In this document: piece by piece, positions 1-8,274 of the stretch
How positions within the stretch are numbered: position 1 is the first letter of the stretch
How the letters are laid out: each line of letters begins with the position of its first letter
Virus record (IMG/VR): IMGVR_UViG_3300014523_000046
Origin: a virus
Taxonomy: Duplodnaviria > Heunggongvirae > Uroviricota > Caudoviricetes
Strand: one strand, 5' to 3'
Length of the DNA: 8,274 nt
Program-made: the position numbers and the translations under genes
Notes under the pieces: model-generated
Databases searched by the model: none
Told to the model about the DNA's origin: nothing
The model's input: the letters and a program-made list of their open reading frames with translations, nothing else

Positions 1-208
1 TCGCTCCATGCGTTTGCTCTTCACTTACGGCTAAAAATATAACGTCAAATCACTCAGCATGAAAGAGTTAAAGATTCAGCGCGTTTCCCTTACATAATCT
101 GTCGTTTGTATTCTCATCAGGCATACCGGAAAGACTAGGTATTGTCACACAACCAATACCATCGACAATCGAGAGTTATACCTATTCGGTAATGTTTAAA
201 TATAACAA

Positions 209-236
209 AACCCCGTAAAAACGAGGTTTATGGGTA
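209..236 (-). terminator. Weak candidate intrinsic terminator downstream of the Gns-family gene
   Basis: On the minus strand an imperfect hairpin (plus-strand arms around 207-215 and 222-230, one G-U pair) is followed by a T-rich tail; it lies about 55 nt past the stop of the 290-463 gene. Confidence 0.3.
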
Positions 237-289
237 ATTTGTATTGTTGAATAGCATCTGATGAGAAATTGATGCTAATACTAAACAGA

Positions 290-463
290 CTAGATTAAAT
301 CAATCTTGATATCATAGCTTTCAAGACCAGTCATTTTTTCCCGTGCAGTAAACTGGATACTGGTAACTTCTTTCCCGGTCTTTTTCTTAAGCTCAATGAT
401 TTTTTTTGTTATATATTCAGAAATATCTGCTTCTGTTTTTGTTTTTAACTCTTCAATGTTCAT
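290..463 (-). CDS. gnsB: GnsA/GnsB family protein (57 aa)
   Basis: Translation MNIEELKTKTEADISEYITKKIIELKKKTGKEVTSIQFTAREKMTGLESYDIKIDLI matches the short Gns family (MNIEELK...TGKEV...FTAREKMTGLESYD) as I recall it. The track ORF begins at 556, but the first in-frame ATGs are at 466 and 463 with AAGAGGAA just upstream, giving the 57-aa length typical of Gns. Stop TAG at 290-292. Confidence 0.7.
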   Translation of the reverse strand: MNIEELKTKTEADISEYITKKIIELKKKTGKEVTSIQFTAREKMTGLESYDIKIDLI

Positions 464-635
464 CATTTCCTCTTTTAGTCTGTTATGACTTTCCTGGTAC
501 ACAGTAGTGTCAATTATATGGAGCAAACGTATAAAAGATAAGATGAAACATCGCAATAATCAACATACGACGGTCTAAATTTCACACAAACAGATAAAGA
601 TGATTATCATTTATTATCAATGCATTAGAATCAAA

Positions 636-866
636 TCAATTCAAGAGTCTCATTGCTGCTTCCAGAATTTCTTCTGAAGTTACATGTCGATCCGCTGCTA
701 CATAAATGACTTTATGATCTCCGGTCAGAGATGGAAACCCTGCAGCCATTACAGTGAGGTGTGTTGTTTCGCCATTTGGATATTCACGCATGATGGTGTT
801 AACTCCGGTCATCACTGGCACTACCATTGCTGGTTCAGAGTTAAAAAAAACTATTATTTTTTTCAT
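636..866 (-). CDS. Hypothetical small protein (76 aa), occupying the position between gns and csp paralogs
   Basis: ORF in the track is 636-905, but the codon at 905 is GTG sitting directly against a terminator T-run; the first ATG is at 866 (MKKIIVFFNSEPAMVV...). Weak SD. Sequence has a plausible beta-alpha-beta-like composition but I cannot assign a family. Confidence 0.45.
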   Translation of the reverse strand: MKKIIVFFNSEPAMVVPVMTGVNTIMREYPNGETTHLTVMAAGFPSLTGDHKVIYVAADRHVTSEEILEAAMRLLN

Positions 867-910
867 AATGTTACCGTAATATGTGAGTATCCATCGACTA
901 GACACTAAGC

Positions 911-930
911 AAAAAAGCTCCCGAAGGAGC
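911..930 (-). terminator. Intrinsic terminator (GC stem, UUCG loop, U6 tail on the minus strand)
   Basis: Plus strand aaaaaa GCTCC cgaa GGAGC; on the minus strand this is a 5-bp GC-rich stem with a UUCG tetraloop followed by TTTTTT (911-916). It lies 8 nt after the stop (939-941) of the small Cys-rich ORF and about 200 nt after the cspI-like stop. Confidence 0.5.
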
Positions 931-938
931 CTTCATTT

Positions 939-1193
939 TCACTTTCTTAAATCTAACGATAGACGGCTAACATTTAAGTATTGTGAAATATTATCAAATG
1001 TAATCATCATTGATTTACAAAAGATACATTTTGCCCCGAAAGGATTCCTGTCAGAAACATCAAAAGATGATGTTCTATACTGAGAACCATGGCAACACGG
1101 GCATCTAAAGTGAATATGGTTTGTAATATTATCTACCTCAAAGTGCCACAACATGAACAGCCGCGGGGCCTTTAGGTCCGTTCTCAATACCAA
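939..1193 (-). CDS. Candidate small Cys-rich (zinc-ribbon-like) protein, start uncertain
   Basis: ORF contains C-P-C-C ... 21 aa ... C-I-F-C (CxCC...CxxC), a pattern unusual for a random ORF, and ends 8 nt before a terminator hairpin. The codon at 1193 is TTG with AGGAAG 7 nt upstream; the first ATG is at 1154. Either start overlaps the 3' end of the cspI-like gene (stop 1138) in another frame, which lowers confidence. Confidence 0.3.
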
Positions 1194-1350
1194 ATTCGAC
1201 TTCCTGATTCTCAGTTAACGTTTTGAAATCGTTGCTCTGAATAGCTGAGAAATGGACAAACACATCTTTGCTACCATCTTTCGGCGTGATGAAACCAAAA
1301 CCTTTTTCAGGGTTAAACCATTTCACTAAACCAGTCATTTTGTTAGACAT
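1138..1350 (-). CDS. cspI: Cold-shock protein, CspA family (CspI-like, 70 aa)
   Basis: Translation [70 protein letters not shown] carries the RNP1/RNP2 cold-shock-domain motifs (KGFGFI, VFVHF). Two tandem ATGs at 1353 and 1350; the second gives the canonical MSNKMTGL N-terminus. AAAGGTAATA SD-like sequence upstream, typical of csp genes. Stop TGA 1138-1140. Confidence 0.9.
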
Positions 1351-1353
1351 CAT

Positions 1354-1713
1354 TATTACCTTTTGAAGAAGTTAGCCCTTGGGCAGAATGGTCCGAAAAA
1401 AAATATCAGAGAGAAAAACCAACAAGGAAATCTCAAGAGGTACAAATAATAAAATTATAACAATGACTGCTTCAGATAATTTTGTAACAAACCAGAACAC
1501 CATTAACGCATGATTAACCAACCATAGCAAGGATTACTTTTGTAAAGAAAAACACACGAATGAAACAATAGCTTTATTTATTAATAAAACGTGTCATTCT
1601 GTCTAATGACCTTTTATCTTACCCTTAAGATTTCAAGGATTTTGACTCATGGAAGAGTCCTTTTTATTTAAATTTCACATTCAGCGCTAAAAATAATCCG
1701 ATTTAATATTAAT
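1354..1713 (-). promoter_or_regulatory. AT-rich upstream region of the cspI-like gene (promoter plus probable long 5' UTR)
   Basis: A 360-bp non-coding AT-rich gap between the Rz stop (1714) and the csp start. CspA-family genes characteristically have long structured 5' UTRs. I did not locate an exact cold-box match by eye. Confidence 0.4.
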
Positions 1714-2741
<1,028 letters not shown>

Positions 2742-2854
2742 GGATATTTATCAGGATTTATCGGCTTCAAATCCCCGGATATGTTAAATCTTACCTCACC
2801 AGTGATGGGCACTGGCGGGAGGAGGATGTCAATCTGATAAACACAGAGGCGACT

Positions 2855-3115
2855 ATGGATTACACAAATCTACCTAAACAAACTTTTGCTGATTTAATCG
2901 CACTCAGGCAAGCAGTCGTAGCTCTAATCAACTTGTTGCCGGAGAAGGAAAAGGAATTAGTTAAAGCGCTTCTTAACAGAACTGCCGCCGATTTTTCATC
3001 ATATCCACTGACAGATGACCTTGCGGACCTTCCTGAATTAATTGCAGCGTCCGCCAATAAGCTTACTGAAGAGATTTACCCTCCTCAAAAATCTTCACAA
3101 AATTCCTGCGAGTAA
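2855..3115 (+). CDS. Candidate small acidic protein (86 aa), convergent with and overlapping the 3' end of the DUF1327-like gene
   Basis: ATG at 2855 preceded by AGAGG at about 6 nt spacing. Lies in the 320-bp gap between the endolysin start and the upstream gene. Its 3' end overlaps the minus-strand gene by about 53 nt. No recognisable family. Confidence 0.25.
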   Translation: MDYTNLPKQTFADLIALRQAVVALINLLPEKEKELVKALLNRTAADFSSYPLTDDLADLPELIAASANKLTEEIYPPQKSSQNSCE

Positions 3116-3614
3116 CTTCAATGCAATAATCGTAAAACGCCGCAAACTGCTCATCGCGGCGTTTTTTTTCATCTTCAGAAGGAATCAGCACCGACAATTT
3201 TTTATTCAGATCAGCGACGCTGCCCTCCAGTTTTTCAATGGGCGATTCAATATCATCTTTTTCTGACCGCAATGCCGTCGGTGGCGTCTTCAGAGAACCA
3301 GTAATTCTTCCCGGTAGCTTTCCTTTGTAGGTTATCCACACATTCTGCGCCTCTAAAATTATGGGGCGCTTTTCCGGCGACTGCTCATCCCCTTCACATA
3401 ACCCGGCAGCAACATCCAGGAAGACCTGTCTGATGCTCCTTCTGGCTGCTGCCTCATAAAACTCCAGCGCGGCACCTTCAACACGGTCCAGCGAGATGTC
3501 CAGGTCAAAAATTTCACCGTCAAAGTGTTTTTTGTCCCGTAAGGCTACAGTTACCGCCACTTTATTCTCAAAATTGCGAACTCCTTTCACAACCAGTTCA
3601 TAGTCTTGAGTCAT
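3063..3614 (-). CDS. DUF1327 (YdfR-like) prophage protein with about 100-aa C-terminal extension (183 aa)
   Basis: N-terminal about 80 aa (MTQDYELVVKGVRNFENKV...DGEIFDLDISLDRVEGAALEFYEAAARRS) match my recollection of the YdfR/DUF1327 family that sits between holin and endolysin in Qin-like prophages. The track ORF begins at a TTG (3635); the first ATG is at 3614, just after the holin stop. Stop TAA 3063-3065. Confidence 0.65.
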   Translation of the reverse strand: MTQDYELVVKGVRNFENKVAVTVALRDKKHFDGEIFDLDISLDRVEGAALEFYEAAARRSIRQVFLDVAAGLCEGDEQSPEKRPIILEAQNVWITYKGKLPGRITGSLKTPPTALRSEKDDIESPIEKLEGSVADLNKKLSVLIPSEDEKKRRDEQFAAFYDYCIEVTRRNFVKIFEEGKSLQ

Positions 3615-3618
3615 TGGA

Positions 3619-3834
3619 TTACTCTCTTCTCGCAACCTTACGCCTGTCTTCTTTAATCTTGAAATAAAGGTTTGTCAGATACGTCAGCATGCCAAATACC
3701 AGACTACCCAATACACCTATTGCCGCCCACTGTGAGGGCGTGACTTTATCGAGCAACTGTAAAAACCAGTAGCCAGCACTGCCTGCAGAGGTGCTGTAGG
3801 CGATGCCCGTTGTTAACTTATCCATGGATTTCAT
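3619..3834 (-). CDS. Class II holin, phage-21 S-like pinholin (71 aa) with dual-start motif
   Basis: Within track ORF 3619-3918, ATG at 3834 with strong SD (GGAGGTGAGGCT-ATG) gives [71 protein letters not shown]: two TM segments, a charged C-terminus, and the MKSM dual start (Met1/Met4) typical of S21. Confidence 0.9.
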
Positions 3835-3924
3835 AGCCTCACCTCCGCAGATAACGGATGGTGTACACGGTTTGGTTCGAAGAAGGAAAGAAGTTACATT
3901 AGCGTAAGGCCCGAACATCTATTC

Positions 3925-3956
3925 AAAAAGAAAAACGCCAGCAATTATTCTGGCGT
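3925..3956 (-). terminator. Intrinsic terminator downstream of the AraC-like gene
   Basis: Perfect 7-bp stem ACGCCAG/CTGGCGT (3935-3941 and 3950-3956) with an 8-nt loop; on the minus strand it is followed by TTTTTCTTTTT (plus 3925-3934). About 70 nt past the AraC stop (4025). Confidence 0.55.
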
Positions 3957-4024
3957 AGCTAAAAATATCGTATAATCTTACACTTCAAAAAATAACTTTA
4001 TAAAATGCCATCACATCATATCTT

Positions 4025-4738
4025 CTAAGAAAATCTTGATAAATATTGGTGCGGAGGCACACCAAAATATCCTCTAAAAACACTTACAAAATATGATGCA
4101 TTGTCATACCCGCATATTCCCGCCACCTTGCCGACAGTATGGTTACTGTAGATCAATAATCTTTGCGCCATCATCATTCGTTCTTCAAGAATTAATTTAC
4201 TAAACGATAATCCTTCGTTTTTTAATTTTCTTTTTAACAAACTCTCGCTCATATATAATCTTGAAGATATATCACAAAGTCTCCATGACGCTGAGATATC
4301 CGAGTGAATAATAGCCTTAACTTTACAACCTAAGCTATTAAGACTTCCGAACAAAAAACTTTGCACTATTTTCTCTGAAGATAAGACAGCAAGACATGCA
4401 AGTGATATTTGATTTCTAACTACATCCACGGTTTTGCTATCACAATTCAAGCATGCAACCAAGTTCCTTAACAATGAAAAATCTTCACATTCTACTATCA
4501 AGTATGACGGATAAAACCTTCTTACAGAAAAAGGTGAGAGTGTGTAGTTTTTAAAGAAATCATTAACTGTTTTCTCCTCAACATCTACGATCATTAGATG
4601 ATCTGTATTTGACGAAAAAAGATCTTTTAAATTGTATTCAATGAGGACAGCATTTCCTTTTTTAAACAAAATATCTTCTTTACCAATTCGGACAACAAAC
4701 GAGTTCAACACCAAAATGATAGAACATATGTATGGCAT
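4025..4738 (-). CDS. AraC/XylS-family transcriptional regulator (237 aa), AT-rich horizontally acquired type
   Basis: C-terminal about 100 aa carry the double helix-turn-helix of AraC/XylS proteins (...SESLLKRKLKNEGLSFSKLILEERMMMAQRLL...VGKVAGICGYDNASYFVSVFRGYFGVPPHQY). The N-terminal domain is not recognisable. The codon at 4747 is GTG and lies inside the SD; ATG at 4738 with AGGTGG 5 nt upstream is the likely start. Very low GC compared with the lysis genes. Confidence 0.85.
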   Translation of the reverse strand: MPYICSIILVLNSFVVRIGKEDILFKKGNAVLIEYNLKDLFSSNTDHLMIVDVEEKTVNDFFKNYTLSPFSVRRFYPSYLIVECEDFSLLRNLVACLNCDSKTVDVVRNQISLACLAVLSSEKIVQSFLFGSLNSLGCKVKAIIHSDISASWRLCDISSRLYMSESLLKRKLKNEGLSFSKLILEERMMMAQRLLIYSNHTVGKVAGICGYDNASYFVSVFRGYFGVPPHQYLSRFS

Positions 4739-5144
4739 ATTATCCACCTGATATCATTGGGGTTACACCAGGTAAGTATAGGTGGAAAATCAATATTCGC
4801 CAGTTCAACAATAAGGAAAATCTCATTGCATCACAACTATAAAACCATGTGTTTAACTCACAAAAAACAAATCATTAAACTAATCTGTTATATTATAATA
4901 GCTGCGTGCAATAATAATATTATATGCTCTTAATATTCACTTGAAATATCTTCATATAAAAACAGATTGAATAAAATCTTTTGGGGCTGGTATGTTTACC
5001 AACATTAAATTGCATCTCAATGTTTTCTTTAGCGTGAACAGGATTTTTATACAAACTGACACTATGGGCATCATAGCGTAGTTTTTACGATTGTAAATAT
5101 CCTGCATACAGGAACTCATCACTTTCAGATGATATCGCATACAG
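4739..5144 (-). promoter_or_regulatory. AT-rich intergenic region upstream of the AraC-like gene (probable promoter and silencing region)
   Basis: About 400 bp of strongly AT-rich non-coding sequence with many A/T tracts, between the DUF523/DUF1722 stop and the AraC start. The only ORF here (4952-5140) looks spurious. Typical of xenogeneic promoter regions; no specific hexamers assigned. Confidence 0.35.
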
Positions 5145-6104
5145 TTAATTCACCATCAGTCTTAGAGCCAGTTCTTCCGGATAGGGATCGAAGTAATTCT
5201 GTGTAAGCAAGTAATCATTAGGATACTCACCCAGATAATGCTTCAGCAGAGTCAACGGCGCAAGAAGAGGCAATGTGCCAAAGCGATAGTTAAGTATAAC
5301 CTCGCTCAACTCTTTACGCTGGCGTGTACTTAAGTAATTACTAAAATACCCCTGTATATGCATCAGCACATTCGTGTGATTTTTACGTGATGCTGGTTTT
5401 CTGAGAATCGCCATCAGATTATCACGATACACCTCAAAGTATGATTCAAGGTCCGCCCACTCGTGTATTGCAGCCACAAATGGTCCCATATCTTTATAGC
5501 CTGCCTGGCTATGCGCCAACAACTGAAGCTTATAACGACTATGAAAAGCTAATAACTCTCTTCTTGATAATTTCTCCTTGTAAAGATGATTGAGCTCATG
5601 CAAAGCAAAAACTCTTTCAATAAAATTCTCACGAAGCACTGGATCATGTAATCGCCCATCCTCTTCAACCGGTAGCCAGGAAAACTTTTCCATCAAAGTG
5701 CTCGTAAATAGTCCCACTCCATCTTTACGACCTCGATTACCATTTTCATCATAGACACGCACGCGCTCCATGCCACAGCTGGGAGATTTAGCACAAACCA
5801 CAAACCCCGATACATCCTTTAATTTGTCCATATAAGAACGACTAAACTCTGTCATTCTCTCTGTCACATCCTCATTCTGGTCGTGGCTGAAACACATCCG
5901 TATATTTCCTTGCTTCGAGCGCACAAGTCGTAGAGCAGGACGCGGAACTGGCAGCCCTATAGCCATTTCCGGACATACTGGTCTGAATGTTACCCATTCC
6001 ACTAATTTGTCCATTAAAAAGTCATCTCTTTTGTGACCACCATCAAAACGAACAGCAGAACCGCCCAAACAACCGCTGATCCCAATCACAGGTTTTTTTA
6101 TCAT
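5145..6104 (-). CDS. DUF523 (TudS-like Fe-S) + DUF1722 (YbgA-like) fusion protein (319 aa)
   Basis: N-terminus MIKKPVIGISGCLGGSAVRFDGGH with Cys at about 12, 44 and 104 (SPSCG) matches the three-Cys [4Fe-4S] ligand pattern of DUF523/TudS-type proteins. The C-terminal half is helical and YbgA/DUF1722-like. ATG at 6104 preceded by AAGGGGGAGGAA. Stop TAA 5145-5147. Confidence 0.8.
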   Translation of the reverse strand: MIKKPVIGISGCLGGSAVRFDGGHKRDDFLMDKLVEWVTFRPVCPEMAIGLPVPRPALRLVRSKQGNIRMCFSHDQNEDVTERMTEFSRSYMDKLKDVSGFVVCAKSPSCGMERVRVYDENGNRGRKDGVGLFTSTLMEKFSWLPVEEDGRLHDPVLRENFIERVFALHELNHLYKEKLSRRELLAFHSRYKLQLLAHSQAGYKDMGPFVAAIHEWADLESYFEVYRDNLMAILRKPASRKNHTNVLMHIQGYFSNYLSTRQRKELSEVILNYRFGTLPLLAPLTLLKHYLGEYPNDYLLTQNYFDPYPEELALRLMVN

Positions 6105-6296
6105 TTCCTCCCCCTTGACTAATTCATTAACACATAAACTTTGTAGTGCACGGACTAAATTGCCTTTCTGGCTTCATCACTGACAATTTTTCTGTTATTG
6201 ACTATTCCTAATATAGTAGGAAAGTTCTTTAAGTGATCGGTCGTACTCATCTATCTTTCATACTTACTCTCAACTATCAAAAGTACAGGATTTATT

Positions 6297-6821
6297 ATGA
6301 AGTTATGGCCTGTGTTGACTGGCATTGCACTCTCTTTCACTCTTATAGCATGTAAGGCCCCGACACCACCTAAAGGTGTGCAGCCGATTACAAATTTTGA
6401 CGCCAACCGCTACCTCGGAAAATGGTATGAAATAGCTCGCCTCGAGAACTGGTTCGAACGTGGTCTGGAACAGGTCAGCGCTACTTATGAAAAACGGAAC
6501 GACGGAGGGATTCGCGTACTTAACCGTGGATACGATCCAACGAAAAACAAATGGAGCGAGAGCGAAGGTAAAGCATACTTTACTGGAGATACTAAAACTG
6601 CAGCGTTGAAAGTTTCGTTTTTTGGCCCCTTCTATGGTGGCTATAATGTAATCAAGCTGGATGATGAGTATAAGTATGCTCTTGTCAGTGGTCCGAACAG
6701 AGAATACCTATGGATTCTGGCAAGGACCCAAACTATTCCAGATAATGTAAAAGCAGACTATGTGCGTACCGCTCAAAAGTTGGGATTCAATGTCAATGAA
6801 CTATTATGGGTTAAACAATAA
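6297..6821 (+). CDS. Bacterial lipocalin Blc-like outer-membrane lipoprotein (174 aa)
   Basis: Signal peptide with lipobox L-I-A-C (MKLWPVLTGIALSFTLIACKAPTPPKG) and lipocalin core motifs shared with Blc (NFDANRYLGKWYEIAR, KVSFFGPFYGGYNVI, YLWILAR). SD AGGA 6 nt before the ATG. Plus strand, opposite to the surrounding phage genes. Confidence 0.9.
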   Translation: MKLWPVLTGIALSFTLIACKAPTPPKGVQPITNFDANRYLGKWYEIARLENWFERGLEQVSATYEKRNDGGIRVLNRGYDPTKNKWSESEGKAYFTGDTKTAALKVSFFGPFYGGYNVIKLDDEYKYALVSGPNREYLWILARTQTIPDNVKADYVRTAQKLGFNVNELLWVKQ

Positions 6822-6849
6822 AATCCCCACCCGAAATGATACTTATTAG

Positions 6850-6877
6850 AAAAAAAACCAGCCTTTGGGGAGGCTGG
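6850..6877 (-). terminator. Intrinsic terminator downstream of Q (tR'-like); may also serve the convergent blc-like gene
   Basis: Perfect 7-bp stem CCAGCCT/AGGCTGG (6858-6864 and 6871-6877) with a 6-nt loop; on the minus strand it is followed by an 8-T run (plus A-run 6850-6857). Located about 100 nt downstream of the Q stop and 37 nt after the blc-like stop. Confidence 0.65.
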
Positions 6878-6879
6878 CT

Positions 6880-6977
6880 AAATCAGGAAACAAGCTGTTA
6901 TATGATAATAACTACGTTGCGATTCCAACATTTAAAATGTTAGACTAATGAAAATCAGACAGCAACTTTTCCTTTAA
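6880..6977 (-). promoter_or_regulatory. Candidate late promoter / Q-utilisation region between Q and the terminator
   Basis: By analogy with lambdoid pR'-qut-tR' organisation. Minus-strand hexamers TTGCTG (6965-6960) and TAACAT (6942-6937) with 17-bp spacing are one possible -35/-10 pair, which would predict a short transcript of about 80 nt. The assignment is speculative. Confidence 0.3.
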
Positions 6978-7355
6978 TTATTTCGAACAATCAGCATCCA
7001 TCTCCAATCGGAGATCCAACACCATCAGCATGCCCTCCACTACGCCCTCAGCTTTCTGGAGCATCCTGCCAACCCAACAATCAGATCGCCCATGCTTACG
7101 TGCAAGCGCCATAAAAGTCATGCCGCCGACATAATAGTCCACCAATAAATCATGTAAATCGCTGTTGTTTTTTTTCAGGCGAGCCATACATTCACAAATG
7201 ATCATCGCGTCATCGTCACAGCATTGCGGACGAGATCTTACTTTTGAAGGAATTAATCCCTTAAAACCGGCGGCAATGGACGACCAGGTCACATCTTCAT
7301 GATTATTAGCCGCCCATGCCCCCCAACGCTCAAGAACCATCTGAATATCACGCAT
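6978..7355 (-). CDS. Phage antitermination protein Q, short QuuD-like type (125 aa)
   Basis: Translation from ATG 7355 ([26 protein letters not shown]...[32 protein letters not shown]) matches my recollection of the approximately 127-aa Q-like antiterminators of DLP12-type prophages (Phage_antitermQ family). The track start at 7370 is a TTG; ATG 7355 has GGAG 8 nt upstream. Followed by a terminator, as expected for Q. Confidence 0.8.
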
Positions 7356-7372
7356 CAACTTACTCCACAAAA

Positions 7373-8206
7373 TTAGGCCAGCACACCAATTGCCAGCGCG
7401 CGATCGATAAATCGAAAAATCAGCTCCAGTTGGGAGCCATACTTCTCTTCAAATGCCACGGTATCCGTATGCAACTCGTCGTGATGCTTTCTGCACAAAG
7501 GCAACACAAAGAGATCATGTGCTTTGGTTCCCATTCCGCCCTGCCCGTGACCAATCAGATGATGCGGATCGTCGGCTGGCATACCGCAGCAAGCACACGG
7601 CTGTGTCTTAACCCAGCGTGTGTATTTCTCCTTAACCCAACGGTGACGTTTAGGCAGCTTCATGAAAGATTCCGGAGACTCTGGATCAACGGTGATGCTT
7701 ACCACCGTCTTTTCCTGTGATGGGTTTTGTTGCTGGTGGGCGTGAGGCAACGGTGCAAGATTTTTTGTGCGCTGTTTCAATATGCTGGTGGCGGTCTGCT
7801 CTCCCGGTACGATGTCGCTTTCGCGGTACACCGAGCAGTTTTTTTCCGCTGGTAATCCCAGCGAGCGACGTAATACCGCTTCCGGTAGCGCGTCCGCCAC
7901 CTGATTGCGGACCGCCCACCAGGATAATTCAGCCAGAGATAATTCACGCTCCTGCGTACCGCTTATTGTGTGACCGATGACGTCAATCATCCATGCTGAC
8001 AGGTTTTGATGAGCAAGTTGCTCGAGTGATTCGGATGTCTGGTCACGCAGCTGGTTGTCGCAGTGCCAGCACAACACCATTGCGCCGGTACCATAACGGT
8101 GAATAACGGTTTCGCTGTGATGATAATCGCCGAGTGGCCACTGGCAGGATTTAATATGGCGCAACAGCCAGTCAGACAATGCACCAGCACTGATCTTACC
8201 CAGCAA
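7373..8206 (-). CDS. Lambdoid nin-region protein with C-terminal Cys/His-rich DUF1364/DUF968-like (HNH-like) motif; start uncertain
   Basis: C-terminal segment ...[45 protein letters not shown] has the CxxC...HH...GTK...C..HH pattern I associate with YbcO/YdfU-type prophage proteins found upstream of Q. The track start codon (8206) is TTG with no SD; the first in-frame ATG is at 8080. Stop TAA 7373-7375, 17 nt before the Q start. Confidence 0.55.
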
Positions 8207-8274
8207 TAGTGGACACGCGGCTAAGTGAGTAAACTCTCAGTCAGAGGTGACTCACATGACAAAAACAGTATCAA

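What the first reader, a model, noticed from the sequence alone, without database searches (positions are those of the whole stretch)
290..1713. Cold-shock accessory cluster downstream of the lysis cassette (csp, Cys-rich small ORF, hypothetical, gns)
The order csp, small ORF, small ORF, gns mirrors the paralogous cold-shock clusters of E. coli, but the proteins here are diverged from the K-12 versions as I recall them, suggesting an independently evolving phage-carried copy. The cluster is bracketed by terminator hairpins (911-930 and a weaker one near 209-236) and a 360-bp AT-rich csp upstream region.
Basis: partly seen in the sequence, partly recalled or inferred. Interest (0 to 1): 0.4.

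Follow-up and report, generated by a model that had tools for sequence, protein, structure and literature searches.

The report
Known Qin-prophage cold-shock gene cluster
This stretch is the well-known cspI-ynfQ-ynfN-gnsB cold-shock accessory cluster of Qin-type lambdoid prophages of E. coli, found in about 40% of complete E. coli genomes, so it is real but ordinary.

Summary
The four genes are real, on the minus strand: cspI (1138-1350), ynfQ (939-1127, ATT start), ynfN (636-866) and gnsB (290-463), directly downstream of the lysis genes rrrQ and rzpQ.

Window 1-2300 is 100% identical to E. coli PSJ-07. It has megablast matches, nearly all at 90% identity or more, in 2163 of 5426 complete E. 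coli genomes, and is 99% identical to phages 2H10, mEp460 and HannyBb. It is an allele of the K-12 Qin cluster, not a diverged copy:
- DNA is 95% identical.
- CspI is 70/70 identical, YnfQ 59/62, GnsB 53/57.
- YnfN is 48/51 identical over the K-12 part. It is intact here (76 aa) and frameshift-truncated in K-12.

The AT-rich region upstream of cspI holds the cspI promoter and 145-nt leader (59/60 and 142/145 identical to K-12). It matches Rfam's cspA thermoregulator at 112.8 bits against a threshold of 78.

The hairpin at 911-930 does not bracket the cluster. It is an internal terminator between ynfQ and ynfN.

Cold induction, RNA-thermometer behaviour and expression from the prophage are already published for the K-12 and Tritos alleles. 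Verdict: already known, low interest.

Minor extras: the csp, ymcF-like, ynfN gene order and the ATT start of the ymcF-like gene are conserved across Enterobacteriaceae.

The parts
1138..1350 (-). cspI, a CspA-family cold-shock protein of 70 aa. An extra in-frame ATG at 1351-1353 could give a 71-aa form.
   Evidence: Pfam CSD 108 bits. 70/70 identical to K-12 CspI, and 70/69/79% identical to CspA/B/G. All 9 nucleotide differences from K-12 are synonymous. RefSeq calls it cspI in the identical genome.
1351..1495 (-). cspI 5'UTR of 145 nt, taking the K-12 start site from memory. It is a cspA-type RNA thermometer leader. Features: cold-box remnant GGUUUG 1488-1493, upstream-box hairpin GCC-CAAG-GGC 1375-1384, Shine-Dalgarno AAGG 1359-1362. 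The downstream box AUGACUGGUUUAGUG lies in the CDS at 1324-1338.
   Evidence: Rfam RF01766 hit at 1092-1508(-), 112.8 bits against a gathering score of 78. 142/145 identical to the K-12 cspI leader. Alignment with the cspA/B/G/I leaders. The predicted long stem-loop pairs the Shine-Dalgarno and AUG, consistent with the 37 C form described in PMC13271884.
1502..1530 (-). cspI promoter: -35 TTGCTA at 1525-1530, 17-nt spacer, TG at 1509-1510, -10 GTTAAT at 1502-1507.
   Evidence: Aligns column for column with the region just upstream of the cspA, cspB and cspG leaders: TTGC and TTAAT are invariant in the five-way alignment. Assigning these as the -35 and -10 hexamers rests on my recollection of the cspA promoter. 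59/60 identical to K-12 cspI. The consensus scanner did not call it.
1531..1713 (-). AT-rich spacer between the rzpQ stop and the cspI promoter. It probably includes a UP-element-like A/T tract.
   Evidence: GC is 30.3% over 1354-1713. 140/158 identical to K-12. The function of this part is inferred.
939..1127 (-). ynfQ, a YmcF-like CxxC...CxxC small protein of 62 aa. It has an ATT start 10 nt after the cspI stop, and the stop codon lies inside the UGAGG Shine-Dalgarno-like motif.
   Evidence: Pfam PF23641 at 112 bits. 59/62 identical to K-12 YnfQ and 68% to YmcF. The ATT start and 10-nt spacing are conserved in 25 of 37 enterobacterial loci.
911..933 (-). Intrinsic terminator T1 after ynfQ: AAGGCUCC-UUCG-GGAGCUU followed by a U run.
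   Evidence: Fold energy -14.8 kcal/mol, z-score -2.6. Identical in K-12. A hairpin plus U run at the same position, but with different sequence, occurs in Citrobacter and in Raoultella/Klebsiella.
898..936 (-). Remnant of ynfR. It is 12 codons here and 21 in K-12, and the ORF overlaps terminator T1.
   Evidence: Sequence comparison. RefSeq marks it 'too short'. There is no ATG at this position in Citrobacter.
636..866 (-). ynfN, intact 76-aa form. Function unknown.
   Evidence: PHROG 3425, E 1e-55, full length. 48/51 identical to the K-12 51-aa remnant. K-12 lacks one T of the T8 run at 843-850. Homologues occur across Enterobacteriaceae. AF2 model pLDDT 87 with no fold relative.
464..635 (-). 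ynfN-gnsB intergenic region. It holds a perfect TATAAT at 513-518 (minus strand), a possible gnsB promoter.
   Evidence: Read directly from the sequence. The TATAAT is conserved in K-12. The scanner did not call it because the -35 is weak. The promoter is an inference.
290..463 (-). gnsB, GnsA/GnsB family, 57 aa.
   Evidence: Pfam PF08178 at 114.5 bits. 53/57 identical to K-12 GnsB and 63% to GnsA. Matches the PDB GnsA entries 4XO1 and 4XO2 at E 8e-20.
208..229 (-). Terminator T2 after gnsB: AAACCUCG-UUUU-UACGGGGUUU followed by a U-rich tail.
   Evidence: Called by the scan. Fold energy -11 kcal/mol. Identical in K-12.
1714..2211 (-). Context: rzpQ (Rz-like, DUF2514) with embedded rzoQ (1764-2018). 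This is the last lysis gene upstream of the cluster.
   Evidence: Pfam DUF2514 at 132.5 bits. 90% identical to K-12 RzpQ. RefSeq annotation.

Best explanation
**What it is.** The span is the cspI-ynfQ-(ynfR remnant)-ynfN-gnsB accessory ("moron") block of a Qin/mEp460-type lambdoid prophage of E. coli. It sits in the late region between the lysis genes and the terminase genes.

**How it most likely works.**

1. cspI is transcribed from its own sigma-70 promoter: -35 at 1525-1530 and an extended -10 at 1502-1510. The transcript carries a 145-nt leader.
2. At 37 C the leader folds with the start of the coding region into a long stem-loop. This hides the ribosome-binding site, and the mRNA is unstable.
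3. At about 15 C or below the leader refolds, the mRNA is stabilised and CspI is made. CspI is an RNA chaperone. This behaviour is shown for the K-12 allele, which is 142/145 identical in the leader. It is inferred for this window.
4. ynfQ, a small zinc-ribbon-like protein, is co-transcribed. It is translated from an AUU codon 10 nt after the cspI stop, probably by translational coupling (inferred).
5. Most transcripts end at terminator T1 (911-933). Some read through into ynfN, more so in the cold and possibly helped by the antitermination activity of Csp proteins (inferred).
6. gnsB probably also has its own promoter and ends at T2 (inferred). GnsB raises unsaturated fatty acid content when overproduced.

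**Net effect (inferred).** The block is a prophage-carried package for low-temperature adaptation of RNA and membrane. It is expressed from the lysogen independently of the lytic programme.
For: **Identity**
- Window 1-2300 is 100% identical to E. coli PSJ-07, where RefSeq annotates rzpQ, cspI, ynfQ, ynfN and gnsB.
- 2163 of 5426 complete E. coli genomes carry a match.
- It is 99% identical to phages 2H10, mEp460 and HannyBb.
- It is 95% identical in DNA to K-12 Qin, with the same gene order.
- Protein identities to K-12 are 100/95/94/93%.

**Prophage context**
- PSJ-07 has a complete lambdoid prophage, from integrase to tail fibre, next to rspB.

**Leader**
- The Rfam cspA thermoregulator scores 112.8 bits against 78.
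- The promoter is 59/60 and the UTR 142/145 identical to K-12 cspI.
- The promoter hexamers, the upstream-box hairpin, the Shine-Dalgarno and the downstream box align with cspA/B/G/I.
- The predicted long stem-loop pairs the Shine-Dalgarno and AUG.

**Published function of the K-12 and Tritos alleles**
- The cspI 5'UTR is an RNA thermometer (PMC13271884).
- YnfR-SPA is strongly cold-induced (PMC6001520). The ynfR ORF runs through T1, so transcription passes the hairpin in the cold.
- cspI, ynfQ and ynfN are co-induced 6.5-, 5.9- and 5.8-fold by AZT, with near-equal SspA dependence. ynfQ is listed there as cold-shock induced (PMC11228462).
- cspI and ynfN are transcribed 93- and 27-fold above prophage background in the Tritos lysogen and are classed as morons (PMC9928086).
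- gnsA and gnsB overexpression rescues a growth defect at low temperature, and gnsA expression raised the unsaturated fatty acid fraction in that study. For gnsB the paper cites Sugai 2001 for the same effect (bioRxiv 10.1101/2024.03.27.586906).

**Selection**
- All 9 cspI substitutions relative to K-12 are synonymous.
- GC is 34.6% for the cluster against 49% for the lysis genes, which fits moron origin.
Against: - Nothing here measures expression in this strain. Every functional statement is transferred from the K-12 or Tritos alleles.
- The cold box is only partly present. About 16 nt present in cspA/B/G are missing, as they are in K-12 cspI.
- Equilibrium folding at 10 C did not reproduce an open ribosome-binding site.
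- The promoter scanner called neither the cspI promoter nor the putative gnsB promoter.
- The functions of YnfQ and YnfN are unknown. The YnfN model has no fold relative.
- Because the block lies inside the late transcription unit, it is also transcribed during lytic growth. A role for the phage rather than the lysogen is therefore not excluded.
- The Tritos cluster matches this window at 93.5% identity and carries the 51-aa, K-12-like ynfN, so it is not the same allele as this window.
Confidence: 0.85

Rival explanations
1. The block mainly serves the phage lytic cycle. It is transcribed as part of the Q-antiterminated late operon, between Rz and the terminase genes. CspI as an RNA chaperone and antiterminator, and GnsB as a membrane-lipid modifier, would then support late gene expression, lysis or assembly at low temperature.
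For: - The block has the same orientation as Q, holin, lysozyme and Rz, and lies directly between them and the terminase genes.
- The cluster is kept in plaque-forming phages (PMC9928086).
- Csp proteins are described as able to act through antitermination (PMC11228462).
Against: - The block has its own promoter and two terminators.
- It is expressed in uninduced lysogens and in the defective K-12 Qin prophage.
- The same csp, ymcF-like, ynfN order is mostly found outside a phage context: an Rz gene lies upstream in only 9 of 49 loci.
- This rival is not exclusive of the main explanation.
Confidence: 0.15
2. The block is a toxin-antitoxin or defence module. GnsB would be the toxin, as Pfam and NCBI name the family. 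YnfN or YnfQ would be its partner, stabilising the prophage or excluding other phages.
For: - Pfam names PF08178 the 'GnsA/GnsB toxin', and RefSeq calls the gene an 'addiction module toxin'.
- ymcE-gnsA is listed among E. coli toxin-antitoxin pairs (PMC8484670).
- The cold-shock domain also matches retron Se72 effector and PADLOC CSD_V profiles. The retron profile score is below its cutoff; PADLOC profiles carry no curated cutoff.
Against: - There is no YmcE homologue here or in any of the 49 related loci.
- ynfN and gnsB are 172 nt apart rather than overlapping.
- PADLOC has no hit for GnsB, YnfN or YnfQ.
- gns is absent from 31 of 49 ynfN loci.
- gnsA and gnsB overexpression rescues growth rather than killing cells.
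- CspI is a bona fide CspA-family member, 100% identical to K-12 CspI.
Confidence: 0.05
3. The span is ordinary chromosomal DNA at a prophage boundary, not phage cargo.
For: Paralogous chromosomal clusters exist, such as cspG-ymcF-ymcE-gnsA. Most ynfN loci in other genera show no Rz gene upstream.
Against: - In the identical genome the block is flanked by lysis genes on one side and by terminase, portal and capsid genes on the other. It lies well inside a complete prophage.
- It is present inside the sequenced genomes of phages 2H10, mEp460, HannyBb and Tritos.
Confidence: 0.01

Closest known systems
E. coli K-12 cryptic prophage Qin: gnsB (b1550), ynfN (b1551), ynfR (b4749), ynfQ (b4724), cspI (b1552), downstream of rzpQ and rrrQ
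   Same: - Same genes, order, strand and spacing, and the same position after the lysis genes.
- 95% DNA identity. The cspI promoter and leader and both terminators are almost identical.
- CspI is 100% identical.
   Different: - ynfN is intact here (76 aa). K-12 has a 1-nt deletion in a T run, which leaves 51 aa.
- ynfR is cut to 12 codons here.
- An extra ATG sits immediately before the cspI start codon.
- The surrounding prophage is complete here and decayed in K-12.
- Between Q and the holin this prophage carries blc, ybgA and an AraC-type gene, where K-12 has cspB, cspF and ynfU.
E. coli chromosomal paralogue cspG-ymcF-ymcE-gnsA (b0990, b4723, b0991, b4517)
   Same: - Same order: csp, small CxxC protein with an ATT start 10 nt after the csp stop, a middle gene, then gns.
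- CspG is 79% identical, YmcF 68% and GnsA 63%.
- DNA homology covers csp plus ymcF (75% over 360 nt) and gns (73% over 180 nt).
   Different: - The middle is not homologous. ymcE (17% identity to YnfN) overlaps both neighbours in a 194-nt gap. Here ynfN, a terminator and a 172-nt spacer fill 475 nt.
- The paralogue is not in a prophage.
Functional lambdoid phages mEp460, 2H10, HannyBb (99%) and Tritos, PhiR42_1 (93.5%)
   Same: They carry the same cluster after Rz, near the right end of the genome. In Tritos, cspI and ynfN are published as morons expressed in the lysogen.
   Different: Tritos carries the K-12-like allele with a 51-aa ynfN, and has cspB upstream of the holin.
cspA mRNA thermosensor (Rfam RF01766) and the cspA/B/G cold-shock leaders
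   Same: A long leader, an extended -10 promoter, the upstream-box hairpin, the Shine-Dalgarno context and the downstream box. The Rfam score is above the gathering threshold.
   Different: The leader is shorter (145 nt) and lacks about 16 nt of the cold-box region present in cspA/B/G. From memory of Wang et al. 1999, cspI is induced only over the lowest temperature range, 15-10 C; I could not read the paper.

Membership tests
Qin-type prophage cspI-ynfQ-ynfN-gnsB cluster | Gene content, order and orientation cspI > ynfQ > ynfN > gnsB, directly after rzpQ | tested here: met
   ORFs and Pfam hits. The K-12 annotation shows the identical layout. RefSeq names in the 100% identical genome.
Qin-type prophage cspI-ynfQ-ynfN-gnsB cluster | Nucleotide-level homology along the whole span, including intergenic regions | tested here: met
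   95% mean identity over 1.56 kb against K-12 Qin. 2098 E. coli records cover at least 80% of window 1-2300.
Qin-type prophage cspI-ynfQ-ynfN-gnsB cluster | Location inside a lambdoid prophage at the Qin site (rspB side) | tested here: met
   In PSJ-07 the integrase lies next to rspB, and phage genes flank the cluster on both sides. This holds for the identical genome. The origin of the window itself is not given.
CspA family (cold-shock domain proteins); orthologue CspI | Single cold-shock domain of about 70 aa with the RNP1 (KGFGFI) and RNP2 (VFVHF) motifs | tested here: met
   Pfam CSD 108.3 bits against 27. Both motifs are visible in the translation. 70/70 identical to K-12 CspI. The NCBIfam CspG equivalog scores 137.8, below its cutoff of 144, as expected for CspI rather than CspG.
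CspA family (cold-shock domain proteins); orthologue CspI | Induction on temperature downshift | not testable with these tools
   Reported for K-12 cspI (Wang et al. 1999, cited in PMC13271884). The paper itself could not be read.
cspA-type RNA thermoregulator (RF01766) | Covariance-model score at or above the Rfam gathering score | tested here: met
   112.8 bits against 78, E 6e-29, full model 1-428.
cspA-type RNA thermoregulator (RF01766) | Complete cold box at the 5' end of the leader | tested here: not met
   Only GGUUUG is retained. About 16 nt present in cspA/B/G are absent, as in K-12 cspI.
cspA-type RNA thermoregulator (RF01766) | Upstream-box hairpin, Shine-Dalgarno context and downstream box | tested here: met
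   GCC-CAAG-GGC aligns with GCC-GAAA-GGC. AAGGTAATA and ATGACTGGTTTAGT are conserved.
cspA-type RNA thermoregulator (RF01766) | Temperature-dependent switch between a closed and an open ribosome-binding site | tested here: inconclusive
   The MFE at 37 C gives the long closed stem-loop. Equilibrium folding at 10 C does not open it. The switch was shown experimentally for the K-12 allele (PMC13271884).
GnsA/GnsB family (PF08178) | Profile match above the curated cutoff over the full length | tested here: met
   114.5 bits against 27, residues 1-54 of 54. 93% identical to GnsB. PDB GnsA at E 8e-20.
Type II toxin-antitoxin pair (ymcE-gnsA type) | Adjacent or overlapping cognate partner gene homologous to YmcE | tested here: not met
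   tblastn with YmcE finds nothing in the related loci and matches only the cspG locus. YnfN is 17% identical to YmcE.
Type II toxin-antitoxin pair (ymcE-gnsA type) | Toxicity of GnsB that is neutralised by the partner | not testable with these tools
Published overexpression rescues growth at low temperature.
YmcF-like small proteins (PF23641) | Profile match above the cutoff, and the two CxxC pairs | tested here: met
   112 bits against 27. CPCC at residues 9-12 and CIFC at 34-37 are visible. 95% identical to YnfQ.
Prophage moron | Own promoter and terminator, not needed for the phage cycle, and composition different from neighbouring genes | tested here: met
   The promoter is conserved with the cspA family. 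Terminators are present. GC is 34.6% against 49.2% for the lysis genes. Lambda-like relatives such as N15 and Fraca match only the Rz part of the query.
Prophage moron | Expression in the uninduced lysogen | not testable with these tools
   Shown for the Tritos allele in LF82 (PMC9928086) and for K-12 Qin.

The most novel reading that the evidence does not exclude
The csp, ymcF-like, ynfN gene order could be a conserved three-gene cold-shock unit of Enterobacteriaceae whose second and third members have never been studied.

- The csp gene carries a cspA-type leader.
- The ymcF-like gene has a conserved AUU start exactly 10 nt after the csp stop.
- A terminator hairpin follows the ymcF-like gene in a subset of the loci (at least 18 of the 37 that have one).
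- ynfN comes last.

The internal terminator would act as a Csp-sensitive attenuator. CspI accumulating in the cold would melt it and switch on ynfN, and perhaps gnsB, giving a feed-forward cold switch. The AUU start would limit YnfQ synthesis to particular conditions. YnfN would represent a fold with no solved relative.
Probability: 0.15. Interest if true: 0.4.

Novelty: already known. Interest (0 to 1): 0.1.

Why it matters
It matters little as a discovery. The cluster is annotated in K-12 and in thousands of genomes. cspI cold induction and its RNA thermometer are published, and cspI and ynfN have been described as prophage morons.

The check is still useful in three ways:
- It corrects the idea that this is a diverged, independently evolving copy.
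- It shows that K-12's ynfN is a truncated remnant of a 76-aa gene that is intact here.
- It shows that YnfQ/YmcF and YnfN are consistently linked to cold-inducible csp genes across Enterobacteriaceae. That points to two uncharacterised small proteins as candidates in cold adaptation.

Tried and rejected
**YnfN function**
- Pfam, NCBIfam and PADLOC gave nothing.
- PHROGs gave only families of unknown function.
- The afdb50 library was not available.
- No fold assignment is possible.

**YnfQ**
- The sequence search against the PDB gave only chance-level zinc-site matches, E at least 0.01.

**Wang et al. 1999 (PMC93551)**
- The paper is not held in the library. The 145-nt UTR and the 15-10 C induction range rest on my memory of it and on its citation in PMC13271884.

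**Folding at 10 C**
- Equilibrium folding did not reproduce the open cold conformer. This is not taken as evidence against the thermometer, because equilibrium folding need not capture the switch seen by DMS probing of transcripts made at 10 C.

**Promoter scan**
- The number of hits was no higher than in shuffled sequence. The scan missed the homology-supported cspI promoter, so it was not used.

**Readings rejected**
- YmcE-type antitoxin: rejected, no homologue.
- ynfR as a conserved gene: rejected. It is truncated here and has no start codon in Citrobacter.
Full report
**1. What is in the sequence**

- A 70-aa cold-shock domain protein at 1138-1350 (Pfam CSD, 108 bits).
- A Cys-rich ORF whose conserved part matches Pfam YmcF-like (112 bits).
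- A 76-aa ORF at 636-866 with no Pfam family.
- A 57-aa GnsA/GnsB family protein at 290-463 (114.5 bits).

Immediately upstream on the same strand are an Rz-like DUF2514 gene (1714-2211), a phage lysozyme (2208-2741) and a P21-type holin (3619-3834).

Two details need correcting.
- The Cys-rich gene is 939-1127 with an ATT start, as RefSeq annotates it. The 84-aa TTG-initiated ORF in the mechanical list is not the gene.
- The hairpin at 911-930 lies between the second and third genes, so it does not bracket the cluster.

**2. Identity**

Window 1-2300 is 100% identical to the chromosome of E. coli PSJ-07, where RefSeq names the genes rzpQ, cspI, ynfQ, ynfN and gnsB.
- 2163 of 5426 complete E. 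coli genomes have a match: 376 at 99% or more, 258 at 95-99% and 1522 at 90-95%.
- Phages 2H10, PhiR63_1, HannyBb and mEp460 match at 99%. Tritos and PhiR42_1 match at 93.5%.
- In PSJ-07 the cluster lies inside a complete lambdoid prophage. That prophage has integrase, excisionase, dicB, a cI/cro-like pair, hokD, rem, ydfU, Q, the lysis genes, the cluster, then terminase, portal, capsid and tail genes. It is integrated next to rspB, the side where K-12 Qin ends.

**3. Comparison with K-12**

K-12 Qin has exactly the same layout: gnsB, ynfN, ynfR, ynfQ, cspI, rzpQ/rzoQ, rrrQ. The two sequences are 95% identical over 1.56 kb, intergenic regions included.

| Protein | Identity to K-12 Qin | Identity to the cspG-locus paralogue |
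|---|---|---|
| CspI | 70/70 | 79% (CspG) |
| YnfQ | 59/62 | 68% (YmcF) |
| YnfN | 48/51 over the K-12 part | 17% (YmcE) |
| GnsB | 53/57 | 63% (GnsA) |

- DNA homology with the cspG locus covers csp plus ymcF and gns, but not the middle.
- All nine cspI substitutions relative to K-12 are synonymous.

This is an allele of the Qin cluster, and the K-12 copy is itself prophage-borne.

Real differences from K-12 are small.
- K-12 lacks one T in the T8 run at window 843-850. This truncates ynfN to 51 aa. The 76-aa form here is the common one: PHROG 3425 is a full-length 76-aa profile, and the large clusters P0001 and P0003 are full length.
- The 21-codon ynfR of K-12 is cut to 12 codons here.
- A T-to-G change creates a second ATG directly before the cspI start.

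**4. The upstream region**

The region 1354-1713 has 30.3% GC. Rfam's cspA thermoregulator matches 1092-1508(-) at 112.8 bits against a gathering score of 78.

Alignment with the K-12 cspA, cspB, cspG and cspI upstream regions shows:
- a conserved -35 (TTGCTA, 1525-1530);
- an extended -10 (TG at 1509-1510, GTTAAT at 1502-1507);
- a partial cold box, with only GGUUUG at 1488-1493 retained and about 16 nt of the cspA/B/G box absent, as in K-12 cspI;
- the upstream-box hairpin at 1375-1384;
- the Shine-Dalgarno at 1359-1362;
- the downstream box at 1324-1338.

The promoter is 59/60 and the 145-nt leader 142/145 identical to K-12 cspI. The 145-nt length is from my memory of Wang et al. 1999, which I could not read. 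The position fits 7 nt downstream of the -10.

ViennaRNA predicts a long stem-loop spanning the leader and the first codons that pairs the Shine-Dalgarno and AUG. This matches the 37 C conformer that PMC13271884 describes for cspB, cspG and cspI. The cold conformer was not reproduced by equilibrium folding.

**5. Transcription units**

Terminator T1 (AAGGCUCC-UUCG-GGAGCUU plus U run, -14.8 kcal/mol) follows ynfQ. Terminator T2 (208-229) follows gnsB. Both are identical in K-12.

The ynfQ ATT start lies 10 nt after the cspI stop, and that stop sits inside a UGAGG Shine-Dalgarno-like motif. This argues for co-transcription and coupling.

Published K-12 data fit partial read-through of T1.
- YnfR-SPA, whose ORF runs through the hairpin and U run, is strongly cold-induced (PMC6001520).
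- cspI, ynfQ and ynfN respond almost identically to AZT, with near-equal SspA dependence (PMC11228462).

A perfect TATAAT at 513-518(-) may give gnsB its own promoter. That is an inference.

**6. Function**

- CspI belongs to the CspA family. PMC11228462 describes cold-shock proteins as nucleic acid chaperones that melt RNA and DNA secondary structures and can influence gene expression through antitermination.
- gnsA and gnsB overexpression rescues a growth defect at low temperature, and gnsA expression raised the unsaturated fatty acid fraction in that study. For gnsB the paper cites Sugai 2001 for the same effect (bioRxiv 10.1101/2024.03.27.586906).
- In the LF82 lysogen of Tritos, cspI and ynfN are transcribed 93- and 27-fold above prophage background. 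They are listed there as morons (PMC9928086).

The best-supported reading is a moron block that gives the lysogen cold-adaptation functions. Because it lies in the late operon it is also transcribed in lytic growth, so a benefit to the phage at low temperature remains possible.

The toxin-antitoxin reading suggested by the family names has little support.
- There is no YmcE homologue.
- PADLOC has no hit for GnsB, YnfN or YnfQ.
- ynfN and gnsB are 172 nt apart.

**7. Wider comparison**

YnfN homologues form a small family of 52 clusters. They are found in 49 species-level genomes of Enterobacteriaceae.

Counts in those 49 loci:

| Neighbour of ynfN, same strand | Loci |
|---|---|
| csp gene upstream | 38 |
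| YmcF-like ORF directly upstream | 37 |
| gns downstream | 18 |
| Rz gene upstream | 9 |

- Rfam finds a cspA-type leader upstream of ynfN in 17 of 20 diverse loci.
- The YmcF-like ORF starts with ATT in 25 of the 37 loci that have one, with ATC in 3 and with ATG in 5. In the ATT loci the start usually lies exactly 10 nt after the csp stop.
- A hairpin plus U run occupies the ymcF-ynfN gap in Escherichia, Citrobacter and Raoultella/Klebsiella, with different sequences. The ynfR ORF is not conserved.
- The YnfN model (pLDDT 87, five strands and a C-terminal helix) has no significant structural relative.

These points are modest additions to what is annotated. They do not change the verdict.

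**8. Verdict**

The feature is the known Qin-type cspI-ynfQ-ynfN-gnsB cluster. Novelty: already known. Interest: about 0.1.

Noticed in passing
window 4025-6821: Between the Q antiterminator (6978-7370) and the holin, this prophage carries three cargo genes. They are an AraC-type HTH regulator (4025-4747, -), a YbgA-family 2-thiouracil desulfurase/DUF1722 protein (5145-6104, -) and a Blc-like lipocalin (6297-6821, +). K-12 Qin has cspB, cspF and ynfU at this position. This looks like a second moron slot with different cargo.
   Followed up: partly
window 2855-3635: The ydfR gene between holin and lysozyme is disrupted. A 190-aa ORF (3063-3635, -) has DUF1327 only in its N-terminal part, and RefSeq marks it as incomplete. 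An oppositely oriented 86-aa ORF (2855-3115, +) with no family sits in the replaced segment.
   Followed up: no
window 1124-1137, and loci L009-L057: The ymcF/ynfQ-like gene starts with ATT in 25 of 37 enterobacterial loci, with ATC in 3 and with ATG in 5. In the ATT loci the start is usually exactly 10 nt after the csp stop, and that stop lies within U(G/A)AGG. A rare non-AUG start conserved across genera suggests regulated or coupled translation.
   Followed up: partly
window 843-850: The T8 run (minus strand) near the start of ynfN is T7 in K-12. This frameshifts the gene, so the K-12 'YnfN' of 51 aa is the C-terminal remnant of a 76-aa protein that is intact here and in most relatives.
   Followed up: yes
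window 1348-1353: A T-to-G change relative to K-12 creates ATGATG at the cspI start. A 71-aa CspI with an extra N-terminal Met is possible, with Shine-Dalgarno spacing of 5 nt instead of 8 nt.
   Followed up: no
window 898-936: ynfR is a published cold-induced small protein of K-12. Here it is only 12 codons, it has no start codon in Citrobacter, and it overlaps the terminator hairpin. The conserved feature looks like the hairpin rather than the peptide.
   Followed up: partly
window 1764-2018: An Rz1-type lipoprotein ORF (rzoQ equivalent, lipobox LTSC) is embedded in the +1 frame of rzpQ. It has no Pfam hit.
   Followed up: no
window 1644-1659: A terminator-like hairpin with a T run on the plus strand, antisense to the cluster, lies between rzpQ and the cspI promoter. 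One stem position is mismatched in K-12. Its purpose is unknown.
   Followed up: no
L005 3971-5228: In an unidentified enterobacterial contig near icd, the csp, ymcF-like, ynfN trio is preceded by a second, more distant YnfN-like ORF (MKNVLVFFNGKP...). There is no gns.
   Followed up: no
L011 and L036: Contigs labelled as a Veillonella parvula MAG and as a Chryseobacterium sp. carry enterobacterial csp-ymcF-ynfN sequence at 93% and 59% identity. This is probably mis-binning or contamination in those assemblies.
   Followed up: no

What the first reader, a model, noticed from the sequence alone, without database searches (positions are those of the whole stretch)
939..1193. Small Cys-rich ORF overlapping the 3' end of the csp gene
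The ORF has a CxCC...CxxC zinc-ribbon-like arrangement and ends 8 nt before a strong hairpin with a U-tail. Every possible start (TTG 1193 or ATG 1154) overlaps the csp coding sequence in another frame. Either this is a genuine overprinted small protein or the terminator belongs to csp and the ORF is fortuitous.
Basis: seen in the sequence. Interest (0 to 1): 0.4.

Follow-up and report, generated by a model that had tools for sequence, protein, structure and literature searches.

The report
Known cold-shock small protein gene ynfQ
The Cys-rich ORF is the already annotated E. coli prophage gene ynfQ, a 62-residue zinc-ribbon-like protein that starts at a rare ATT codon just after the cold-shock gene cspI, so it neither overlaps cspI nor arose by chance.

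Summary
The ORF, its Cys pattern and the hairpin with a U-tract are all present as described. The ORF is ynfQ (E. coli K-12 b4724), the Qin-prophage paralogue of ymcF. It matches Pfam YmcF-like (PF23641) at 112 bits, against a cut-off of 27.

RefSeq annotates a 62-aa CDS at window 939..1127 (-). It starts at ATT 1127..1125, 10 nt after the cspI stop codon, so there is no overlap.

Across the window plus 80 loci from many Enterobacterales:
- The homologous start codon is ATT in 61, ATC in 4 and ATG in 16.
- An AGG Shine-Dalgarno core lies 7-8 nt upstream in all 81.
- The csp stop lies 9-10 nt upstream in 53.

The 62-codon body is under strong purifying selection (dN/dS 0.06; 44 of 45 third positions vary). 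A terminator-like hairpin follows the ymcF-like stop in 42 of 73 distinct relatives, so it ends the csp-ynfQ bicistron rather than csp alone.

Verdict: an already known gene of unknown biochemical function, and of low interest. The conserved AUU start next to csp is a modest side observation.

The parts
939..1127 (-). ynfQ CDS: 62 codons plus TGA, with ATT start codon at 1127..1125. It encodes a YmcF-like small Cys-rich protein.
   Evidence: The RefSeq CDS in records 99.8-100% identical maps to these coordinates. K-12 ynfQ (b4724) and ymcF (b4723) both begin with ATT. Pfam PF23641 scores 112 bits over ORF residues 23-83. dN/dS is 0.06.
1128..1193 (-). In-frame upstream extension of the ORF (22 codons) that overlaps the cspI 3' end. 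It is not part of the gene.
   Evidence: An in-frame stop interrupts it within 8 codons of the ATT in 31 of 81 loci, including the closest relatives L003-L007. It is open in the window only through a csp-synonymous GTA to GTT change. The Pfam match does not cover it.
1136..1140 (-). Shine-Dalgarno element UGAGG, which contains the cspI stop codon UGA (1140..1138). The AGG core lies 8 nt upstream of the AUU.
   Evidence: Read directly from the sequence. T[AG]AGG with AGG 8 nt (73 loci) or 7 nt (8 loci) before the start is present in all 81 loci.
1138..1350 (-). cspI, a CspA-family cold-shock protein of 70 aa. It is the first cistron.
   Evidence: RefSeq annotation. Pfam CSD at 1.7e-31. NCBIfam CspG/CspA-type hits.
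1092..1508 (-). cspA-type thermoregulator. The Rfam model spans the cspI 5' UTR, the coding region and 46 nt beyond it.
   Evidence: Rfam RF01766 scores 112.8 bits against a gathering score of 78, E = 6e-29.
907..934 (-). Intrinsic-terminator-like hairpin (stem 914..933, UUCG loop 922..925) followed by a U-tract. It lies 7-8 nt after the ynfQ stop codon.
   Evidence: Fold result and the sequence itself. A hairpin plus T-tract in the same position occurs in 42 of 73 distinct relatives, with different stem sequences. The K-12 ymcF locus also has one.
898..936 (-). Truncated ynfR allele: 12 codons here against 21 aa in K-12. It starts 2 nt after the ynfQ stop, and its codons overlap the hairpin.
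   Evidence: RefSeq marks it a 'too short' pseudogene. K-12 ynfR is b4749. Alignment. YnfR-SPA is cold-shock induced (PMC6001520).
636..866 (-). ynfN (76 aa), the next gene downstream. It is co-induced with cspI and ynfQ.
   Evidence: RefSeq annotation. phrog_3425 matches over its full length. cspI, ynfQ and ynfN show similar induction and similar LexA/SspA dependence in PMC11228462.

Best explanation
The ORF is ynfQ, the Qin-type lambdoid-prophage copy of the E. coli ymcF family.

Shown:
- It encodes a 62-residue protein whose core (residues about 9-40) is a four-Cys zinc-ribbon-like knuckle. The ligands are most probably C9, C12, C34 and C37.
- It is the second cistron of the cold-shock cspI transcription unit, which has a cspA-type thermoregulator leader.
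- It lies 10 nt after the cspI stop codon, with a Shine-Dalgarno element (UGAGG) that incorporates that stop codon.
- Its start position is occupied by ATT in the window and by ATT, ATC or ATG in all relatives.
- The frame is under strong purifying selection.
- A terminator-like hairpin follows it.

Inferred:
- Translation starts at AUU 1127, from ribosomes recruited by the Shine-Dalgarno element or re-initiating after terminating on cspI.
- The weak AUU codon, which IF3 discriminates against, keeps YnfQ output low and tied to csp translation. It may also favour the cold, when IF3 discrimination is reported to relax.
- The hairpin is a leaky terminator, because ynfR and ynfN downstream are co-induced.

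Not known: the biochemical role. The most likely guess is a Zn-bound small nucleic-acid-binding or protein-binding adaptor that works alongside Csp proteins in cold acclimation.
For: Identity:
- 2146 of 5426 complete E. coli genomes carry this segment, annotated cspI plus ynfQ/ymcF 'cold shock small protein'.
- RefSeq CDS coordinates map to window 939..1127.
- The K-12 layouts cspI-ynfQ-ynfR-ynfN-gnsB and cspG-ymcF-ymcE-gnsA are parallel, each with a 10-nt gap between csp and the small gene.
- Pfam PF23641 matches at E = 1.5e-32.

Coding:
- 132 homologues were found, mostly 62 aa.
- F7, P10, C12, G14, S15, Q16, R18, C37 and others are invariant, and C9, C11 and C34 are nearly invariant.
- Median dN/dS is 0.06, against 2.1 and 2.2 in the shifted frames. 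Variable sites by codon position are 20/17/44 of 45.

Start codon:
- The homologous codon is ATT in 61 loci, ATG in 16 and ATC in 4.
- In 24 ATT loci there is no ATG, GTG or TTG anywhere in frame between the upstream stop and the first Cys.
- AGG lies 7-8 nt upstream in 81 of 81 loci.
- An intact csp stops 9-10 nt upstream in 53 of 81.
- Both K-12 CDSs begin with ATT.

Fold: AF2 gives pLDDT 88-92 for residues 11-40. The top PDB matches, though weak, are zinc ribbons such as TFIIE-alpha, TFIIB and eL43.

Operon:
- Rfam cspA thermoregulator at 1092..1508.
- ynfQ is listed as 'Qin prophage, cold shock induced' and is co-regulated with cspI and ynfN (PMC11228462).
- A terminator is conserved after the second cistron.

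AUU background comes from PMC5499595 and PMC3592434.
Against: - I found no paper in the held library that shows the YnfQ or YmcF protein, or its AUU start, experimentally.
- The 'YnfQ' detected by tagging in PMC6001520 is a different 37-aa ORF, at 1632890.
- In this window, unlike K-12, the upstream extension is open, so a minor 71-aa isoform from ATG 1154 cannot be excluded.
- AUU mRNAs were reported to be translated relatively worse, not better, at 20 C in vitro (PMC5499595). This argues against AUU acting as a simple cold-activating signal.
- Eight Pseudescherichia loci keep ATT without an intact csp upstream. This weakens the idea of obligatory coupling.
- Fold matches are all above E = 0.1. 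Metal binding is inferred only.
Confidence: 0.9

Rival explanations
1. A genuine overprinted protein. Translation starts at ATG 1154 (71 aa) or TTG 1193 (84 aa), inside the cspI coding sequence in another frame.
For: The frame is open back to 1193 in this window. Some database entries from Citrobacter, Salmonella and a Caudoviricetes MAG are called as 70-71 aa from the equivalent ATG. In 34 ATT loci a canonical in-frame start exists upstream.
Against: - In 31 of 81 loci an in-frame stop lies within 8 codons upstream of the ATT. These include L003, whose 62-aa protein is identical, and K-12.
- The opening in the window is a csp-synonymous third-position change.
- The Pfam model and nearly all annotated homologues start at the ATT-equivalent position.
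- I see no AGGAG-like Shine-Dalgarno motif before ATG 1154 (GGCCCCGCGGCTGTTC ATG).
- Klebsiella and Raoultella copies have ATG exactly at the ATT-equivalent position.
Confidence: 0.05
2. A fortuitous ORF. The hairpin is simply the cspI terminator, and the 190 nt between them are an untranslated 3' region.
For: Standard gene callers and most phage records annotate only csp here. PHROGs has no family for the product.
Against: - dN/dS is 0.06 with a clear third-position variation pattern, across genera whose median dS is about 1.4.
- The Cys and Gly/Ser/Gln residues are invariant.
- None of the 81 loci has an early stop: every body runs at least 57 codons, through both Cys motifs.
- A Pfam family exists.
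- The Shine-Dalgarno element and start position are conserved in 81 of 81 loci.
Confidence: 0.01
3. Same gene and same start, but AUU initiation depends strictly on termination-reinitiation by ribosomes leaving cspI (obligatory translational coupling) rather than on independent Shine-Dalgarno-driven initiation.
For: - All 53 loci with an intact csp 9-10 nt upstream use ATT or ATC.
- ATG appears only where csp has decayed or fused: 15 Klebsiella/Raoultella/Silvania loci plus C. sedlakii.
- The stop codon is embedded in the Shine-Dalgarno element.
- In the infC-like UAA GGU AUU junction, roughly half of second-cistron initiation came from reinitiation (PMC3592434).
Against: The independent lineages are few, perhaps 3-5 events. 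Pseudescherichia keeps ATT without csp. The conserved Shine-Dalgarno element at optimal spacing would also support de novo initiation. No conserved RNA structure sequesters the site.
Confidence: 0.3

Closest known systems
YnfQ (E. coli K-12 b4724, Qin cryptic prophage)
   Same: It is the orthologous gene, in the same position between cspI and ynfR/ynfN/gnsB. Both have a 10-nt gap after cspI, an ATT start, 62 codons and the same terminator hairpin. The proteins are 95% identical.
   Different: There are three amino-acid differences: R/M at residue 27, V/A at 53 and R/K at 61.
YmcF (E. coli K-12 b4723, downstream of cspG) and Pfam PF23641 YmcF-like
   Same: It is a chromosomal paralogue with an identical architecture: csp stop inside UAAGG, a 10-nt gap, an ATT start, 62 aa, [12 protein letters not shown]...GAKCIFCKS, and a hairpin plus U-tract after the stop. 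A gnsA/gnsB-type gene lies further downstream.
   Different: About 65-68% protein identity. It sits in a non-prophage context, and its downstream neighbour is ymcE rather than ynfR/ynfN.
infC and pcnB, the classic AUU-initiated E. coli genes
   Same: Both use an AUU start codon. infC is also a downstream cistron just after a stop codon (UAA GGU AUU) and is cold-induced (PMC3592434 and PMC5499595).
   Different: For infC the AUU start serves IF3 autoregulation and has been shown experimentally. For ynfQ and ymcF the AUU start rests on annotation and on the comparative evidence here. PMC5499595 still lists only infC and pcnB as AUU genes in E. coli.
Rz/Rz1 (rzpQ/rzoQ) embedded spanin genes, a true overprinted pair in the same window
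   Different: rzoQ lies wholly inside rzpQ. ynfQ does not overlap cspI at all.

Membership tests
YmcF-like small protein family (Pfam PF23641; E. coli ymcF/ynfQ) | Match to the family HMM above the gathering score | tested here: met
   112 bits against a cut-off of 27, E = 1.5e-32. ORF residues 23-83 match model positions 1-61 of 62.
YmcF-like small protein family (Pfam PF23641; E. coli ymcF/ynfQ) | Conserved CPxC...CxxC core with the HGSQYR and GAKCIFCK motifs, and a length of about 62 aa | tested here: met
   All motifs are present in the window protein. C12, C37, G14, S15 and Q16 are invariant and C9, C11 and C34 nearly invariant across 43 aligned members.
YmcF-like small protein family (Pfam PF23641; E. 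coli ymcF/ynfQ) | Position immediately downstream of a CspA-family gene, on the same strand | tested here: met
   The cspI stop lies 10 nt upstream in the window. An intact csp lies 9-10 nt upstream in 53 of 81 loci. K-12 has the same layout at cspG-ymcF and cspI-ynfQ.
YmcF-like small protein family (Pfam PF23641; E. coli ymcF/ynfQ) | Cold-shock induction | not testable with these tools
   Indirect evidence only: a cspA thermoregulator upstream, and ynfQ listed as cold-shock induced and co-regulated with cspI (PMC11228462).
Overprinted (overlapping, different-frame) protein-coding gene | The translated CDS shares nucleotides with another CDS in a different frame | tested here: not met
   The start is at 1127, and cspI ends at 1138. 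The overlapping extension is broken by stop codons in 31 of 81 loci, including the closest relatives.
Zinc-ribbon / rubredoxin-like knuckle fold | Two CxxC knuckles brought together on beta-hairpins to bind one metal ion | tested here: inconclusive
   The AF2 core has pLDDT 88-92, with short strands at 17-19 and 32-34. The best PDB matches are zinc ribbons, but at E = 0.28 or weaker. No solved homologue was found by sequence. A review models YnfQ as rubredoxin-like (PMC13348028). Metal binding was not tested.
AUU-initiated genes (infC and pcnB type) | Initiation at AUU demonstrated experimentally | not testable with these tools
   Comparative support only. ATT or ATC occupies the start position in 65 of 81 loci, and ATG in the other 16. 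In 24 ATT loci no canonical start is available at all. The Shine-Dalgarno core sits at a fixed 7-8 nt.
Rho-independent terminator | GC-rich stem-loop followed directly by a U-tract at the 3' end of a transcription unit | tested here: met
   An 8-9 bp stem with a UUCG loop, followed by UUUGCUU. The feature is positionally conserved in 42 of 73 distinct relatives with differing stem sequences. The consensus scanner listed the site only for the + strand. Termination efficiency was not tested, and co-induction of downstream ynfR/ynfN suggests read-through.

The most novel reading that the evidence does not exclude
The AUU (or AUC) start is conserved in every locus where an intact csp stops 9-10 nt upstream, and is replaced by AUG mainly where csp has decayed. 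It could therefore be a functional device that makes synthesis of the zinc-ribbon protein depend on csp translation, on IF3 discrimination, or on both. IF3 discrimination relaxes in the cold, so this would give a translational cold gate on top of the transcriptional and mRNA-stability one. It would also add ymcF and ynfQ to infC and pcnB as natural AUU-initiated E. coli genes with a regulatory rationale.
Probability: 0.3. Interest if true: 0.45.

Novelty: already known. Interest (0 to 1): 0.12.

Why it matters
There is little new here for biology. The gene is already in the K-12 and RefSeq annotation, and a Pfam family exists for it.

The practical lesson concerns annotation. Because the gene starts at ATT, ordinary gene callers either miss it, as in most phage records and PHROGs, or extend it to a spurious upstream ATG that appears to overlap csp.

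The side observation may interest people who work on cold shock or translation initiation. An AUU start is conserved across genera, with a Shine-Dalgarno element built around the csp stop codon, and the function of YmcF/YnfQ is still unknown.

Tried and rejected
1. I looked for a conserved RNA structure around the csp/ynfQ junction that might sequester the Shine-Dalgarno element or the AUU. There is none. The RNAalifold consensus is -3.3 kcal/mol with trivial helices, and the single-sequence z-score is 0.05.

2. The NCBIfam scan gave only a sub-threshold hit to ECs_2282_CxxC, at 16.6 bits against a cut-off of 37. I do not treat the protein as a member.

3. The PDB sequence-profile search gave only weak hits to Rieske box II (CPCHGS) at E = 0.05-1. 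I treat this as motif-level resemblance and not homology. There is no box I, and the middle Cys is replaceable.

4. The Foldseek search against PDB found nothing below E = 0.28. The fold class is therefore suggested but not established.

5. The PHROGs scan gave only a spurious weak DNA-primase zinc-finger hit, at E = 0.004.

6. I searched the literature for experimental proof of the protein or of its start codon:
   - VanOrsdel 2018 uses the name ynfQ for a different ORF.
   - The Nakahigashi 2016 paper and the Weaver 2019 preprint do not mention ymcF or ynfQ in their main text.
   - Two identifiers I tried from memory for Hemm 2010 and Weaver 2019, plus a guessed PMC id, are not held.

7. The simple terminator scanner did not list the minus-strand hairpin. 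I confirmed the hairpin by folding and with my own scan.

Full report
**Observation**

On the minus strand an 84-codon ORF runs from TTG 1193 to TGA 941..939.

Seven to eight nucleotides after the stop lies a hairpin, AAGGCUCC-UUCG-GGAGCUUU, at 914..933. It is followed by UUUGCUU.

The four canonical in-frame start codons upstream of the Cys motifs are 1193, 1187, 1154 and 1151. All lie inside the csp CDS, which ends at 1138. The claim that every possible start overlaps csp, however, holds only for ATG, GTG and TTG.

**Identity**

The segment 880..1420 is present at 95-100% identity in 2146 of 5426 complete E. coli genomes. There it is annotated as cspI followed by ynfQ/ymcF, described as 'cold shock small protein YmcF' or 'cold-shock protein'.

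In records 99.8-100% identical to the window, the second CDS is 189 nt long. It maps to window 939..1127 (-), 10 nt after the cspI stop.

In K-12 MG1655 the same gene is ynfQ (b4724). It sits in the cryptic prophage Qin between cspI and ynfR/ynfN/gnsB. Its chromosomal paralogue ymcF (b4723) has the same layout after cspG. Both K-12 CDSs begin with ATT.

The window as a whole is a Qin-like lambdoid late region. It carries a Q antiterminator, cargo genes, essQ, rrrQ, rzpQ, cspI, ynfQ, ynfN and gnsB.

The ORF product matches Pfam PF23641 'YmcF-like' at 112 bits (cut-off 27). The match covers only ORF residues 23-83, which is the part that starts at the ATT.

**Is it really coding, and where does it start?**

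A database search returned 132 homologues. Nearly all come from Enterobacterales and most are 62 aa. In an alignment of 43 of them, C12, C37, G14, S15, Q16 and others are invariant, and C9, C11 and C34 are nearly invariant.

I fetched 80 genomic loci and compared them with the window:
- The codon homologous to 1127..1125 is ATT in 61 loci, ATC in 4 and ATG in 16.
- An AGG Shine-Dalgarno core lies 8 nt (73 loci) or 7 nt (8 loci) upstream in all 81.
- In 53 loci an intact csp gene stops 9-10 nt upstream, with its stop codon embedded in the T[AG]AGG element.
- In 31 loci an in-frame stop lies within 8 codons upstream of this position. These include the closest relatives L003-L007, and L003 encodes an identical 62-aa protein.
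- In 24 ATT loci there is no ATG, GTG or TTG in frame anywhere between the upstream stop and the first Cys.

The long ORF in this window exists because of a change that is synonymous for csp. K-12 has GTA and the window has GTT, both valine in the csp frame. In the ynfQ frame this converts TAG to TTG.

Over codons 2-46 the median pairwise dN/dS is 0.06, with a median dS of about 1.4. In the two shifted frames it is 2.1 and 2.2. Variable sites by codon position number 20, 17 and 44 of 45.

Together these results refute both 'fortuitous ORF' and 'overprinted on csp'. They support the annotated ATT start.

**Terminator**

Only 10 nt separate csp from ynfQ, and they hold no hairpin. The hairpin follows ynfQ.

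A perfect stem of at least 5 pairs followed by a T-tract occurs within 45 nt of the stop in 42 of 73 distinct relatives. The stem sequences differ widely: GGCTCC/GGAGCC, GGCCCC/GGGGCC, CAGGTCAG/CTGACCTG and AAGCCTCGC/GCGAGGCTT. The feature is therefore selected at the end of the bicistron.

It is probably leaky, for two reasons:
- K-12 YnfR is encoded across this very hairpin, and it accumulates after cold shock (PMC6001520).
- cspI, ynfQ and ynfN show near-identical induction and near-identical LexA/SspA dependence (PMC11228462).

**How it most likely works**

Shown:
- A cspA-type thermoregulator (Rfam RF01766, 112.8 bits) spans 1092..1508, so the unit is a cold-shock mRNA.
- ynfQ is its second cistron, with a conserved Shine-Dalgarno element and start geometry.

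Inferred:
- Ribosomes start at AUU, either de novo through the Shine-Dalgarno element or by re-initiating after terminating on cspI.
- AUU is a weak codon that IF3 discriminates against (PMC3592434 and PMC5499595). This would hold YnfQ well below CspI and could tie it to csp translation or to IF3 state.

One pattern is suggestive. All 53 csp-coupled loci use ATT or ATC. ATG appears only where csp has decayed (Klebsiella, Raoultella, Silvania) or become fused (C. sedlakii).

There are reasons for caution about that pattern:
- The independent lineages are few.
- Pseudescherichia keeps ATT without csp.
- In vitro, AUU mRNAs do relatively worse at 20 C.
- No conserved RNA structure surrounds the start.

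**The protein**

AF2 with the family alignment gives pLDDT 88-92 for residues 11-40, followed by a less confident C-terminal helix.

The best PDB matches are zinc ribbons such as TFIIE-alpha, TFIIB and eL43, but all are at E = 0.28 or weaker. There is no solved homologue by sequence.

The middle Cys of CPCC is replaced by H, R or Y in three loci. The ligands are therefore probably C9, C12, C34 and C37. A 2026 review models YnfQ as rubredoxin-like (PMC13348028).

Function remains unknown. My best guess is a metal-stabilised adaptor that binds nucleic acid or protein and acts in cold acclimation. This guess is inference only.

**Comparison and verdict**

This is a member of a known, named family, and the orthologue of an annotated K-12 gene. 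It is already known.

I found no experimental demonstration of the protein or of its AUU start in the held literature. One 2017 paper still counts only infC and pcnB as AUU genes in E. coli. The AUU start is thus a modest, testable side point.

Interest is low, at 0.12.

Noticed in passing
window 898..936 (-): ynfR begins 2 nt after the ynfQ stop, and its codons 2-9 (933..910) span the terminator hairpin and U-tract. K-12 YnfR is 21 aa and cold-shock induced (PMC6001520). In this window a TAG truncates it to 12 codons, and RefSeq marks it a 'too short' pseudogene. A translated ORF across a terminator hairpin is odd.
   Followed up: partly
window 636..866 (-): ynfN is 76 aa here, with a full-length match to phrog_3425. 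K-12 has a 1-nt deletion in the T-run near the 5' end and annotates only the C-terminal 51 aa. The K-12 'YnfN' therefore appears to be a truncated allele.
   Followed up: partly
window 1764..2060 (-), inside rzpQ 1714..2211 (-): A genuinely embedded gene lies nearby. An Rz1/rzoQ-type o-spanin lipoprotein ORF (LTSC lipobox) sits in another frame of the Rz gene. K-12 annotates it as rzoQ, but the RefSeq record identical to the window does not.
   Followed up: partly
loci L020, L029, L033, L035, L037, L043, L045-L047, L055, L056, L059, L061, L082 (about 120 nt upstream of position 1501): Klebsiella and Raoultella ymcF-like genes sit behind a decayed csp 3' remnant (...CCCTGCGGTAGTGAATGTTGTAGCA...). 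They have ATG at the position where csp-coupled genes have ATT. Some of these loci have an intact csp 450-750 nt further upstream.
   Followed up: partly
window 1086..1112 (-), YnfQ residues 6-14: The motif [10 protein letters not shown] resembles Rieske box II (CPCHGS). A PDB profile search gave only b6f Rieske proteins, at E = 0.05-1, which is not significant. Whether the protein binds Zn, Fe or an Fe-S cluster is open.
   Followed up: partly
phage records H26-H32 (for example Escherichia phages 2H10, mEp460_ev081, PhiR63_1, Tritos): Lambdoid E. coli phage records carry the csp-ynfQ module at 95-99.6% identity. Most annotate only the csp gene, and PHROGs has no family for YnfQ. The ATT start makes the gene invisible to routine phage annotation.
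   Followed up: partly
window 4025..6821 (locus L085 1454..4250): Between the Q antiterminator and the holin lie cargo genes annotated as a lipocalin family protein, a YbgA family protein and an HTH-domain protein. This is moron-like content in the late operon.
   Followed up: no
literature (PMC6001520 Table 1): There is a name collision. 'ynfQ' in VanOrsdel et al. 2018 is a 37-aa ORF at K-12 1632890-1633003, apparently now ynfT. It is not the Cys-rich gene after cspI, so the tagging evidence in that paper does not apply to this protein.
   Followed up: yes

What the first reader, a model, noticed from the sequence alone, without database searches (positions are those of the whole stretch)
2742..3614. 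Extra gene content between holin and endolysin, including a convergent overlapping small ORF
Holin and endolysin are usually adjacent; here they are separated by a 183-aa DUF1327-like protein with an extended acidic C-terminus and a 320-bp gap that holds a plus-strand 86-aa ORF with a good SD, overlapping the 3' end of the DUF1327 gene by about 53 nt. A convergent overlapping pair inside a lysis cassette could be an antisense-regulated module (lysis timing control or a small toxin/immunity pair), but the 86-aa ORF may also be non-coding.
Basis: inference. Interest (0 to 1): 0.45.

Follow-up and report, generated by a model that had tools for sequence, protein, structure and literature searches.

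The report
Mobile tail-to-tail gene pair in lysis cassette
Between the holin and endolysin genes of this E. coli prophage sits a small conserved cassette: a helical add-on fused to the YdfR protein, and an 86-residue gene on the opposite strand overlapping its end. Both appear to be real genes of unknown function rather than decayed DNA.

Summary
On the minus strand, 3063-3614 encodes a 183-aa protein. Residues 1-112 are a DUF1327/YdfR domain and residues 113-183 are a charged helical extension. A plus-strand 86-aa ORF (2855-3115) has a Shine-Dalgarno site and overlaps that gene's 3' end by 53 nt.

Both reading frames look real. The extension occurs in many homologues, with in-frame indels only. 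The 86-aa ORF has full-length homologues at 41-55% identity in Salmonella and other E. coli prophages. In all five divergent lineages examined, that ORF converges on a gene ending in the same extension module, overlapping it by 53 or 59 nt. A conserved hairpin follows the plus-strand stop.

Compared with H-19B-type phages, the window carries a 486-nt insert (2793-3278) placed at the stop codon of a short YdfR gene. PGAP's "pseudogene" label for this gene is an annotation artefact.

Most likely the 86-aa gene is a separately transcribed accessory gene ("moron") docked tail-to-tail on a late gene, whose coding hairpin serves as its terminator. An antisense or antidote relationship is possible but untested. 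No toxin-antitoxin, defence or RNA family matches. Both proteins are already catalogued as PHROG families of unknown function. Interest is moderate.

The parts
3619..3834 (-). Class II (phage 21 S-type) holin, essQ. Context gene; first gene of the lysis cassette.
   Evidence: Pfam PF04971, E 3.3e-34. RefSeq annotates it as essQ.
3063..3614 (-). 183-aa fusion gene: DUF1327/YdfR domain plus a C-terminal extension module (stop codon at 3063-3065).
   Evidence: Full-length match to phrog_2091, E 8e-112. Homologues of 183, 176, 211, 171 and 180 aa differ only by in-frame indels. PGAP annotates only 3279-3614, as a pseudogene.
3279..3614 (-). DUF1327 domain portion (residues 1-112). It corresponds to a complete short YdfR gene as found in H-19B-type phages.
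   Evidence: Pfam PF07041, 143 bits, profile positions 1-92 of 93. Aligns with L010 1560-1977. AF2 predicts three strands plus a helix.
3063..3278 (-). Extension module (residues 113-183): a charged helical region, SEKDDIESPIEKLE..LNKKLS..KKRRDEQFAAFYDYCIEVTRRNFVKIFEEGKSLQ.
   Evidence: The same module is a stand-alone 73-aa gene in Salmonella prophages, the C-terminus of 116-, 144- and 243-aa proteins elsewhere, and the N-terminus of the O157 185-aa protein. AF2 predicts helices 125-143 and 147-182 at low confidence.
2855..3115 (+). 86-aa ORF: a small acidic (pI 4.6) protein predicted to form three helices. Member of phrog_2572.
   Evidence: phrog_2572, E 4e-53, full length. Homologues of 89-93 aa at 41-55% identity. 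Across lineages, substitutions fall p3>p1>p2 (73/55/39), with the best BLOSUM score and no stops in this frame. AF2 pLDDT 72.6, helices 8-27, 30-48, 56-74.
2845..2849 (+). Shine-Dalgarno sequence AGAGG, 5 nt upstream of the ATG of the 86-aa ORF.
   Evidence: Read directly from the sequence. The equivalent TAAGGA, 6 nt before ATG/GTG, is conserved in the distant lineages.
3063..3115 (.). 53-nt tail-to-tail overlap of the two coding regions.
   Evidence: The overlap is 53 nt in the E. coli ORF86 lineage and 59 nt in all four distant lineages.
3134..3169 (+). Hairpin (arms 3134-3143 and 3156-3165, 12-nt loop) running into a T8 tract (3162-3169). Probable intrinsic terminator of the plus-strand gene, embedded in the KKRRDEQFAAF codons of the minus-strand gene.
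   Evidence: Free energy -14.6 kcal/mol, z -3.4 to -3.8. Conserved in all lineages, with a compensatory G:C to A:T change that costs R>H and A>V in the minus-strand protein. Mutated or deleted where no plus-strand gene converges.
2757..2785 (+). Candidate sigma-70 promoter of the 86-aa gene: TTTATC, 17-nt spacer, TATGTT. The start site would lie near 2792.
   Evidence: It is the best-scoring site at the same alignment position in every lineage, and T-A-T-x-x-T is invariant. It is weak (7 of 12 consensus positions) and was not listed by the consensus scan. Inference only.
2744..2764 (.). Invariant block ATATTTATCAGGATTTATCGG. It accompanies the cassette even at Salmonella post-Rz sites that have no adjacent endolysin.
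   Evidence: Alignment A4; blastn.
2793..3278 (.). 486-nt insert relative to the H-19B-type 'empty' arrangement, in which a short YdfR gene lies 50 nt from the endolysin. GC is 43.8%, against 49-52% in the flanks.
   Evidence: blastn of the window against L010; GC content.
2208..2741 (-). Endolysin rrrQ, a phage lysozyme whose N-terminal stretch [24 protein letters not shown] looks by eye like a SAR signal-anchor (not tested). Context gene.
   Evidence: Pfam PF00959, E 2.6e-24; RefSeq annotation.

Best explanation
The interval holds a mobile accessory cassette of about 490 bp, inserted at the stop codon of a short YdfR (DUF1327) gene in a phage-21-type lysis cassette.

The cassette has four elements:
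(a) A charged helical 'extension module', read on the late (minus) strand. Here it is fused in frame to YdfR, giving a translated 183-aa protein.
(b) A plus-strand 86-aa gene for a small acidic three-helix cytoplasmic protein.
(c) A hairpin with a T-tract, lying inside the module's codons 18 nt after the plus-strand stop.
(d) A short conserved upstream block carrying a weak promoter-like site.

Shown:
- Both frames are conserved coding sequence.
- The tail-to-tail geometry and the hairpin are conserved in five lineages and at two genome positions.
- The PGAP pseudogene call is an artefact.

Inferred:
- The 86-aa gene is a moron-type cargo gene transcribed on its own, against the direction of Q-dependent late transcription, so mainly in the lysogen or before late transcription. 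It would start from the candidate promoter at 2757-2785 and end at the hairpin.
- The overlap reflects docking onto a module whose 3' hairpin serves as a terminator or landing pad, rather than a dedicated antisense switch.
- The extension partner is made late, together with holin and endolysin.

The biochemical roles of both proteins are unknown. K-12 YdfR is reported to bind the catalytic half of RNase E and to pull down RNA (PMC13232886).
For: Insert boundaries and composition
- The insert boundaries come from comparison with the H-19B-type site. GC is 5-8 points lower than in the flanks.

The extension is translated
- Full-length match to phrog_2091.
- More than 100 homologues in length classes of 171, 176, 180, 183, 211 and 296 aa differ by in-frame indels only and keep the same C-terminus.
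- A stand-alone 73-aa version has its start overlapping the Rz stop in Salmonella. Its N-terminal half, outside the ORF86 footprint, shows dN/dS of 0.39-0.58 in two of three pairs and 1.0 in the third.

The 86-aa ORF is translated
- Of the 86 loci compared, 77 keep an intact ORF.
- Homologues of 89-93 aa at 41-55% identity have a conserved SD and start.
- Substitutions fall p3>p1>p2. This frame has the highest BLOSUM score and no stop in any lineage.
- PGAP and phage annotators call it a gene.

The hairpin
- It is conserved with compensatory changes.
- It is intact with a T8 tract where a plus-strand gene converges, including a different 233-aa ORF in Stx phages.
- It is mutated or deleted where no plus-strand gene converges.

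Presence in phage genome records
- The same arrangement occurs in deposited complete phage genomes: PhiR63_1, 2H10 and the PhiR12 series.
Against: - There is no expression data of any kind.
- The promoter candidate is weak, was missed by the consensus scan, and is also present at 'empty' sites.
- Codon usage of the 86-aa ORF is no better than in other frames.
- The antisense frame that shares wobble positions is also largely open and nearly as conserved. The strand assignment therefore rests on moderate statistics (p1 against p2: 55 against 39) plus the start, SD and stop architecture.
- One lineage lost the ATG (seven loci, all with the 176-aa partner) and one locus has Q19*.
- T-tracts after the hairpin are poor in the Salmonella and L095 lineages.
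- The 86-aa gene is never found without the extension module, which a pure cargo model explains only through the overlap and terminator footprint.
- The coiled-coil part of the extension evolves almost neutrally among E. coli variants (dN/dS 0.4-1.0).
Confidence: 0.5

Rival explanations
1. Functional pair. The 86-aa gene and the extension module work together. The plus-strand transcript would act as a cis-antisense RNA against the late mRNA, pairing over about 380 nt between YdfR-ext and the endolysin. Alternatively, or in addition, the acidic ORF86 protein would bind and neutralise the helical module. Either way the pair would serve as a safety catch on lysis-gene expression in the lysogen, or as an antidote-like pair.
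For: - In all five divergent lineages the 86-aa homologue is convergent with, and overlaps by 53 or 59 nt, a gene ending in the same module, whatever that gene's N-terminus and whether the pair sits between S and R or after Rz.
- The two genes have diverged together.
- The stand-alone partner is basic (pI 8.9) and ORF86 is acidic (pI 4.6).
- The geometry resembles lambda OOP/cII and the 3'-overlapping type I systems of Bacillus prophages (established knowledge).
Against: - The extension module is common without ORF86 (phrog_1085 and the O157 185-aa proteins), so ORF86 is not an obligatory antidote.
- A different plus-strand ORF occupies the same slot in some Stx phages.
- Because the genes overlap physically and the terminator lies in the partner's codons, much of the linkage is unavoidable.
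- Neither protein has a membrane segment, and there is no PADLOC, NCBIfam or Rfam match.
- No experiment bears on the question.
Confidence: 0.27
2. The 86-aa ORF is not translated. It would be a shadow of constraint acting on the other strand, or on an RNA or DNA element. The conserved feature would then be a minus-strand ORF (2860-3057, 65 aa, whose TTG start is ATG in most haplotypes) or a non-coding spacer of the late transcript.
For: - The minus-strand frame that shares wobble positions is open over the non-overlapping part in all lineages. It shows equal or lower dN/dS among close alleles.
- The ORF's codon-usage score is near zero.
- ORF length is not beyond chance.
- Start-codon loss and a nonsense allele exist.
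Against: - Across distant lineages the plus frame has more identity, a higher BLOSUM score and zero stops, against 3-6 stop columns in the shadow frame.
- The second codon position of the plus frame is the most conserved (39 changes, against 55 at position 1), which is the wrong way round for the shadow frame.
- A conserved SD with ATG/GTG and a conserved stop position exist only for the plus frame.
- The shadow frame is expected to stay open because the ORF has few Tyr, His or Gln codons.
- The 65-aa product has no family match.
Confidence: 0.1
3. Decaying prophage junk. On this reading YdfR is a truncated pseudogene, as PGAP annotates it, and the region down to the endolysin is a meaningless remnant.
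For: - PGAP flags 3279-3614 as 'incomplete; missing C-terminus' in HS and other genomes.
- The window lies in a Qin-like prophage that is defective in E. coli HS. The RefSeq record shows truncated tail-tip and terminase genes nearby.
Against: - The frame stays open for 183 codons and matches phrog_2091 end to end.
- The same protein is annotated as intact in other NCBI records (P0030, P0036 with 463 contigs).
- The arrangement is present at 99.5-99.8% identity in deposited complete phage genomes.
- All length variants differ by in-frame indels.
Confidence: 0.04

Closest known systems
YdfR / DUF1327 family (PF07041; E. coli K-12 Qin prophage YdfR, 103 aa)
   Same: The N-terminal 112 residues are a full DUF1327 domain. 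The position is the same, between a class II holin and the endolysin. K-12 YdfR binds the RNase E catalytic half through residues 1-72 and co-purifies with RNA (PMC13232886).
   Different: This protein carries a 71-aa helical extension that K-12 YdfR and the common 114-116-aa forms lack. RNase E binding has not been tested for this variant.
PHROG families phrog_2091 (183 aa) and phrog_2572 (86 aa)
   Same: Both window proteins match these profiles end to end (E 8e-112 and 4e-53).
   Different: Both families are listed as 'unknown function'. Their consistent tail-to-tail pairing, the shared hairpin and the mobility of the pair are not part of the catalogue entries.
Morons of lambdoid phages (for example lambda bor, downstream of Rz on the strand opposite to late transcription)
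   Same: An extra gene inserted between genes that are adjacent in relatives, with lower GC, its own terminator-like hairpin, an orientation against late transcription, and a location in the lysis region (after Rz in the Salmonella versions).
   Different: There is no sequence similarity to Bor and no lipobox or signal peptide. The promoter is only a weak candidate. The gene overlaps the 3' end of a late gene and always travels with that gene's last 45 or so codons.
Convergent 3'-overlapping antisense pairs in prophages (lambda OOP RNA/cII; Bacillus type I toxin-antitoxin pairs txpA/RatA and bsrG/SR4)
   Same: Convergent transcription units overlapping at their 3' ends by some tens of nucleotides, carried on a prophage.
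   Different: In those systems one partner is a non-coding RNA, and in type I systems the other is a small hydrophobic toxin. Here both strands encode conserved soluble proteins, and no RNA-level regulation has been shown.
phrog_1085 (296 aa) and the O157:H7 185-aa protein WP_001015158
   Same: They share the extension module (coiled coil plus KKRRDEQFAAF.DYC) in the same holin-endolysin slot.
   Different: In those proteins the module continues into a C-terminal domain of about 130 aa. No plus-strand gene converges on it, and the hairpin is mutated or deleted.

Membership tests
DUF1327 / YdfR family (PF07041) | Pfam profile match above the gathering score | tested here: met
   143.4 bits against a cutoff of 25, residues 1-112, profile positions 1-92 of 93.
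DUF1327 / YdfR family (PF07041) | Binding to the N-terminal catalytic half of RNase E and association with RNA, as reported for K-12 YdfR | not testable with these tools
   Known only from bacterial two-hybrid and pull-down assays on the K-12 protein (PMC13232886).
phrog_2091 | End-to-end profile match | tested here: met
   E 8.1e-112, residues 1-183 on profile 1-183 of 183.
phrog_2572 | End-to-end profile match of the 86-aa ORF | tested here: met
   E 4.4e-53, residues 1-86 of 86. The distant homologues P0020, P0024 and P0026 also match.
Moron (accessory transcription unit in a lambdoid phage) | Present as an insertion between genes that are adjacent in related phages | tested here: met
   2793-3278 is absent from the H-19B-type arrangement (L010), where YdfR lies 50 nt from the endolysin.
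Moron (accessory transcription unit in a lambdoid phage) | Own terminator downstream | tested here: met
   Hairpin of -14.6 kcal/mol plus a T8 tract 18 nt after the stop, z -3.4 to -3.8, conserved with a compensatory change. This is a prediction; termination was not measured.
Moron (accessory transcription unit in a lambdoid phage) | Own promoter upstream | tested here: inconclusive
   Only a weak site, TTTATC-17-TATGTT at 2757-2785. It is positionally conserved in all lineages but was not listed by the consensus scan.
Moron (accessory transcription unit in a lambdoid phage) | Nucleotide composition different from the neighbours | tested here: met
   Insert GC is 43.8%, against 51.9% for the endolysin and 49.1% for the DUF1327 part.
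Type I toxin-antitoxin (3'-overlapping convergent type) | Small hydrophobic membrane toxin | tested here: not met
   GRAVY is -0.20 for ORF86, -0.75 for the extension and -0.37 for the 73-aa partner. There is no hydrophobic segment.
Type I toxin-antitoxin (3'-overlapping convergent type) | Non-coding antisense RNA as the antitoxin | tested here: not met
   The convergent strand carries a protein-coding frame conserved at 41-55% identity. There is no Rfam match.
Type I toxin-antitoxin (3'-overlapping convergent type) | Convergent transcription units overlapping at their 3' ends | tested here: met
   A 53-nt or 59-nt coding overlap in every lineage. The transcripts themselves were not observed.
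Known anti-phage defence or toxin systems (PADLOC) | Match to any PADLOC model | tested here: not met
   No hit for ORF86, the 183-aa protein, the distant homologues or the partners.
Anti-CRISPR AcrIIC4 | Significant sequence or fold similarity | tested here: not met
   hmmsearch E 0.12, Foldseek E 7 with TM 0.33, hhalign probability 9.5% over 25 residues.
DUF1823 (label given to the ORF in the PhiR12 and PhiR5 records) | Pfam match | tested here: not met
   No DUF1823 hit at E up to 0.1 (window ORF86) or 0.5 (distant homologues P0020, P0024, P0026).

The most novel reading that the evidence does not exclude
The 86-aa protein and the helical extension module form a previously undescribed two-gene regulatory unit of lambdoid lysis regions. 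The plus-strand gene would be expressed from the prophage and hold the late-expressed module in check. It would do so through RNA pairing across the holin-to-endolysin segment of the late transcript, through direct protein binding, or both. That would set lysis timing or prevent accidental lysis. The unit would move between phages as a cassette and could be fused to RNase-E-binding YdfR domains.
Probability: 0.2. Interest if true: 0.65.

Novelty: new variant of a known kind. Interest (0 to 1): 0.4.

Why it matters
Lysis cassettes of lambdoid and Shiga-toxin phages are among the best-studied gene sets in biology, yet the genes between S and R remain uncharacterised.

This work shows that a YdfR gene routinely labelled a pseudogene is an intact fusion protein. 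It also shows that a 'hypothetical' antisense ORF belongs to a conserved family whose members, in every lineage examined, lie tail-to-tail with the same module. Together these give two concrete, cheap-to-test candidates for accessory functions in lysis or lysogeny, and they correct an annotation error that recurs across the RefSeq E. coli genomes examined here.

If the pair proved to be regulatory, it would be a compact protein-coding analogue of antisense control inside a late operon. That would bear on toxin release by Stx phages, which carry variants of the same slot.

Tried and rejected
- **Codon-usage log-odds**. ORF86 scores 0.05 bits per codon, against 0.14-0.45 for neighbouring genes, and is not separable from other frames. 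The test cannot assign the strand.
- **dN/dS among close alleles**. The ratio is 0.3-0.5 but identical for the antisense wobble-sharing frame, so it does not discriminate. Distant homologues and the p1-against-p2 asymmetry were needed.
- **Minus-strand 65-aa ORF (2860-3057).** Considered as the real gene and rejected. It has lower cross-lineage BLOSUM scores, contains stop columns, shows the wrong p1/p2 asymmetry, and has no SD or family match.
- **AcrIIC4 lead.** It was the top hit in two searches but is not significant.
- **Family libraries.** Pfam, NCBIfam and PADLOC gave nothing for ORF86, its homologues or the partners. The 'DUF1823' label in some phage records was not reproduced.
- **Rfam.** No family matches in 2600-3700.
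- **Species-representative genomes.** Only E. coli was found. Wider relatives came only from the exhaustive HMMER search.
- **Literature searches.** Nothing was found on DUF1327 in lysis, or on antisense genes or morons in lysis cassettes, that describes this pair.
- **AF2 of the 183-aa protein.** Mean pLDDT was 53, too low for a fold search.
Full report
**Where the window comes from**

The window matches E. coli chromosomes at 100% identity over 2600-3750, for example strain HS. It lies in a Qin-like lambdoid prophage.

The late operon runs on the minus strand in this order:
- Q antiterminator, 6978-7370
- a block of cargo genes
- class II holin essQ, 3619-3834
- the 183-aa ORF, 3063-3614
- endolysin rrrQ, 2208-2741
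- Rz, 1714-2211, with Rz1 embedded

**Checking the observation**

- The gap 2742-3062 is 321 nt.
- The plus-strand ORF is 2855-3115, 86 aa.
- AGAGG lies 5 nt upstream of its ATG.
- The overlap with the minus-strand gene is exactly 53 nt.
- Pfam finds DUF1327 only in residues 1-112 of the 183-aa protein.

Three qualifications apply.
- The remaining 71 residues are highly charged but only mildly acidic, with net charge -3.
- ORF length is not significant on its own. 14% of shuffles contain an open stretch of 86 codons or more.
- Codon usage gives no signal.

The question therefore had to be settled by comparison with related sequences.

**The extension is coding, not a pseudogene remnant**

RefSeq/PGAP annotates only 3279-3614, as an 'incomplete YdfR family protein, missing C-terminus', and calls the plus-strand ORF a hypothetical protein. 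Several results contradict the pseudogene label.
- The 183-aa protein matches phrog_2091 from end to end.
- The protein database holds 356 relatives at E of 0.001 or better. Their length classes are 114-116, 171, 176, 180, 183, 211, 268 and 296 aa.
- In the alignment, the extended forms differ by in-frame insertions and deletions only (minus 7, minus 12 and plus 28 residues). They keep the same C-terminus...FAAFYDYCIEVTRRNFVK.FEE.KSLQ.
- Other NCBI records annotate the 183-aa and 176-aa proteins as intact.
- The same arrangement occurs at 99.5-99.8% identity in the deposited complete phage genomes PhiR63_1 and 2H10. A 91.5% allele occurs in the PhiR12 and PhiR5 phages.

**The locus is a mosaic**

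Several arrangements occupy the holin-endolysin slot.

| Phage or strain type | Locus | Arrangement |
|---|---|---|
| H-19B type | L010 | 114-aa YdfR ending ...KTPPLA, 50 nt from the endolysin |
| This window | window | 486 extra nt (2793-3278) in place of 8 nt; the insert starts at the stop codon of the short gene |
| AR_0067 | L008 | 297-aa protein: DUF1327 + extension + a domain of about 130 aa |
| O157:H7 | L009 | 185-aa protein: extension + that domain, with no DUF1327 |
| Some Stx1a/Stx2a phages | L004 | the extension followed by a different, unannotated 233-aa plus-strand ORF |

The extension is therefore a separately mobile module.

**The 86-aa ORF among close relatives**

I compared 86 related loci (phage records, other E. 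coli genomes and IMG/VR viral contigs). They give 15 haplotypes. The ORF is intact in 77 of them and none carries a frameshift.

The exceptions are few.
- Seven loci share an ATG>ACG start loss. All seven carry the 176-aa partner, so this is probably one lineage.
- One locus has Q19*.
- One locus carries a stop-codon change.
- In strain GF66.2 (locus L007) the ORF is interrupted by an IS3 element.

dN/dS between the three main alleles is 0.3-0.5. However, the antisense frame that shares wobble positions (2860-3057) gives equally low values. This test therefore cannot assign the strand.

**Distant homologues settle the strand and reveal a cassette**

An exhaustive HMMER search found full-length relatives of 89-93 aa at 41-55% identity. 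A profile search added Salmonella members.

Their contexts are as follows.
- In Salmonella prophages with a DUF2514 Rz, GH19-type endolysin and DUF1441/GpA terminase (L092, L096-L099) and a related contig (L104), the gene lies after Rz and before the terminase genes. It converges on a 73-aa minus-strand gene.
- In E. coli-like contigs (L095, L100-L103) it lies between a DUF1327 protein (243 aa) or another protein (144 aa) and the endolysin.

In every case four features recur.
- The plus-strand gene overlaps the 3' end of the minus-strand gene by 59 nt (53 nt in this window).
- The last 45 or so residues of the minus-strand protein are homologous to the window's extension. The shared motif is KRRDE/RHHEN ... 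A.(F/L) ... (R/M)(N/K)F ... Q.
- The SD (TAAGGA or GAGG) and an ATG or GTG start are conserved.
- A hairpin follows the plus-strand stop by about 18-25 nt.

Across these lineages the plus frame has the highest identity and BLOSUM score, with no stop columns. The shadow frame has 3-6 stop columns. Substitutions fall in the order expected for a real gene: 73 at position 3, 55 at position 1 and 39 at position 2. Over the best-aligned 53 codons the counts are 45, 34 and 20. For the shadow frame this asymmetry would be reversed.

I conclude, at about 85-90% confidence, that the plus frame is translated. The support is statistical rather than experimental.

**The hairpin**

In the window the hairpin is AAAACGCCGC-N12-GCGGCGTTTT followed by TTTT (3134-3169). 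Its free energy is -14.6 kcal/mol, with z of -3.4 to -3.8. It lies in the KKRRDEQFAAF codons of the minus-strand gene.

Conservation across lineages:
- The Salmonella lineage keeps AACGCCGC/GCGGCGTT.
- The L095 lineage has AACGCCACC/GGTGGCGTT. This is a compensatory G:C to A:T change plus an added pair, paid for by R>H and A>V in the protein.
- On a seven-sequence alignment, 87% of cells pair, against 29-60% for slid controls. Two pairs change on both sides, and 28 of 500 shuffles score as high.

Relation to a converging gene:
- The hairpin is intact with a T8 tract where a plus-strand gene converges, including the alternative 233-aa ORF.
- It carries a mismatch in O157 (L009) and is deleted in L008, where nothing converges.
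- This fits a plus-strand terminator. The sample is small, however, and the T-tracts are poor in two lineages.

**Upstream region**

A 21-nt block at 2744-2764 is essentially invariant in all lineages. That includes the Salmonella post-Rz sites, which have no adjacent endolysin.

The best sigma-70-like site in every lineage falls at the same alignment position: TTTATC-17-TAT(G/T)(T/G)T, at 2757-2785 in the window. It is weak and was not picked by the consensus scan. It is also present at 'empty' sites. I treat it as a candidate only.

**Protein properties**

- ORF86 is acidic (pI 4.6) with no hydrophobic segment. AF2 predicts three helices (8-27, 30-48, 56-74) at pLDDT 72.6.
- Fold and sequence searches give nothing significant. 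A recurring weak AcrIIC4 hit fails profile-profile comparison.
- For the 183-aa protein, AF2 predicts a DUF1327 domain of three strands plus a helix, a disordered linker and two C-terminal helices, all at low confidence.
- There are no PADLOC, NCBIfam or Rfam matches.
- The only functional literature found concerns K-12 YdfR. It binds the catalytic half of RNase E through residues 1-72 and pulls down RNA, with little effect on the transcriptome (PMC13232886).

**How it most likely works**

Shown:
- a mobile cassette with two conserved coding frames placed tail-to-tail
- a conserved hairpin
- in-frame fusion of one partner to YdfR in this window

Inferred:
- The minus-strand partner is made from the Q-dependent late transcript, together with holin and endolysin.
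- The plus-strand gene faces that transcription and must have its own promoter, so it is probably expressed in the lysogen or early.
- It terminates at the hairpin.

I favour the reading of a moron docked on a module that provides the terminator. The reasons:
- The extension module functions without ORF86 in many phages.
- A different plus-strand ORF uses the same slot and hairpin.
- The insert has a lower GC content.

The rival, a functional pair acting through antisense RNA or protein antagonism, stays alive. ORF86 was never found without the module, and the whole pair, including the module's N-terminal half, moved together to a second genome position. That N-terminal half shows dN/dS of 0.39-0.58 in two of three Salmonella pairs and 1.0 in the third.

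**Comparison with known systems, and novelty**

The cassette works like a moron and has the geometry of OOP/cII or of 3'-overlapping type I toxin-antitoxin pairs. It fails the defining tests for type I systems, because it has no hydrophobic toxin and no non-coding antitoxin.

Both proteins are already catalogued as phrog_2091 and phrog_2572, with unknown function. The sequences themselves are therefore not new.

What I did not find in the PHROG entries, the GenBank/RefSeq annotations or the three literature searches I ran is:
- the conserved pairing of the two genes
- the hairpin they share
- the mobility of the cassette
- the systematic mis-annotation of the fused gene as a pseudogene

Interest is moderate.

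Noticed in passing
window 1092-1508 (-): An Rfam cspA thermoregulator (RF01766, 112.8 bits) covers the leader and start of the cspI-like cold-shock gene at 1138-1353, downstream of Rz.
   Followed up: no
window 4025-6821: A cargo block lies between the Q antiterminator and the holin, the position where stx sits in Stx phages. It holds a lipocalin (6297-6821, +), a YbgA-family protein (5145-6104, -) and an AraC-type regulator (4025-4747, -, GC 33%). A terminator-like hairpin with a T-run at 3956-3935 (-) lies just upstream of the holin.
   Followed up: partly
L004 2562-3263 (+) (Stx1a-converting phage Stx1_14040, LC567819): An unannotated 233-aa plus-strand ORF fills the slot that the 86-aa gene occupies here. 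It converges on the same extension module, whose hairpin and T8 tract are intact, and it overlaps the annotated 263-aa minus-strand ORF by about 250 nt. It has no Pfam, PHROG, PADLOC or NCBIfam match and occurs in only 8 Stx phage records.
   Followed up: partly
L009 1086-1643 (-) (E. coli O157:H7 TX 265-1) and L008 1086-1976 (-): O157-type prophages have a 185-aa protein made of the extension module plus a C-terminal domain of about 130 aa, without DUF1327. Strain AR_0067 has all three parts in a 297-aa ORF (phrog_1085), which PGAP again labels a YdfR pseudogene.
   Followed up: partly
L007 1236-2449 (E. coli GF66.2): An IS3-family element is inserted inside the 86-aa ORF. The two halves of the ORF lie on either side of the element.
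   Followed up: no
L074-L080 (IMG/VR contigs): Seven loci share an ATG>ACG change at the start of the 86-aa ORF. All seven carry the 176-aa partner variant (7-residue deletion). This is a natural start-codon knockout that could be used for phenotype comparison.
   Followed up: partly
window 2860-3057 (-): A 65-aa antisense ORF shares wobble positions with the 86-aa gene. Its start is TTG in this window but ATG in 12 of 15 haplotypes, and it begins 5 nt after the stop of the 183-aa gene. I judge it a shadow frame, but it is open in all lineages.
   Followed up: yes
window 2855-3112 (+), compared with PDB AcrIIC4 (7f7p, 8hns): AcrIIC4, a helical prophage protein of similar size, was the only Foldseek PDB hit and also appeared among the weak sequence-profile hits against PDB, below two engineered repeat proteins. 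All scores are non-significant (E 7; E 0.12; hhalign probability 9.5%).
   Followed up: yes
window 7373-8206 (-): A 277-aa ORF lies upstream of Q. It differs from the E. coli HS arrangement at this position, which has DUF1391, ydfB and IS1. The window therefore comes from a related but different prophage variant. The ORF was not analysed.
   Followed up: no

What the first reader, a model, noticed from the sequence alone, without database searches (positions are those of the whole stretch)
3919..6849. About 3 kb cargo cassette inserted between the Q terminator and the holin
In lambdoid phages the interval between Q/tR' and S is the classic site for lysogenic-conversion cargo (where stx, bor and tRNA genes sit). 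Here it holds three non-phage genes: a Blc-like lipocalin on the opposite strand, a DUF523+DUF1722 fusion, and an AraC-family regulator. They are markedly more AT-rich than the flanking Q and lysis genes, and the AraC gene has its own terminator. This combination in a late region is not one I recognise as described. Late transcription would read through the cassette on induction, sense to two genes and antisense to the lipocalin.
Basis: partly seen in the sequence, partly recalled or inferred. Interest (0 to 1): 0.7.

Follow-up and report, generated by a model that had tools for sequence, protein, structure and literature searches.

The report
Stress-gene cargo in lambdoid prophage
Between the late-gene activator Q and the lysis genes of this E. 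coli prophage sits a common, already catalogued three-gene cargo (a lipocalin lipoprotein, the tRNA 4-thiouridine eraser RudS and an acid-stress-type AraC regulator), so it is real but ordinary.

Summary
On the late (minus) strand the order is Q, a short leader ending in a strong terminator (tR'), a Blc-type lipocalin (plus strand), a DUF523+DUF1722 protein, an AraC-type regulator with its own terminator, then the S21-type holin.

The window is a Qin-like prophage of E. coli. The cassette matches 1154 of 5426 complete E. coli genomes, sits in different lambdoid backbones, and occurs in deposited phages (1H12, IdasGreatGrand).

It is not undescribed. blc was listed as a frequent lambda moron in 2020. 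The middle gene is 92% identical to RudS_vir of phage 1H12, shown in 2024 to strip 4-thiouridine from tRNA. The regulator is 47-48% identical to PatE and PsrA, prophage activators of acid resistance; psrA also lies in a Q-to-S interval.

New here: blc and rudS were probably captured together. In Enterobacter, Leclercia, Serratia and Cedecea the closest homologues form blc <-> merR(MlrA-like)-(transthyretin-like)-rudS, or a longer operon with furan-fatty-acid-type genes. The phage copy lacks the MerR gene. The AT-rich araC part looks like a separate addition.

All three genes are under purifying selection. This is a known cargo in a classic hot spot. Interest is low to moderate.

The parts
6978..7355 (-). 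Antiterminator Q (QuuD/933W-type), the upstream anchor of the cargo site
   Evidence: PF06530, 8e-51. 97% aa identity to Q of phage 1H12. Distant match to the Q21 structure 6P18. About 75% nt identity to Q of 933W.
6880..6977 (-). Q-to-terminator leader that should hold pR' and the Q-loading site. One candidate is TTGCTG-17-TAACAT at 6965-6937. The promoter is not resolved.
   Evidence: Read from the sequence. 87-95% invariant across four cassette types. The consensus scan found no strong sigma-70 site here.
6848..6879 (-). tR'-like intrinsic terminator (9-bp GC-rich stem, U8)
   Evidence: leader fold -20.7 kcal/mol, z = -4.4. Invariant in all variants. On the + strand the same hairpin follows blc but has no U-tract.
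6297..6821 (+). Blc-type outer-membrane lipocalin lipoprotein of the 'Blc2' clade, antisense to late transcription
   Evidence: Lipocalin_2 and NCBIfam Blc above cut-off. Lipobox LIAC, with Cys19. PDB Blc 1QWD/2ACO/3MBT at E about 1e-65. 96% identity to 1H12 gp65. dN/dS 0.06-0.16.
6105..6296 (.). Divergent blc<->rudS control region. It holds a perfect palindrome TTCCTA-N6-TAGGAA at 6205-6222 and a CATACTTA -10-like box for blc.
   Evidence: 80-98% invariant across variants. The blc-proximal half aligns with the merR-blc intergenic region of the chromosomal modules (AATATAcTAcGAA and CTACACTTA boxes). The rudS-proximal part aligns weakly with the chromosomal rudS promoter region. The palindrome occurs once in the window but is not significant on its own.
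5145..6104 (-). RudS: TudS(DUF523)-DUF1722 tRNA 4-thiouridine desulfidase
   Evidence: Pfam. 92% identity to RudS_vir, 1H12 gp66. Cys12/Cys44/Cys110, Glu46, Ser107/Ser109 and Arg55 are present (sequence read against PMC11417400). dN/dS 0.10-0.19.
4739..5144 (.). Variable AT-rich spacer (31.5% GC) with indels between cassette types. It contains an 85% copy (4882-4907) of the pR' leader segment 6892-6917.
4025..4738 (-). AraC/XylS-family regulator of the PatE/PsrA/PsrB (GadX/YdeO-like) group
   Evidence: HTH_18 and HTH_AraC. Best NCBIfam matches are YdeO, HilD and GadX, all far below their cut-offs. 47% identity to PatE over the full length. 48% identity to PsrA over 160 aa. 76% identity to 1H12 gp67. 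dN/dS 0.22-0.27.
3935..3956 (-). Intrinsic-terminator-like hairpin plus U-run after the AraC gene
   Evidence: -11.3 kcal/mol.
3619..3834 (-). S21-type class II holin (essQ/essD), the downstream anchor of the cargo site
   Evidence: PF04971. RefSeq annotation. Similarity to cassette-free prophages resumes at about 3863.

Best explanation
The region is a composite moron (lysogenic-conversion) cassette in the Q-to-S hot spot of a Qin-like lambdoid prophage. It has two modules.

Module 1 is the divergent pair blc<->rudS. It was captured from an enterobacterial chromosome. There, a Blc2-clade lipocalin gene is transcribed divergently from a MerR/MlrA-like regulator gene. That regulator heads an operon ending in rudS, often alongside furan-fatty-acid-type lipid-modification genes, which suggests a light or photo-oxidative stress unit. 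The phage copy has lost the MerR gene and the transthyretin-like gene. It keeps the divergent control region.

RudS removes the sulfur of 4-thiouridine-8 in tRNA. E. coli has no chromosomal RudS, only the DUF1722-only YbgA. The inference is that lysogens gain relief from near-UV growth delay.

The lipocalin is an outer-membrane lipoprotein. It is inferred to bind damaged or lyso-lipids.

Module 2 is an AT-rich AraC-type regulator related to PatE and PsrA/PsrB. It is inferred to switch on host acid-stress genes (gadE/hdeA type).

Shown here: gene identities, anatomy, distribution, purifying selection and the chromosomal module. Inferred: expression from the genes' own promoters in the lysogen; Q-driven read-through on induction (sense to rudS and araC, antisense to blc); and the phenotypes.
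For: Identity and anatomy.

Distribution:
- Matches in 1154 of 5426 complete E. coli genomes, 883 of them covering at least 80% of the query.
- The 64%-coverage class also keeps a diverged araC.
- The same trio sits in Qin-like and in DLP12/lambda-like backbones.
- It is present in the deposited phages 1H12 and IdasGreatGrand.

Alternative cargo at the same site.

RudS:
- 92% identical to RudS_vir, with all catalytic residues.
- RudS_vir lowered tRNA s4U in E. coli. Overexpressed RudS genes diminished UVA growth delay (PMC11417400).

Regulator: 47-48% identical to PatE and PsrA, which activate gadE/hdeA.

Origin:
- The closest non-phage Blc (78-80% identity) always lies beside merR-(TTR)-rudS (L020-L022, L026-L029). 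Serratia has blc<->merR-rudS. Cedecea has the long operon.
- The canonical Blc (56-61% identity) has no such neighbours.
- Lipocalin genes sit in singlet-oxygen regulons elsewhere (PMC11832516). DUF1365 is UfaO (PMC7380195).

Composite nature: GC is 33% for araC against 43-44% for blc and rudS. No araC relative lies near the chromosomal modules. PatE-type genes sit alone at other phage sites.

Selection: dN/dS is 0.06-0.27, similar to Q and the holin.
Against: - No expression or phenotype data exist for this cassette in a lysogen.
- Consensus scans gave no convincing promoter for blc or rudS. The intergenic homologies are weak, at about 60% identity.
- RudS_vir was less active than other RudS enzymes despite good protein levels.
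- The donor lineage is not identified. The nearest homologues are only 70-80% identical.
- If the lost MerR is an activator, as MlrA is, rudS may be silent in lysogens.
- IS insertions and truncations in the cassette are frequent. That fits weak selection in some lineages.
- The regulator's targets are extrapolated from homologues with 47-48% identity.
Confidence: 0.75

Rival explanations
1. The genes serve the phage's own lytic cycle rather than the lysogen. They lie directly behind pR', so rudS and araC would be made at high level after Q antitermination. RudS would clear photosensitive s4U from tRNA, so that late-protein synthesis proceeds in a UV-damaged, SOS-induced cell. Antisense transcription would switch blc off.
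For: - The position is immediately downstream of Q and tR', sense to late transcription for rudS and araC.
- The cassette is kept in viable phages.
- Neither a clear promoter nor the native regulator for rudS is present.
- s4U is the near-UV sensor that stalls translation (PMC11417400).
Against: - Related phages do without it and carry unrelated cargo at this site, so it is dispensable for lytic growth.
- blc is antisense and has a conserved upstream region of its own.
- Desulfuration would not repair tRNA that is already cross-linked (inference).
- PatE/Psr homologues act in the lysogenic state.
Confidence: 0.15
2. The cassette is hitch-hiking, decaying DNA in a cryptic prophage and has no current function.
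For: - Many copies carry IS3, IS1 or IS2 insertions. The E. coli B lineage has rudS cut to 49 codons.
- The native regulator has been lost.
Against: - Intact ORFs occur in four sequence types that differ by up to 13% in DNA.
- dN/dS is 0.06-0.27, as low as for Q and the holin.
- The cassette is present in plaque-forming phages.
- All catalytic residues of RudS are retained.
Confidence: 0.05
3. The cassette is an anti-phage defence or superinfection-exclusion module. For example, the lipoprotein could block a receptor, as Cor and Llp do, or tRNA editing could counter tRNA-targeting systems.
For: - Prophage hot spots often carry defence genes.
- Blc is an outer-membrane lipoprotein.
- Sister phages carry a porin at this site.
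Against: - None of the proteins matches a PADLOC family.
- The phage Blc and RudS are about 70-80% identical to their closest chromosomal homologues, which sit in a stress-type operon rather than in a defence island.
Confidence: 0.05

Closest known systems
blc-rudS_vir-araC cassette of Escherichia phage 1H12 (gp65-gp67; Jouyvirus) and its relatives Lambda_2E9, ev087 and IdasGreatGrand
   Same: Same three genes, order, orientation and position between a 97%-identical Q and the holin. Protein identity is 96% for Blc, 92% for RudS and 76% for AraC. gp66 is the RudS_vir tested in PMC11417400. blc was counted as a moron in these phages (PMC6969025).
   Different: The DNA is 87% identical overall. 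The 1H12 type lacks the roughly 79-nt segment that carries the pR'-leader-like repeat upstream of araC. The backbone is lambda-like rather than Qin-like.
Classic Q-to-S cargo of lambdoid phages: stx in 933W-type phages, the lc/nmpC porin, cspB/cspF of Qin, and psrA plus tRNA genes in O157 Sp4
   Same: Same insertion site, behind Q/pR'/tR' and ahead of S. The Q here is about 75% identical in DNA to Q933W. The porin cargo is also antisense to late transcription.
   Different: The gene content differs. Here the genes are stress-tolerance-type genes, not a toxin, porin or cold-shock genes.
PatE, PsrA and PsrB, the prophage AraC-like regulators of EHEC O157:H7
   Same: Prophage-borne, AT-rich, GadX/YdeO-like proteins. 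Identity is 47% to PatE over the full length and 48% to PsrA over 160 aa. psrA also lies in a Q-to-S interval.
   Different: Less than 50% identity, so the targets are not established. The host strains are mostly non-EHEC commensal or environmental E. coli. No effector or Pch genes were seen in the flanking prophage region that was inspected.
Chromosomal blc<->merR(MlrA-like)-(transthyretin-like)-rudS module of Enterobacter, Leclercia, Serratia and Cedecea, and the Pseudomonas phrB-litR-rudS light operons
   Same: Divergent blc/rudS architecture. Blc is 78-80% and RudS 70-75% identical. Boxes in the blc upstream region are shared. RudS genes are linked to light-responsive operons (PMC11417400).
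   Different: The phage copy has no MerR/MlrA-like regulator, no transthyretin-like gene and no lipid-modification genes. It is 43-44% GC and sits in a phage late operon.

Membership tests
RudS (TudS-DUF1722 tRNA s4U desulfidase) | N-terminal TudS/DUF523 domain fused to C-terminal DUF1722 | tested here: met
   PF04463 at residues 7-149 (5.8e-40) and PF08349 at residues 192-309 (9.4e-40).
RudS (TudS-DUF1722 tRNA s4U desulfidase) | Three Cys ligands of the [4Fe-4S] cluster, plus the catalytic Glu, two Ser and the orienting Arg | tested here: met
   Cys12, Cys44 and Cys110 sit at the positions listed for RudS_vir. Glu46, Ser107, Ser109 and Arg55 correspond to Glu51, Ser111, Ser113 and Arg60 of RudS_KT. 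Read from the alignment against Tables 1 and 2 of PMC11417400.
RudS (TudS-DUF1722 tRNA s4U desulfidase) | Removes s4U from tRNA in vivo | not testable with these tools
   Shown in the literature only for the 92%-identical RudS_vir.
Bacterial lipocalin Blc | Lipocalin_2 fold and a Blc-subfamily score above the curated cut-off | tested here: met
   PF08212, 7.5e-43. NF007786, 312.6 bits against a cut-off of 267. E. coli Blc structures at E about 1e-65.
Bacterial lipocalin Blc | Lipoprotein signal peptide with a lipobox, with a +2 residue compatible with the outer membrane | tested here: met
   The sequence reads MKLWPVLTGIALSFTLIAC-K. The lipobox is LIAC with Cys19, and the +2 residue is Lys, not Asp. 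Cys19 is invariant in 24 homologues.
AraC/XylS family, PatE/Psr (GadX/YdeO-like) subgroup | C-terminal double helix-turn-helix of AraC type | tested here: met
   HTH_18, 3.2e-16, and HTH_AraC, 4e-12.
AraC/XylS family, PatE/Psr (GadX/YdeO-like) subgroup | Full-length similarity to PatE/PsrA, including the N-terminal domain | tested here: met
   47% identity over 237 aa to PatE. 48% over 160 aa to PsrA. It does not reach the equivalog cut-offs for YdeO, GadX or HilD.
AraC/XylS family, PatE/Psr (GadX/YdeO-like) subgroup | Activates gadE/hdeA acid-resistance promoters | not testable with these tools
   Known for PatE and PsrB only (PMC10877973).
Phage moron (extra transcription unit between genes that are adjacent in relatives) | Sits between two conserved phage genes that carry other cargo, or none, in related phages | tested here: met
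   Breakpoints lie at the Q stop and at about 30 nt before the holin. Alternative cargo.
Phage moron (extra transcription unit between genes that are adjacent in relatives) | Base composition differs from the flanking phage genes | tested here: met
   38.2% GC against 47-50% in the flanks. The difference is strong for araC and the spacers and weak for blc and rudS.
Phage moron (extra transcription unit between genes that are adjacent in relatives) | Own promoter and terminator | tested here: inconclusive
   A terminator follows araC. The blc upstream boxes are conserved with the chromosomal homologues. No strong sigma-70 consensus was found for blc or rudS.
Lambdoid late control unit (Q, pR', tR') | Q gene followed by a short leader that ends in an intrinsic terminator | tested here: met
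   The position of the pR' promoter itself is not resolved.
Known anti-phage defence systems | Match to a PADLOC family | tested here: not met
   No hit at E <= 0.01 for any cassette protein.

The most novel reading that the evidence does not exclude
A regulator-less fragment of an enterobacterial light or photo-oxidative stress regulon (Blc2 lipocalin plus the tRNA s4U eraser RudS) has been domesticated by lambdoid phages and placed directly behind pR'. A prophage induced by sunlight or UV would then erase the host's near-UV sensor in tRNA and keep translating its late genes. Carriage of this cassette would also make about a fifth of E. coli strains RudS-positive, although the species is described as lacking RudS.
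Probability: 0.2. Interest if true: 0.55.

Novelty: already known. Interest (0 to 1): 0.25.

Why it matters
The Q-to-S site is where lambdoid phages carry toxins and other conversion genes, so its cargo shapes host phenotype. This cassette supplies RudS, an enzyme that the E. coli chromosome lacks, and it matches about 21% of complete E. coli genomes. That qualifies the published statement that E. coli has no RudS. It also matters for anyone measuring tRNA s4U or near-UV responses in natural isolates or in B-lineage strains. The link to a MerR-controlled blc-rudS module gives a testable role for the long-puzzling bacterial lipocalin in photo-oxidative or lipid stress. None of this changes the basic picture: this is a catalogued moron in a classic hot spot.

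Tried and rejected
- Rfam at permissive E-value and ARAGORN found no RNA family or tRNA gene in the cassette. Only the terminator gave a sub-threshold hit.
- PADLOC gave no hit.
- I tested whether the unannotated 175-aa protein or the DUF3833 protein of the Citrobacter rudS operon is a hidden lipocalin. There was no sequence similarity.
- I tried to define a MerR/MlrA-type operator and the promoters in the 192-bp blc-rudS spacer, by aligning it with chromosomal intergenic regions and by a palindrome search. Shared boxes exist. The identity is too low and the palindrome too likely by chance (68 of 200 shuffles) to call an operator.
- I could not place pR' with confidence. The consensus scan finds nothing strong between Q and tR'.
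- A match class covering only 64% of the query looked like an araC-less variant. It actually keeps a diverged araC. A place that seemed to lack Q has an IS3 inserted between blc and Q.
- The PatE paper (PMC3416394) is not held. A full-text hit for lipocalin + prophage + antiterminator + AraC was irrelevant.
- No donor species was identified. The best chromosomal homologues are 70-80% identical.
Full report
**What is in the window.** The window is the late-regulation and lysis region of a Qin-like lambdoid prophage of E. coli. The interval 3919-6977 is 100% identical to strain PSJ-07. There it lies in a full-length prophage next to rspB/ynfC, with integrase, replication, head and tail genes.

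Phage genes run on the minus strand:
- ydfU (DUF968)
- Q (PF06530), 6978-7355
- the cargo
- an S21-type holin, 3619-3834
- a ydfR-like gene, lysozyme, Rz/Rz1 and cspI

About 100 nt downstream of the Q stop codon is a canonical intrinsic terminator at 6879-6856 (9-bp stem, U8). This is the expected tR' of a short pR' leader. I could not place the promoter itself. One candidate is TTGCTG-17-TAACAT at 6965-6937, but it is weak.

**Observation check.**
- A Blc-type lipocalin on the plus strand (6297-6821). It has a lipobox (LIAC, Cys19) and scores above the NCBIfam Blc cut-off.
- A DUF523 + DUF1722 fusion (5145-6104, minus strand).
- An AraC-type regulator (4025-4738, minus strand), followed by a terminator-like hairpin at 3956-3935.

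Two corrections apply. First, the holin starts at 3834, not 3918. Similarity to prophages without the cassette resumes at about 3863 and, on the other side, ends at the Q stop codon. Second, the AT-richness is uneven. araC is 33% GC and the spacers are 32-37%. blc and rudS are 43-44%, against 46-52% for Q, the holin and the lysozyme.

**How common it is.** Megablast of the cassette matches 1154 of 5426 complete E. coli genomes. In 883 of them the match covers at least 80% of the query. The apparent araC-less class also keeps araC, in a more diverged form.

The trio occurs in different backbones: Qin-like here, and DLP12/lambda-like elsewhere. It also occurs in 12 deposited phage genomes, including 1H12 and its relatives from infant-gut E. 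coli, and IdasGreatGrand isolated from swamp mud.

Four sequence types differ by up to 13% in DNA. All keep the three ORFs intact. dN/dS is 0.06-0.16 for blc, 0.10-0.19 for rudS and 0.22-0.27 for araC, comparable to Q and the holin. IS3, IS1 and IS2 insertions are frequent. The E. coli B lineage keeps blc, but its rudS is truncated by IS3.

**It is cargo at a hot spot.** Sister phages 4A7 and Chlobot have a QuuD-type Q that is 85% identical in DNA. At the same place they carry an OmpD/NmpC-like porin, also antisense to late transcription. K-12 Qin has cspB/cspF there. O157 Sakai Sp4 has a CAAX-protease-like gene, psrA and three tRNA genes. The Q here is about 75% identical in DNA to the Q of Stx phage 933W.

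**What the genes are.**
- *Middle gene.* It is 92% identical to gp66 of phage 1H12. That protein is RudS_vir in Jamontas et al. 2024 (PMC11417400). When overexpressed in E. coli it lowered tRNA 4-thiouridine, as did every RudS tested. Overexpressed RudS genes diminished the UVA growth delay. The window protein has the three cluster cysteines (12, 44, 110) and the catalytic Glu46, Ser107, Ser109 and Arg55. The same paper states that E. coli lacks TudS and RudS and has only the DUF1722-only YbgA. NCBIfam agrees: the K-12 YbgA model matches only residues 161-315 of the window protein. This prophage gene therefore supplies an activity that the host chromosome lacks.
- *Regulator.* It is 47% identical over its full length to PatE and 48% identical to PsrA over 160 aa. 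These are prophage AraC-like proteins of O157:H7 that activate gadE and hdeA and indirectly repress type III secretion (PMC10877973). Related genes sit alone at the tail-fibre/integrase site of other phages and in OI-8.
- *Lipocalin.* It is a true Blc homologue. It is only about 59% identical to the canonical E. coli Blc.

**What I could add: a common origin for blc and rudS.** The closest non-E. coli homologues of the phage Blc (78-80% identity) and RudS (70-75% identity) are neighbours on chromosomes of other Enterobacterales.
- In Enterobacter mori, E. intestinihominis, Leclercia tamurae and several metagenome contigs, the arrangement is blc(+) <-> merR(-)-transthyretin-like(-)-rudS(-). E. 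sichuanensis has the same arrangement without a detected transthyretin-like gene.
- In Serratia rubidaea it is blc <-> merR-rudS.
- In Cedecea, blc faces a long operon: merR-SnoaL-SDR-amine oxidase-DUF1365-CFA-synthase-like-DUF2878-175 aa-DUF3833-rudS.

Among 80 blc loci, every Blc at 78% identity or more that had flanking sequence had merR and rudS beside it. The one exception is a 2.1-kb contig at 97% identity with no usable flanks. None of the canonical Blc loci at 56-61% identity did. Several distant lipocalins lie beside the CFA/DUF1365/amine-oxidase trio or beside rudS.

DUF1365 is UfaO and the amine-oxidase-like protein resembles UfaD. Both belong to the furan-fatty-acid pathway, which in Rhodobacter is encoded in an operon derepressed in chrR mutants (PMC7380195). 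A lipocalin gene is induced 165-fold in the RpoE-ChrR regulon of Stenotrophomonas (PMC11832516). RudS genes are reported in light-responsive operons. The MerR is a 40%-identical paralogue of E. coli MlrA with an almost identical recognition region.

The phage pair therefore looks like a condensed piece of a light or photo-oxidative stress unit that has lost its regulator. The 192-bp spacer is 80-98% invariant among phage variants. Its blc-proximal half shares boxes with the chromosomal merR-blc spacer, and its rudS-proximal part aligns weakly with the chromosomal rudS promoter region. These alignments are weak, and I treat the inferred deletion as probable, not shown.

**The cassette is composite.** araC differs in composition and evolves faster. 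It has no relatives near the chromosomal modules. It is separated from rudS by a variable, indel-rich spacer.

That spacer holds an 85% copy (4882-4907) of the conserved pR' leader segment 6892-6917. The similarity extends about 15 nt further, and the copy is absent from the 1H12 type. One reading is that the araC unit once lay directly behind a Q/pR' unit and was joined to blc-rudS by recombination between phages. Another is that the copy, which contains a perfect TATAAT, is an araC promoter. This is unresolved.

**How it most likely works.** In the lysogen, blc would be transcribed from its conserved upstream region. rudS and araC would be transcribed from weak promoters of their own or through host cross-talk. 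On induction, Q-modified polymerase would read through tR', rudS, araC and the araC terminator into the lysis genes. That transcription is sense to rudS and araC and antisense to blc.

The expected benefits are tolerance of near-UV (RudS), envelope or lipid protection (Blc2), and acid-stress priming (the regulator). Only the RudS activity has experimental support, and only for a 92%-identical orthologue that was overexpressed.

Rivals: a lytic-cycle helper role for RudS after UV induction (0.15), neutral hitch-hiking (0.05), and a defence or exclusion role (0.05; no PADLOC hit).

**Novelty.**
- Mathieu et al. 2020 listed blc as a moron in more than half of 19 infant-gut lambda phages (PMC6969025).
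- RudS_vir was characterised in 2024.
- The PatE/Psr regulators have been known since 2011-2012.
- All three proteins have PHROG families of unknown function.

I found no paper that describes the trio as a unit or links blc to rudS, and full-text coverage is partial. The element is already known. The shared origin of blc and rudS, and the loss of the regulator, are modest new points.

Noticed in passing
window 4882-4907 and 6892-6917: An 85% direct repeat. A segment of the conserved pR' leader, just upstream of the tR' hairpin, recurs upstream of the AraC gene, where it contains a perfect TATAAT. The second copy lies in a roughly 79-nt segment that the 1H12/L023 cassette type lacks. It could be a relic of a second Q/pR' junction or an araC promoter.
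   Followed up: partly
window 3063-3635 (-): The ydfR-like ORF is 190 aa: a DUF1327 N-terminus plus a long extension. It overlaps the holin stop by 17 nt. K-12 YdfR is 103 aa, and RefSeq annotates the identical sequence in PSJ-07 as a partial pseudogene.
   Followed up: no
window 2855-3115 (+): An 86-aa ORF antisense to the lysis genes, between the lysozyme and ydfR. It matches phrog_2572 over its full length (4e-53) and is annotated as hypothetical in RefSeq. It may be a small moron.
   Followed up: no
window 1092-1508 (-): A cspA-type thermoregulator leader (RF01766, 112.8 bits against a gathering score of 78) precedes the prophage cspI gene. Further cold-shock-like and Gns/YnfN-type small genes follow. 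This is a second cargo cluster downstream of Rz.
   Followed up: no
L014 (E. coli C41(DE3), NZ_CP010585) 5001-5864: The E. coli B lineage (BL21/C41) carries the same Qin-type Q and an identical phage blc, but rudS is cut to 49 codons by an IS3. BL21(DE3) was the host used for the published RudS s4U assays, so that host is rudS-negative but phage-blc-positive.
   Followed up: partly
E. coli genome hits H2-H7, H22-H25, H47, H56, H57; L012; L013: IS3, IS1 and IS2 elements are inserted again and again inside the cassette, especially in or near the AT-rich araC part and between blc and Q. The cassette is an IS target hot spot, and in one case a site of prophage rearrangement.
   Followed up: partly
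L025 (JARKOR010000135.1, 'Candidatus Nanosynbacter' MAG): A 2.1-kb contig binned into a Saccharibacteria MAG encodes a Blc 97% identical to the phage protein. This is almost certainly contamination from an E. coli prophage.
   Followed up: no
L009-L011 (Salmonella enterica and related contigs): A RudS homologue (73% identity) lies next to ttcA, beside integrase fragments and a DUF1367 phage gene. This looks like a second, independent association of rudS with a prophage remnant at the ttcA attachment site.
   Followed up: no
L016-L022, L026-L029, compared with L109 (K-12 mlrA): The regulator of the chromosomal blc-rudS module is a MerR protein with MlrA_helical and MlrA_C domains. It is 40% identical to E. 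coli MlrA, with a near-identical helix-turn-helix. Host MlrA might therefore cross-talk with the orphaned phage promoters.
   Followed up: partly
L107 (phage 4A7) 2845-3927; L108 (phage Chlobot) 2616-3773: In sister phages the first cargo gene after Q is a porin that is also antisense to late transcription, as blc is here. A convergent gene right after tR' seems to be a recurrent layout at this site.
   Followed up: no

What the first reader, a model, noticed from the sequence alone, without database searches (positions are those of the whole stretch)
3925..5144. AT-rich AraC/XylS-family regulator as a self-contained unit inside the late operon
The gene has a recognisable C-terminal AraC HTH but an unassignable N-terminal domain, a strong SD, about 400 bp of extremely AT-rich upstream DNA and its own intrinsic terminator (3925-3956). 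That is the signature of a horizontally acquired, probably H-NS-silenced regulator. Prophage-encoded AraC-like regulators in pathogenic E. coli are known to rewire host acid-resistance and virulence regulons, so this one may control chromosomal targets rather than phage genes.
Basis: partly seen in the sequence, partly recalled or inferred. Interest (0 to 1): 0.6.

Follow-up and report, generated by a model that had tools for sequence, protein, structure and literature searches.

The report
Prophage-borne PatE-like AraC regulator moron
This is an intact, unnamed AraC-type regulator gene with its own terminator, carried with two stress-related cargo genes between the late-gene activator and the lysis genes of a lambda-like E. 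coli prophage; it is a new relative of phage regulators known to switch on host acid resistance, so it is credible and testable but not surprising.

Summary
A 237-aa AraC/XylS gene (4025-4738, minus strand) has an AGGTGG Shine-Dalgarno, 406 bp of 31.5% GC upstream DNA and a hairpin plus T-run terminator (3956-3925). It lies between Q (6978-7355) and the holin (3619-3834) of a Qin-like lambdoid prophage.

The N-terminal domain can be assigned. It aligns over its full length with PatE (47%), PsrA (38%), GadW (33%), AppY and YdeO, and its model matches AraC-type cupin regulatory domains.

The gene is under purifying selection (dN/dS about 0.2). About 20% of complete E. coli genomes and several isolated phages carry it, always in the order Q, Blc lipocalin, RudS tRNA desulfidase, regulator, holin. 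Chromosomal blc-rudS loci of other enterobacteria lack the regulator, so it is a separate add-on (a moron). Its terminator is conserved and is lost together with the gene.

Most likely it activates host acid-resistance genes (gadE/hdeA), as PatE, PsrB and AppY do. This rests on homology alone. H-NS silencing is supported only by AT-richness; the nucleation-motif and curvature proxies were negative. No database or paper names this protein.

Verdict: a new member of a known kind, of moderate interest.

The parts
4025..4738 (-). AraC/XylS-family regulator, 237 aa. It has an N-terminal AraC-type cupin regulatory domain (about residues 1-135) and a C-terminal double-HTH DNA-binding domain (about 136-234). 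It belongs to the PatE/Psr/GadW/AppY/YdeO subgroup.
4744..4749 (-). Shine-Dalgarno AGGTGG, 5 nt upstream of the ATG at 4738
   Evidence: Read directly from the sequence. Invariant in all four aligned alleles.
4739..5144 (-). AT-rich intergenic region between the rudS stop and the regulator start (406 bp, 31.5% GC). It holds the candidate promoters and has indels between alleles.
   Evidence: A 54-nt indel and an allele-specific divergent stretch lie at about 4830-5000.
5070..5097 (-). Distal promoter-like site TTTACA-16-TATGAT (10 of 12 matches), in a block that is invariant even in the most diverged allele
   Evidence: scan. (conserved in window, IdasGreatGrand, Lambda_ev203 and 19KM1831). 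Present in 71 of 76 viral contigs. Function not shown.
5052..5085 (-). Stable hairpin overlapping the -10 of the distal promoter-like site. It could be a weak rudS 3' terminator or stabiliser, or an operator. Unexplained.
   Evidence: dG -12.7 kcal/mol, z -6.2, 0 of 200 shuffles fold as well. Listed as a weak terminator-like site.
4775..4802 (-). Proximal promoter-like site TGGCGA-16-TATACT (weak -35, good -10), about 30 nt upstream of the ATG, in a conserved block
   Evidence: Read from the sequence and alignment A1. The pattern is present in 75 of 76 viral contigs. Function not shown.
3925..3956 (-). Intrinsic terminator of the regulator gene (ACGCCAG-loop-CTGGCGT followed by TTTTCTTTTT), about 70 nt after the stop codon and about 90 nt before the holin start
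   Evidence: It is deleted together with the gene in the IS1 variants.
5145..6104 (-). Neighbouring cargo gene: RudS-type enzyme (TudS/DUF523 fused to DUF1722), annotated 'YbgA family'
   Evidence: Pfam. The ortholog RudS_vir of phage 1H12 lowers tRNA 4-thiouridine when overexpressed (PMC11417400). Phage 1H12 carries the same cassette.
6297..6821 (+). Neighbouring cargo gene: outer-membrane lipocalin Blc, convergent with late transcription
   Evidence: Pfam Lipocalin_2; NCBIfam Blc scores 312 bits, above its cutoff.
6846..6879 (-). Strong terminator about 100 nt downstream of Q, a candidate tR' of the late promoter region
   Evidence: 9-bp stem followed by T8. dG -14.2 kcal/mol, z -3.9. The assignment as tR' is inference from the lambdoid layout.
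6978..7355 (-). Late-gene antiterminator Q (PF06530). It is the upstream end of the Q-to-holin mosaic module 3618-7397.
3619..3834 (-). P21-type class II holin with a dual start (MKSM), the first lysis gene downstream of the regulator's terminator

Best explanation
The gene encodes a functional transcription factor of the PatE/Psr/GadW/AppY/YdeO branch of the AraC/XylS family. It is carried as a moron in the Q-to-holin slot of a lambdoid prophage, the slot where Stx phages carry stx.

Shown here:
- The protein is intact and under purifying selection.
- It has an AraC-type cupin N-domain and a double-HTH C-domain. The recognition-helix residues (SESLLKRKL, SYF) are those of the acid-resistance regulators.
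- It has its own conserved intrinsic terminator just before the holin.
- It was added next to a blc-rudS pair captured from an enterobacterial chromosome.

Inferred:
- In the lysogen it is transcribed from its own promoter(s) in the AT-rich upstream region, probably at a low, H-NS-damped level and induced by stress or stationary phase.
- The terminator stops this transcript before the lysis genes.
- The protein binds AT-rich sites at host promoters such as gadE and hdeA. It raises glutamate-dependent acid resistance, as PatE, PsrB and AppY do.
- After induction, Q-modified RNA polymerase starting downstream of Q reads through both terminators, so the regulator is also made late in lytic growth.
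For: Family and fold:
- Pfam double HTH.
- The YdeO profile aligns at 1-231 with E 7e-32.
- Identity to PatE is 47% over the full length and 65% in the DNA-binding domain. PsrA is 38% and 56%. GadW is 33%, AppY 29%, YdeO 28%. AdiY is about 33%.
- K169 corresponds to AppY K170, whose mutation abolishes DNA binding (PMC10057817). It is invariant in the family alignment.

Function of relatives:
- PatE and PsrB activate gadE and hdeA and raise acid resistance. PsrA and PsrB act through GadE/YhiF (PMC10877973).
- AppY binds gadE, gadY and slp directly (PMC10057817).

Selection:
- dN/dS is 0.20-0.23 overall and 0.11 in the DNA-binding domain.
- The ORF is intact in 78 of 80 viral contigs.

Unit structure:
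- The terminator is invariant among diverged alleles and is lost with the gene in IS1 deletions.
- GC is 32-33%, against 43-52% for the neighbours.
- The regulator is absent from all chromosomal blc-rudS loci of other Enterobacterales. It was found in 1 of 64 loci, a phage-like contig. A MerR/MlrA-type regulator sits by rudS there instead.

Late-operon context:
- Q lies upstream, with a strong terminator after Q and the holin downstream.
- The order Q, Blc, RudS, regulator, holin holds in 70 of 80 viral contigs (the other 10 lack one or more of the five genes; seven of them begin too close to the regulator to hold rudS) and in isolated phages.
- psrA also lies downstream of Q in Sakai Sp4.
Against: - No target, binding site, transcript or phenotype was tested.
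- Identity to the nearest characterised relative is only 47%, and 34% in the regulatory domain. The protein scores far below every NCBIfam equivalog cutoff (111 against 348 for YdeO), so the regulon may differ.
- Neither promoter-like site is mapped. Promoter-like hits in the region are no more frequent than in shuffles (8 against 9.6).
- Proxies for H-NS binding other than AT content were negative.
- The upstream region has no similarity to the patE, psrA or appY regulatory regions.
- The late promoter itself was not identified by the consensus scan.
Confidence: 0.6

Rival explanations
1. The protein regulates host genes, but its regulon is not the GAD/acid-fitness island. It might control respiration or hydrogenase genes as AppY does, porins as EnvY does, or adhesins as Rns and CsvR do. 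Its signal would be sensed through its diverged N-terminal domain.
For: The N-domain is only 34% identical to PatE and 22-24% to GadW, AppY and PsrA. The variable positions of the second recognition helix differ: SYFVSVF here, SYFTYVF in PatE, SYFICAF in AppY. AppY has targets outside acid resistance. The best full-length structural matches are CsvR, Rns and ToxT.
Against: Most characterised relatives compared here converge on acid resistance: PatE, PsrA/B, GadW, GadX, YdeO, AppY and AdiY; EnvY, compared at 26%, does not. The DNA-binding domain is 65% identical to PatE's, and the first recognition helix is identical to PatE's.
Confidence: 0.2
2. The protein is a local regulator. It controls the adjacent cargo genes (rudS, blc) or phage functions such as lysis timing or late-gene read-through, rather than chromosomal genes.
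For: The trio Blc-RudS-regulator is tightly linked: rudS occurs in 1136 genomes and the regulator's 3' region in 1070. The gene order is invariant. AraC-family proteins often regulate neighbours. The gene sits directly before the holin.
Against: Chromosomal blc-rudS loci in 42 other Enterobacterales lack any homolog and use a MerR/MlrA-type regulator. Relatives such as PatE, AppY and PsrA sit in unrelated contexts and act on host genes. Prophages that lost the regulator to IS1 keep rudS and blc. The regulator diverges and recombines independently of rudS and blc: dS is 0.3-0.8 against 0.05.
Confidence: 0.12
3. The gene is a silent passenger with no role: a decaying or permanently silenced gene that hitch-hikes with the Q-holin module.
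For: The gene and its upstream region are very AT-rich, so silencing is plausible. The gene has been lost to IS1 in some genomes without loss of the neighbours. No expression data were found.
Against: dN/dS is about 0.2, and 0.11 in the DNA-binding domain. The ORF is intact in 78 of 80 viral contigs and in over 1000 genomes across three allelic lineages. The Shine-Dalgarno, the terminator and the upstream blocks are conserved. Isolated phages keep the gene.
Confidence: 0.05

Closest known systems
[not shown]
   Same: Closest characterised relative: 47% identity over the full length and 65% in the DNA-binding domain. The first recognition helix, SESLLKRKLK, is identical. Both are prophage-borne, AT-rich (35% GC) and similar in size (247 against 237 aa). 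PatE activates gadE, gadBC and hdeAB (PMC10877973).
   Different: PatE lies at the prophage end, after the tail-fibre genes and next to an IS remnant, not between Q and the holin. The N-domain is only 34% identical. The regulatory regions share no similarity. The function of the window protein is untested.
[not shown]
   Same: Same subfamily: 38% identity over the full length and 56% in the DNA-binding domain. The second recognition helix resembles PsrA's (SYFISVF against SYFVSVF). psrA is also placed downstream of the Q antiterminator in a lambdoid prophage. Both act on the host GAD regulon.
   Different: The neighbours differ: a CAAX protease gene and tRNA genes rather than blc and rudS. According to the review, Psr regulators are associated with effector loci of LEE-positive strains. 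The window gene is spread across commensal and environmental E. coli.
AppY (DLP12 prophage, E. coli K-12)
   Same: Prophage AraC-like regulator with very similar base composition (CDS 32% GC, upstream 28% GC). DNA-binding residue K170 corresponds to K169 here. AppY's expression depends on H-NS, RpoS and ArcA, and it directly activates gadE, gadY and slp (PMC10057817).
   Different: Only 29% identical. AppY lies beyond the tail-fibre remnants at the prophage end.
GadW / GadX / YdeO / AdiY (chromosomal acid-resistance AraC regulators)
   Same: Full-length homology, including the N-terminal MxxxCS(V/I)I start: GadW 33%, YdeO 28%, AdiY about 33%. The model superposes on the GadX DNA-binding domain at rmsd 1.2-1.9 A with 37-40% identity.
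   Different: Far below the NCBIfam equivalog cutoffs (111/348 for YdeO, 89/500 for GadX), so it is not an ortholog or a truncated copy of any of them. It is phage-borne.
Moron architecture in the Q-S slot (as for stx in Stx phages, nmpC in DLP12)
   Same: Cargo lies between Q and the lysis cassette, with a terminator after Q, distinct composition and its own terminator. The cargo differs between phages that share this slot.
   Different: This cargo is a three-gene set of mixed origin. A blc-rudS pair of enterobacterial chromosomal origin sits beside a separately acquired regulator.

Membership tests
AraC/XylS family | C-terminal domain of about 100 aa with two helix-turn-helix motifs, scoring above the Pfam gathering scores | tested here: met
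   [not shown]
AraC/XylS family | N-terminal regulatory/dimerisation domain of the AraC cupin type (present in most two-domain members) | tested here: met
   [not shown]
Acid-resistance AraC subgroup (GadX/GadW/YdeO/AppY/AdiY/PatE/Psr) | Full-length sequence homology, including the N-domain and the conserved recognition helices | tested here: met
   The YdeO profile aligns at 1-231 with E 7e-32. PatE aligns at 1-237 at 47% and GadW at 1-232 at 33%. SESLLKxKL and SYF are invariant, and K169 corresponds to AppY K170.
Acid-resistance AraC subgroup (GadX/GadW/YdeO/AppY/AdiY/PatE/Psr) | Orthology to a named member (NCBIfam equivalog cutoff) | tested here: not met
   Best scores are 111 against 348 for YdeO and 89 against 500 for GadX. 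The protein forms a distinct ortholog group. Databases name it only 'helix-turn-helix domain-containing protein' or 'AraC family transcriptional regulator'.
Acid-resistance AraC subgroup (GadX/GadW/YdeO/AppY/AdiY/PatE/Psr) | Activates gadE/hdeA or another acid-resistance promoter and raises acid survival | not testable with these tools
   Needs expression, ChIP and acid-challenge experiments.
Phage moron | An extra gene, in a slot whose content differs between related phages, with base composition unlike its neighbours | tested here: met
   The Q-S slot holds nmpC in DLP12, and a CAAX protease gene, psrA and tRNA genes in Sakai Sp4. GC is 32-33% against 43-52%. The gene is absent from chromosomal blc-rudS loci.
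Phage moron | Own transcription terminator | tested here: met
   Hairpin plus T-run at 3956-3925. It is conserved across alleles and lost with the gene. Termination activity itself was not measured.
Phage moron | Own promoter, expressed from the repressed prophage | tested here: inconclusive
   There are two conserved promoter-like sites, 5097-5070 and 4802-4775. Promoter-like hits are not enriched over shuffles, and there are no transcript data.
H-NS-silenced xenogeneic DNA | Extended AT-rich tract well below the host GC content | tested here: met
   The 1220 bp at 3925-5144 have 32.3% GC. E. coli has about 51% GC (general knowledge).
H-NS-silenced xenogeneic DNA | High-affinity nucleation motif (TCGATAAATT-like) or intrinsic curvature (phased A-tracts) | tested here: not met
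   There are 0 motif matches with up to 2 mismatches in 4739-5144 and 1 in the CDS. The AA/TT periodicity at 9.5-11.5 bp is no higher than in dinucleotide shuffles (fraction at or above the observed value 0.15-0.23).
H-NS-silenced xenogeneic DNA | H-NS occupancy and derepression in an hns mutant | not testable with these tools
   Needs ChIP or expression data from a strain that carries the locus.

The most novel reading that the evidence does not exclude
The regulator sits in the stx-equivalent slot, so Q-antiterminated late transcription reads through it. It may therefore couple prophage induction to a reprogramming of the host stress regulon: acid resistance through GadE, together with RudS-mediated loss of tRNA 4-thiouridine and Blc. 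On this reading the three genes form a phage-delivered stress-tolerance module found in about a fifth of E. coli, with a regulon or signal distinct from PatE, Psr and AppY.
Probability: 0.12. Interest if true: 0.55.

Novelty: new member of a known kind. Interest (0 to 1): 0.35.

Why it matters
Prophage AraC-like regulators (AppY, PatE, PsrA/B) show how phages wire themselves into host stress and virulence networks. Only a handful have been studied, and mostly in O157:H7 or K-12.

This uncharacterised ortholog group is common. It occurs in about 1070 of 5426 complete E. coli genomes, in an E. coli B laboratory derivative and in isolated, plaque-forming lambdoid phages. Clean lysogen-versus-non-lysogen experiments are therefore easy to set up.

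If it activates the GAD system, it would be a widespread contributor to strain-to-strain differences in acid tolerance. Its position between Q and the holin also offers a simple system for asking how moron terminators protect lysogens from leaky lysis-gene expression.

Tried and rejected
- The primary papers on PatE (PMC3416394) and PsrB (PMC4288888) are not held. PatE and PsrA sequences were taken from the Sakai genome instead. PsrB was not retrieved; its 90% identity to PsrA comes from the review.
- A search for H-NS nucleation motifs and a test for A-tract phasing were both negative.
- The upstream and downstream regions were compared with those of patE, psrA, appY, gadW and ydeO. Only chance 10-12-mers matched.
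- PADLOC found no defence-system match for the regulator or its neighbours.
- Rfam found nothing in 3925-5144. The sub-threshold hit at 6849-6892 is just the terminator hairpin.
- No tRNA genes are present, unlike the psrA locus.
- One idea was that a Salmonella homolog next to RudS (orf242/orf319 of SPI-2) would show a conserved RudS-AraC pair. The Salmonella hits turned out to be AdiY between adiA and adiC, and chromosomal rudS loci have no homolog, so the idea was rejected.
- The small ORF 4952-5140 in the upstream region, annotated in IdasGreatGrand, was rejected as a gene because frame-breaking indels occur in Lambda_ev203.
- A literature search for expression data in E. coli B gave nothing specific.
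- The consensus scan did not identify the late promoter downstream of Q.
Full report
WHERE THE WINDOW COMES FROM

The window is 100% identical over the queried stretch 3900-5200 to a prophage in E. coli PSJ-07 (NZ_AP027619). The prophage lies beside rspB/ynfA, the Qin site. That prophage looks complete, from integrase to tail protein J.

All late genes in the window are on the minus strand:
- a DUF968/YdfU gene (7373 onwards)
- Q antiterminator, PF06530 (6978-7355)
- a Blc lipocalin on the opposite strand (6297-6821)
- a DUF523+DUF1722 'YbgA family' gene (5145-6104)
- the AraC-like gene (4025-4738)
- a P21-type holin (3619-3834)
- a DUF1327/YdfR gene, a lysozyme, Rz, and cold-shock genes

CHECKING THE OBSERVATION

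Every stated feature is in the sequence.
- The ATG at 4738 follows AGGTGG (4749-4744) after 5 nt.
- The 406 bp between the upstream stop codon and this ATG have 31.5% GC. The coding sequence has 33.3% GC (GC3 30.7%). The neighbours have 43-52%.
- The terminator is a 7-bp stem (3956-3935) followed by TTTTCTTTTT down to 3925. Its dG is -11.3 kcal/mol, and only 1 of 200 dinucleotide shuffles folds as well.

Conservation is the stronger evidence for the terminator. The hairpin and T-run are invariant in three allelic lineages whose surrounding intergenic DNA is only 60-75% identical. Among 80 IMG/VR contigs the hairpin is exact in 66, carries one substitution in 2, and carries a 1-nt deletion that shortens the stem to 5 bp in 12.

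The one part that does not hold is the 'unassignable' N-terminal domain (see below).

WHAT THE PROTEIN IS

Pfam sees only the C-terminal double HTH at residues 158-234. Other searches reach further:
- The NCBIfam YdeO profile aligns with residues 1-231 (E 7e-32).
- PHROG 1450, a family of unknown function, matches end to end.

I extracted the characterised relatives from the MG1655 and Sakai genomes. Identities to the window protein:

| Relative | Full length | DNA-binding domain | N-domain |
|---|---|---|---|
| PatE (ECs_0287) | 47% | 65% | 34% |
| PsrA (ECs_1087, read from its upstream ATG) | 38% | 56% | 24% |
| GadW | 33% | 45% | 24% |
| AppY | 29% | 38% | 22% |
| YdeO | 28% | 41% | 19% |
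| GadX | 27% | 40% | 16% |
| EnvY | 26% | 43% | 14% |
| YbcM | 17% | 24% | 11% |

Salmonella AdiY is about 33% identical.

The first recognition helix, SESLLKRKLK, is identical to PatE's. K169 corresponds to AppY K170, whose mutation to Glu abolishes DNA binding (PMC10057817).

An AlphaFold model built on 15 homologs has mean pLDDT 88 and pTM 0.80.
- Foldseek's best full-length matches are CsvR, Rns and ToxT. The GadX DNA-binding domain superposes at 1.2 A.

The N-domain is therefore an ordinary AraC-type cupin regulatory domain. The protein is a two-domain member of the acid-resistance branch of the family.

It scores far below every equivalog cutoff. No database gives it a gene name. It is a separate, uncharacterised ortholog group, not a truncated copy of a chromosomal paralog.

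IS IT FUNCTIONAL?

Three allelic lineages exist:
- the window type (237 aa)
- an IdasGreatGrand/19KM1831 type (86% identical, 243 aa)
- a Lambda_ev203/1H12 type (76% identical, 243 aa)

Pairwise dN/dS is 0.20-0.23. It is 0.11 in the DNA-binding domain and 0.33-0.55 in the N-domain. The ORF is intact in 78 of 80 viral contigs.

Synonymous divergence from the 86% allele jumps from 0.11 in codons 1-135 to 0.76 in codons 136-236. This indicates a recombination junction inside the gene.

The gene is retained in isolated phages: IdasGreatGrand, the Lambda_ev series and 1H12.

CONTEXT AND MODULARITY

BLASTN shows that one mosaic module, window 3618-7397 (Q through holin), is shared by two prophage backbones and by the isolated phages. 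One backbone is Qin-like (ydfU-Q) and the other is DLP12-like (rusA-ylcG-Q). Within the module:
- Q, blc and the DUF523/DUF1722 gene are 96-100% identical between the window and the 86% allele.
- The regulator's 3' half and its downstream spacer drop to 75-78%.
- The upstream spacer carries a 54-nt indel.

The order Q+, Blc-, RudS+, regulator+, holin+ is found in 70 of 80 viral contigs. The other ten lack one or more of the five genes; seven of them begin too close to the regulator to hold rudS.

In complete E. coli genomes:
- The DUF523/DUF1722 gene is in 1136 of 5426.
- The regulator's 3' spacer is in 1070.
- The regulator region is found by megablast in 975.

The regulator is therefore tightly linked to its two neighbours. 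Its origin, however, is separate. I examined 64 chromosomal loci encoding a 66-76% identical RudS in Citrobacter, Enterobacter, Klebsiella, Leclercia and others.
- Blc is adjacent in 42 of them.
- The regulator is in none. The single hit is a phage-like contig mis-binned to a Nanosynbacter MAG.
- In Enterobacter cloacae, a MerR/MlrA-type regulator and a transthyretin-like gene lie between blc and rudS.

The phage thus captured blc-rudS without its native regulator. The AraC-like gene, with its AT-rich leader and terminator, is an independent addition.

In two genomes IS1 has removed the regulator and its terminator together, leaving rudS and blc.

TRANSCRIPTION SIGNALS

About 100 nt downstream of Q lies a strong terminator (6879-6856 plus T8; dG -14.2, z -3.9). 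This fits the lambdoid layout of a late promoter followed by tR'. The promoter itself was not found by the consensus scan, so the assignment is inference.

Two promoter-like sites lie upstream of the regulator, both within blocks that stay conserved even in the 76% allele:
- TTTACA-16-TATGAT at 5097-5070
- TGGCGA-16-TATACT at 4802-4775

They are present in 71 of 76 and 75 of 76 viral contigs respectively.

The distal site overlaps a very stable hairpin (5085-5052; dG -12.7, z -6.2). Its role is unexplained. It could be a rudS 3' end or an operator.

Promoter-like matches are not enriched over shuffles in this AT-rich DNA. The promoter is therefore not established.

LIKELY MECHANISM

Shown:
- an intact, selected AraC-family factor of the PatE/Psr/GadW branch
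- its own conserved terminator placed about 90 nt before the holin start
- separate acquisition
- a position inside the Q-dependent late transcription unit

Inferred:
- In the lysogen the gene is transcribed from its own promoter, and the terminator keeps that transcript out of the lysis cassette.
- The protein activates host acid-resistance promoters as its relatives do. PatE and PsrB act at hdeA and gadE (PMC10877973). AppY binds gadE, gadY and slp (PMC10057817).
- After induction, Q-modified polymerase reads through both terminators, so the regulator is also made late. The arrangement parallels psrA, which also lies downstream of Q in Sakai Sp4, and stx in Stx phages (general knowledge).

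H-NS silencing is plausible. The composition matches appY (CDS 32% GC, upstream 28% GC), whose expression depends on H-NS among other regulators (PMC10057817). AT-richness is the only evidence here, though. No TCGATAAATT-like site was found, and no A-tract phasing beyond shuffles.

RIVALS

1. A host regulon other than GAD is possible, given the diverged N-domain and second recognition helix.
2. A local role on rudS, blc or lysis is disfavoured. The regulator is absent from chromosomal blc-rudS loci. Its relatives act on host genes. Prophages that lost the regulator keep the cargo.
3. A silent relic is disfavoured by purifying selection and conserved signals.

COMPARISON AND NOVELTY

This is a new member of a known kind: an unnamed ortholog group of prophage AraC-like regulators in a classic moron arrangement.

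It is unusually common. It is not restricted to pathogens: it occurs in human, pig, chicken, dog, wildlife and water isolates and in an E. coli B derivative.

A specialist would not be surprised. The locus is a convenient, testable case, and I found no paper or database entry that characterises this ortholog group.

Noticed in passing
window 5145-6104 (-): The 'YbgA family' gene is a RudS-type fusion (TudS/DUF523 plus DUF1722). The ortholog from phage 1H12, which carries the same cassette, was shown to lower tRNA 4-thiouridine when overexpressed (PMC11417400). That paper states that E. coli lacks TudS/RudS homologues, yet this prophage copy is in 1136 of 5426 complete E. coli genomes.
   Followed up: partly
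window 6297-6821 (+) with 5145-6104 (-); loci L017-L080, e.g. L038 3021-5960: The blc-rudS neighbourhood is ancestral in the chromosomes of Enterobacter, Leclercia, Citrobacter and others (42 of 64 loci). There a MerR/MlrA-like regulator and a transthyretin-like gene lie between the two. The phage copy has lost both, leaving only 192 bp between blc and rudS. In the phage, blc is convergent with Q-dependent late transcription.
   Followed up: partly
window about 4330 (codon about 135 of the regulator): There is an intragenic recombination junction. Against the 86% allele, dS is 0.11 in the N-domain half and 0.76 in the DNA-binding half. The high divergence continues into the 3' spacer.
   Followed up: yes
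window 5052-5085 (-): A very stable hairpin (dG -12.7 kcal/mol, z -6.2) lies 60-90 nt after the rudS stop and overlaps the -10 of the conserved promoter-like site. It lacks a good T-run. It could be a rudS 3' end, an operator or an attenuator.
   Followed up: partly
L011 4246-4943; L012 4237-4934; L014 5127-6289; L013 6612-7840: The cargo region attracts insertion sequences. IS1 has replaced the regulator and its terminator in two genomes. An IS3-family element splits rudS in the E. coli B derivative AS19 and in strain 118UI.
   Followed up: partly
window 1092-1508 (-): A full-length cspA thermoregulator match (Rfam RF01766, 112.8 bits against a gathering score of 78) spans the leader and coding region of the prophage cspI-like cold-shock gene at 1138-1350.
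   Followed up: no
window 3063-3635 (-) and 2855-3115 (+): The DUF1327/YdfR-like ORF reads through as 190 aa here, whereas RefSeq marks it as an incomplete pseudogene (3279-3614). A small opposite-strand hypothetical gene (86 aa; no Pfam search was run on it, and NCBIfam and PADLOC gave no match) sits between it and the lysozyme.
   Followed up: no
L069 and L074 (JARKOR010000151.1, JARKOR010000135.1): Two short contigs assigned to a 'Candidatus Nanosynbacter' MAG carry this E. coli phage cargo (rudS 92-97%, regulator 85%, blc 97%). This is almost certainly a binning contaminant.
   Followed up: no
L005 18677-19390 (Sakai ECs_1087, psrA): The Sakai annotation starts psrA at an internal ATG (195 aa). 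The reading frame extends upstream to MVVVCSV..., giving 237 aa that align with the N-terminus of the whole family.
   Followed up: partly

What the first reader, a model, noticed from the sequence alone, without database searches (positions are those of the whole stretch)
5145..6104. Fe-S DUF523 (TudS-like) fused to DUF1722 (YbgA-like), encoded in a phage late operon
The N-terminal half carries the three-Cys pattern of DUF523 proteins, whose characterised member TudS is a [4Fe-4S] thiouracil desulfidase. The C-terminal half resembles YbgA/DUF1722, which in E. coli is linked to the photolyase gene. A nucleobase-desulfidase-like enzyme co-transcribed with lysis genes could plausibly act on thiolated nucleosides (tRNA s4U/s2U or thiolated DNA), either as a host-takeover function or as a counter-defence. 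That is inference; the function is unknown.
Basis: partly seen in the sequence, partly recalled or inferred. Interest (0 to 1): 0.7.

Follow-up and report, generated by a model that had tools for sequence, protein, structure and literature searches.

The report
Prophage-borne RudS tRNA 4-thiouridine desulfidase
The gene is real and is a close copy (92% identical) of a phage enzyme shown in 2024 to strip the sulfur from the UV-sensitive 4-thiouridine of transfer RNA. The enzyme itself is therefore known; only its use to the phage or its host is still open.

Summary
ORF 5145-6104 (- strand, 319 aa) has an N-terminal TudS/DUF523 domain (Pfam E 5.8e-40) fused to a C-terminal DUF1722/YbgA domain (E 9.4e-40). 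Cys12, Cys44 and Cys110 align with the three [4Fe-4S] ligands of TudS.

The function is not unknown. This fusion is the RudS family (Jamontas et al. 2024, NAR), which converts s4U at position 8 (and 9, where present) of tRNA to uridine. [quoted passage not shown] All residues whose mutation abolished activity in RudS_KT are invariant here and across 48 diverse homologues.

The window is an E. coli Qin-type lambdoid prophage. The gene lies in a 3.5-kb module, Q - terminator - blc (opposite strand) - rudS - AraC-like regulator - terminator. This module sits just upstream of the holin, where other lambdoid phages carry accessory genes ("morons"). About 21% of complete E. coli genomes carry rudS, and it is under purifying selection (dN/dS 0.11-0.22).

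No evidence supports action on thiolated DNA or a counter-defence role. Verdict: already known, modest interest. What RudS does for the phage or lysogen remains untested.

The parts
5145..6104 (-). rudS: 319-aa TudS-DUF1722 fusion, a tRNA 4-thiouridine desulfidase
   Evidence: ORF. Pfam PF04463 + PF08349. 92% identical (293/319, no gaps) to RudS_vir, phage 1H12 gp66, which was tested in PMC11417400. phrog_3275 matches full length, E 1.5e-224.
5658..6086 (-). TudS/DUF523 catalytic domain (aa 7-149). Cys12 (6069-6071), Cys44 (5973-5975), Cys110 (5775-5777); Glu46, Arg55, Ser107, Ser109
   Evidence: Pfam E 5.8e-40. The Cys residues align with the TudS ligands. C12, R19, C44, P45, E46, R55, S107, P108, S109 and C110 are invariant in 48 homologues of 34-92% identity. 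The Foldseek PDB search has TudS 6z96/6zw9 as its two best matches, prob 1.00, TM on target 0.61-0.64 (6z96 E 4.1e-4, 6zw9 E 1.1e-3).
5178..5531 (-). DUF1722 / YbgA-like helical domain (aa 192-309), the proposed tRNA anticodon-arm binding domain
   Evidence: Pfam E 9.4e-40. NCBIfam YbgA model E 4.7e-56. All-helical in the AF2 model. The role in tRNA binding comes from PMC11417400.
6107..6114 (-). Shine-Dalgarno sequence GGGGGAGG, 4 nt upstream of the ATG
   Evidence: Read directly from the sequence.
6105..6296 (.). 192-bp divergent intergenic region between rudS and blc. It presumably holds the lysogen-phase promoters, but none could be called with confidence
   Evidence: Mean column identity 95% across four alleles. 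The consensus promoter scan places no site here and is at chance level overall (13 found vs 12.0 expected). GC 0.34.
6297..6821 (+). blc-like outer-membrane lipocalin, divergent from rudS and antisense to late transcription
   Evidence: Pfam Lipocalin_2 E 7.5e-43. NCBIfam Blc 312.6 bits, above the cut-off of 267. Reported as a moron in more than 50% of infant-gut lambda phages (PMC6969025).
4025..4738 (-). AraC/XylS-family (YdeO-like) regulator directly downstream of rudS, AT-rich (33% GC)
   Evidence: Pfam HTH_18 and HTH_AraC. Best NCBIfam match is YdeO at 111 bits, far below the cut-off of 348. 76% identical to 1H12 gp67. Found in 922 E. coli genomes. GC.
6848..6879 (-). Intrinsic-terminator-like hairpin (9-bp stem, 5 G-C pairs) plus a T8 run, about 100 nt downstream of the Q stop codon: candidate tR'
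   Evidence: Hairpin identical in the three alleles compared; one allele has a 1-nt gap and one substitution in the T-run. The tR' role is inferred from the lambda paradigm.
3935..3956 (-). Terminator-like hairpin plus T-run between the AraC-like gene and the holin: the downstream end of the accessory cassette
   Evidence: sequence.
6978..7355 (-). Antiterminator Q (PF06530), always linked to the cassette
   Evidence: Pfam E 8e-51. 97-100% identical Q next to rudS in the viral loci that retain upstream sequence. RefSeq coordinates.
3619..3834 (-). P21-type class II holin, first gene of the lysis cassette
   Evidence: Pfam PF04971 E 8.9e-34. Annotated essQ.
3864..7372 (.). Exchangeable 3.5-kb module (Q + blc + rudS + AraC-like gene)
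   Evidence: Against phage 2H10, homology runs 1-3863 (98.4%) and resumes at 7373. 2H10 has a different Q plus two csp genes in between.

Best explanation
The ORF encodes a RudS enzyme, a [4Fe-4S]-dependent desulfidase that converts 4-thiouridine at position 8 (and 9, where present) of host tRNAs back to uridine.

Mechanism, taken from the TudS and RudS literature and mapped onto conserved residues here:
- Cys12, Cys44 and Cys110 hold three irons of the cluster.
- The fourth, free iron binds the thiocarbonyl sulfur of s4U.
- Glu46, Ser107/Ser109 and Arg55 carry out the hydrolytic replacement of S by O.
- The helical DUF1722 domain docks on the anticodon arm, which makes the enzyme specific for intact tRNA and not for free thiouracil.

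Genomic setting (shown here): the gene is one of three accessory genes (blc, rudS, a YdeO-like AraC regulator). They travel with one particular Q antiterminator as a 3.5-kb module between a tR'-like terminator and the holin of E. coli lambdoid (Qin/DLP12/lambda-type) prophages.

Inferred, not shown: Q-modified polymerase reads through the module on induction, so RudS rises with the late genes. In the lysogen, any expression would come from the divergent blc-rudS intergenic region.

Most likely biological role (inference): a lysogenic-conversion function. Lowering tRNA s4U blunts the near-UV (UVA) growth delay and stringent response of the host, as shown for overexpressed RudS_KT.
For: - Domains and ligands.
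- 92% identity without gaps to RudS_vir, in the same gene order Q-blc-rudS-AraC-like-holin in phage 1H12.
- PMC11417400 reports that all six overexpressed RudS orthologues, RudS_vir included, lowered E. coli tRNA s4U 4.7- to 26-fold. Stand-alone TudS or YbgA did not, and s2C was unaffected.
- In RudS_KT, mutation of Cys17/49/114, Glu51, Ser111/113 or Arg60 abolished activity, and DUF1722 is modelled on the anticodon arm.
- The equivalents C12, C44, C110, E46, S107, S109, R55 and R19 are invariant in 25 enterobacterial and 48 diverse homologues.
- The fold search returns TudS as the two best PDB matches (prob 1.00), with nothing else above prob 0.14.
- Purifying selection: dN/dS 0.11-0.22 among prophage alleles, with dS up to 0.29. 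The ORF is intact in 96 of 97 loci.
- Prevalence: 1136 of 5426 complete E. coli genomes, 154 IMG/VR contigs and 12 records of isolated coliphages.
- Module structure and terminators.
- Lower GC of the cassette: 0.31-0.44 against 0.46-0.53 for the flanks.
- UVA growth-delay relief by RudS_KT: abstract and discussion of PMC11417400.
Against: - No assay was done on this exact allele; it differs from RudS_vir at 26 of 319 residues.
- RudS_vir was the orthologue with comparatively low tRNA desulfidation despite high protein level. It also gave the shortest lag on 4-thiouracil, so it may be more promiscuous towards free bases.
- Expression is unknown. No convincing sigma-70 promoter was found upstream of rudS, and the scan is at chance level.
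- The light-responsive context typical of chromosomal rudS (MerR/LitR regulator, photolyase) is absent here.
- The UVA-protection role rests on overexpression of a Pseudomonas orthologue.
- The AF2 model is only moderate (pLDDT 69.8), with low confidence around the active-site loops.
- The 96/97 intactness figure is biased, because the loci were retrieved by matching RudS.
Confidence: 0.85

Rival explanations
1. It works mainly as a TudS-like salvage or detoxification enzyme on free 4-thiouracil, 4-thiouridine or 4-thio-UMP, not on intact tRNA.
For: The catalytic domain is a full TudS domain. RudS_vir gave the shortest lag of all RudS proteins when a uracil auxotroph was fed 4-thiouracil, and showed relatively low tRNA desulfidation for its expression level.
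Against: No RudS rescued the auxotroph as TudS did. RudS_vir did lower tRNA s4U, whereas stand-alone TudS did not. The DUF1722 domain is under the same strong conservation as the catalytic domain, which argues for the tRNA-directed function.
Confidence: 0.07
2. It is a lytic-phase host-takeover or counter-defence factor. It would be made from the late transcript to remodel the host tRNA pool, for example by destabilising s4U-dependent tRNAs or evading a tRNA-directed defence, and would not be a fitness factor for the lysogen.
For: It lies on the late strand downstream of Q and a tR'-like terminator, so it should be read by Q-modified polymerase. RudS_KT overexpression lowered tRNA-Ser and tRNA-Tyr about 2-fold. 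The module always travels with its Q gene.
Against: There are no PADLOC hits for any of the three cassette proteins. No known defence system keys on s4U (own knowledge; nothing found). The neighbours are classic lysogenic-conversion genes (Blc lipocalin, acid-stress-type AraC regulator), one of them antisense to late transcription. The gene stays intact in decayed prophages that have lost Q and the upstream genes (L010, L011). Late expression would come too late to change translation of early and middle genes.
Confidence: 0.12
3. It acts on sulfur in DNA (phosphorothioate or thiolated bases).
For: None beyond the word 'desulfidase'.
Against: The TudS/RudS active site binds the C4 thiocarbonyl of a uracil base, whereas phosphorothioate sulfur sits on the backbone. 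The RudS phylogeny correlates with ThiI, the s4U synthase. No dnd/ssp-type genes are nearby.
Confidence: 0.02
4. It is a functionless passenger gene decaying in a cryptic prophage.
For: The neighbouring AraC-like gene is often truncated (about 66 of 87 intact). IS elements frequently interrupt the region, and BL21(DE3)-type strains keep only a 49-codon stub.
Against: dN/dS is 0.11-0.22 with dS up to 0.29. All catalytic residues are kept. The gene is present in viable isolated phages and in a full-length prophage, and the 92%-identical orthologue is active.
Confidence: 0.04

Closest known systems
RudS_vir (Escherichia phage 1H12, NC_049947, H3V29_gp66; Jamontas et al. 2024, PMC11417400)
   Same: Same length (319 aa) and 92% identity without gaps. 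Same Cys12/44/110. Same gene block Q - blc - rudS - AraC-like - holin. It was tested experimentally: overexpression lowers E. coli tRNA s4U.
   Different: 26 substitutions. The AraC-like neighbour is only 76% identical. The flanks differ: Qin-type (DUF968 upstream; YdfR, RrrQ-type lysozyme and DUF2514 Rz downstream) here, against rusA/ylcG upstream and a different lysozyme in 1H12. This allele is 97.5% identical to that of the isolated phage IdasGreatGrand.
Chromosomal RudS of Enterobacterales (e.g. RudS_ST = Salmonella LT2 STM1389/ORF319; Citrobacter, Klebsiella, Enterobacter, Serratia)
   Same: All are 319 aa with the same Cys positions (Table 1 of PMC11417400). They are 69-76% identical with every catalytic residue invariant.
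   Different: Their contexts are chromosomal: a MerR-type regulator or photolyase according to the paper, and in Citrobacter the end of a SnoaL/SDR/amine-oxidase/DUF1365/CFA-synthase cluster. The prophage clade is separated from all of them by a gap from at least 92% identity within the clade to about 76% outside it.
RudS_KT (Pseudomonas putida PP_0741), the biochemically and mutationally characterised reference
   Same: Same two-domain architecture. Counting from the conserved Cys residues, Cys17/49/114, Glu51, Ser111/113, Arg60 and Arg24 correspond to C12/C44/C110, E46, S107/S109, R55 and R19, all invariant (residues).
   Different: KT Tyr25 and Asn26 correspond to Phe20 and Asp21; the Y25F mutant kept activity. 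The KT gene is light-regulated through LitR.
TudS (stand-alone DUF523; PDB 6Z92/6Z96)
   Same: Same catalytic fold and three-Cys [4Fe-4S] site.
   Different: TudS is a single domain (the deposited 6z92 chain is 166 residues), acts on free thiouracil and 4-thio-UMP, and does not lower tRNA s4U. The window protein carries the RudS-type basic loop 112-131 and the DUF1722 domain.
E. coli YbgA (b0707, stand-alone DUF1722, upstream of phr)
   Same: The C-terminal half matches the YbgA model at E 4.7e-56. RefSeq names the whole protein 'YbgA family protein'.
   Different: The score is below the equivalog cut-off (189 vs 237 bits). YbgA has no catalytic domain and no effect on s4U. There is no photolyase gene here.
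Q-to-holin accessory-gene (moron) slot of lambdoid phages (e.g. stx in Stx phages; cspB/cspF in Qin and 2H10)
   Same: Same insertion slot between Q/tR' and the holin, with lower GC and its own terminator.
   Different: The cargo is a tRNA-modification eraser plus a lipocalin and a regulator. One gene is antisense to the late transcript.

Membership tests
RudS (TudS-DUF1722 tRNA s4U desulfidase) | N-terminal TudS/DUF523 domain (PF04463) | tested here: met
   E 5.8e-40, full-length profile match, aa 7-149. TudS is the top PDB fold match, with the only E-value at or below 0.001.
RudS (TudS-DUF1722 tRNA s4U desulfidase) | C-terminal DUF1722 domain (PF08349) fused in the same polypeptide | tested here: met
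   E 9.4e-40, aa 192-309, in a single uninterrupted ORF.
RudS (TudS-DUF1722 tRNA s4U desulfidase) | Three conserved Cys ligands of the [4Fe-4S] cluster | tested here: met
   Cys12/44/110 align with TudS Cys10/43/104. They are invariant in 48 diverse homologues and occupy the same positions as RudS_vir and RudS_ST in Table 1 of PMC11417400.
RudS (TudS-DUF1722 tRNA s4U desulfidase) | Catalytic Glu (CPE motif), two Ser (SPSC motif) and Arg, all required in RudS_KT | tested here: met
   E46, S107, S109, R55 and R19 are invariant. The requirement comes from the mutagenesis in PMC11417400. Mapping to KT numbering uses motif spacing, not a direct alignment.
RudS (TudS-DUF1722 tRNA s4U desulfidase) | Removes s4U from tRNA in vivo or in vitro | not testable with these tools
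   Shown in the literature for the 92%-identical RudS_vir and five other orthologues, but not for this allele.
RudS (TudS-DUF1722 tRNA s4U desulfidase) | Binds a [4Fe-4S] cluster | not testable with these tools
   Only the ligand residues can be checked (met). The AF2 model has low confidence at 14-25 and 107-109, so the geometry was not assessed.
RudS (TudS-DUF1722 tRNA s4U desulfidase) | Light-responsive genomic context (MerR/LitR regulator, photolyase, carotenoid genes). This is typical of the family but not defining. | tested here: not met
   The neighbours are Q, blc, an AraC-like regulator and the holin. No MerR or phr gene lies within the 48 kb examined.
Stand-alone TudS thiouracil desulfidase | Single-domain protein that rescues a uracil auxotroph on thiouracil | tested here: not met
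   The window protein is a 319-aa two-domain fusion. According to PMC11417400, no RudS behaved like TudS in that assay.
YbgA (NCBIfam PRK10167 equivalog) | Score at or above the curated cut-off of 237 bits; stand-alone protein of about 169 aa | tested here: not met
   189.1 bits, covering only aa 161-315 of a 319-aa protein. The RefSeq name 'YbgA family protein' is therefore only a family-level label.
Lambdoid-phage moron in the late transcription unit | Lies between Q/tR' and the lysis genes; absent from otherwise homologous phages; deviant base composition; own terminator | tested here: met
   tR'-like hairpin at 6879-6856 and a terminator at 3956-3935. Replaced by a different Q plus csp genes in 2H10. 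GC 0.31-0.44 against 0.46-0.53.
Lambdoid-phage moron in the late transcription unit | Own promoter active in the lysogen | tested here: inconclusive
   No consensus promoter was called upstream of rudS, and the scan as a whole is at chance level (13 vs 12.0 +/- 3.7).

The most novel reading that the evidence does not exclude
The prophage RudS may be a true lysogenic-conversion (or induction-coupled) factor that lets about one fifth of E. coli strains switch off the s4U near-UV sensor. Carriers would then differ from K-12/B-type strains in UVA growth delay and stringent response, and the phage would gain because UV-induced lysogens keep translating. This would also revise the published statement that E. 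coli lacks RudS. It could be tested with natural lysogens and not only by overexpression.
Probability: 0.35. Interest if true: 0.45.

Novelty: already known. Interest (0 to 1): 0.25.

Why it matters
The enzyme class, its substrate and even the phage orthologue were published in 2024. The finding therefore adds no new biochemistry.

The context adds something modest. The gene is not rare. It rides in one conserved Q-linked accessory module found in about 21% of complete E. coli genomes and in viable infant-gut coliphages, and it is under purifying selection. This makes the biological role of a phage-borne tRNA-modification 'eraser' directly testable in natural lysogens. It also cautions against treating E. 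coli as a RudS-free background.

Tried and rejected
- Blc origin. I asked whether the phage blc-rudS pair derives from a chromosomal cluster. The 175-aa protein two genes upstream of Citrobacter rudS (a DUF3833 gene lies between them) has no similarity to the window Blc, so the idea was dropped.
- Defence or counter-defence. PADLOC gives no hit for RudS, the AraC-like protein or Blc.
- Structured RNAs and tRNAs in the window. Only the cspA thermoregulator upstream of the csp gene was found. The two other Rfam matches are below their thresholds, and one is the terminator hairpin. There are no tRNA genes.
- Promoter prediction for rudS and for pR'. The consensus scan is at chance level. Hand inspection gave only weak -35/-10 candidates that are not conserved in 1H12. 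No promoter is claimed.
- PsrA/PsrB/PatE. I tested whether the AraC-like gene is one of these known EHEC prophage regulators. A megablast sample of 922 genomes showed no O157:H7 record. The relation was not established, and no protein-level comparison was possible because no sequences were at hand.
- Structure. The AF2 model built from 24 close homologues reached only pLDDT 69.8. Deeper alignments could not be submitted because the representatives are not accepted by the tool. The model was used only for the TudS fold match, not for Cys geometry.
- Literature on a phage role for RudS/DUF1722. Nothing was found beyond PMC11417400.
Full report
**1. The observation**

The window holds one ORF at exactly 5145..6104 on the - strand, 319 aa long. 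It begins at ATG 6104, which is preceded by GGGGGAGG. Pfam finds two full-length domains. PF04463 ('2-thiouracil desulfurase' = DUF523/TudS) covers aa 7-149 at E 5.8e-40. PF08349 (DUF1722) covers aa 192-309 at E 9.4e-40.

The C-terminal half matches NCBI's YbgA model at E 4.7e-56, but at 189 bits it falls below the equivalog cut-off of 237. The only PDB sequence hit is TudS (6z92). In that alignment Cys12, Cys44 and Cys110 pair with TudS Cys10, Cys43 and Cys104. An AlphaFold model of moderate quality (pLDDT 69.8) has TudS as its two best PDB fold matches, both at probability 1.00 (6z96 E 4.1e-4, 6zw9 E 1.1e-3; TM on target 0.61-0.64). No solved structure matches the helical C-terminal domain.

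**2. What it is**

The fusion is not of unknown function. Jamontas et al. (NAR 2024, PMC11417400) named TudS-DUF1722 fusions RudS. They showed that these proteins remove the 4-thiouridine modification from tRNA, leaving uridine at position 8(9).

Their test set included 'RudS_vir', gp66 of Escherichia phage 1H12, with Cys12/44/110. The window protein is 293/319 (92%) identical to it, without gaps. Phage 1H12 also has the same gene order: Q, blc (opposite strand), rudS, an AraC-like gene, holin.

In that paper all six overexpressed RudS orthologues lowered E. coli tRNA s4U 4.7- to 26-fold. Stand-alone TudS or YbgA did not, and s2C was unaffected. RudS_vir was active, but comparatively weakly for its protein level. 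It also gave the shortest lag on 4-thiouracil in a uracil-auxotroph assay.

**3. Residue-level check**

The paper reports that mutating RudS_KT Cys17/49/114, Glu51, Ser111/113 or Arg60 abolished activity. It also reports that Arg24/Tyr25/Asn26 and Ser243/Arg244 contribute to tRNA binding or catalysis.

Counting from the conserved Cys residues, the equivalents here are:
- C12, C44 and C110 (cluster ligands);
- E46 (CPE motif);
- S107 and S109 (SPSC motif);
- R55 and R19;
- F20 and D21;
- S239 and R240.

All are invariant among 25 enterobacterial sequences. C12, G15, V18, R19, C44, P45, E46, G50, P54, R55, S107, P108, S109, C110, G131 and P145 are the only invariant columns among 48 representatives of 34-92% identity.

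The family is large: 6522 50%-identity cluster representatives at E <= 1e-3, and 1170 at E <= 1e-30. The mapping to KT numbering rests on motif spacing, because I did not have the PP_0741 sequence.

**4. Surroundings**

The window is part of an E. coli lambdoid prophage. Positions 1-8190 match strain PSJ-07 at 100.0% identity. There the stretch sits in a complete-looking prophage at the Qin site, running from int/xis through cI/cro, hokD, rem, ydfU and Q to lysis, terminase, head and tail genes.

On the - strand the order in the window is as follows:
- DUF968/YdfU (7373-8206);
- Q (6978-7355);
- a strong hairpin plus T8 (6879-6848);
- blc (6297-6821), on the + strand;
- rudS;
- a YdeO-like AraC regulator (4025-4738);
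- a second hairpin plus T-run (3956-3935);
- holin (3619-3834), YdfR, lysozyme and Rz.

The terminator-like sites are enriched over shuffles (7 found vs 3.1 +/- 1.6 expected). Promoter-like sites are not (13 vs 12.0), so I call no promoters.

The first hairpin is identical in the three alleles compared, though one allele has a small change in the T-run. It lies about 100 nt after the Q stop codon, where lambda-type phages have tR'. That assignment is an inference.

Cassette GC is 0.31-0.44 against 0.46-0.53 in the flanks. Against phage 2H10, homology breaks at 3863 and resumes at 7373. 2H10 carries another Q plus two csp genes in between. The exchangeable unit is therefore Q + blc + rudS + AraC-like gene, about 3.5 kb.

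Across the 80 IMG/VR loci and several genomes, rudS is accompanied by the same Q (97-100%) wherever upstream sequence is retained. It is usually also accompanied by blc and the AraC-like gene. The genes further upstream (DUF968 or rusA/ylcG) and the lysozyme type vary. One such prophage sits at the lambda att site next to ybhC.

'Encoded in a phage late operon' is thus right in position. More precisely, this is a moron-type accessory module inside the late transcription unit, in the slot where other lambdoid phages carry accessory genes. Co-transcription with the lysis genes is inferred from Q biology and was not shown.

**5. Distribution and selection**

- rudS matches 1136 of 5426 complete E. 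coli genomes, 1064 of them at 80% coverage or more. Almost all copies are chromosomal.
- 154 IMG/VR contigs carry a relative.
- 12 of 50,697 phage records carry a full-length copy. All are E. coli lambdoid phages, 11 with the 1H12 allele and one (IdasGreatGrand) 97.5% identical to the window.
- Outside this clade the nearest proteins are chromosomal RudS of Citrobacter, Serratia, Klebsiella, Enterobacter and Salmonella, at 69-76% identity and all 319 aa.
- Among prophage alleles dN/dS is 0.11-0.22, with dS up to 0.29.
- The ORF is intact in 96 of 97 loci, against about 66 of 87 for the AraC-like gene and 81 of 89 for blc. The loci were retrieved through RudS, so the first figure is biased upward.

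The paper's remark that 'E. coli lacks TudS or RudS homologues' holds for K-12. It does not hold for the species. A BL21(DE3) derivative still has the same Q and blc, plus a 49-codon rudS stub next to an IS3 element.

**6. Context of chromosomal homologues**

In Citrobacter the gene closes a cluster encoding SnoaL, SDR, amine oxidase, DUF1365, cyclopropane-fatty-acid-synthase-like, DUF2878 and DUF3833 proteins. The paper reports MerR/LitR, photolyase and carotenoid contexts and proposes a light-stress role. RudS_KT overexpression diminished the UVA-induced growth delay of E. coli. None of these neighbours is present in the prophage.

**7. Mechanism and role**

The domains, ligands and catalytic residues are shown here. 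Activity of a 92%-identical orthologue is shown in the literature. The cluster chemistry is inferred: three Cys-bound irons, with the free iron binding the C4 sulfur. tRNA docking through DUF1722 is also inferred, from modelling and mutagenesis of RudS_KT.

Expression pattern and benefit are inferred more weakly. I favour a lysogenic-conversion or induction-coupled role in blunting the s4U-dependent near-UV response. Two observations support this:
- the neighbours are typical host-fitness genes, and blc was already listed as a moron in more than 50% of infant-gut lambda phages;
- rudS stays intact even in decayed prophages that have lost Q.

A lytic-phase tRNA-remodelling or counter-defence role cannot be excluded, but it has no positive support: there are no PADLOC hits and no literature. 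Action on thiolated DNA has no support at all.

**8. Verdict**

The finding is real and correctly described. The enzyme family, its substrate and this very phage lineage's orthologue are already published. Novelty: already known. Interest is modest (0.25). It rests on the untested biological role and on the unexpectedly high prevalence in E. coli.

Noticed in passing
window 4025-4738 (-): A YdeO-like AraC/XylS regulator lies immediately downstream of rudS, with 33% GC and a 406-bp, 31% GC upstream region. It co-occurs with rudS in about 900 E. coli genomes but is often truncated (intact in about 66 of 87 loci, against 96 of 97 for rudS). It belongs to phrog_1450, of unknown function. Whether it regulates rudS or blc, or host acid-resistance genes as PsrA/PsrB/PatE do, is unknown.
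   Followed up: partly
window 6297-6821 (+): A second, prophage-borne Blc lipocalin scores above the NCBIfam Blc cut-off. It is encoded antisense to the presumed late transcript and divergent from rudS. It was reported as a moron in more than 50% of infant-gut lambda phages (PMC6969025).
   Followed up: partly
L099 4001-4147 (E. coli Nico21(DE3), NZ_CP053600.1 1589699-1589845): A BL21(DE3)-derived strain carries the same Q and Blc proteins (identical accessions to PSJ-07) but only the first 49 codons of rudS, next to an IS3 element. BL21(DE3), the standard expression host and the one used in the RudS paper, is thus a natural rudS knockout of this module.
   Followed up: partly
(literature vs. 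E. coli genomes): PMC11417400 states that E. coli lacks TudS/RudS homologues. Yet 1136 of 5426 complete E. coli genomes (21%) match this rudS gene, 1064 of them at 80% coverage or more.
   Followed up: yes
L004-L006 (Salmonella serovar Derby and related contigs), rudS at 6001-6960 of L004/L006: A 73%-identical rudS sits between ttcA (the tRNA 2-thiocytidine synthase gene, next to dbpA) and a DUF1367 phage gene, with an integrase fragment. This looks like a prophage remnant at a Rac-type attachment site that lacks Q, blc and the AraC-like gene. It may be a second, independent capture of rudS by a prophage.
   Followed up: no
L007-L009 (Citrobacter braakii), 110-6960: The chromosomal rudS is the last gene of a nine-gene same-strand cluster: SnoaL_2, SDR, amine oxidase, DUF1365, CFA-synthase-like methyltransferase, DUF2878, an unassigned 175-aa protein, DUF3833 and rudS. 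This resembles photo-oxidative-stress clusters described in other bacteria (from memory, not tested here).
   Followed up: no
window 1092-1508 (-): There is a full-length match to the cspA thermoregulator RNA (RF01766, 112.8 bits, gathering score 78) covering the 5' leader and start of the prophage cold-shock gene (cspI-like, 1138-1353).
   Followed up: no
window 3063-3635 (-) and 2855-3115 (+): The 190-aa DUF1327/YdfR ORF matches phrog_2091 over its full length (E 9e-112), yet RefSeq annotates it as an incomplete pseudogene in PSJ-07. Its 3' end overlaps, on the opposite strand, an 86-aa ORF that is itself a full-length phrog_2572 match (E 4e-53).
   Followed up: no
one search hits H1-H4, H6-H11; L010-L017: IS3, IS1, IS2 and IS5 elements are repeatedly inserted within or next to the Q-blc-rudS-AraC module in different E. 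coli strains, suggesting an insertion hot spot. In the decayed prophages L010 and L011, Q and the upstream genes are gone but rudS is intact.
   Followed up: no
P0002 and P0006: Two odd architectures appear, each in a single contig: a 403-aa RudS with a GGDEF domain (PF00990) in an E. coli contig, and a 500-aa DUF3833-RudS fusion. They are probably gene-calling or assembly artefacts. Neither was checked.
   Followed up: no

What the first reader, a model, noticed from the sequence alone, without database searches (positions are those of the whole stretch)
6105..6849. Prophage-borne Blc-like lipocalin encoded antisense to late transcription
A complete lipoprotein-type lipocalin (lipobox LIAC, conserved lipocalin motifs) sits on the plus strand with its own SD, convergent with Q and sharing the terminator hairpin at 6858-6877. 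Chromosomal blc is a stress-induced envelope lipoprotein; a diverged phage-carried copy suggests an envelope-modifying conversion function (for example membrane repair or superinfection-related surface change). Its antisense orientation means Q-dependent late transcription would collide with its expression.
Basis: partly seen in the sequence, partly recalled or inferred. Interest (0 to 1): 0.5.

Follow-up and report, generated by a model that had tools for sequence, protein, structure and literature searches.

The report
Prophage-carried second outer-membrane lipocalin gene
A lambda-like prophage of E. coli carries an intact, conserved gene for an outer-membrane lipid-binding lipoprotein (a Blc-type lipocalin); this is a common, already-annotated phage passenger gene, and the new point is that it was captured with a tRNA-repair gene from a stress locus of other enterobacteria, not copied from E. 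coli's own blc.

Summary
Window 6297-6821 (+) is an intact 174-aa lipoprotein-type lipocalin of the Blc subfamily, with a Shine-Dalgarno (SD) sequence and lipobox LIAC. It lies convergent with Q, inside a complete Qin-like lambdoid prophage.

It is not new. About 19% of complete E. coli genomes carry it. Isolated lambdoid phages carry it, and Mathieu et al. 2020 list blc as a common lambda moron.

1. It is not a diverged copy of E. coli blc (59% identity; blc is in 5425 of 5426 genomes anyway). It belongs to a distinct paralog (73-82% identity) found in Enterobacter, Leclercia, Buttiauxella and Cedecea. There it sits divergently next to a MerR/MlrA-like regulator and a RudS-type tRNA 4-thiouridine desulfidase. 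The phage kept the lipocalin and RudS and lost the regulator.
2. The hairpin at 6856-6879 has its T-run only on the minus strand. It is placed as Q's tR' terminator, so it shields the lipocalin from antisense late transcription in the lysogen.
3. The TATAGT hexamer aligns with a conserved TATACT in the chromosomal loci.

Evidence for function:
- dN/dS among phage alleles is 0.06-0.20.
- 80 of 80 viral copies are intact.
- 18 of 19 Blc pocket residues are identical.
- Published proteomics detected a prophage allele and showed it induced by meropenem.

The biological role is untested.

The parts
6297..6821 (+). Lipocalin CDS (174 aa; protein WP_000780584.1), Blc subfamily, group-A paralog
   Evidence: same protein in C41(DE3)
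6342..6353 (+). Lipobox codons L16-I17-A18-C19; Lys at +2 predicts outer-membrane sorting (Lol rule, established knowledge)
   Evidence: translation; alignment with Blc
6287..6290 (+). Shine-Dalgarno AGGA, 6 nt before the ATG; aligns with AAGGAG in the chromosomal orthologs
6105..6296 (.). Divergent intergenic region between RudS and the lipocalin. Its right ~100 bp is homologous to the MerR-lipocalin intergenic region of the chromosomal loci.
6212..6217 (+). TATAGT -10-like hexamer. It aligns with the invariant TATACT inside the conserved motif CAATATACTACGAAT of the chromosomal loci. It may instead belong to the leftward promoter or operator.
6259..6264 (+). CATACT(TAC) second -10-like element, about 33 nt before the ATG. 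It aligns with the conserved CTACACTTAA (sigma-S-like) of the chromosomal loci.
   Evidence: the sigma-S consensus comes from my own knowledge
6846..6879 (-). Intrinsic terminator on the minus strand: 9-bp stem at 6879-6856 plus a T-run. It lies 99 nt downstream of the Q stop codon, so it is the inferred tR'.
   Evidence: z = -4.6; stem invariant in 78 viral loci; cassette architecture
6880..6977 (-). Q-terminator spacer expected to hold pR' and the sigma-dependent pause element. Candidates are TTGCTG-17-TAACAT and TGGAGA-18-AATAAT; neither is resolved.
6978..7370 (-). Antiterminator Q (PF06530; 86% identical to DLP12 QuuD)
5145..6104 (-). RudS/YbgA-type protein (TudS desulfidase + DUF1722), co-captured partner of the lipocalin
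4025..4747 (-). AraC-family regulator (YdeO/GadX-like), third gene of the cassette
3866..6996 (.). Approximate limits of the three-gene moron cassette, set where homology to cassette-less lambdoid phages stops
3619..3918 (-). Class II (phage 21-type) holin, first late lysis gene downstream of the cassette

Best explanation
The gene is a lysogenic-conversion ('moron') gene. It gives the E. coli lysogen a second Blc-type outer-membrane lipocalin.

Shown:
- The ORF is intact and has a lipoprotein signal peptide, the lipocalin fold and the Blc ligand pocket.
- It lies in the standard moron slot of lambdoid phages, between Q and the lysis genes, on the strand opposite to late transcription.
- A minus-strand terminator lies between Q and the gene's 3' end.
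- The gene is under purifying selection in phages.
- With its divergent neighbour RudS, it descends from a chromosomal locus of other Enterobacterales, in which a MerR/MlrA-like regulator sits between the two genes.

Inferred:
- The protein is lipidated at Cys19 and sorted by Lol to the inner leaflet of the outer membrane.
- There it binds a hydrophobic ligand of the kind E. coli Blc binds: fatty acid, lysophospholipid or tetrapyrrole.
- It is transcribed in the lysogen from the retained ancestral promoter region (6209-6267). The cognate MerR repressor is gone and tR' stops pR' transcripts, so nothing is expected to block it.
- After induction, Q-modified polymerase reads through tR'. It runs antisense across the gene and transcribes RudS and the AraC-like gene in sense. 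The lipocalin therefore serves the lysogen, not the lytic cycle.
- The most likely benefit is envelope and lipid homeostasis under stress.
For: Identity and fold. Pocket: 18 of 19 residues listed for Blc in PMC8177097 are identical, plus K77R.

Prophage context and layout. The same Q-lipocalin-RudS-AraC-holin order occurs in isolated phages IdasGreatGrand and Lambda_1H12, on different lambdoid backbones, and in 57 of 80 IMG/VR loci; most of the remaining 23 lack or show only part of one or more flanking genes.

Origin:
- Group-A loci show lipocalin divergent from MerR-(UraH-like)-RudS. Their lipocalins are 73-82% identical to the phage lipocalin and their RudS 70-72% identical to the phage RudS.
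- True blc orthologs (frdD-ampC-blc-gdx-ecnB) are only 57-61% identical.
- The upstream motifs are retained.

Selection: dN/dS 0.06-0.20 with dS up to 0.20. Lipocalin is intact in 80 of 80 viral loci. Only 12 phage-lineage changes occur at positions conserved in group A; most are conservative and five lie in the signal peptide.

Terminator polarity and conservation. Q cassette logic.

Expression: the 97.9% nucleotide-identity prophage allele WP_000780581.1 (as in L092) was quantified by TMT proteomics. It rose 2.0-fold and 3.0-fold after 15 min of meropenem.

Precedent for the layout: DLP12 has quuD(+), nmpC(-), essD(+).
Against: - No phenotype has been measured for this gene, and E. coli Blc itself has no settled function.
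- No sigma-70 promoter reaching 9 of 12 matches was found on the plus strand in 6105-6296. The two -10-like elements are weak at -35.
- No canonical plus-strand terminator follows the gene.
- The window allele, shared with BL21/C41 and 29 of the 80 IMG/VR loci, carries R52W, G65E and P145Q at positions otherwise conserved. R52W is next to pocket residue F53. This allele may be impaired.
- The proteomic identification could include peptides shared with chromosomal Blc, and it concerns another allele.
- pR' was not located with confidence.
Confidence: 0.6

Rival explanations
1. Photo-oxidative / near-UV protection module. The lipocalin works with RudS as a regulator-stripped remnant of a light-responsive locus. 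The lipocalin would scavenge or shuttle peroxidised or otherwise damaged envelope lipids. RudS would remove photosensitive s4U from tRNA. Together they would make lysogens more tolerant of UVA, blue light or lipid peroxidation.
For: The chromosomal orthologs sit next to a MerR/MlrA/CarH-like regulator with RudS. In Cedecea and Scandinavium they sit next to an SDR-amine oxidase-DUF1365-CFA-synthase-like-DUF2878 cluster. RudS genes are typically in LitR/MerR light-responsive operons. Scavenging of lipid peroxidation products has been proposed as a common feature of lipocalins.
Against: Gene adjacency is the only link. No paper found ties this lipocalin to light. The regulator that would confer light control is missing from the phage. 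The gut is dark. In BL21 RudS is destroyed by IS3 while the lipocalin stays intact, so the two are not obligatorily coupled.
Confidence: 0.2
2. Superinfection exclusion or receptor masking. Like the lipoproteins Cor or T5 Llp, the phage lipocalin would bind an outer-membrane receptor and block adsorption of related phages.
For: It is a phage-encoded outer-membrane lipoprotein expressed from the prophage. Membrane proteins dominate lambda morons.
Against: The pocket is 18 of 19 identical to Blc. The phage lineage shows only 12 changes at conserved positions, most of them conservative, relative to chromosomal orthologs that have no phage role. No similarity to Cor or Llp families was detected. 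Nothing indicates a new protein-binding surface.
Confidence: 0.06
3. Neutral hitch-hiker. The gene is carried because it lies in a recombination-tolerant slot between Q and the lysis genes, and it gives no benefit.
For: Mosaic junctions lie at about 3866 and 6996. The window allele carries three unusual replacements. The neighbouring genes decay in some strains (IS3 in RudS, frameshifted AraC-like gene).
Against: dN/dS is 0.06-0.20 across alleles with dS up to 0.2. The gene is intact in 80 of 80 viral loci, and about 1045 of roughly 1135 E. coli genomes with a close match have a place covering at least 80% of the gene. It remains intact even where its neighbours are disrupted. The protein was detected.
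Confidence: 0.1

Closest known systems
E. coli Blc (b4149; PDB 1QWD, 2ACO, 3MBT), the ampC/gdx-adjacent outer-membrane lipocalin
   Same: Same NCBIfam subfamily, length and lipoprotein signal. Same predicted fold (TM 0.85, rmsd 1.5 A). 18 of 19 ligand-contact residues are identical.
   Different: Only 59% identical. Different genomic lineage: not in the frdD-ampC-blc-gdx synteny, and it groups with a separate paralog. Phage-borne and present in only about 19% of genomes, against 5425 of 5426 for blc.
Group-A enterobacterial lipocalin next to a MerR/MlrA-like regulator and RudS (Enterobacter, Leclercia, Buttiauxella, Huaxiibacter, Raoultella, Cedecea, Scandinavium)
   Same: 73-82% identical. 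Same 174-aa length, same K77R signature, same divergent orientation to RudS, and retained upstream motifs and SD.
   Different: The MerR-type regulator, and the UraH-like gene where present, are missing in the phage. An AraC-like gene is added. DNA similarity is confined to coding regions at 65-75%, so the donor is unsampled or the capture is old.
'blc' moron of infant-gut lambda phages (Mathieu et al. 2020, PMC6969025; e.g. Lambda_1H12, NC_049947)
   Same: The same gene (96% aa) in the same Q-blc-YbgA-regulator-holin arrangement.
   Different: The paper lists it as a frequent moron with a proposed membrane-biogenesis role. It does not address origin, the RudS linkage or the terminator.
nmpC / lc porin moron of DLP12 and PA-2
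   Same: An outer-membrane protein gene placed just downstream of a QuuD-type Q (86% identical). It is on the strand opposite to the late genes and ahead of the holin.
   Different: It is a porin, not a lipocalin. The sequence between Q and the moron is unrelated.
Bor/Iss, Cor and Llp phage outer-membrane lipoproteins
   Same: Small prophage-expressed outer-membrane lipoproteins that change host properties (own knowledge; bor is noted).
   Different: No sequence or fold relationship. Their roles (serum resistance, receptor blocking) are not indicated here.

Membership tests
Blc-subfamily bacterial lipocalin (NCBIfam NF007786 / Pfam PF08212) | Profile score above the curated cutoff over the full length | tested here: met
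   312.6 bits against a cutoff of 267, residues 1-174; PF08212 146 bits against 24
Blc-subfamily bacterial lipocalin (NCBIfam NF007786 / Pfam PF08212) | Eight-stranded antiparallel beta-barrel with an N-terminal 3-10 helix and a C-terminal alpha-helix | tested here: met
   The AF2 model has strands at 41-142 and a helix at 149-161. Foldseek top hits are Blc structures at TM 0.85. This is a predicted structure, not a solved one.
Blc-subfamily bacterial lipocalin (NCBIfam NF007786 / Pfam PF08212) | Lipoprotein signal peptide with lipobox Cys and a non-Asp +2 residue (outer-membrane anchoring) | tested here: met
   Sequence ...TLIAC19-K20. Actual lipidation and localisation cannot be tested with these tools.
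Blc-subfamily bacterial lipocalin (NCBIfam NF007786 / Pfam PF08212) | Conserved ligand-pocket residues of Blc | tested here: met
   18 of 19 identical, plus K77R
Ortholog of E. coli chromosomal blc | Closest similarity to, and synteny with, frdD-(ampC)-blc-gdx-ecnB | tested here: not met
   57-61% identical to that group against 73-82% to the MerR/RudS-linked group. No synteny.
Ortholog of E. coli chromosomal blc | RpoS-dependent stationary-phase promoter | not testable with these tools
   Only a sigma-S-like -10 (CATACTTAC, aligned to CTACACTTAA) is seen.
Phage moron (lysogenic-conversion gene) | Lies inside a phage genome and is dispensable for phage functions | tested here: met
   It is internal to a complete prophage. 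Related Q and holin modules occur in phages without the cassette.
Phage moron (lysogenic-conversion gene) | Own promoter and terminator, independent of phage transcription units | tested here: inconclusive
   There are conserved -10-like elements but no strong sigma-70 match and no plus-strand T-run terminator.
Phage moron (lysogenic-conversion gene) | Expressed from the repressed prophage | tested here: inconclusive
   Published proteomics detects allele WP_000780581.1 without a prophage-inducing agent and shows it induced by meropenem. That is another strain and allele, and peptides shared with Blc are possible.
MerR/LitR-type light or photo-oxidative stress locus | Adjacent MerR-family regulator controlling the divergent genes | tested here: not met
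   There is no MerR gene in the window. The regulator is present in all but one of the group-A loci carrying a divergent RudS or CFA-synthase cluster (absent in L020).
MerR/LitR-type light or photo-oxidative stress locus | Linked RudS (TudS+DUF1722) gene | tested here: met
   5145-6104 (-), 72% identical to the RudS of locus L008
Q-dependent late regulatory cassette (Q, pR', pause element, tR') | Intrinsic terminator on the Q strand shortly downstream of Q and ahead of the late genes | tested here: met
   6879-6846 (-), 99 nt after the Q stop codon, stem invariant in 78 loci
Q-dependent late regulatory cassette (Q, pR', pause element, tR') | Identified pR' promoter, Q-binding element and sigma-dependent pause element | tested here: inconclusive
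   Only weak candidates exist. The spacer sequence is unrelated to DLP12's.

The most novel reading that the evidence does not exclude
The lipocalin and RudS together are a regulator-stripped stress module that lambdoid phages spread through E. coli. Lysogens would gain two things that E. coli lacks but Enterobacter-like relatives encode chromosomally under MerR/LitR-type control. The first is an extra outer-membrane lipocalin that handles damaged or peroxidised envelope lipids. The second is a full tRNA s4U desulfidase. The strand arrangement would split the module in time: the lipocalin only in lysogeny, RudS boosted by Q read-through during lytic growth.
Probability: 0.15. Interest if true: 0.6.

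Novelty: already known. Interest (0 to 1): 0.27.

Why it matters
About one in five complete E. coli genomes carry this second lipocalin on a prophage, including the laboratory workhorse BL21/C41(DE3). Proteomic and genomic studies label it simply 'Blc', which conflates two paralogs. It is a separate, horizontally acquired paralog that travels with a tRNA 4-thiouridine desulfidase. Recognising this gives a concrete handle on the unresolved function of bacterial lipocalins. It also gives a testable idea: that temperate phages distribute envelope and tRNA stress-protection genes. The practical gain is modest, namely better annotation and a clear deletion experiment. The existence of the gene is neither new nor surprising.

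Tried and rejected
- Rfam scan of the window. The only real hit is the cspA thermoregulator upstream of cspI. The match at 6849-6892 (-) to 'Betaproteobacteria toxic sRNA' scores 30.5 bits against a gathering score of 50. I treat it as a terminator look-alike.
- tRNA scan: none, unlike Stx phages at this position.
- I tried to separate the terminator from the lipocalin module by finding phages with the same Q-to-terminator spacer but no lipocalin. None turned up. Homology to other Q genes stops at window ~6996, inside the Q 3' end, so the spacer and the cassette always travel together.
- Alignment of the Q-downstream spacer with DLP12: unrelated. pR' could not be transferred by homology. The Q21 paper gave the architecture but no sequence I could use, and Q21 is a longer protein.
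- DNA-level search for the donor: only 65-75% identity, confined to coding regions, so no donor species can be named.
- Literature searches linking lipocalin to LitR or singlet-oxygen regulons found nothing relevant. The Sumi et al. 2020 paper is not held.
- I did not establish whether the AraC-like gene is PsrA, PsrB or PatE. It is only YdeO/GadX-like, below the cutoffs.
- My first script for ORF intactness mislabelled all copies as broken because it read one codon too many. This was corrected.
- The intactness classes for the AraC-like gene and the holin are confounded by divergent alleles. I did not use them.

Full report
**What is in the sequence**

The window is the late-control and lysis region of a lambdoid prophage. 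On the minus strand lie:
- a DUF968 (YdfU-like) gene at 7373-8206;
- antiterminator Q at 6978-7370 (PF06530);
- a phage-21-type holin at 3619-3918;
- a YdfR-like ORF, a lysozyme, Rz/Rz1 and cspI.

Three genes sit between Q and the holin:
- the lipocalin at 6297-6821 on the plus strand;
- a TudS+DUF1722 (YbgA/RudS-type) gene at 5145-6104 on the minus strand;
- an AraC-family gene at 4025-4747 on the minus strand.

The window is 100% identical over 4000-7400 to E. coli PSJ-07. There it lies inside a complete Qin-like prophage with integrase, immunity, replication, head and tail genes, next to rspAB/ynfA.

**Check of the observation**

The ORF is intact (174 aa). AGGA lies 6 nt before the ATG. 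The signal peptide ends in L-I-A-C19, followed by Lys.

It scores as Pfam Lipocalin_2 (E=7.5e-43). It also scores as NCBIfam 'outer membrane lipoprotein Blc', above the curated cutoff (312.6 against 267 bits). It matches solved E. coli Blc at E=8e-67.

An AlphaFold2 model (mean pLDDT 84.5; the signal peptide is disordered) has the eight-strand barrel and the C-terminal helix. It superposes on Blc 1QWD/2ACO/3MBT with TM 0.82-0.85 and rmsd 1.1-1.5 A.

Of the 19 residues within 4 A of the ligand in the Blc-heme structure (PMC8177097), 18 are identical and one is K77R.

TATAGT is at 6212-6217.

**The hairpin**

The terminator scan reports it on the minus strand only: a 9-bp stem at 6879-6856 followed by TTTTTTCTAA.
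- Folded as minus-strand RNA, the region is strongly structured (z = -4.6).
- As plus-strand RNA the hairpin forms but is followed by CUAAAUCAGG, and the segment is not unusual (z = -0.8).

The hairpin lies 99 nt downstream of the Q stop codon. The established Q cassette is the Q gene, then pR', a sigma-dependent pause element and a terminator, then the late genes. I therefore read the hairpin as tR'.

The stem is invariant in 78 related viral loci, while the T-run varies from 6 to 8.

I could not place pR' with confidence. There are two weak candidates. The spacer is unrelated to that of DLP12, although the Q proteins are 86% identical.

The consequence is the reverse of 'sharing'. In the lysogen tR' keeps constitutive pR' transcripts from entering the lipocalin gene antisense. 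After induction, Q-modified polymerase should read through. It would then transcribe the lipocalin antisense, and RudS and the AraC-like gene in sense. These last steps are inference.

**Distribution and prior knowledge**

The gene occurs at 95-100% nucleotide identity in about 1045 of 5426 complete E. coli genomes. It is found in 126 IMG/VR contigs.

Isolated phages carry it too. Examples are IdasGreatGrand from swamp mud and about ten infant-gut lambda phages such as Lambda_1H12, where it is annotated 'Lipocalin Blc'.

The order Q-lipocalin-RudS-AraC-holin recurs on different lambdoid backbones. It is seen in 57 of 80 IMG/VR loci; most of the remaining 23 lack or show only part of one or more flanking genes.

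Mathieu et al. 2020 already state that blc, 'a bacterial lipocalin', is a moron present in more than half of their lambda phages. PHROGs holds the family as phrog_2809, function unknown.

E. coli's own blc is present in 5425 of 5426 genomes. The phage gene is therefore an extra copy, not a displaced chromosomal one.

DLP12 shows the same design with a different cargo: quuD (+), nmpC (-), essD (+).

**Origin**

The protein is only 59% identical to K-12 Blc. A scan of one genome per species, followed by tblastn with marker proteins, separates two enterobacterial groups.

- Group B covers Salmonella, Citrobacter, Atlantibacter, Buttiauxella and others.
  - It is 57-61% identical to the phage protein and 75-79% identical to K-12 Blc.
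  - It lies in frdD-(ampC)-blc-gdx-ecnB. These are the true blc orthologs.
- Group A covers Enterobacter species, Leclercia, Buttiauxella, Huaxiibacter, Raoultella, Cedecea and Scandinavium.
  - It is 73-82% identical to the phage protein and 60-67% identical to group B.
  - Its context is the lipocalin divergent from a MerR-family regulator, then often a hydroxyisourate-hydrolase-like gene, then a RudS gene. That RudS is 70-72% identical to the phage RudS and in the same relative orientation.
  - The regulator resembles MlrA over its full length but scores below the equivalog cutoff, and it has a CarH-like N-terminus.
  - In Cedecea and Scandinavium the regulator heads a SnoaL2-SDR-amine oxidase-DUF1365-CFA-synthase-like-DUF2878 cluster instead.

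Buttiauxella izardii has both paralogs (L018, L024).

The phage pair is therefore a group-A locus that has lost its regulator. The last ~100 bp upstream of the lipocalin is still alignable:

| Element | Group-A loci | Window |
|---|---|---|
| Second -10-like element | CTACACTTAA (sigma-S-like by my own knowledge of the consensus) | CATACTTAC, at 6259-6267 |
| Shine-Dalgarno | AAGGAG | CAGGAT |

DNA identity to any sampled donor is only 65-75% and is limited to coding regions.

**Evidence that the gene is functional in phages**

- Pairwise dN/dS among six phage alleles is 0.06-0.20, with dS up to 0.20.
- All 80 viral copies are intact, as are 75 of 77 RudS copies.
- In C41(DE3) the lipocalin is intact although IS3 has destroyed RudS and the lysis region.
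- Only 12 positions conserved in group A differ in the phage lineage. Most of these changes are conservative, and five lie in the signal peptide. That argues against a new function such as receptor masking.
- A 2026 proteomics paper quantified WP_000780581.1 in E. coli CCUG 70745. This is the protein of the 97.9% nucleotide-identity prophage allele. It rose 2.0-fold and 3.0-fold after 15 min of meropenem, alongside envelope-stress proteins. The authors label it simply 'Blc'.

Two caveats apply to the proteomics: peptides may be shared with chromosomal Blc, and the allele is a different one.

The window allele (WP_000780584.1, identical in C41(DE3)) carries R52W, G65E and P145Q at otherwise conserved positions. 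R52W lies in the open-end loop next to pocket residue F53. This allele class is common, at 29 of 80 IMG/VR loci.

**Mechanism**

The following are shown: identity, fold, pocket, lipoprotein signal, position, strand, terminator polarity, selection and origin.

The following are inferred:
- lipidation and Lol sorting to the outer membrane;
- binding of a Blc-type ligand. Blc binds fatty acids and phospholipids in vitro and possibly tetrapyrroles, and its physiological role is unsettled;
- expression in the lysogen from the retained promoter region without its cognate repressor;
- silencing by antisense late transcription after induction.

The benefit to the host is unknown. General envelope and lipid homeostasis under stress is the conservative reading.

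The link to RudS suggests a photo-oxidative or near-UV role. RudS is a tRNA s4U desulfidase usually found in LitR/MerR light-responsive operons. That link rests on adjacency alone.

**Novelty and verdict**

The feature is real, intact and probably functional, but it is ordinary for a lambdoid phage. It is already annotated and published as a moron.

What this analysis adds:
- the paralog assignment;
- the co-capture with RudS and the loss of the regulator;
- the reinterpretation of the hairpin as tR';
- a pointer to existing protein-level evidence.

Interest is low to moderate.

Noticed in passing
window 5145-6104 (-): A full-length TudS desulfidase + DUF1722 fusion, that is, a RudS-type tRNA 4-thiouridine desulfidase (PMC11417400), carried by the phage and oriented in sense with Q-dependent late transcription. 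The NCBIfam model for E. coli YbgA covers only the 169-aa DUF1722 half. The prophage may therefore give E. coli an activity its own ybgA lacks. The RudS paper does not mention prophage copies.
   Followed up: partly
window 4025-4747 (-), and the AT-rich spacer 4748-5144: An AraC-family regulator most similar to YdeO, GadX and HilD, below all cutoffs. GC content is 28-36%. It varies far more between cassette alleles (76-86% aa) than the lipocalin does (96-97%). I did not test whether it equals the prophage regulators PsrA, PsrB or PatE, or whether it controls the cassette.
   Followed up: partly
window 6450-6452, 6489-6491, 6729-6731 (codons 52, 65, 145 of the lipocalin): The window allele (WP_000780584.1, also in C41(DE3) of the BL21 lineage) has R52W, G65E and P145Q. 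The outgroup and the other phage alleles have R, G and P or S at these positions. R52 is invariant in the chromosomal orthologs and adjoins pocket residue F53.
   Followed up: partly
window 1092-1508 (-): A full-length Rfam cspA thermoregulator match (112.8 bits against a gathering score of 78), covering the 5' leader and start of the prophage cold-shock gene cspI.
   Followed up: no
window 2855-3115 (+) and 3063-3635 (-): An 86-aa plus-strand ORF (phrog_2572, annotated hypothetical in RefSeq) overlaps the 3' part of a 190-aa YdfR-like ORF. RefSeq annotates that ORF as a truncated pseudogene. This may be a small insertion between the holin and the lysozyme.
   Followed up: no
L093 (E. coli plasmid NZ_CP081685.1, 163319-172647) and L008 (metagenome contig): The Enterobacter-type locus (AAA ATPase, RudS, UraH-like, MerR, divergent lipocalin) also occurs next to IS26 on a 304-kb E. 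coli plasmid, with the lipocalin truncated. The chromosomal version of the module is therefore mobile by a second route.
   Followed up: no
L011 (JARKOR010000135.1, 'Candidatus Nanosynbacter' MAG, 2113 bp): This contig carries a lipocalin 97% identical and a Q 98% identical to the E. coli prophage. It is almost certainly a mis-binned E. coli prophage fragment in a Saccharibacteria MAG.
   Followed up: no
L096 (Morganella phage IME1369_01, 4001-4516): A 50%-identical Blc-like lipoprotein gene sits between the lysis genes and the small terminase, co-oriented with them. This is an independent capture of a lipocalin by another temperate phage, in a different slot and orientation.
   Followed up: partly
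PMC13459554, Table 1: A proteomics study reports 'Blc' induced by meropenem. The accession it gives (WP_000780581.1) is the prophage paralog, not chromosomal Blc. This is an example of the two being conflated in the literature.
   Followed up: partly

What the first reader, a model, noticed from the sequence alone, without database searches (positions are those of the whole stretch)
6850..7355. Short Q antiterminator with a closely spaced tR'-like terminator
Q here is the approximately 125-aa type rather than the larger lambda/82-type Q, yet the lysis cassette is of the S21/Qin type, indicating a mosaic late region. The strong terminator only about 100 nt past the Q stop leaves room for only a very short pR' transcript and qut site, so the promoter and Q-binding site must be packed into 6880-6977.
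Basis: partly seen in the sequence, partly recalled or inferred. Interest (0 to 1): 0.45.

Follow-up and report, generated by a model that had tools for sequence, protein, structure and literature searches.

The report
Prophage Q antiterminator with compact terminator
This is an ordinary late-gene switch of an E. coli lambda-like prophage: a small Q antiterminator gene of the phage 21/933W family followed about 100 bases later by its terminator. That tight spacing is normal for this family, not an oddity.

Summary
A 125-aa Q gene lies on the minus strand (7355..6978). A strong minus-strand intrinsic terminator (stem 6879..6856, T8 to 6850) starts 98 nt past its stop.

Q belongs to the Q21/Q933W family (Pfam PF06530, E 8e-51) and is 76-82% identical to Stx-phage and DLP12 Q proteins. 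The tight spacing is typical. The annotated phage 21 genome fits promoter, Q-binding site, pause element and terminator into 91 nt after Q.

The terminator shares the stem and a 12-base run with the terminator I equate with the mapped tR' of Stx phages. The rest of that RNA (StxS) is not significantly similar.

The same Q-terminator-blc arrangement occurs in about 20% of complete E. coli genomes and in phage genomes deposited as complete (1H12, IdasGreatGrand).

My best candidate for pR' is TTGCTG(6965-6960)-17-TAACAT(6942-6937), giving an RNA of about 80 nt. This is inferred, not shown.

The "mosaic because short Q plus S21 lysis" argument fails, because phage 21 itself pairs these two families.

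One modest new point: this Q carries a variant putative recognition helix ([12 protein letters not shown]). That helix never co-occurs with the TTTACGWWCGTAAA palindrome found downstream of most 933W-type Q genes.

Verdict: new member of a known kind, low interest.

The parts
6978..7355 (-). Q antiterminator gene: 125 aa plus stop, ATG at 7355-7353, TAA at 6980-6978. Q21/Q933W family.
   Evidence: ORF list. Pfam PF06530 E 8e-51. Q21 structures 6p18/6jnx: E 5e-9 for the single sequence and 1.5e-10 for a profile. hhalign probability 97.3% over residues 6-86. RefSeq and phage records annotate the same 378-nt CDS.
7363..7366 (-). Shine-Dalgarno GGAG, 7 nt upstream of the Q ATG.
   Evidence: Read directly from the sequence.
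7070..7102 (-). Codons 85-95 of [12 protein letters not shown]. This is the start of the putative recognition helix ([12 protein letters not shown]), which is the variant that distinguishes this Q from 933W/DLP12-type Q. Coordinates computed from ATG 7355.
   Evidence: Protein alignment. Helix-type versus downstream-module table. Its role as an HTH recognition helix is inferred from its position after the Q21 H5-equivalent helix (and PMC6606751).
6960..6965 (-). Candidate pR' -35 hexamer, TTGCTG (inferred).
   Evidence: Best promoter score in the Q-terminator interval, 8.4 bits, against 8.8 for 933W pR'. Invariant in 204 related loci.
6937..6942 (-). Candidate pR' -10 hexamer, TAACAT, with a 17-bp spacer. 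The predicted start site is about 6931-6929 (inferred).
   Evidence: The hexamer stays TA...T in the 1H12 lineage (TAATGT). PhiR40_1, which has the same Q helix type, has TTGAGG-17-TAATGT at the same place.
6924..6944 (.). Near-perfect palindrome TCTAACATTT-T-AAATGTTGGA (15-bp perfect core 6940-6926). It overlaps the candidate -10 and start site. AATGTT at 6932-6927 is a candidate Q-binding element.
   Evidence: Inverted repeat I1, 10-nt arms, 90% complementary. AATGT[TG] follows the Q gene in 4 of 7 independent module types that share this helix. In 1H12 the palindrome reads as a 9-bp-spaced direct repeat of AATGTT.
6902..6910 (-). Overlapping -10-like hexamers TATTAT (6910-6905) and TATCAT (6907-6902). 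They are a candidate sigma-dependent pause element at about +22 to +30. TATCAT is also the -10 of the rival promoter H2.
   Evidence: Sequence. TA..AT/TA...T is kept in 200 of 204 loci. The function is inferred.
6850..6879 (-). Intrinsic terminator tR': 9-bp stem, 6-nt loop, T8.
   Evidence: The stem is invariant in all related loci. It shares GCCAGCCTCCCC...GGCTGG plus the T run with the 933W terminator at L108 1430-1458. By my coordinate arithmetic that site is the StxS 3' end, mapped by Term-seq in strain Sakai (PMC7547250).
3925..3956 (-). Second intrinsic terminator, just upstream of the S21-type holin. Q-modified polymerase would have to read through it to express the lysis genes.
   Evidence: Terminator scan.

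Best explanation
This is the late-gene switch of a lambdoid E. coli prophage. Q (125 aa, Q21/Q933W family) is made from the early rightward transcript.

A constitutive late promoter lies just downstream of Q. The best candidate is TTGCTG(6965-6960)-17-TAACAT(6942-6937), with a start near 6931-6929. In the lysogen its transcript would stop at tR' (6879-6850), giving a short RNA of about 80 nt.

When Q is present it would bind a site in or next to the promoter. The candidate site is the AATGTT/palindrome element at 6944-6924. Q would load onto RNA polymerase held at a sigma-dependent pause, for which TATTAT at 6910-6905 is the candidate. By analogy with the Q21 structures, Q then forms a nozzle on the RNA exit channel that prevents terminator hairpins from forming.

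The modified polymerase reads through tR', runs antisense across blc, continues through the ybgA-like and AraC-type genes, and passes a second terminator at 3956-3925. It then reaches the S21-type holin, the endolysin and Rz.

What is shown: the identity of Q, the terminator, their conservation, and the gene order. What is inferred: the promoter, the Q-binding site, the pause element and the antitermination itself.
For: Family. PF06530 at E 8e-51. Homology to the solved Q21. Yin et al. name PF06530 the Q21/Q933W family. Q is 76-82% identical to 933W and DLP12 Q and 92-95% to PhiR40_1 and 1H12 Q.

Terminator.. Its stem, part of its loop and its T run match the 933W terminator at L108 1430-1458. 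That site lies 258 nt from the predicted pR' start, which is the distance Sy et al. report for the Term-seq 3' end of the pR' transcript in Sakai (PMC7547250). The full alignment scores 68 against 28 +/- 5 for random sequence, with 0 of 500 reaching it.

Compactness is the family norm. In phage 21 the Q stop is at 1932, the -35 at 1939, the QBE at 1947-1962, the start site at 1974 and the terminator runs to 2023.

In genomes deposited as complete phages. The same Q-tR'-blc-ybgA-AraC-holin order is present in 1H12 (93% DNA identity) and IdasGreatGrand (96%). It is also in 1078 of 5426 complete E. coli genomes, and 952 hold at least 80% of the stretch from Q to the holin.

Promoter. H1 is the top-scoring site in the interval, at 8.4 bits (933W pR' 8.8, PhiR40_1 9.3). 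Its -35 is invariant in 204 loci. It keeps 6.8 bits in the 1H12 lineage, whereas the rival H2 drops to 0.24. PhiR40_1 has the same Q helix type and only about 85 nt of spacer, and it carries TTGAGG-17-TAATGT followed at once by a terminator.
Against: No transcript data were available, so the start site, the pause and the Q-binding site are predictions.

H1 is a moderate promoter: its -35 matches 3 of 6 positions, the simple consensus scan missed it, and sites scoring 8 bits or more occur about 2.5 times per kb of this window.

The candidate pause element sits at about +22 to +27. From memory, the characterised ones lie nearer the start: lambda at +1 to +6, and phage 82 at about +10 to +15. The phage 21 record annotates its element at +2 to +8.

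The AATGT[TG] motif is present in only 4 of 7 independent module types that share this Q helix, and also in 3 of about 20 modules of the other helix type.

The C-terminal third of Q, which contains the putative recognition helix, could not be aligned to Q21 by sequence or by profile. A single-sequence structure model was unusable (pLDDT 43).
Confidence: 0.8

Rival explanations
1. The late promoter is the downstream candidate H2: TTGGAA(6928-6923)-15-TATCAT(6907-6902), with a start near 6895. It would give an RNA of about 46 nt, and the palindrome would lie upstream of its -35.
For: It is the second-best score in the interval, 7.2 bits. The transcript length would match phage 21 (about 50 nt) and the first terminator of 933W (+49). 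By eye, TATCAT-ATAACAG resembles TATCAT-G-ATAAGAG at the 933W pR' -10 and start, and TAATAT-ATAACAG in DLP12.
Against: The 15-bp spacer is poor. In the 1H12 lineage both hexamers are degraded (TTAGAA-15-GATCAT, 0.24 bits). No -10-like pause element lies downstream of that start. The local alignment to the 933W pR' region scores 26, below the random mean of about 30.
Confidence: 0.12
2. The hairpin is mainly the terminator of the convergent blc gene, or a bidirectional terminator, and only by accident looks like tR'.
For: blc (6297-6821, plus strand) ends 35 nt before the hairpin, and I saw no other terminator-like hairpin after it on reading that stretch. All 204 related loci in my set carry blc immediately after the hairpin.
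Against: The T8 run is on the Q strand only. On the blc strand the stem is followed by CTAAATC. The matching terminator in 933W sits downstream of Q with no blc nearby, and similarity between the two ends right after the T run. So the hairpin belongs to the Q side.
Confidence: 0.05
3. The prophage copy is a decayed remnant, and the Q/terminator pair no longer controls anything.
For: The window comes from a chromosome. Relatives in other genomes carry IS insertions in or near this region.
Against: Q is intact, and more than 20 IMG/VR contigs encode a 100% identical protein. The interval is 93-96% identical to those in two genomes deposited as complete phages. Holin, endolysin and Rz are intact in the window.
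Confidence: 0.03

Closest known systems
Phage 21 Q / pR'21 / tR'21 (structures 6P18, 6JNX)
   Same: Same Pfam family (PF06530), and homology is detectable over residues 6-90. Q lies directly upstream of a compact promoter-terminator unit, with the terminator within about 100 nt of the Q stop. The lysis cassette has an S21-type holin.
   Different: Only about 33% identical over the aligned part. Q21 is 162 aa and has a long loop between its two DNA-binding helices. This Q is 125 aa, and its C-terminal third does not align. The Q21 binding site (ATTGAGCA AATGAGCA) is absent here. In phage 21 tRNA genes follow tR'; here an antisense blc follows it.
Q933W / pR' / StxS / tR' of Stx phages (933W, Sakai Sp5 and Sp15)
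   Same: Q is 76-82% identical. The terminator has the same stem and 12 identical bases (GCCAGCCTCCCC). As in Stx phages, accessory genes lie between tR' and the lysis genes, and a short terminated pR' RNA is expected.
   Different: 933W has the TTTACGATCGTAAA palindrome at its -35, a first terminator at +49, and tR' at +258. The window has none of the first two, and its terminator sits about 80 nt from the predicted start. Upstream of the terminator the similarity to StxS is not above chance (31 against 27.6 +/- 5.7). The rpoS-pairing core GUAACGAA reads GCAACGUA here. The putative recognition helix differs: CSDTCIGKRLHK in 933W against [12 protein letters not shown] here.
DLP12 quuD (qsr') region, and phages mEp332 and 2G7b
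   Same: Q is 82% identical and 127 aa long. An accessory gene (the nmpC porin) lies antisense immediately after the Q-proximal regulatory region, as blc does here.
   Different: DNA similarity stops about 18 nt before the Q stop, and the downstream regulatory region is unrelated. The DLP12 Q helix is of the 933W type.
Lambda Q / pR' / 6S RNA / tR'
   Same: Same logic: a constitutive promoter, a promoter-proximal pause, and a terminator that Q-modified polymerase overrides.
   Different: Unrelated protein family (PF03589, 207 aa). From memory, the lambda terminated transcript is 194 nt.

Membership tests
Q21/Q933W antiterminator family (Pfam PF06530) | The protein matches the family profile above the curated threshold. 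| tested here: met
   171.4 bits against a cut-off of 26, E 8e-51, profile positions 1-118 of 118.
Q21/Q933W antiterminator family (Pfam PF06530) | Homology to the structurally characterised member, Q21. | tested here: met
   phmmer E 5e-9, profile E 1.5e-10, hhalign 97.3%. The match covers only residues 6-90.
Q21/Q933W antiterminator family (Pfam PF06530) | The gene sits at the end of the early-right (nin) region, upstream of the lysis genes. | tested here: met
   DUF968/ydfU lies upstream. Holin, lysozyme and Rz lie downstream on the same strand. The order is the same in phages 1H12 and IdasGreatGrand.
Q21/Q933W antiterminator family (Pfam PF06530) | An intrinsic terminator lies shortly downstream of Q on the same strand. 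| tested here: met
   Stem 6879-6856 plus T8, -14.2 kcal/mol, z -4.1. It matches the 933W terminator at L108 1430-1458.
Q21/Q933W antiterminator family (Pfam PF06530) | A sigma-70 late promoter lies between Q and the terminator. | tested here: inconclusive
   The best candidate scores 8.4 bits, which is comparable to 933W pR', and it is conserved. Sites of this strength are not rare by chance, and there are no transcript data.
Q21/Q933W antiterminator family (Pfam PF06530) | A Q-binding element (two subsites in Q21) and a -10-like pause element at fixed spacing. | tested here: inconclusive
   Candidates exist: the AATGTT/palindrome at 6944-6924, and TATTAT at 6910-6905, 15 bp further on. The motif is shared by only 4 of 7 module types, and the pause-element position is not conserved between modules.
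Q21/Q933W antiterminator family (Pfam PF06530) | Q-dependent read-through of the terminator. | not testable with these tools
   This needs in vitro transcription or reporter assays.
StxS small RNA (terminated pR' transcript of Stx phages) | Sequence similarity to StxS beyond the terminator. | tested here: not met
   With the terminator removed the best local score is 31, against 27.6 +/- 5.7 for random sequence, and 152 of 500 random sequences do as well. No Rfam family reaches its threshold here.
StxS small RNA (terminated pR' transcript of Stx phages) | The rpoS-activating seed is conserved. StxS position A193 lies in GUAACGAA. | tested here: not met
   The aligned window sequence is GCAACGUA, with 2 of the 8 core bases changed (alignment). 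The seed position comes from the mutant names in PMC7547250, from my own coordinate arithmetic, and from my memory of the DsrA-rpoS pairing.
StxS small RNA (terminated pR' transcript of Stx phages) | A short RNA between pR' and tR' that ends at the matching terminator. | tested here: inconclusive
   The terminator match is clear. The existence and 5' end of an RNA here are only predicted.

The most novel reading that the evidence does not exclude
This Q, together with those of 1H12 and PhiR40_1, is a specificity variant of the Q933W subfamily. Its changed recognition helix (RSDCW[VI]GR[ML]LQK) would recognise a different Q-binding site, containing AATGT, that overlaps the -10 and start site of pR'. 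It would load at an unusually distal sigma-dependent pause (about +22 to +27). The constitutive terminated RNA of about 80 nt (a 5' stem-loop, a U-rich linker and a U8 terminator) could act as a host-directed small RNA, as StxS does in Stx phages.
Probability: 0.2. Interest if true: 0.45.

Novelty: new member of a known kind. Interest (0 to 1): 0.2.

Why it matters
It matters little in itself. It is a correctly spotted but standard Q-pR'-tR' late switch of the phage 21/933W type. It is already annotated as "antiterminator Q" in RefSeq and in phage records, and it is present in about a fifth of complete E. coli genomes.

Two points have modest value.
- The comparison gives a natural data set for how Q proteins change DNA specificity. 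The Q core is conserved while the helix variant and the downstream regulatory module change together.
- Because this module is so common in E. coli, a constitutive terminated pR' RNA from it would be a widespread prophage small RNA candidate. It is not a StxS copy.

Tried and rejected
1. StxS homology. A local alignment of 6954-6850 to the 3' part of StxS in 933W looked convincing (68 against 28 +/- 5). After removing the terminator it fell to chance level, so I claim only that the terminators are related.

2. Rfam. Nothing at this locus reaches a gathering score. The weak sub-threshold hits (30.5 and 25.7 bits) rest largely on the terminator hairpin.

3. Downstream promoter H2, chosen for its resemblance to the 933W pR' -10 and start. 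I rejected it as the first choice because it collapses in the 1H12 lineage and the alignment is not significant.

4. A promoter overlapping the Q stop (TGGAGA-18-AATAAT). It scores lower, at 6.3 bits, and I did not pursue it.

5. A shared Q-binding motif. AATGT[TG] is in 4 of 7 module types that share this helix. That is suggestive, not proven.

6. A conserved pause-element spacing across modules. None was found.

7. Aligning the C-terminal helix of Q to the Q21 DNA-contact residues by phmmer, profile and hhalign. All alignments stop at about residue 86-90.

8. A single-sequence AlphaFold model. Mean pLDDT was 43, so I did not use it.

9. An RNA hairpin across the palindrome, which is kept through G-U pairs in 1H12. 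I noted it but did not pursue it, because it would not be part of a transcript starting at H1.

10. A literature search for quuD returned nothing.

Full report
**Observation**

The window is the late-control and lysis region of a lambdoid E. coli prophage, read on the minus strand.
- DUF968/ydfU: 8206-7373
- Q: 7355-6978
- A 156-nt gap
- blc lipocalin on the opposite strand: 6297-6821
- A YbgA-like gene: 6104-5145
- An AraC-type regulator: 4747-4025
- An S21-type holin: within 3918-3619
- DUF1327, lysozyme and Rz
- A cold-shock gene

The Q ORF listed from TTG 7370 most likely starts at ATG 7355, which has GGAG 7 nt upstream. That gives the 125 aa annotated in RefSeq and in phage records.

It has a 9-bp stem at 6879-6856, a 6-nt loop and a T8 run to 6850. 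It folds at -14.2 kcal/mol, z = -4.1. It is the top-listed terminator-like site in the window. It begins 98 nt after the Q stop.

**What Q is**

Q matches Pfam PF06530 end to end (E 8e-51). It is homologous to the solved Q of phage 21 (E 5e-9; profile E 1.5e-10; hhalign 97.3%). Yin, Kaelber and Ebright call PF06530 the Q21/Q933W family, one of three unrelated Q families.

Identity to related Q proteins:
- 1H12: 95%
- PhiR40_1: 92%
- DLP12 QuuD: 82%
- 933W Q: 76%, and 79-83% to other Stx-phage Q proteins
- Q21: about a third, over residues 8-90

Pairing this Q with an S21-type cassette therefore does not show mosaicism.

**Is the tight spacing unusual?**

No. The curated phage 21 genome annotates these features:
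- Q stop at 1932
- pR' -35 at 1939-1944
- Q-binding element at 1947-1962
- -10 at 1962-1967
- Start site at 1974
- Sigma-dependent pause element at 1975-1981
- Terminator running to 2023

Everything fits within 91 nt of the stop, and the transcript is about 50 nt. In 933W the annotated pR' overlaps the end of Q, and a first terminator ends 70 nt after the stop. The window has 127 nt from stop to the end of the T run, which is generous for this family.

**The terminator is related to a known tR'**

The window sequence TTTAGCCAGCCTCCCCAAAGGCTGG-T8 matches TTTGCCAGCCTCCCCCAGTGGCTGGC-T6 in 933W (L108 1430-1458). This 933W site lies 258 nt from the predicted pR' start. Sy et al. mapped the 3' end of the pR' transcript StxS by Term-seq, in strain Sakai, at exactly that distance (PMC7547250). 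Equating the two sites is my own coordinate arithmetic.

Similarity between the window and 933W ends directly after the T run, and 933W has no blc. So the terminator belongs to the Q side, not to blc.

I first thought the whole 105 nt was a StxS homologue. With the terminator removed, the alignment is at chance level (31 against 27.6 +/- 5.7). The rpoS-pairing core GUAACGAA is changed at two of eight positions. I therefore claim only that the terminators are related.

**The module occurs in complete phage genomes and is common**

The stretch 6780-7400 is 100% identical in many E. coli chromosomes, and 1078 of 5426 complete genomes hold at least 80% of it. It is 96% identical in phage IdasGreatGrand and 93% identical in 1H12 and about ten related deposited phages. 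All of these keep the order Q, terminator, blc (antisense), ybgA, AraC, holin.

Late transcription in those phages must therefore cross about 3 kb of accessory genes, including one in antisense. It must also pass a second terminator just before the holin (3956-3925). This resembles the way Stx phages carry tRNA and stx genes between tR' and the lysis genes.

**Where pR' is (inferred)**

A position-weight scan of 7060-6840 gave three candidates.
- H1: TTGCTG(6965-6960)-17-TAACAT(6942-6937), 8.4 bits
- H2: TTGGAA(6928-6923)-15-TATCAT(6907-6902), 7.2 bits
- A site overlapping the Q stop, 6.3 bits

On the same scale 933W pR' scores 8.8, PhiR40_1 scores 9.3, phage 21 scores 11.0 and lambda scores 12.1.

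Across 204 related loci the H1 -35 is invariant and its -10 stays TA...T. In the 1H12 lineage H1 keeps 6.8 bits, whereas H2 falls to 0.24. PhiR40_1 has the same Q helix type and a much shorter spacer. It carries TTGAGG-17-TAATGT followed at once by a terminator.

I therefore favour H1, with a start near 6931-6929 and an RNA of about 80 nt. That RNA is predicted to fold into a 5' stem-loop, a U-rich linker and the terminator. Sites scoring 8 bits or more occur about 2.5 times per kb in this window, so this is a reasoned choice and not a demonstration.

**Q-binding site and pause element (speculative)**

Among relatives, the Q core is conserved up to ...LEMD, and everything 3' of it is exchanged as modules.

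Q proteins with the helix SD[GT]xIGK[KR]LQK (933W and homologues in Citrobacter, Pantoea, Trabulsiella, Providencia and Xenorhabdus) are followed by the palindrome TTTACGWWCGTAAA in 15 of about 20 module types. In 933W that palindrome is at the pR' -35.

Q proteins with SDCW[VI]GR[ML]LQK (this window, 1H12, PhiR40_1) never have the palindrome. Four of seven independent module types with this helix instead share TTAA(A)TGT.

In the window this motif forms a 15-bp perfect palindrome at 6940-6926. In 1H12 the same element reads as two AATGTT copies 9 bp apart, which recalls the two 8-bp direct subsites of Q21.

A -10-like TATTAT at 6910-6905 lies 15 bp downstream of it. In phage 21 the gap between the Q-binding element and the pause element is 12 bp.

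Three things weaken this picture:
- The position of the pause element is not conserved between modules.
- The motif is absent from three module types.
- The helix could not be aligned to the Q21 DNA-contact residues, and the single-sequence model was unusable.

**Rivals**

- H2 as the promoter: 0.12.
- The hairpin as blc's terminator: 0.05. The T run is on the wrong strand for this, and the 933W counterpart has no blc.
- A dead remnant: 0.03. Q and the lysis genes are intact, and the interval is 93-96% identical to that of two deposited phages.

**Verdict**

This is a standard Q-pR'-tR' switch of the Q21/Q933W family. It is already annotated as Q in public records. Its compactness is typical of the family, and its terminator is related to the tR' of Stx phages.

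Novelty: new member of a known kind. Interest: 0.2. The helix-versus-module covariation, and the possibility of a widespread terminated pR' RNA of about 80 nt, are the only points that might repay an experiment.

Noticed in passing
window 1092-1508 (-): Rfam cspA thermoregulator (RF01766), 112.8 bits against a gathering score of 78. It covers the 5' leader and coding region of the prophage cold-shock gene at 1138-1353.
   Followed up: no
window 4025-6821: A block of accessory genes sits between tR' and the holin: blc lipocalin (plus strand, antisense to late transcription), a YbgA-like 2-thiouracil-desulfurase/DUF1722 protein, and an AraC-type regulator. The same block is in phages 1H12 and IdasGreatGrand. 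DLP12-type relatives instead carry an antisense porin (nmpC) at the same place.
   Followed up: partly
window 3925-3956 (-): A second good intrinsic terminator (ACGCCAG...CTGGCGT plus a T run) lies after the AraC gene and about 90 nt upstream of the probable holin start. The late transcript would need Q-modified polymerase to pass it.
   Followed up: no
window 3619-3918 (-): The holin ORF is listed as 99 aa, but the Pfam S21-holin match starts at residue 33. An MKSMDK motif at residue 29 looks like the S21 dual start, so the real gene probably starts at about 3834 (71 aa).
   Followed up: no
Q residues 88-101 (window about 7053-7094, -), compared with loci L001, L003, L088-L111 and L112-L303: The putative recognition helix of Q comes in two forms that track the downstream regulatory module. 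SD[GT]xIGK[KR]LQK goes with the palindrome TTTACGWWCGTAAA (15 of about 20 module types). SDCW[VI]GR[ML]LQK never does. DLP12-type Q proteins have the first helix but only a degenerate TTTAC-TAAAA.
   Followed up: partly
L088-L107 and L108 1203-1218: In 933W-type modules a hairpin at about +3 to +20 of the pR' transcript appears, on reading the sequences, to be kept by compensatory changes (GTGG...CCAC in some, GTGAC...GTCAC in others). TGWTAAGAG across the start site is also strongly conserved. Neither was examined further.
   Followed up: no
L037 1935 onward, and L130 (equivalent to window about 6922): In one IMG/VR contig the interval is interrupted right after TTGGAAT by an inserted element that encodes a transposase-like protein (MDEKQLQALANELAKNLKTPEDL...). 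I guess IS256 family from memory.
   Followed up: no
L232 (E. coli Combat11I9): The identical Q-tR'-blc-ybgA unit is here joined through an IS1 to an essD/rrrD/rzpD lysis cassette with iss. The AraC gene is missing and the lysis cassette differs from the window's. This is direct evidence of module shuffling downstream of the Q unit.
   Followed up: no
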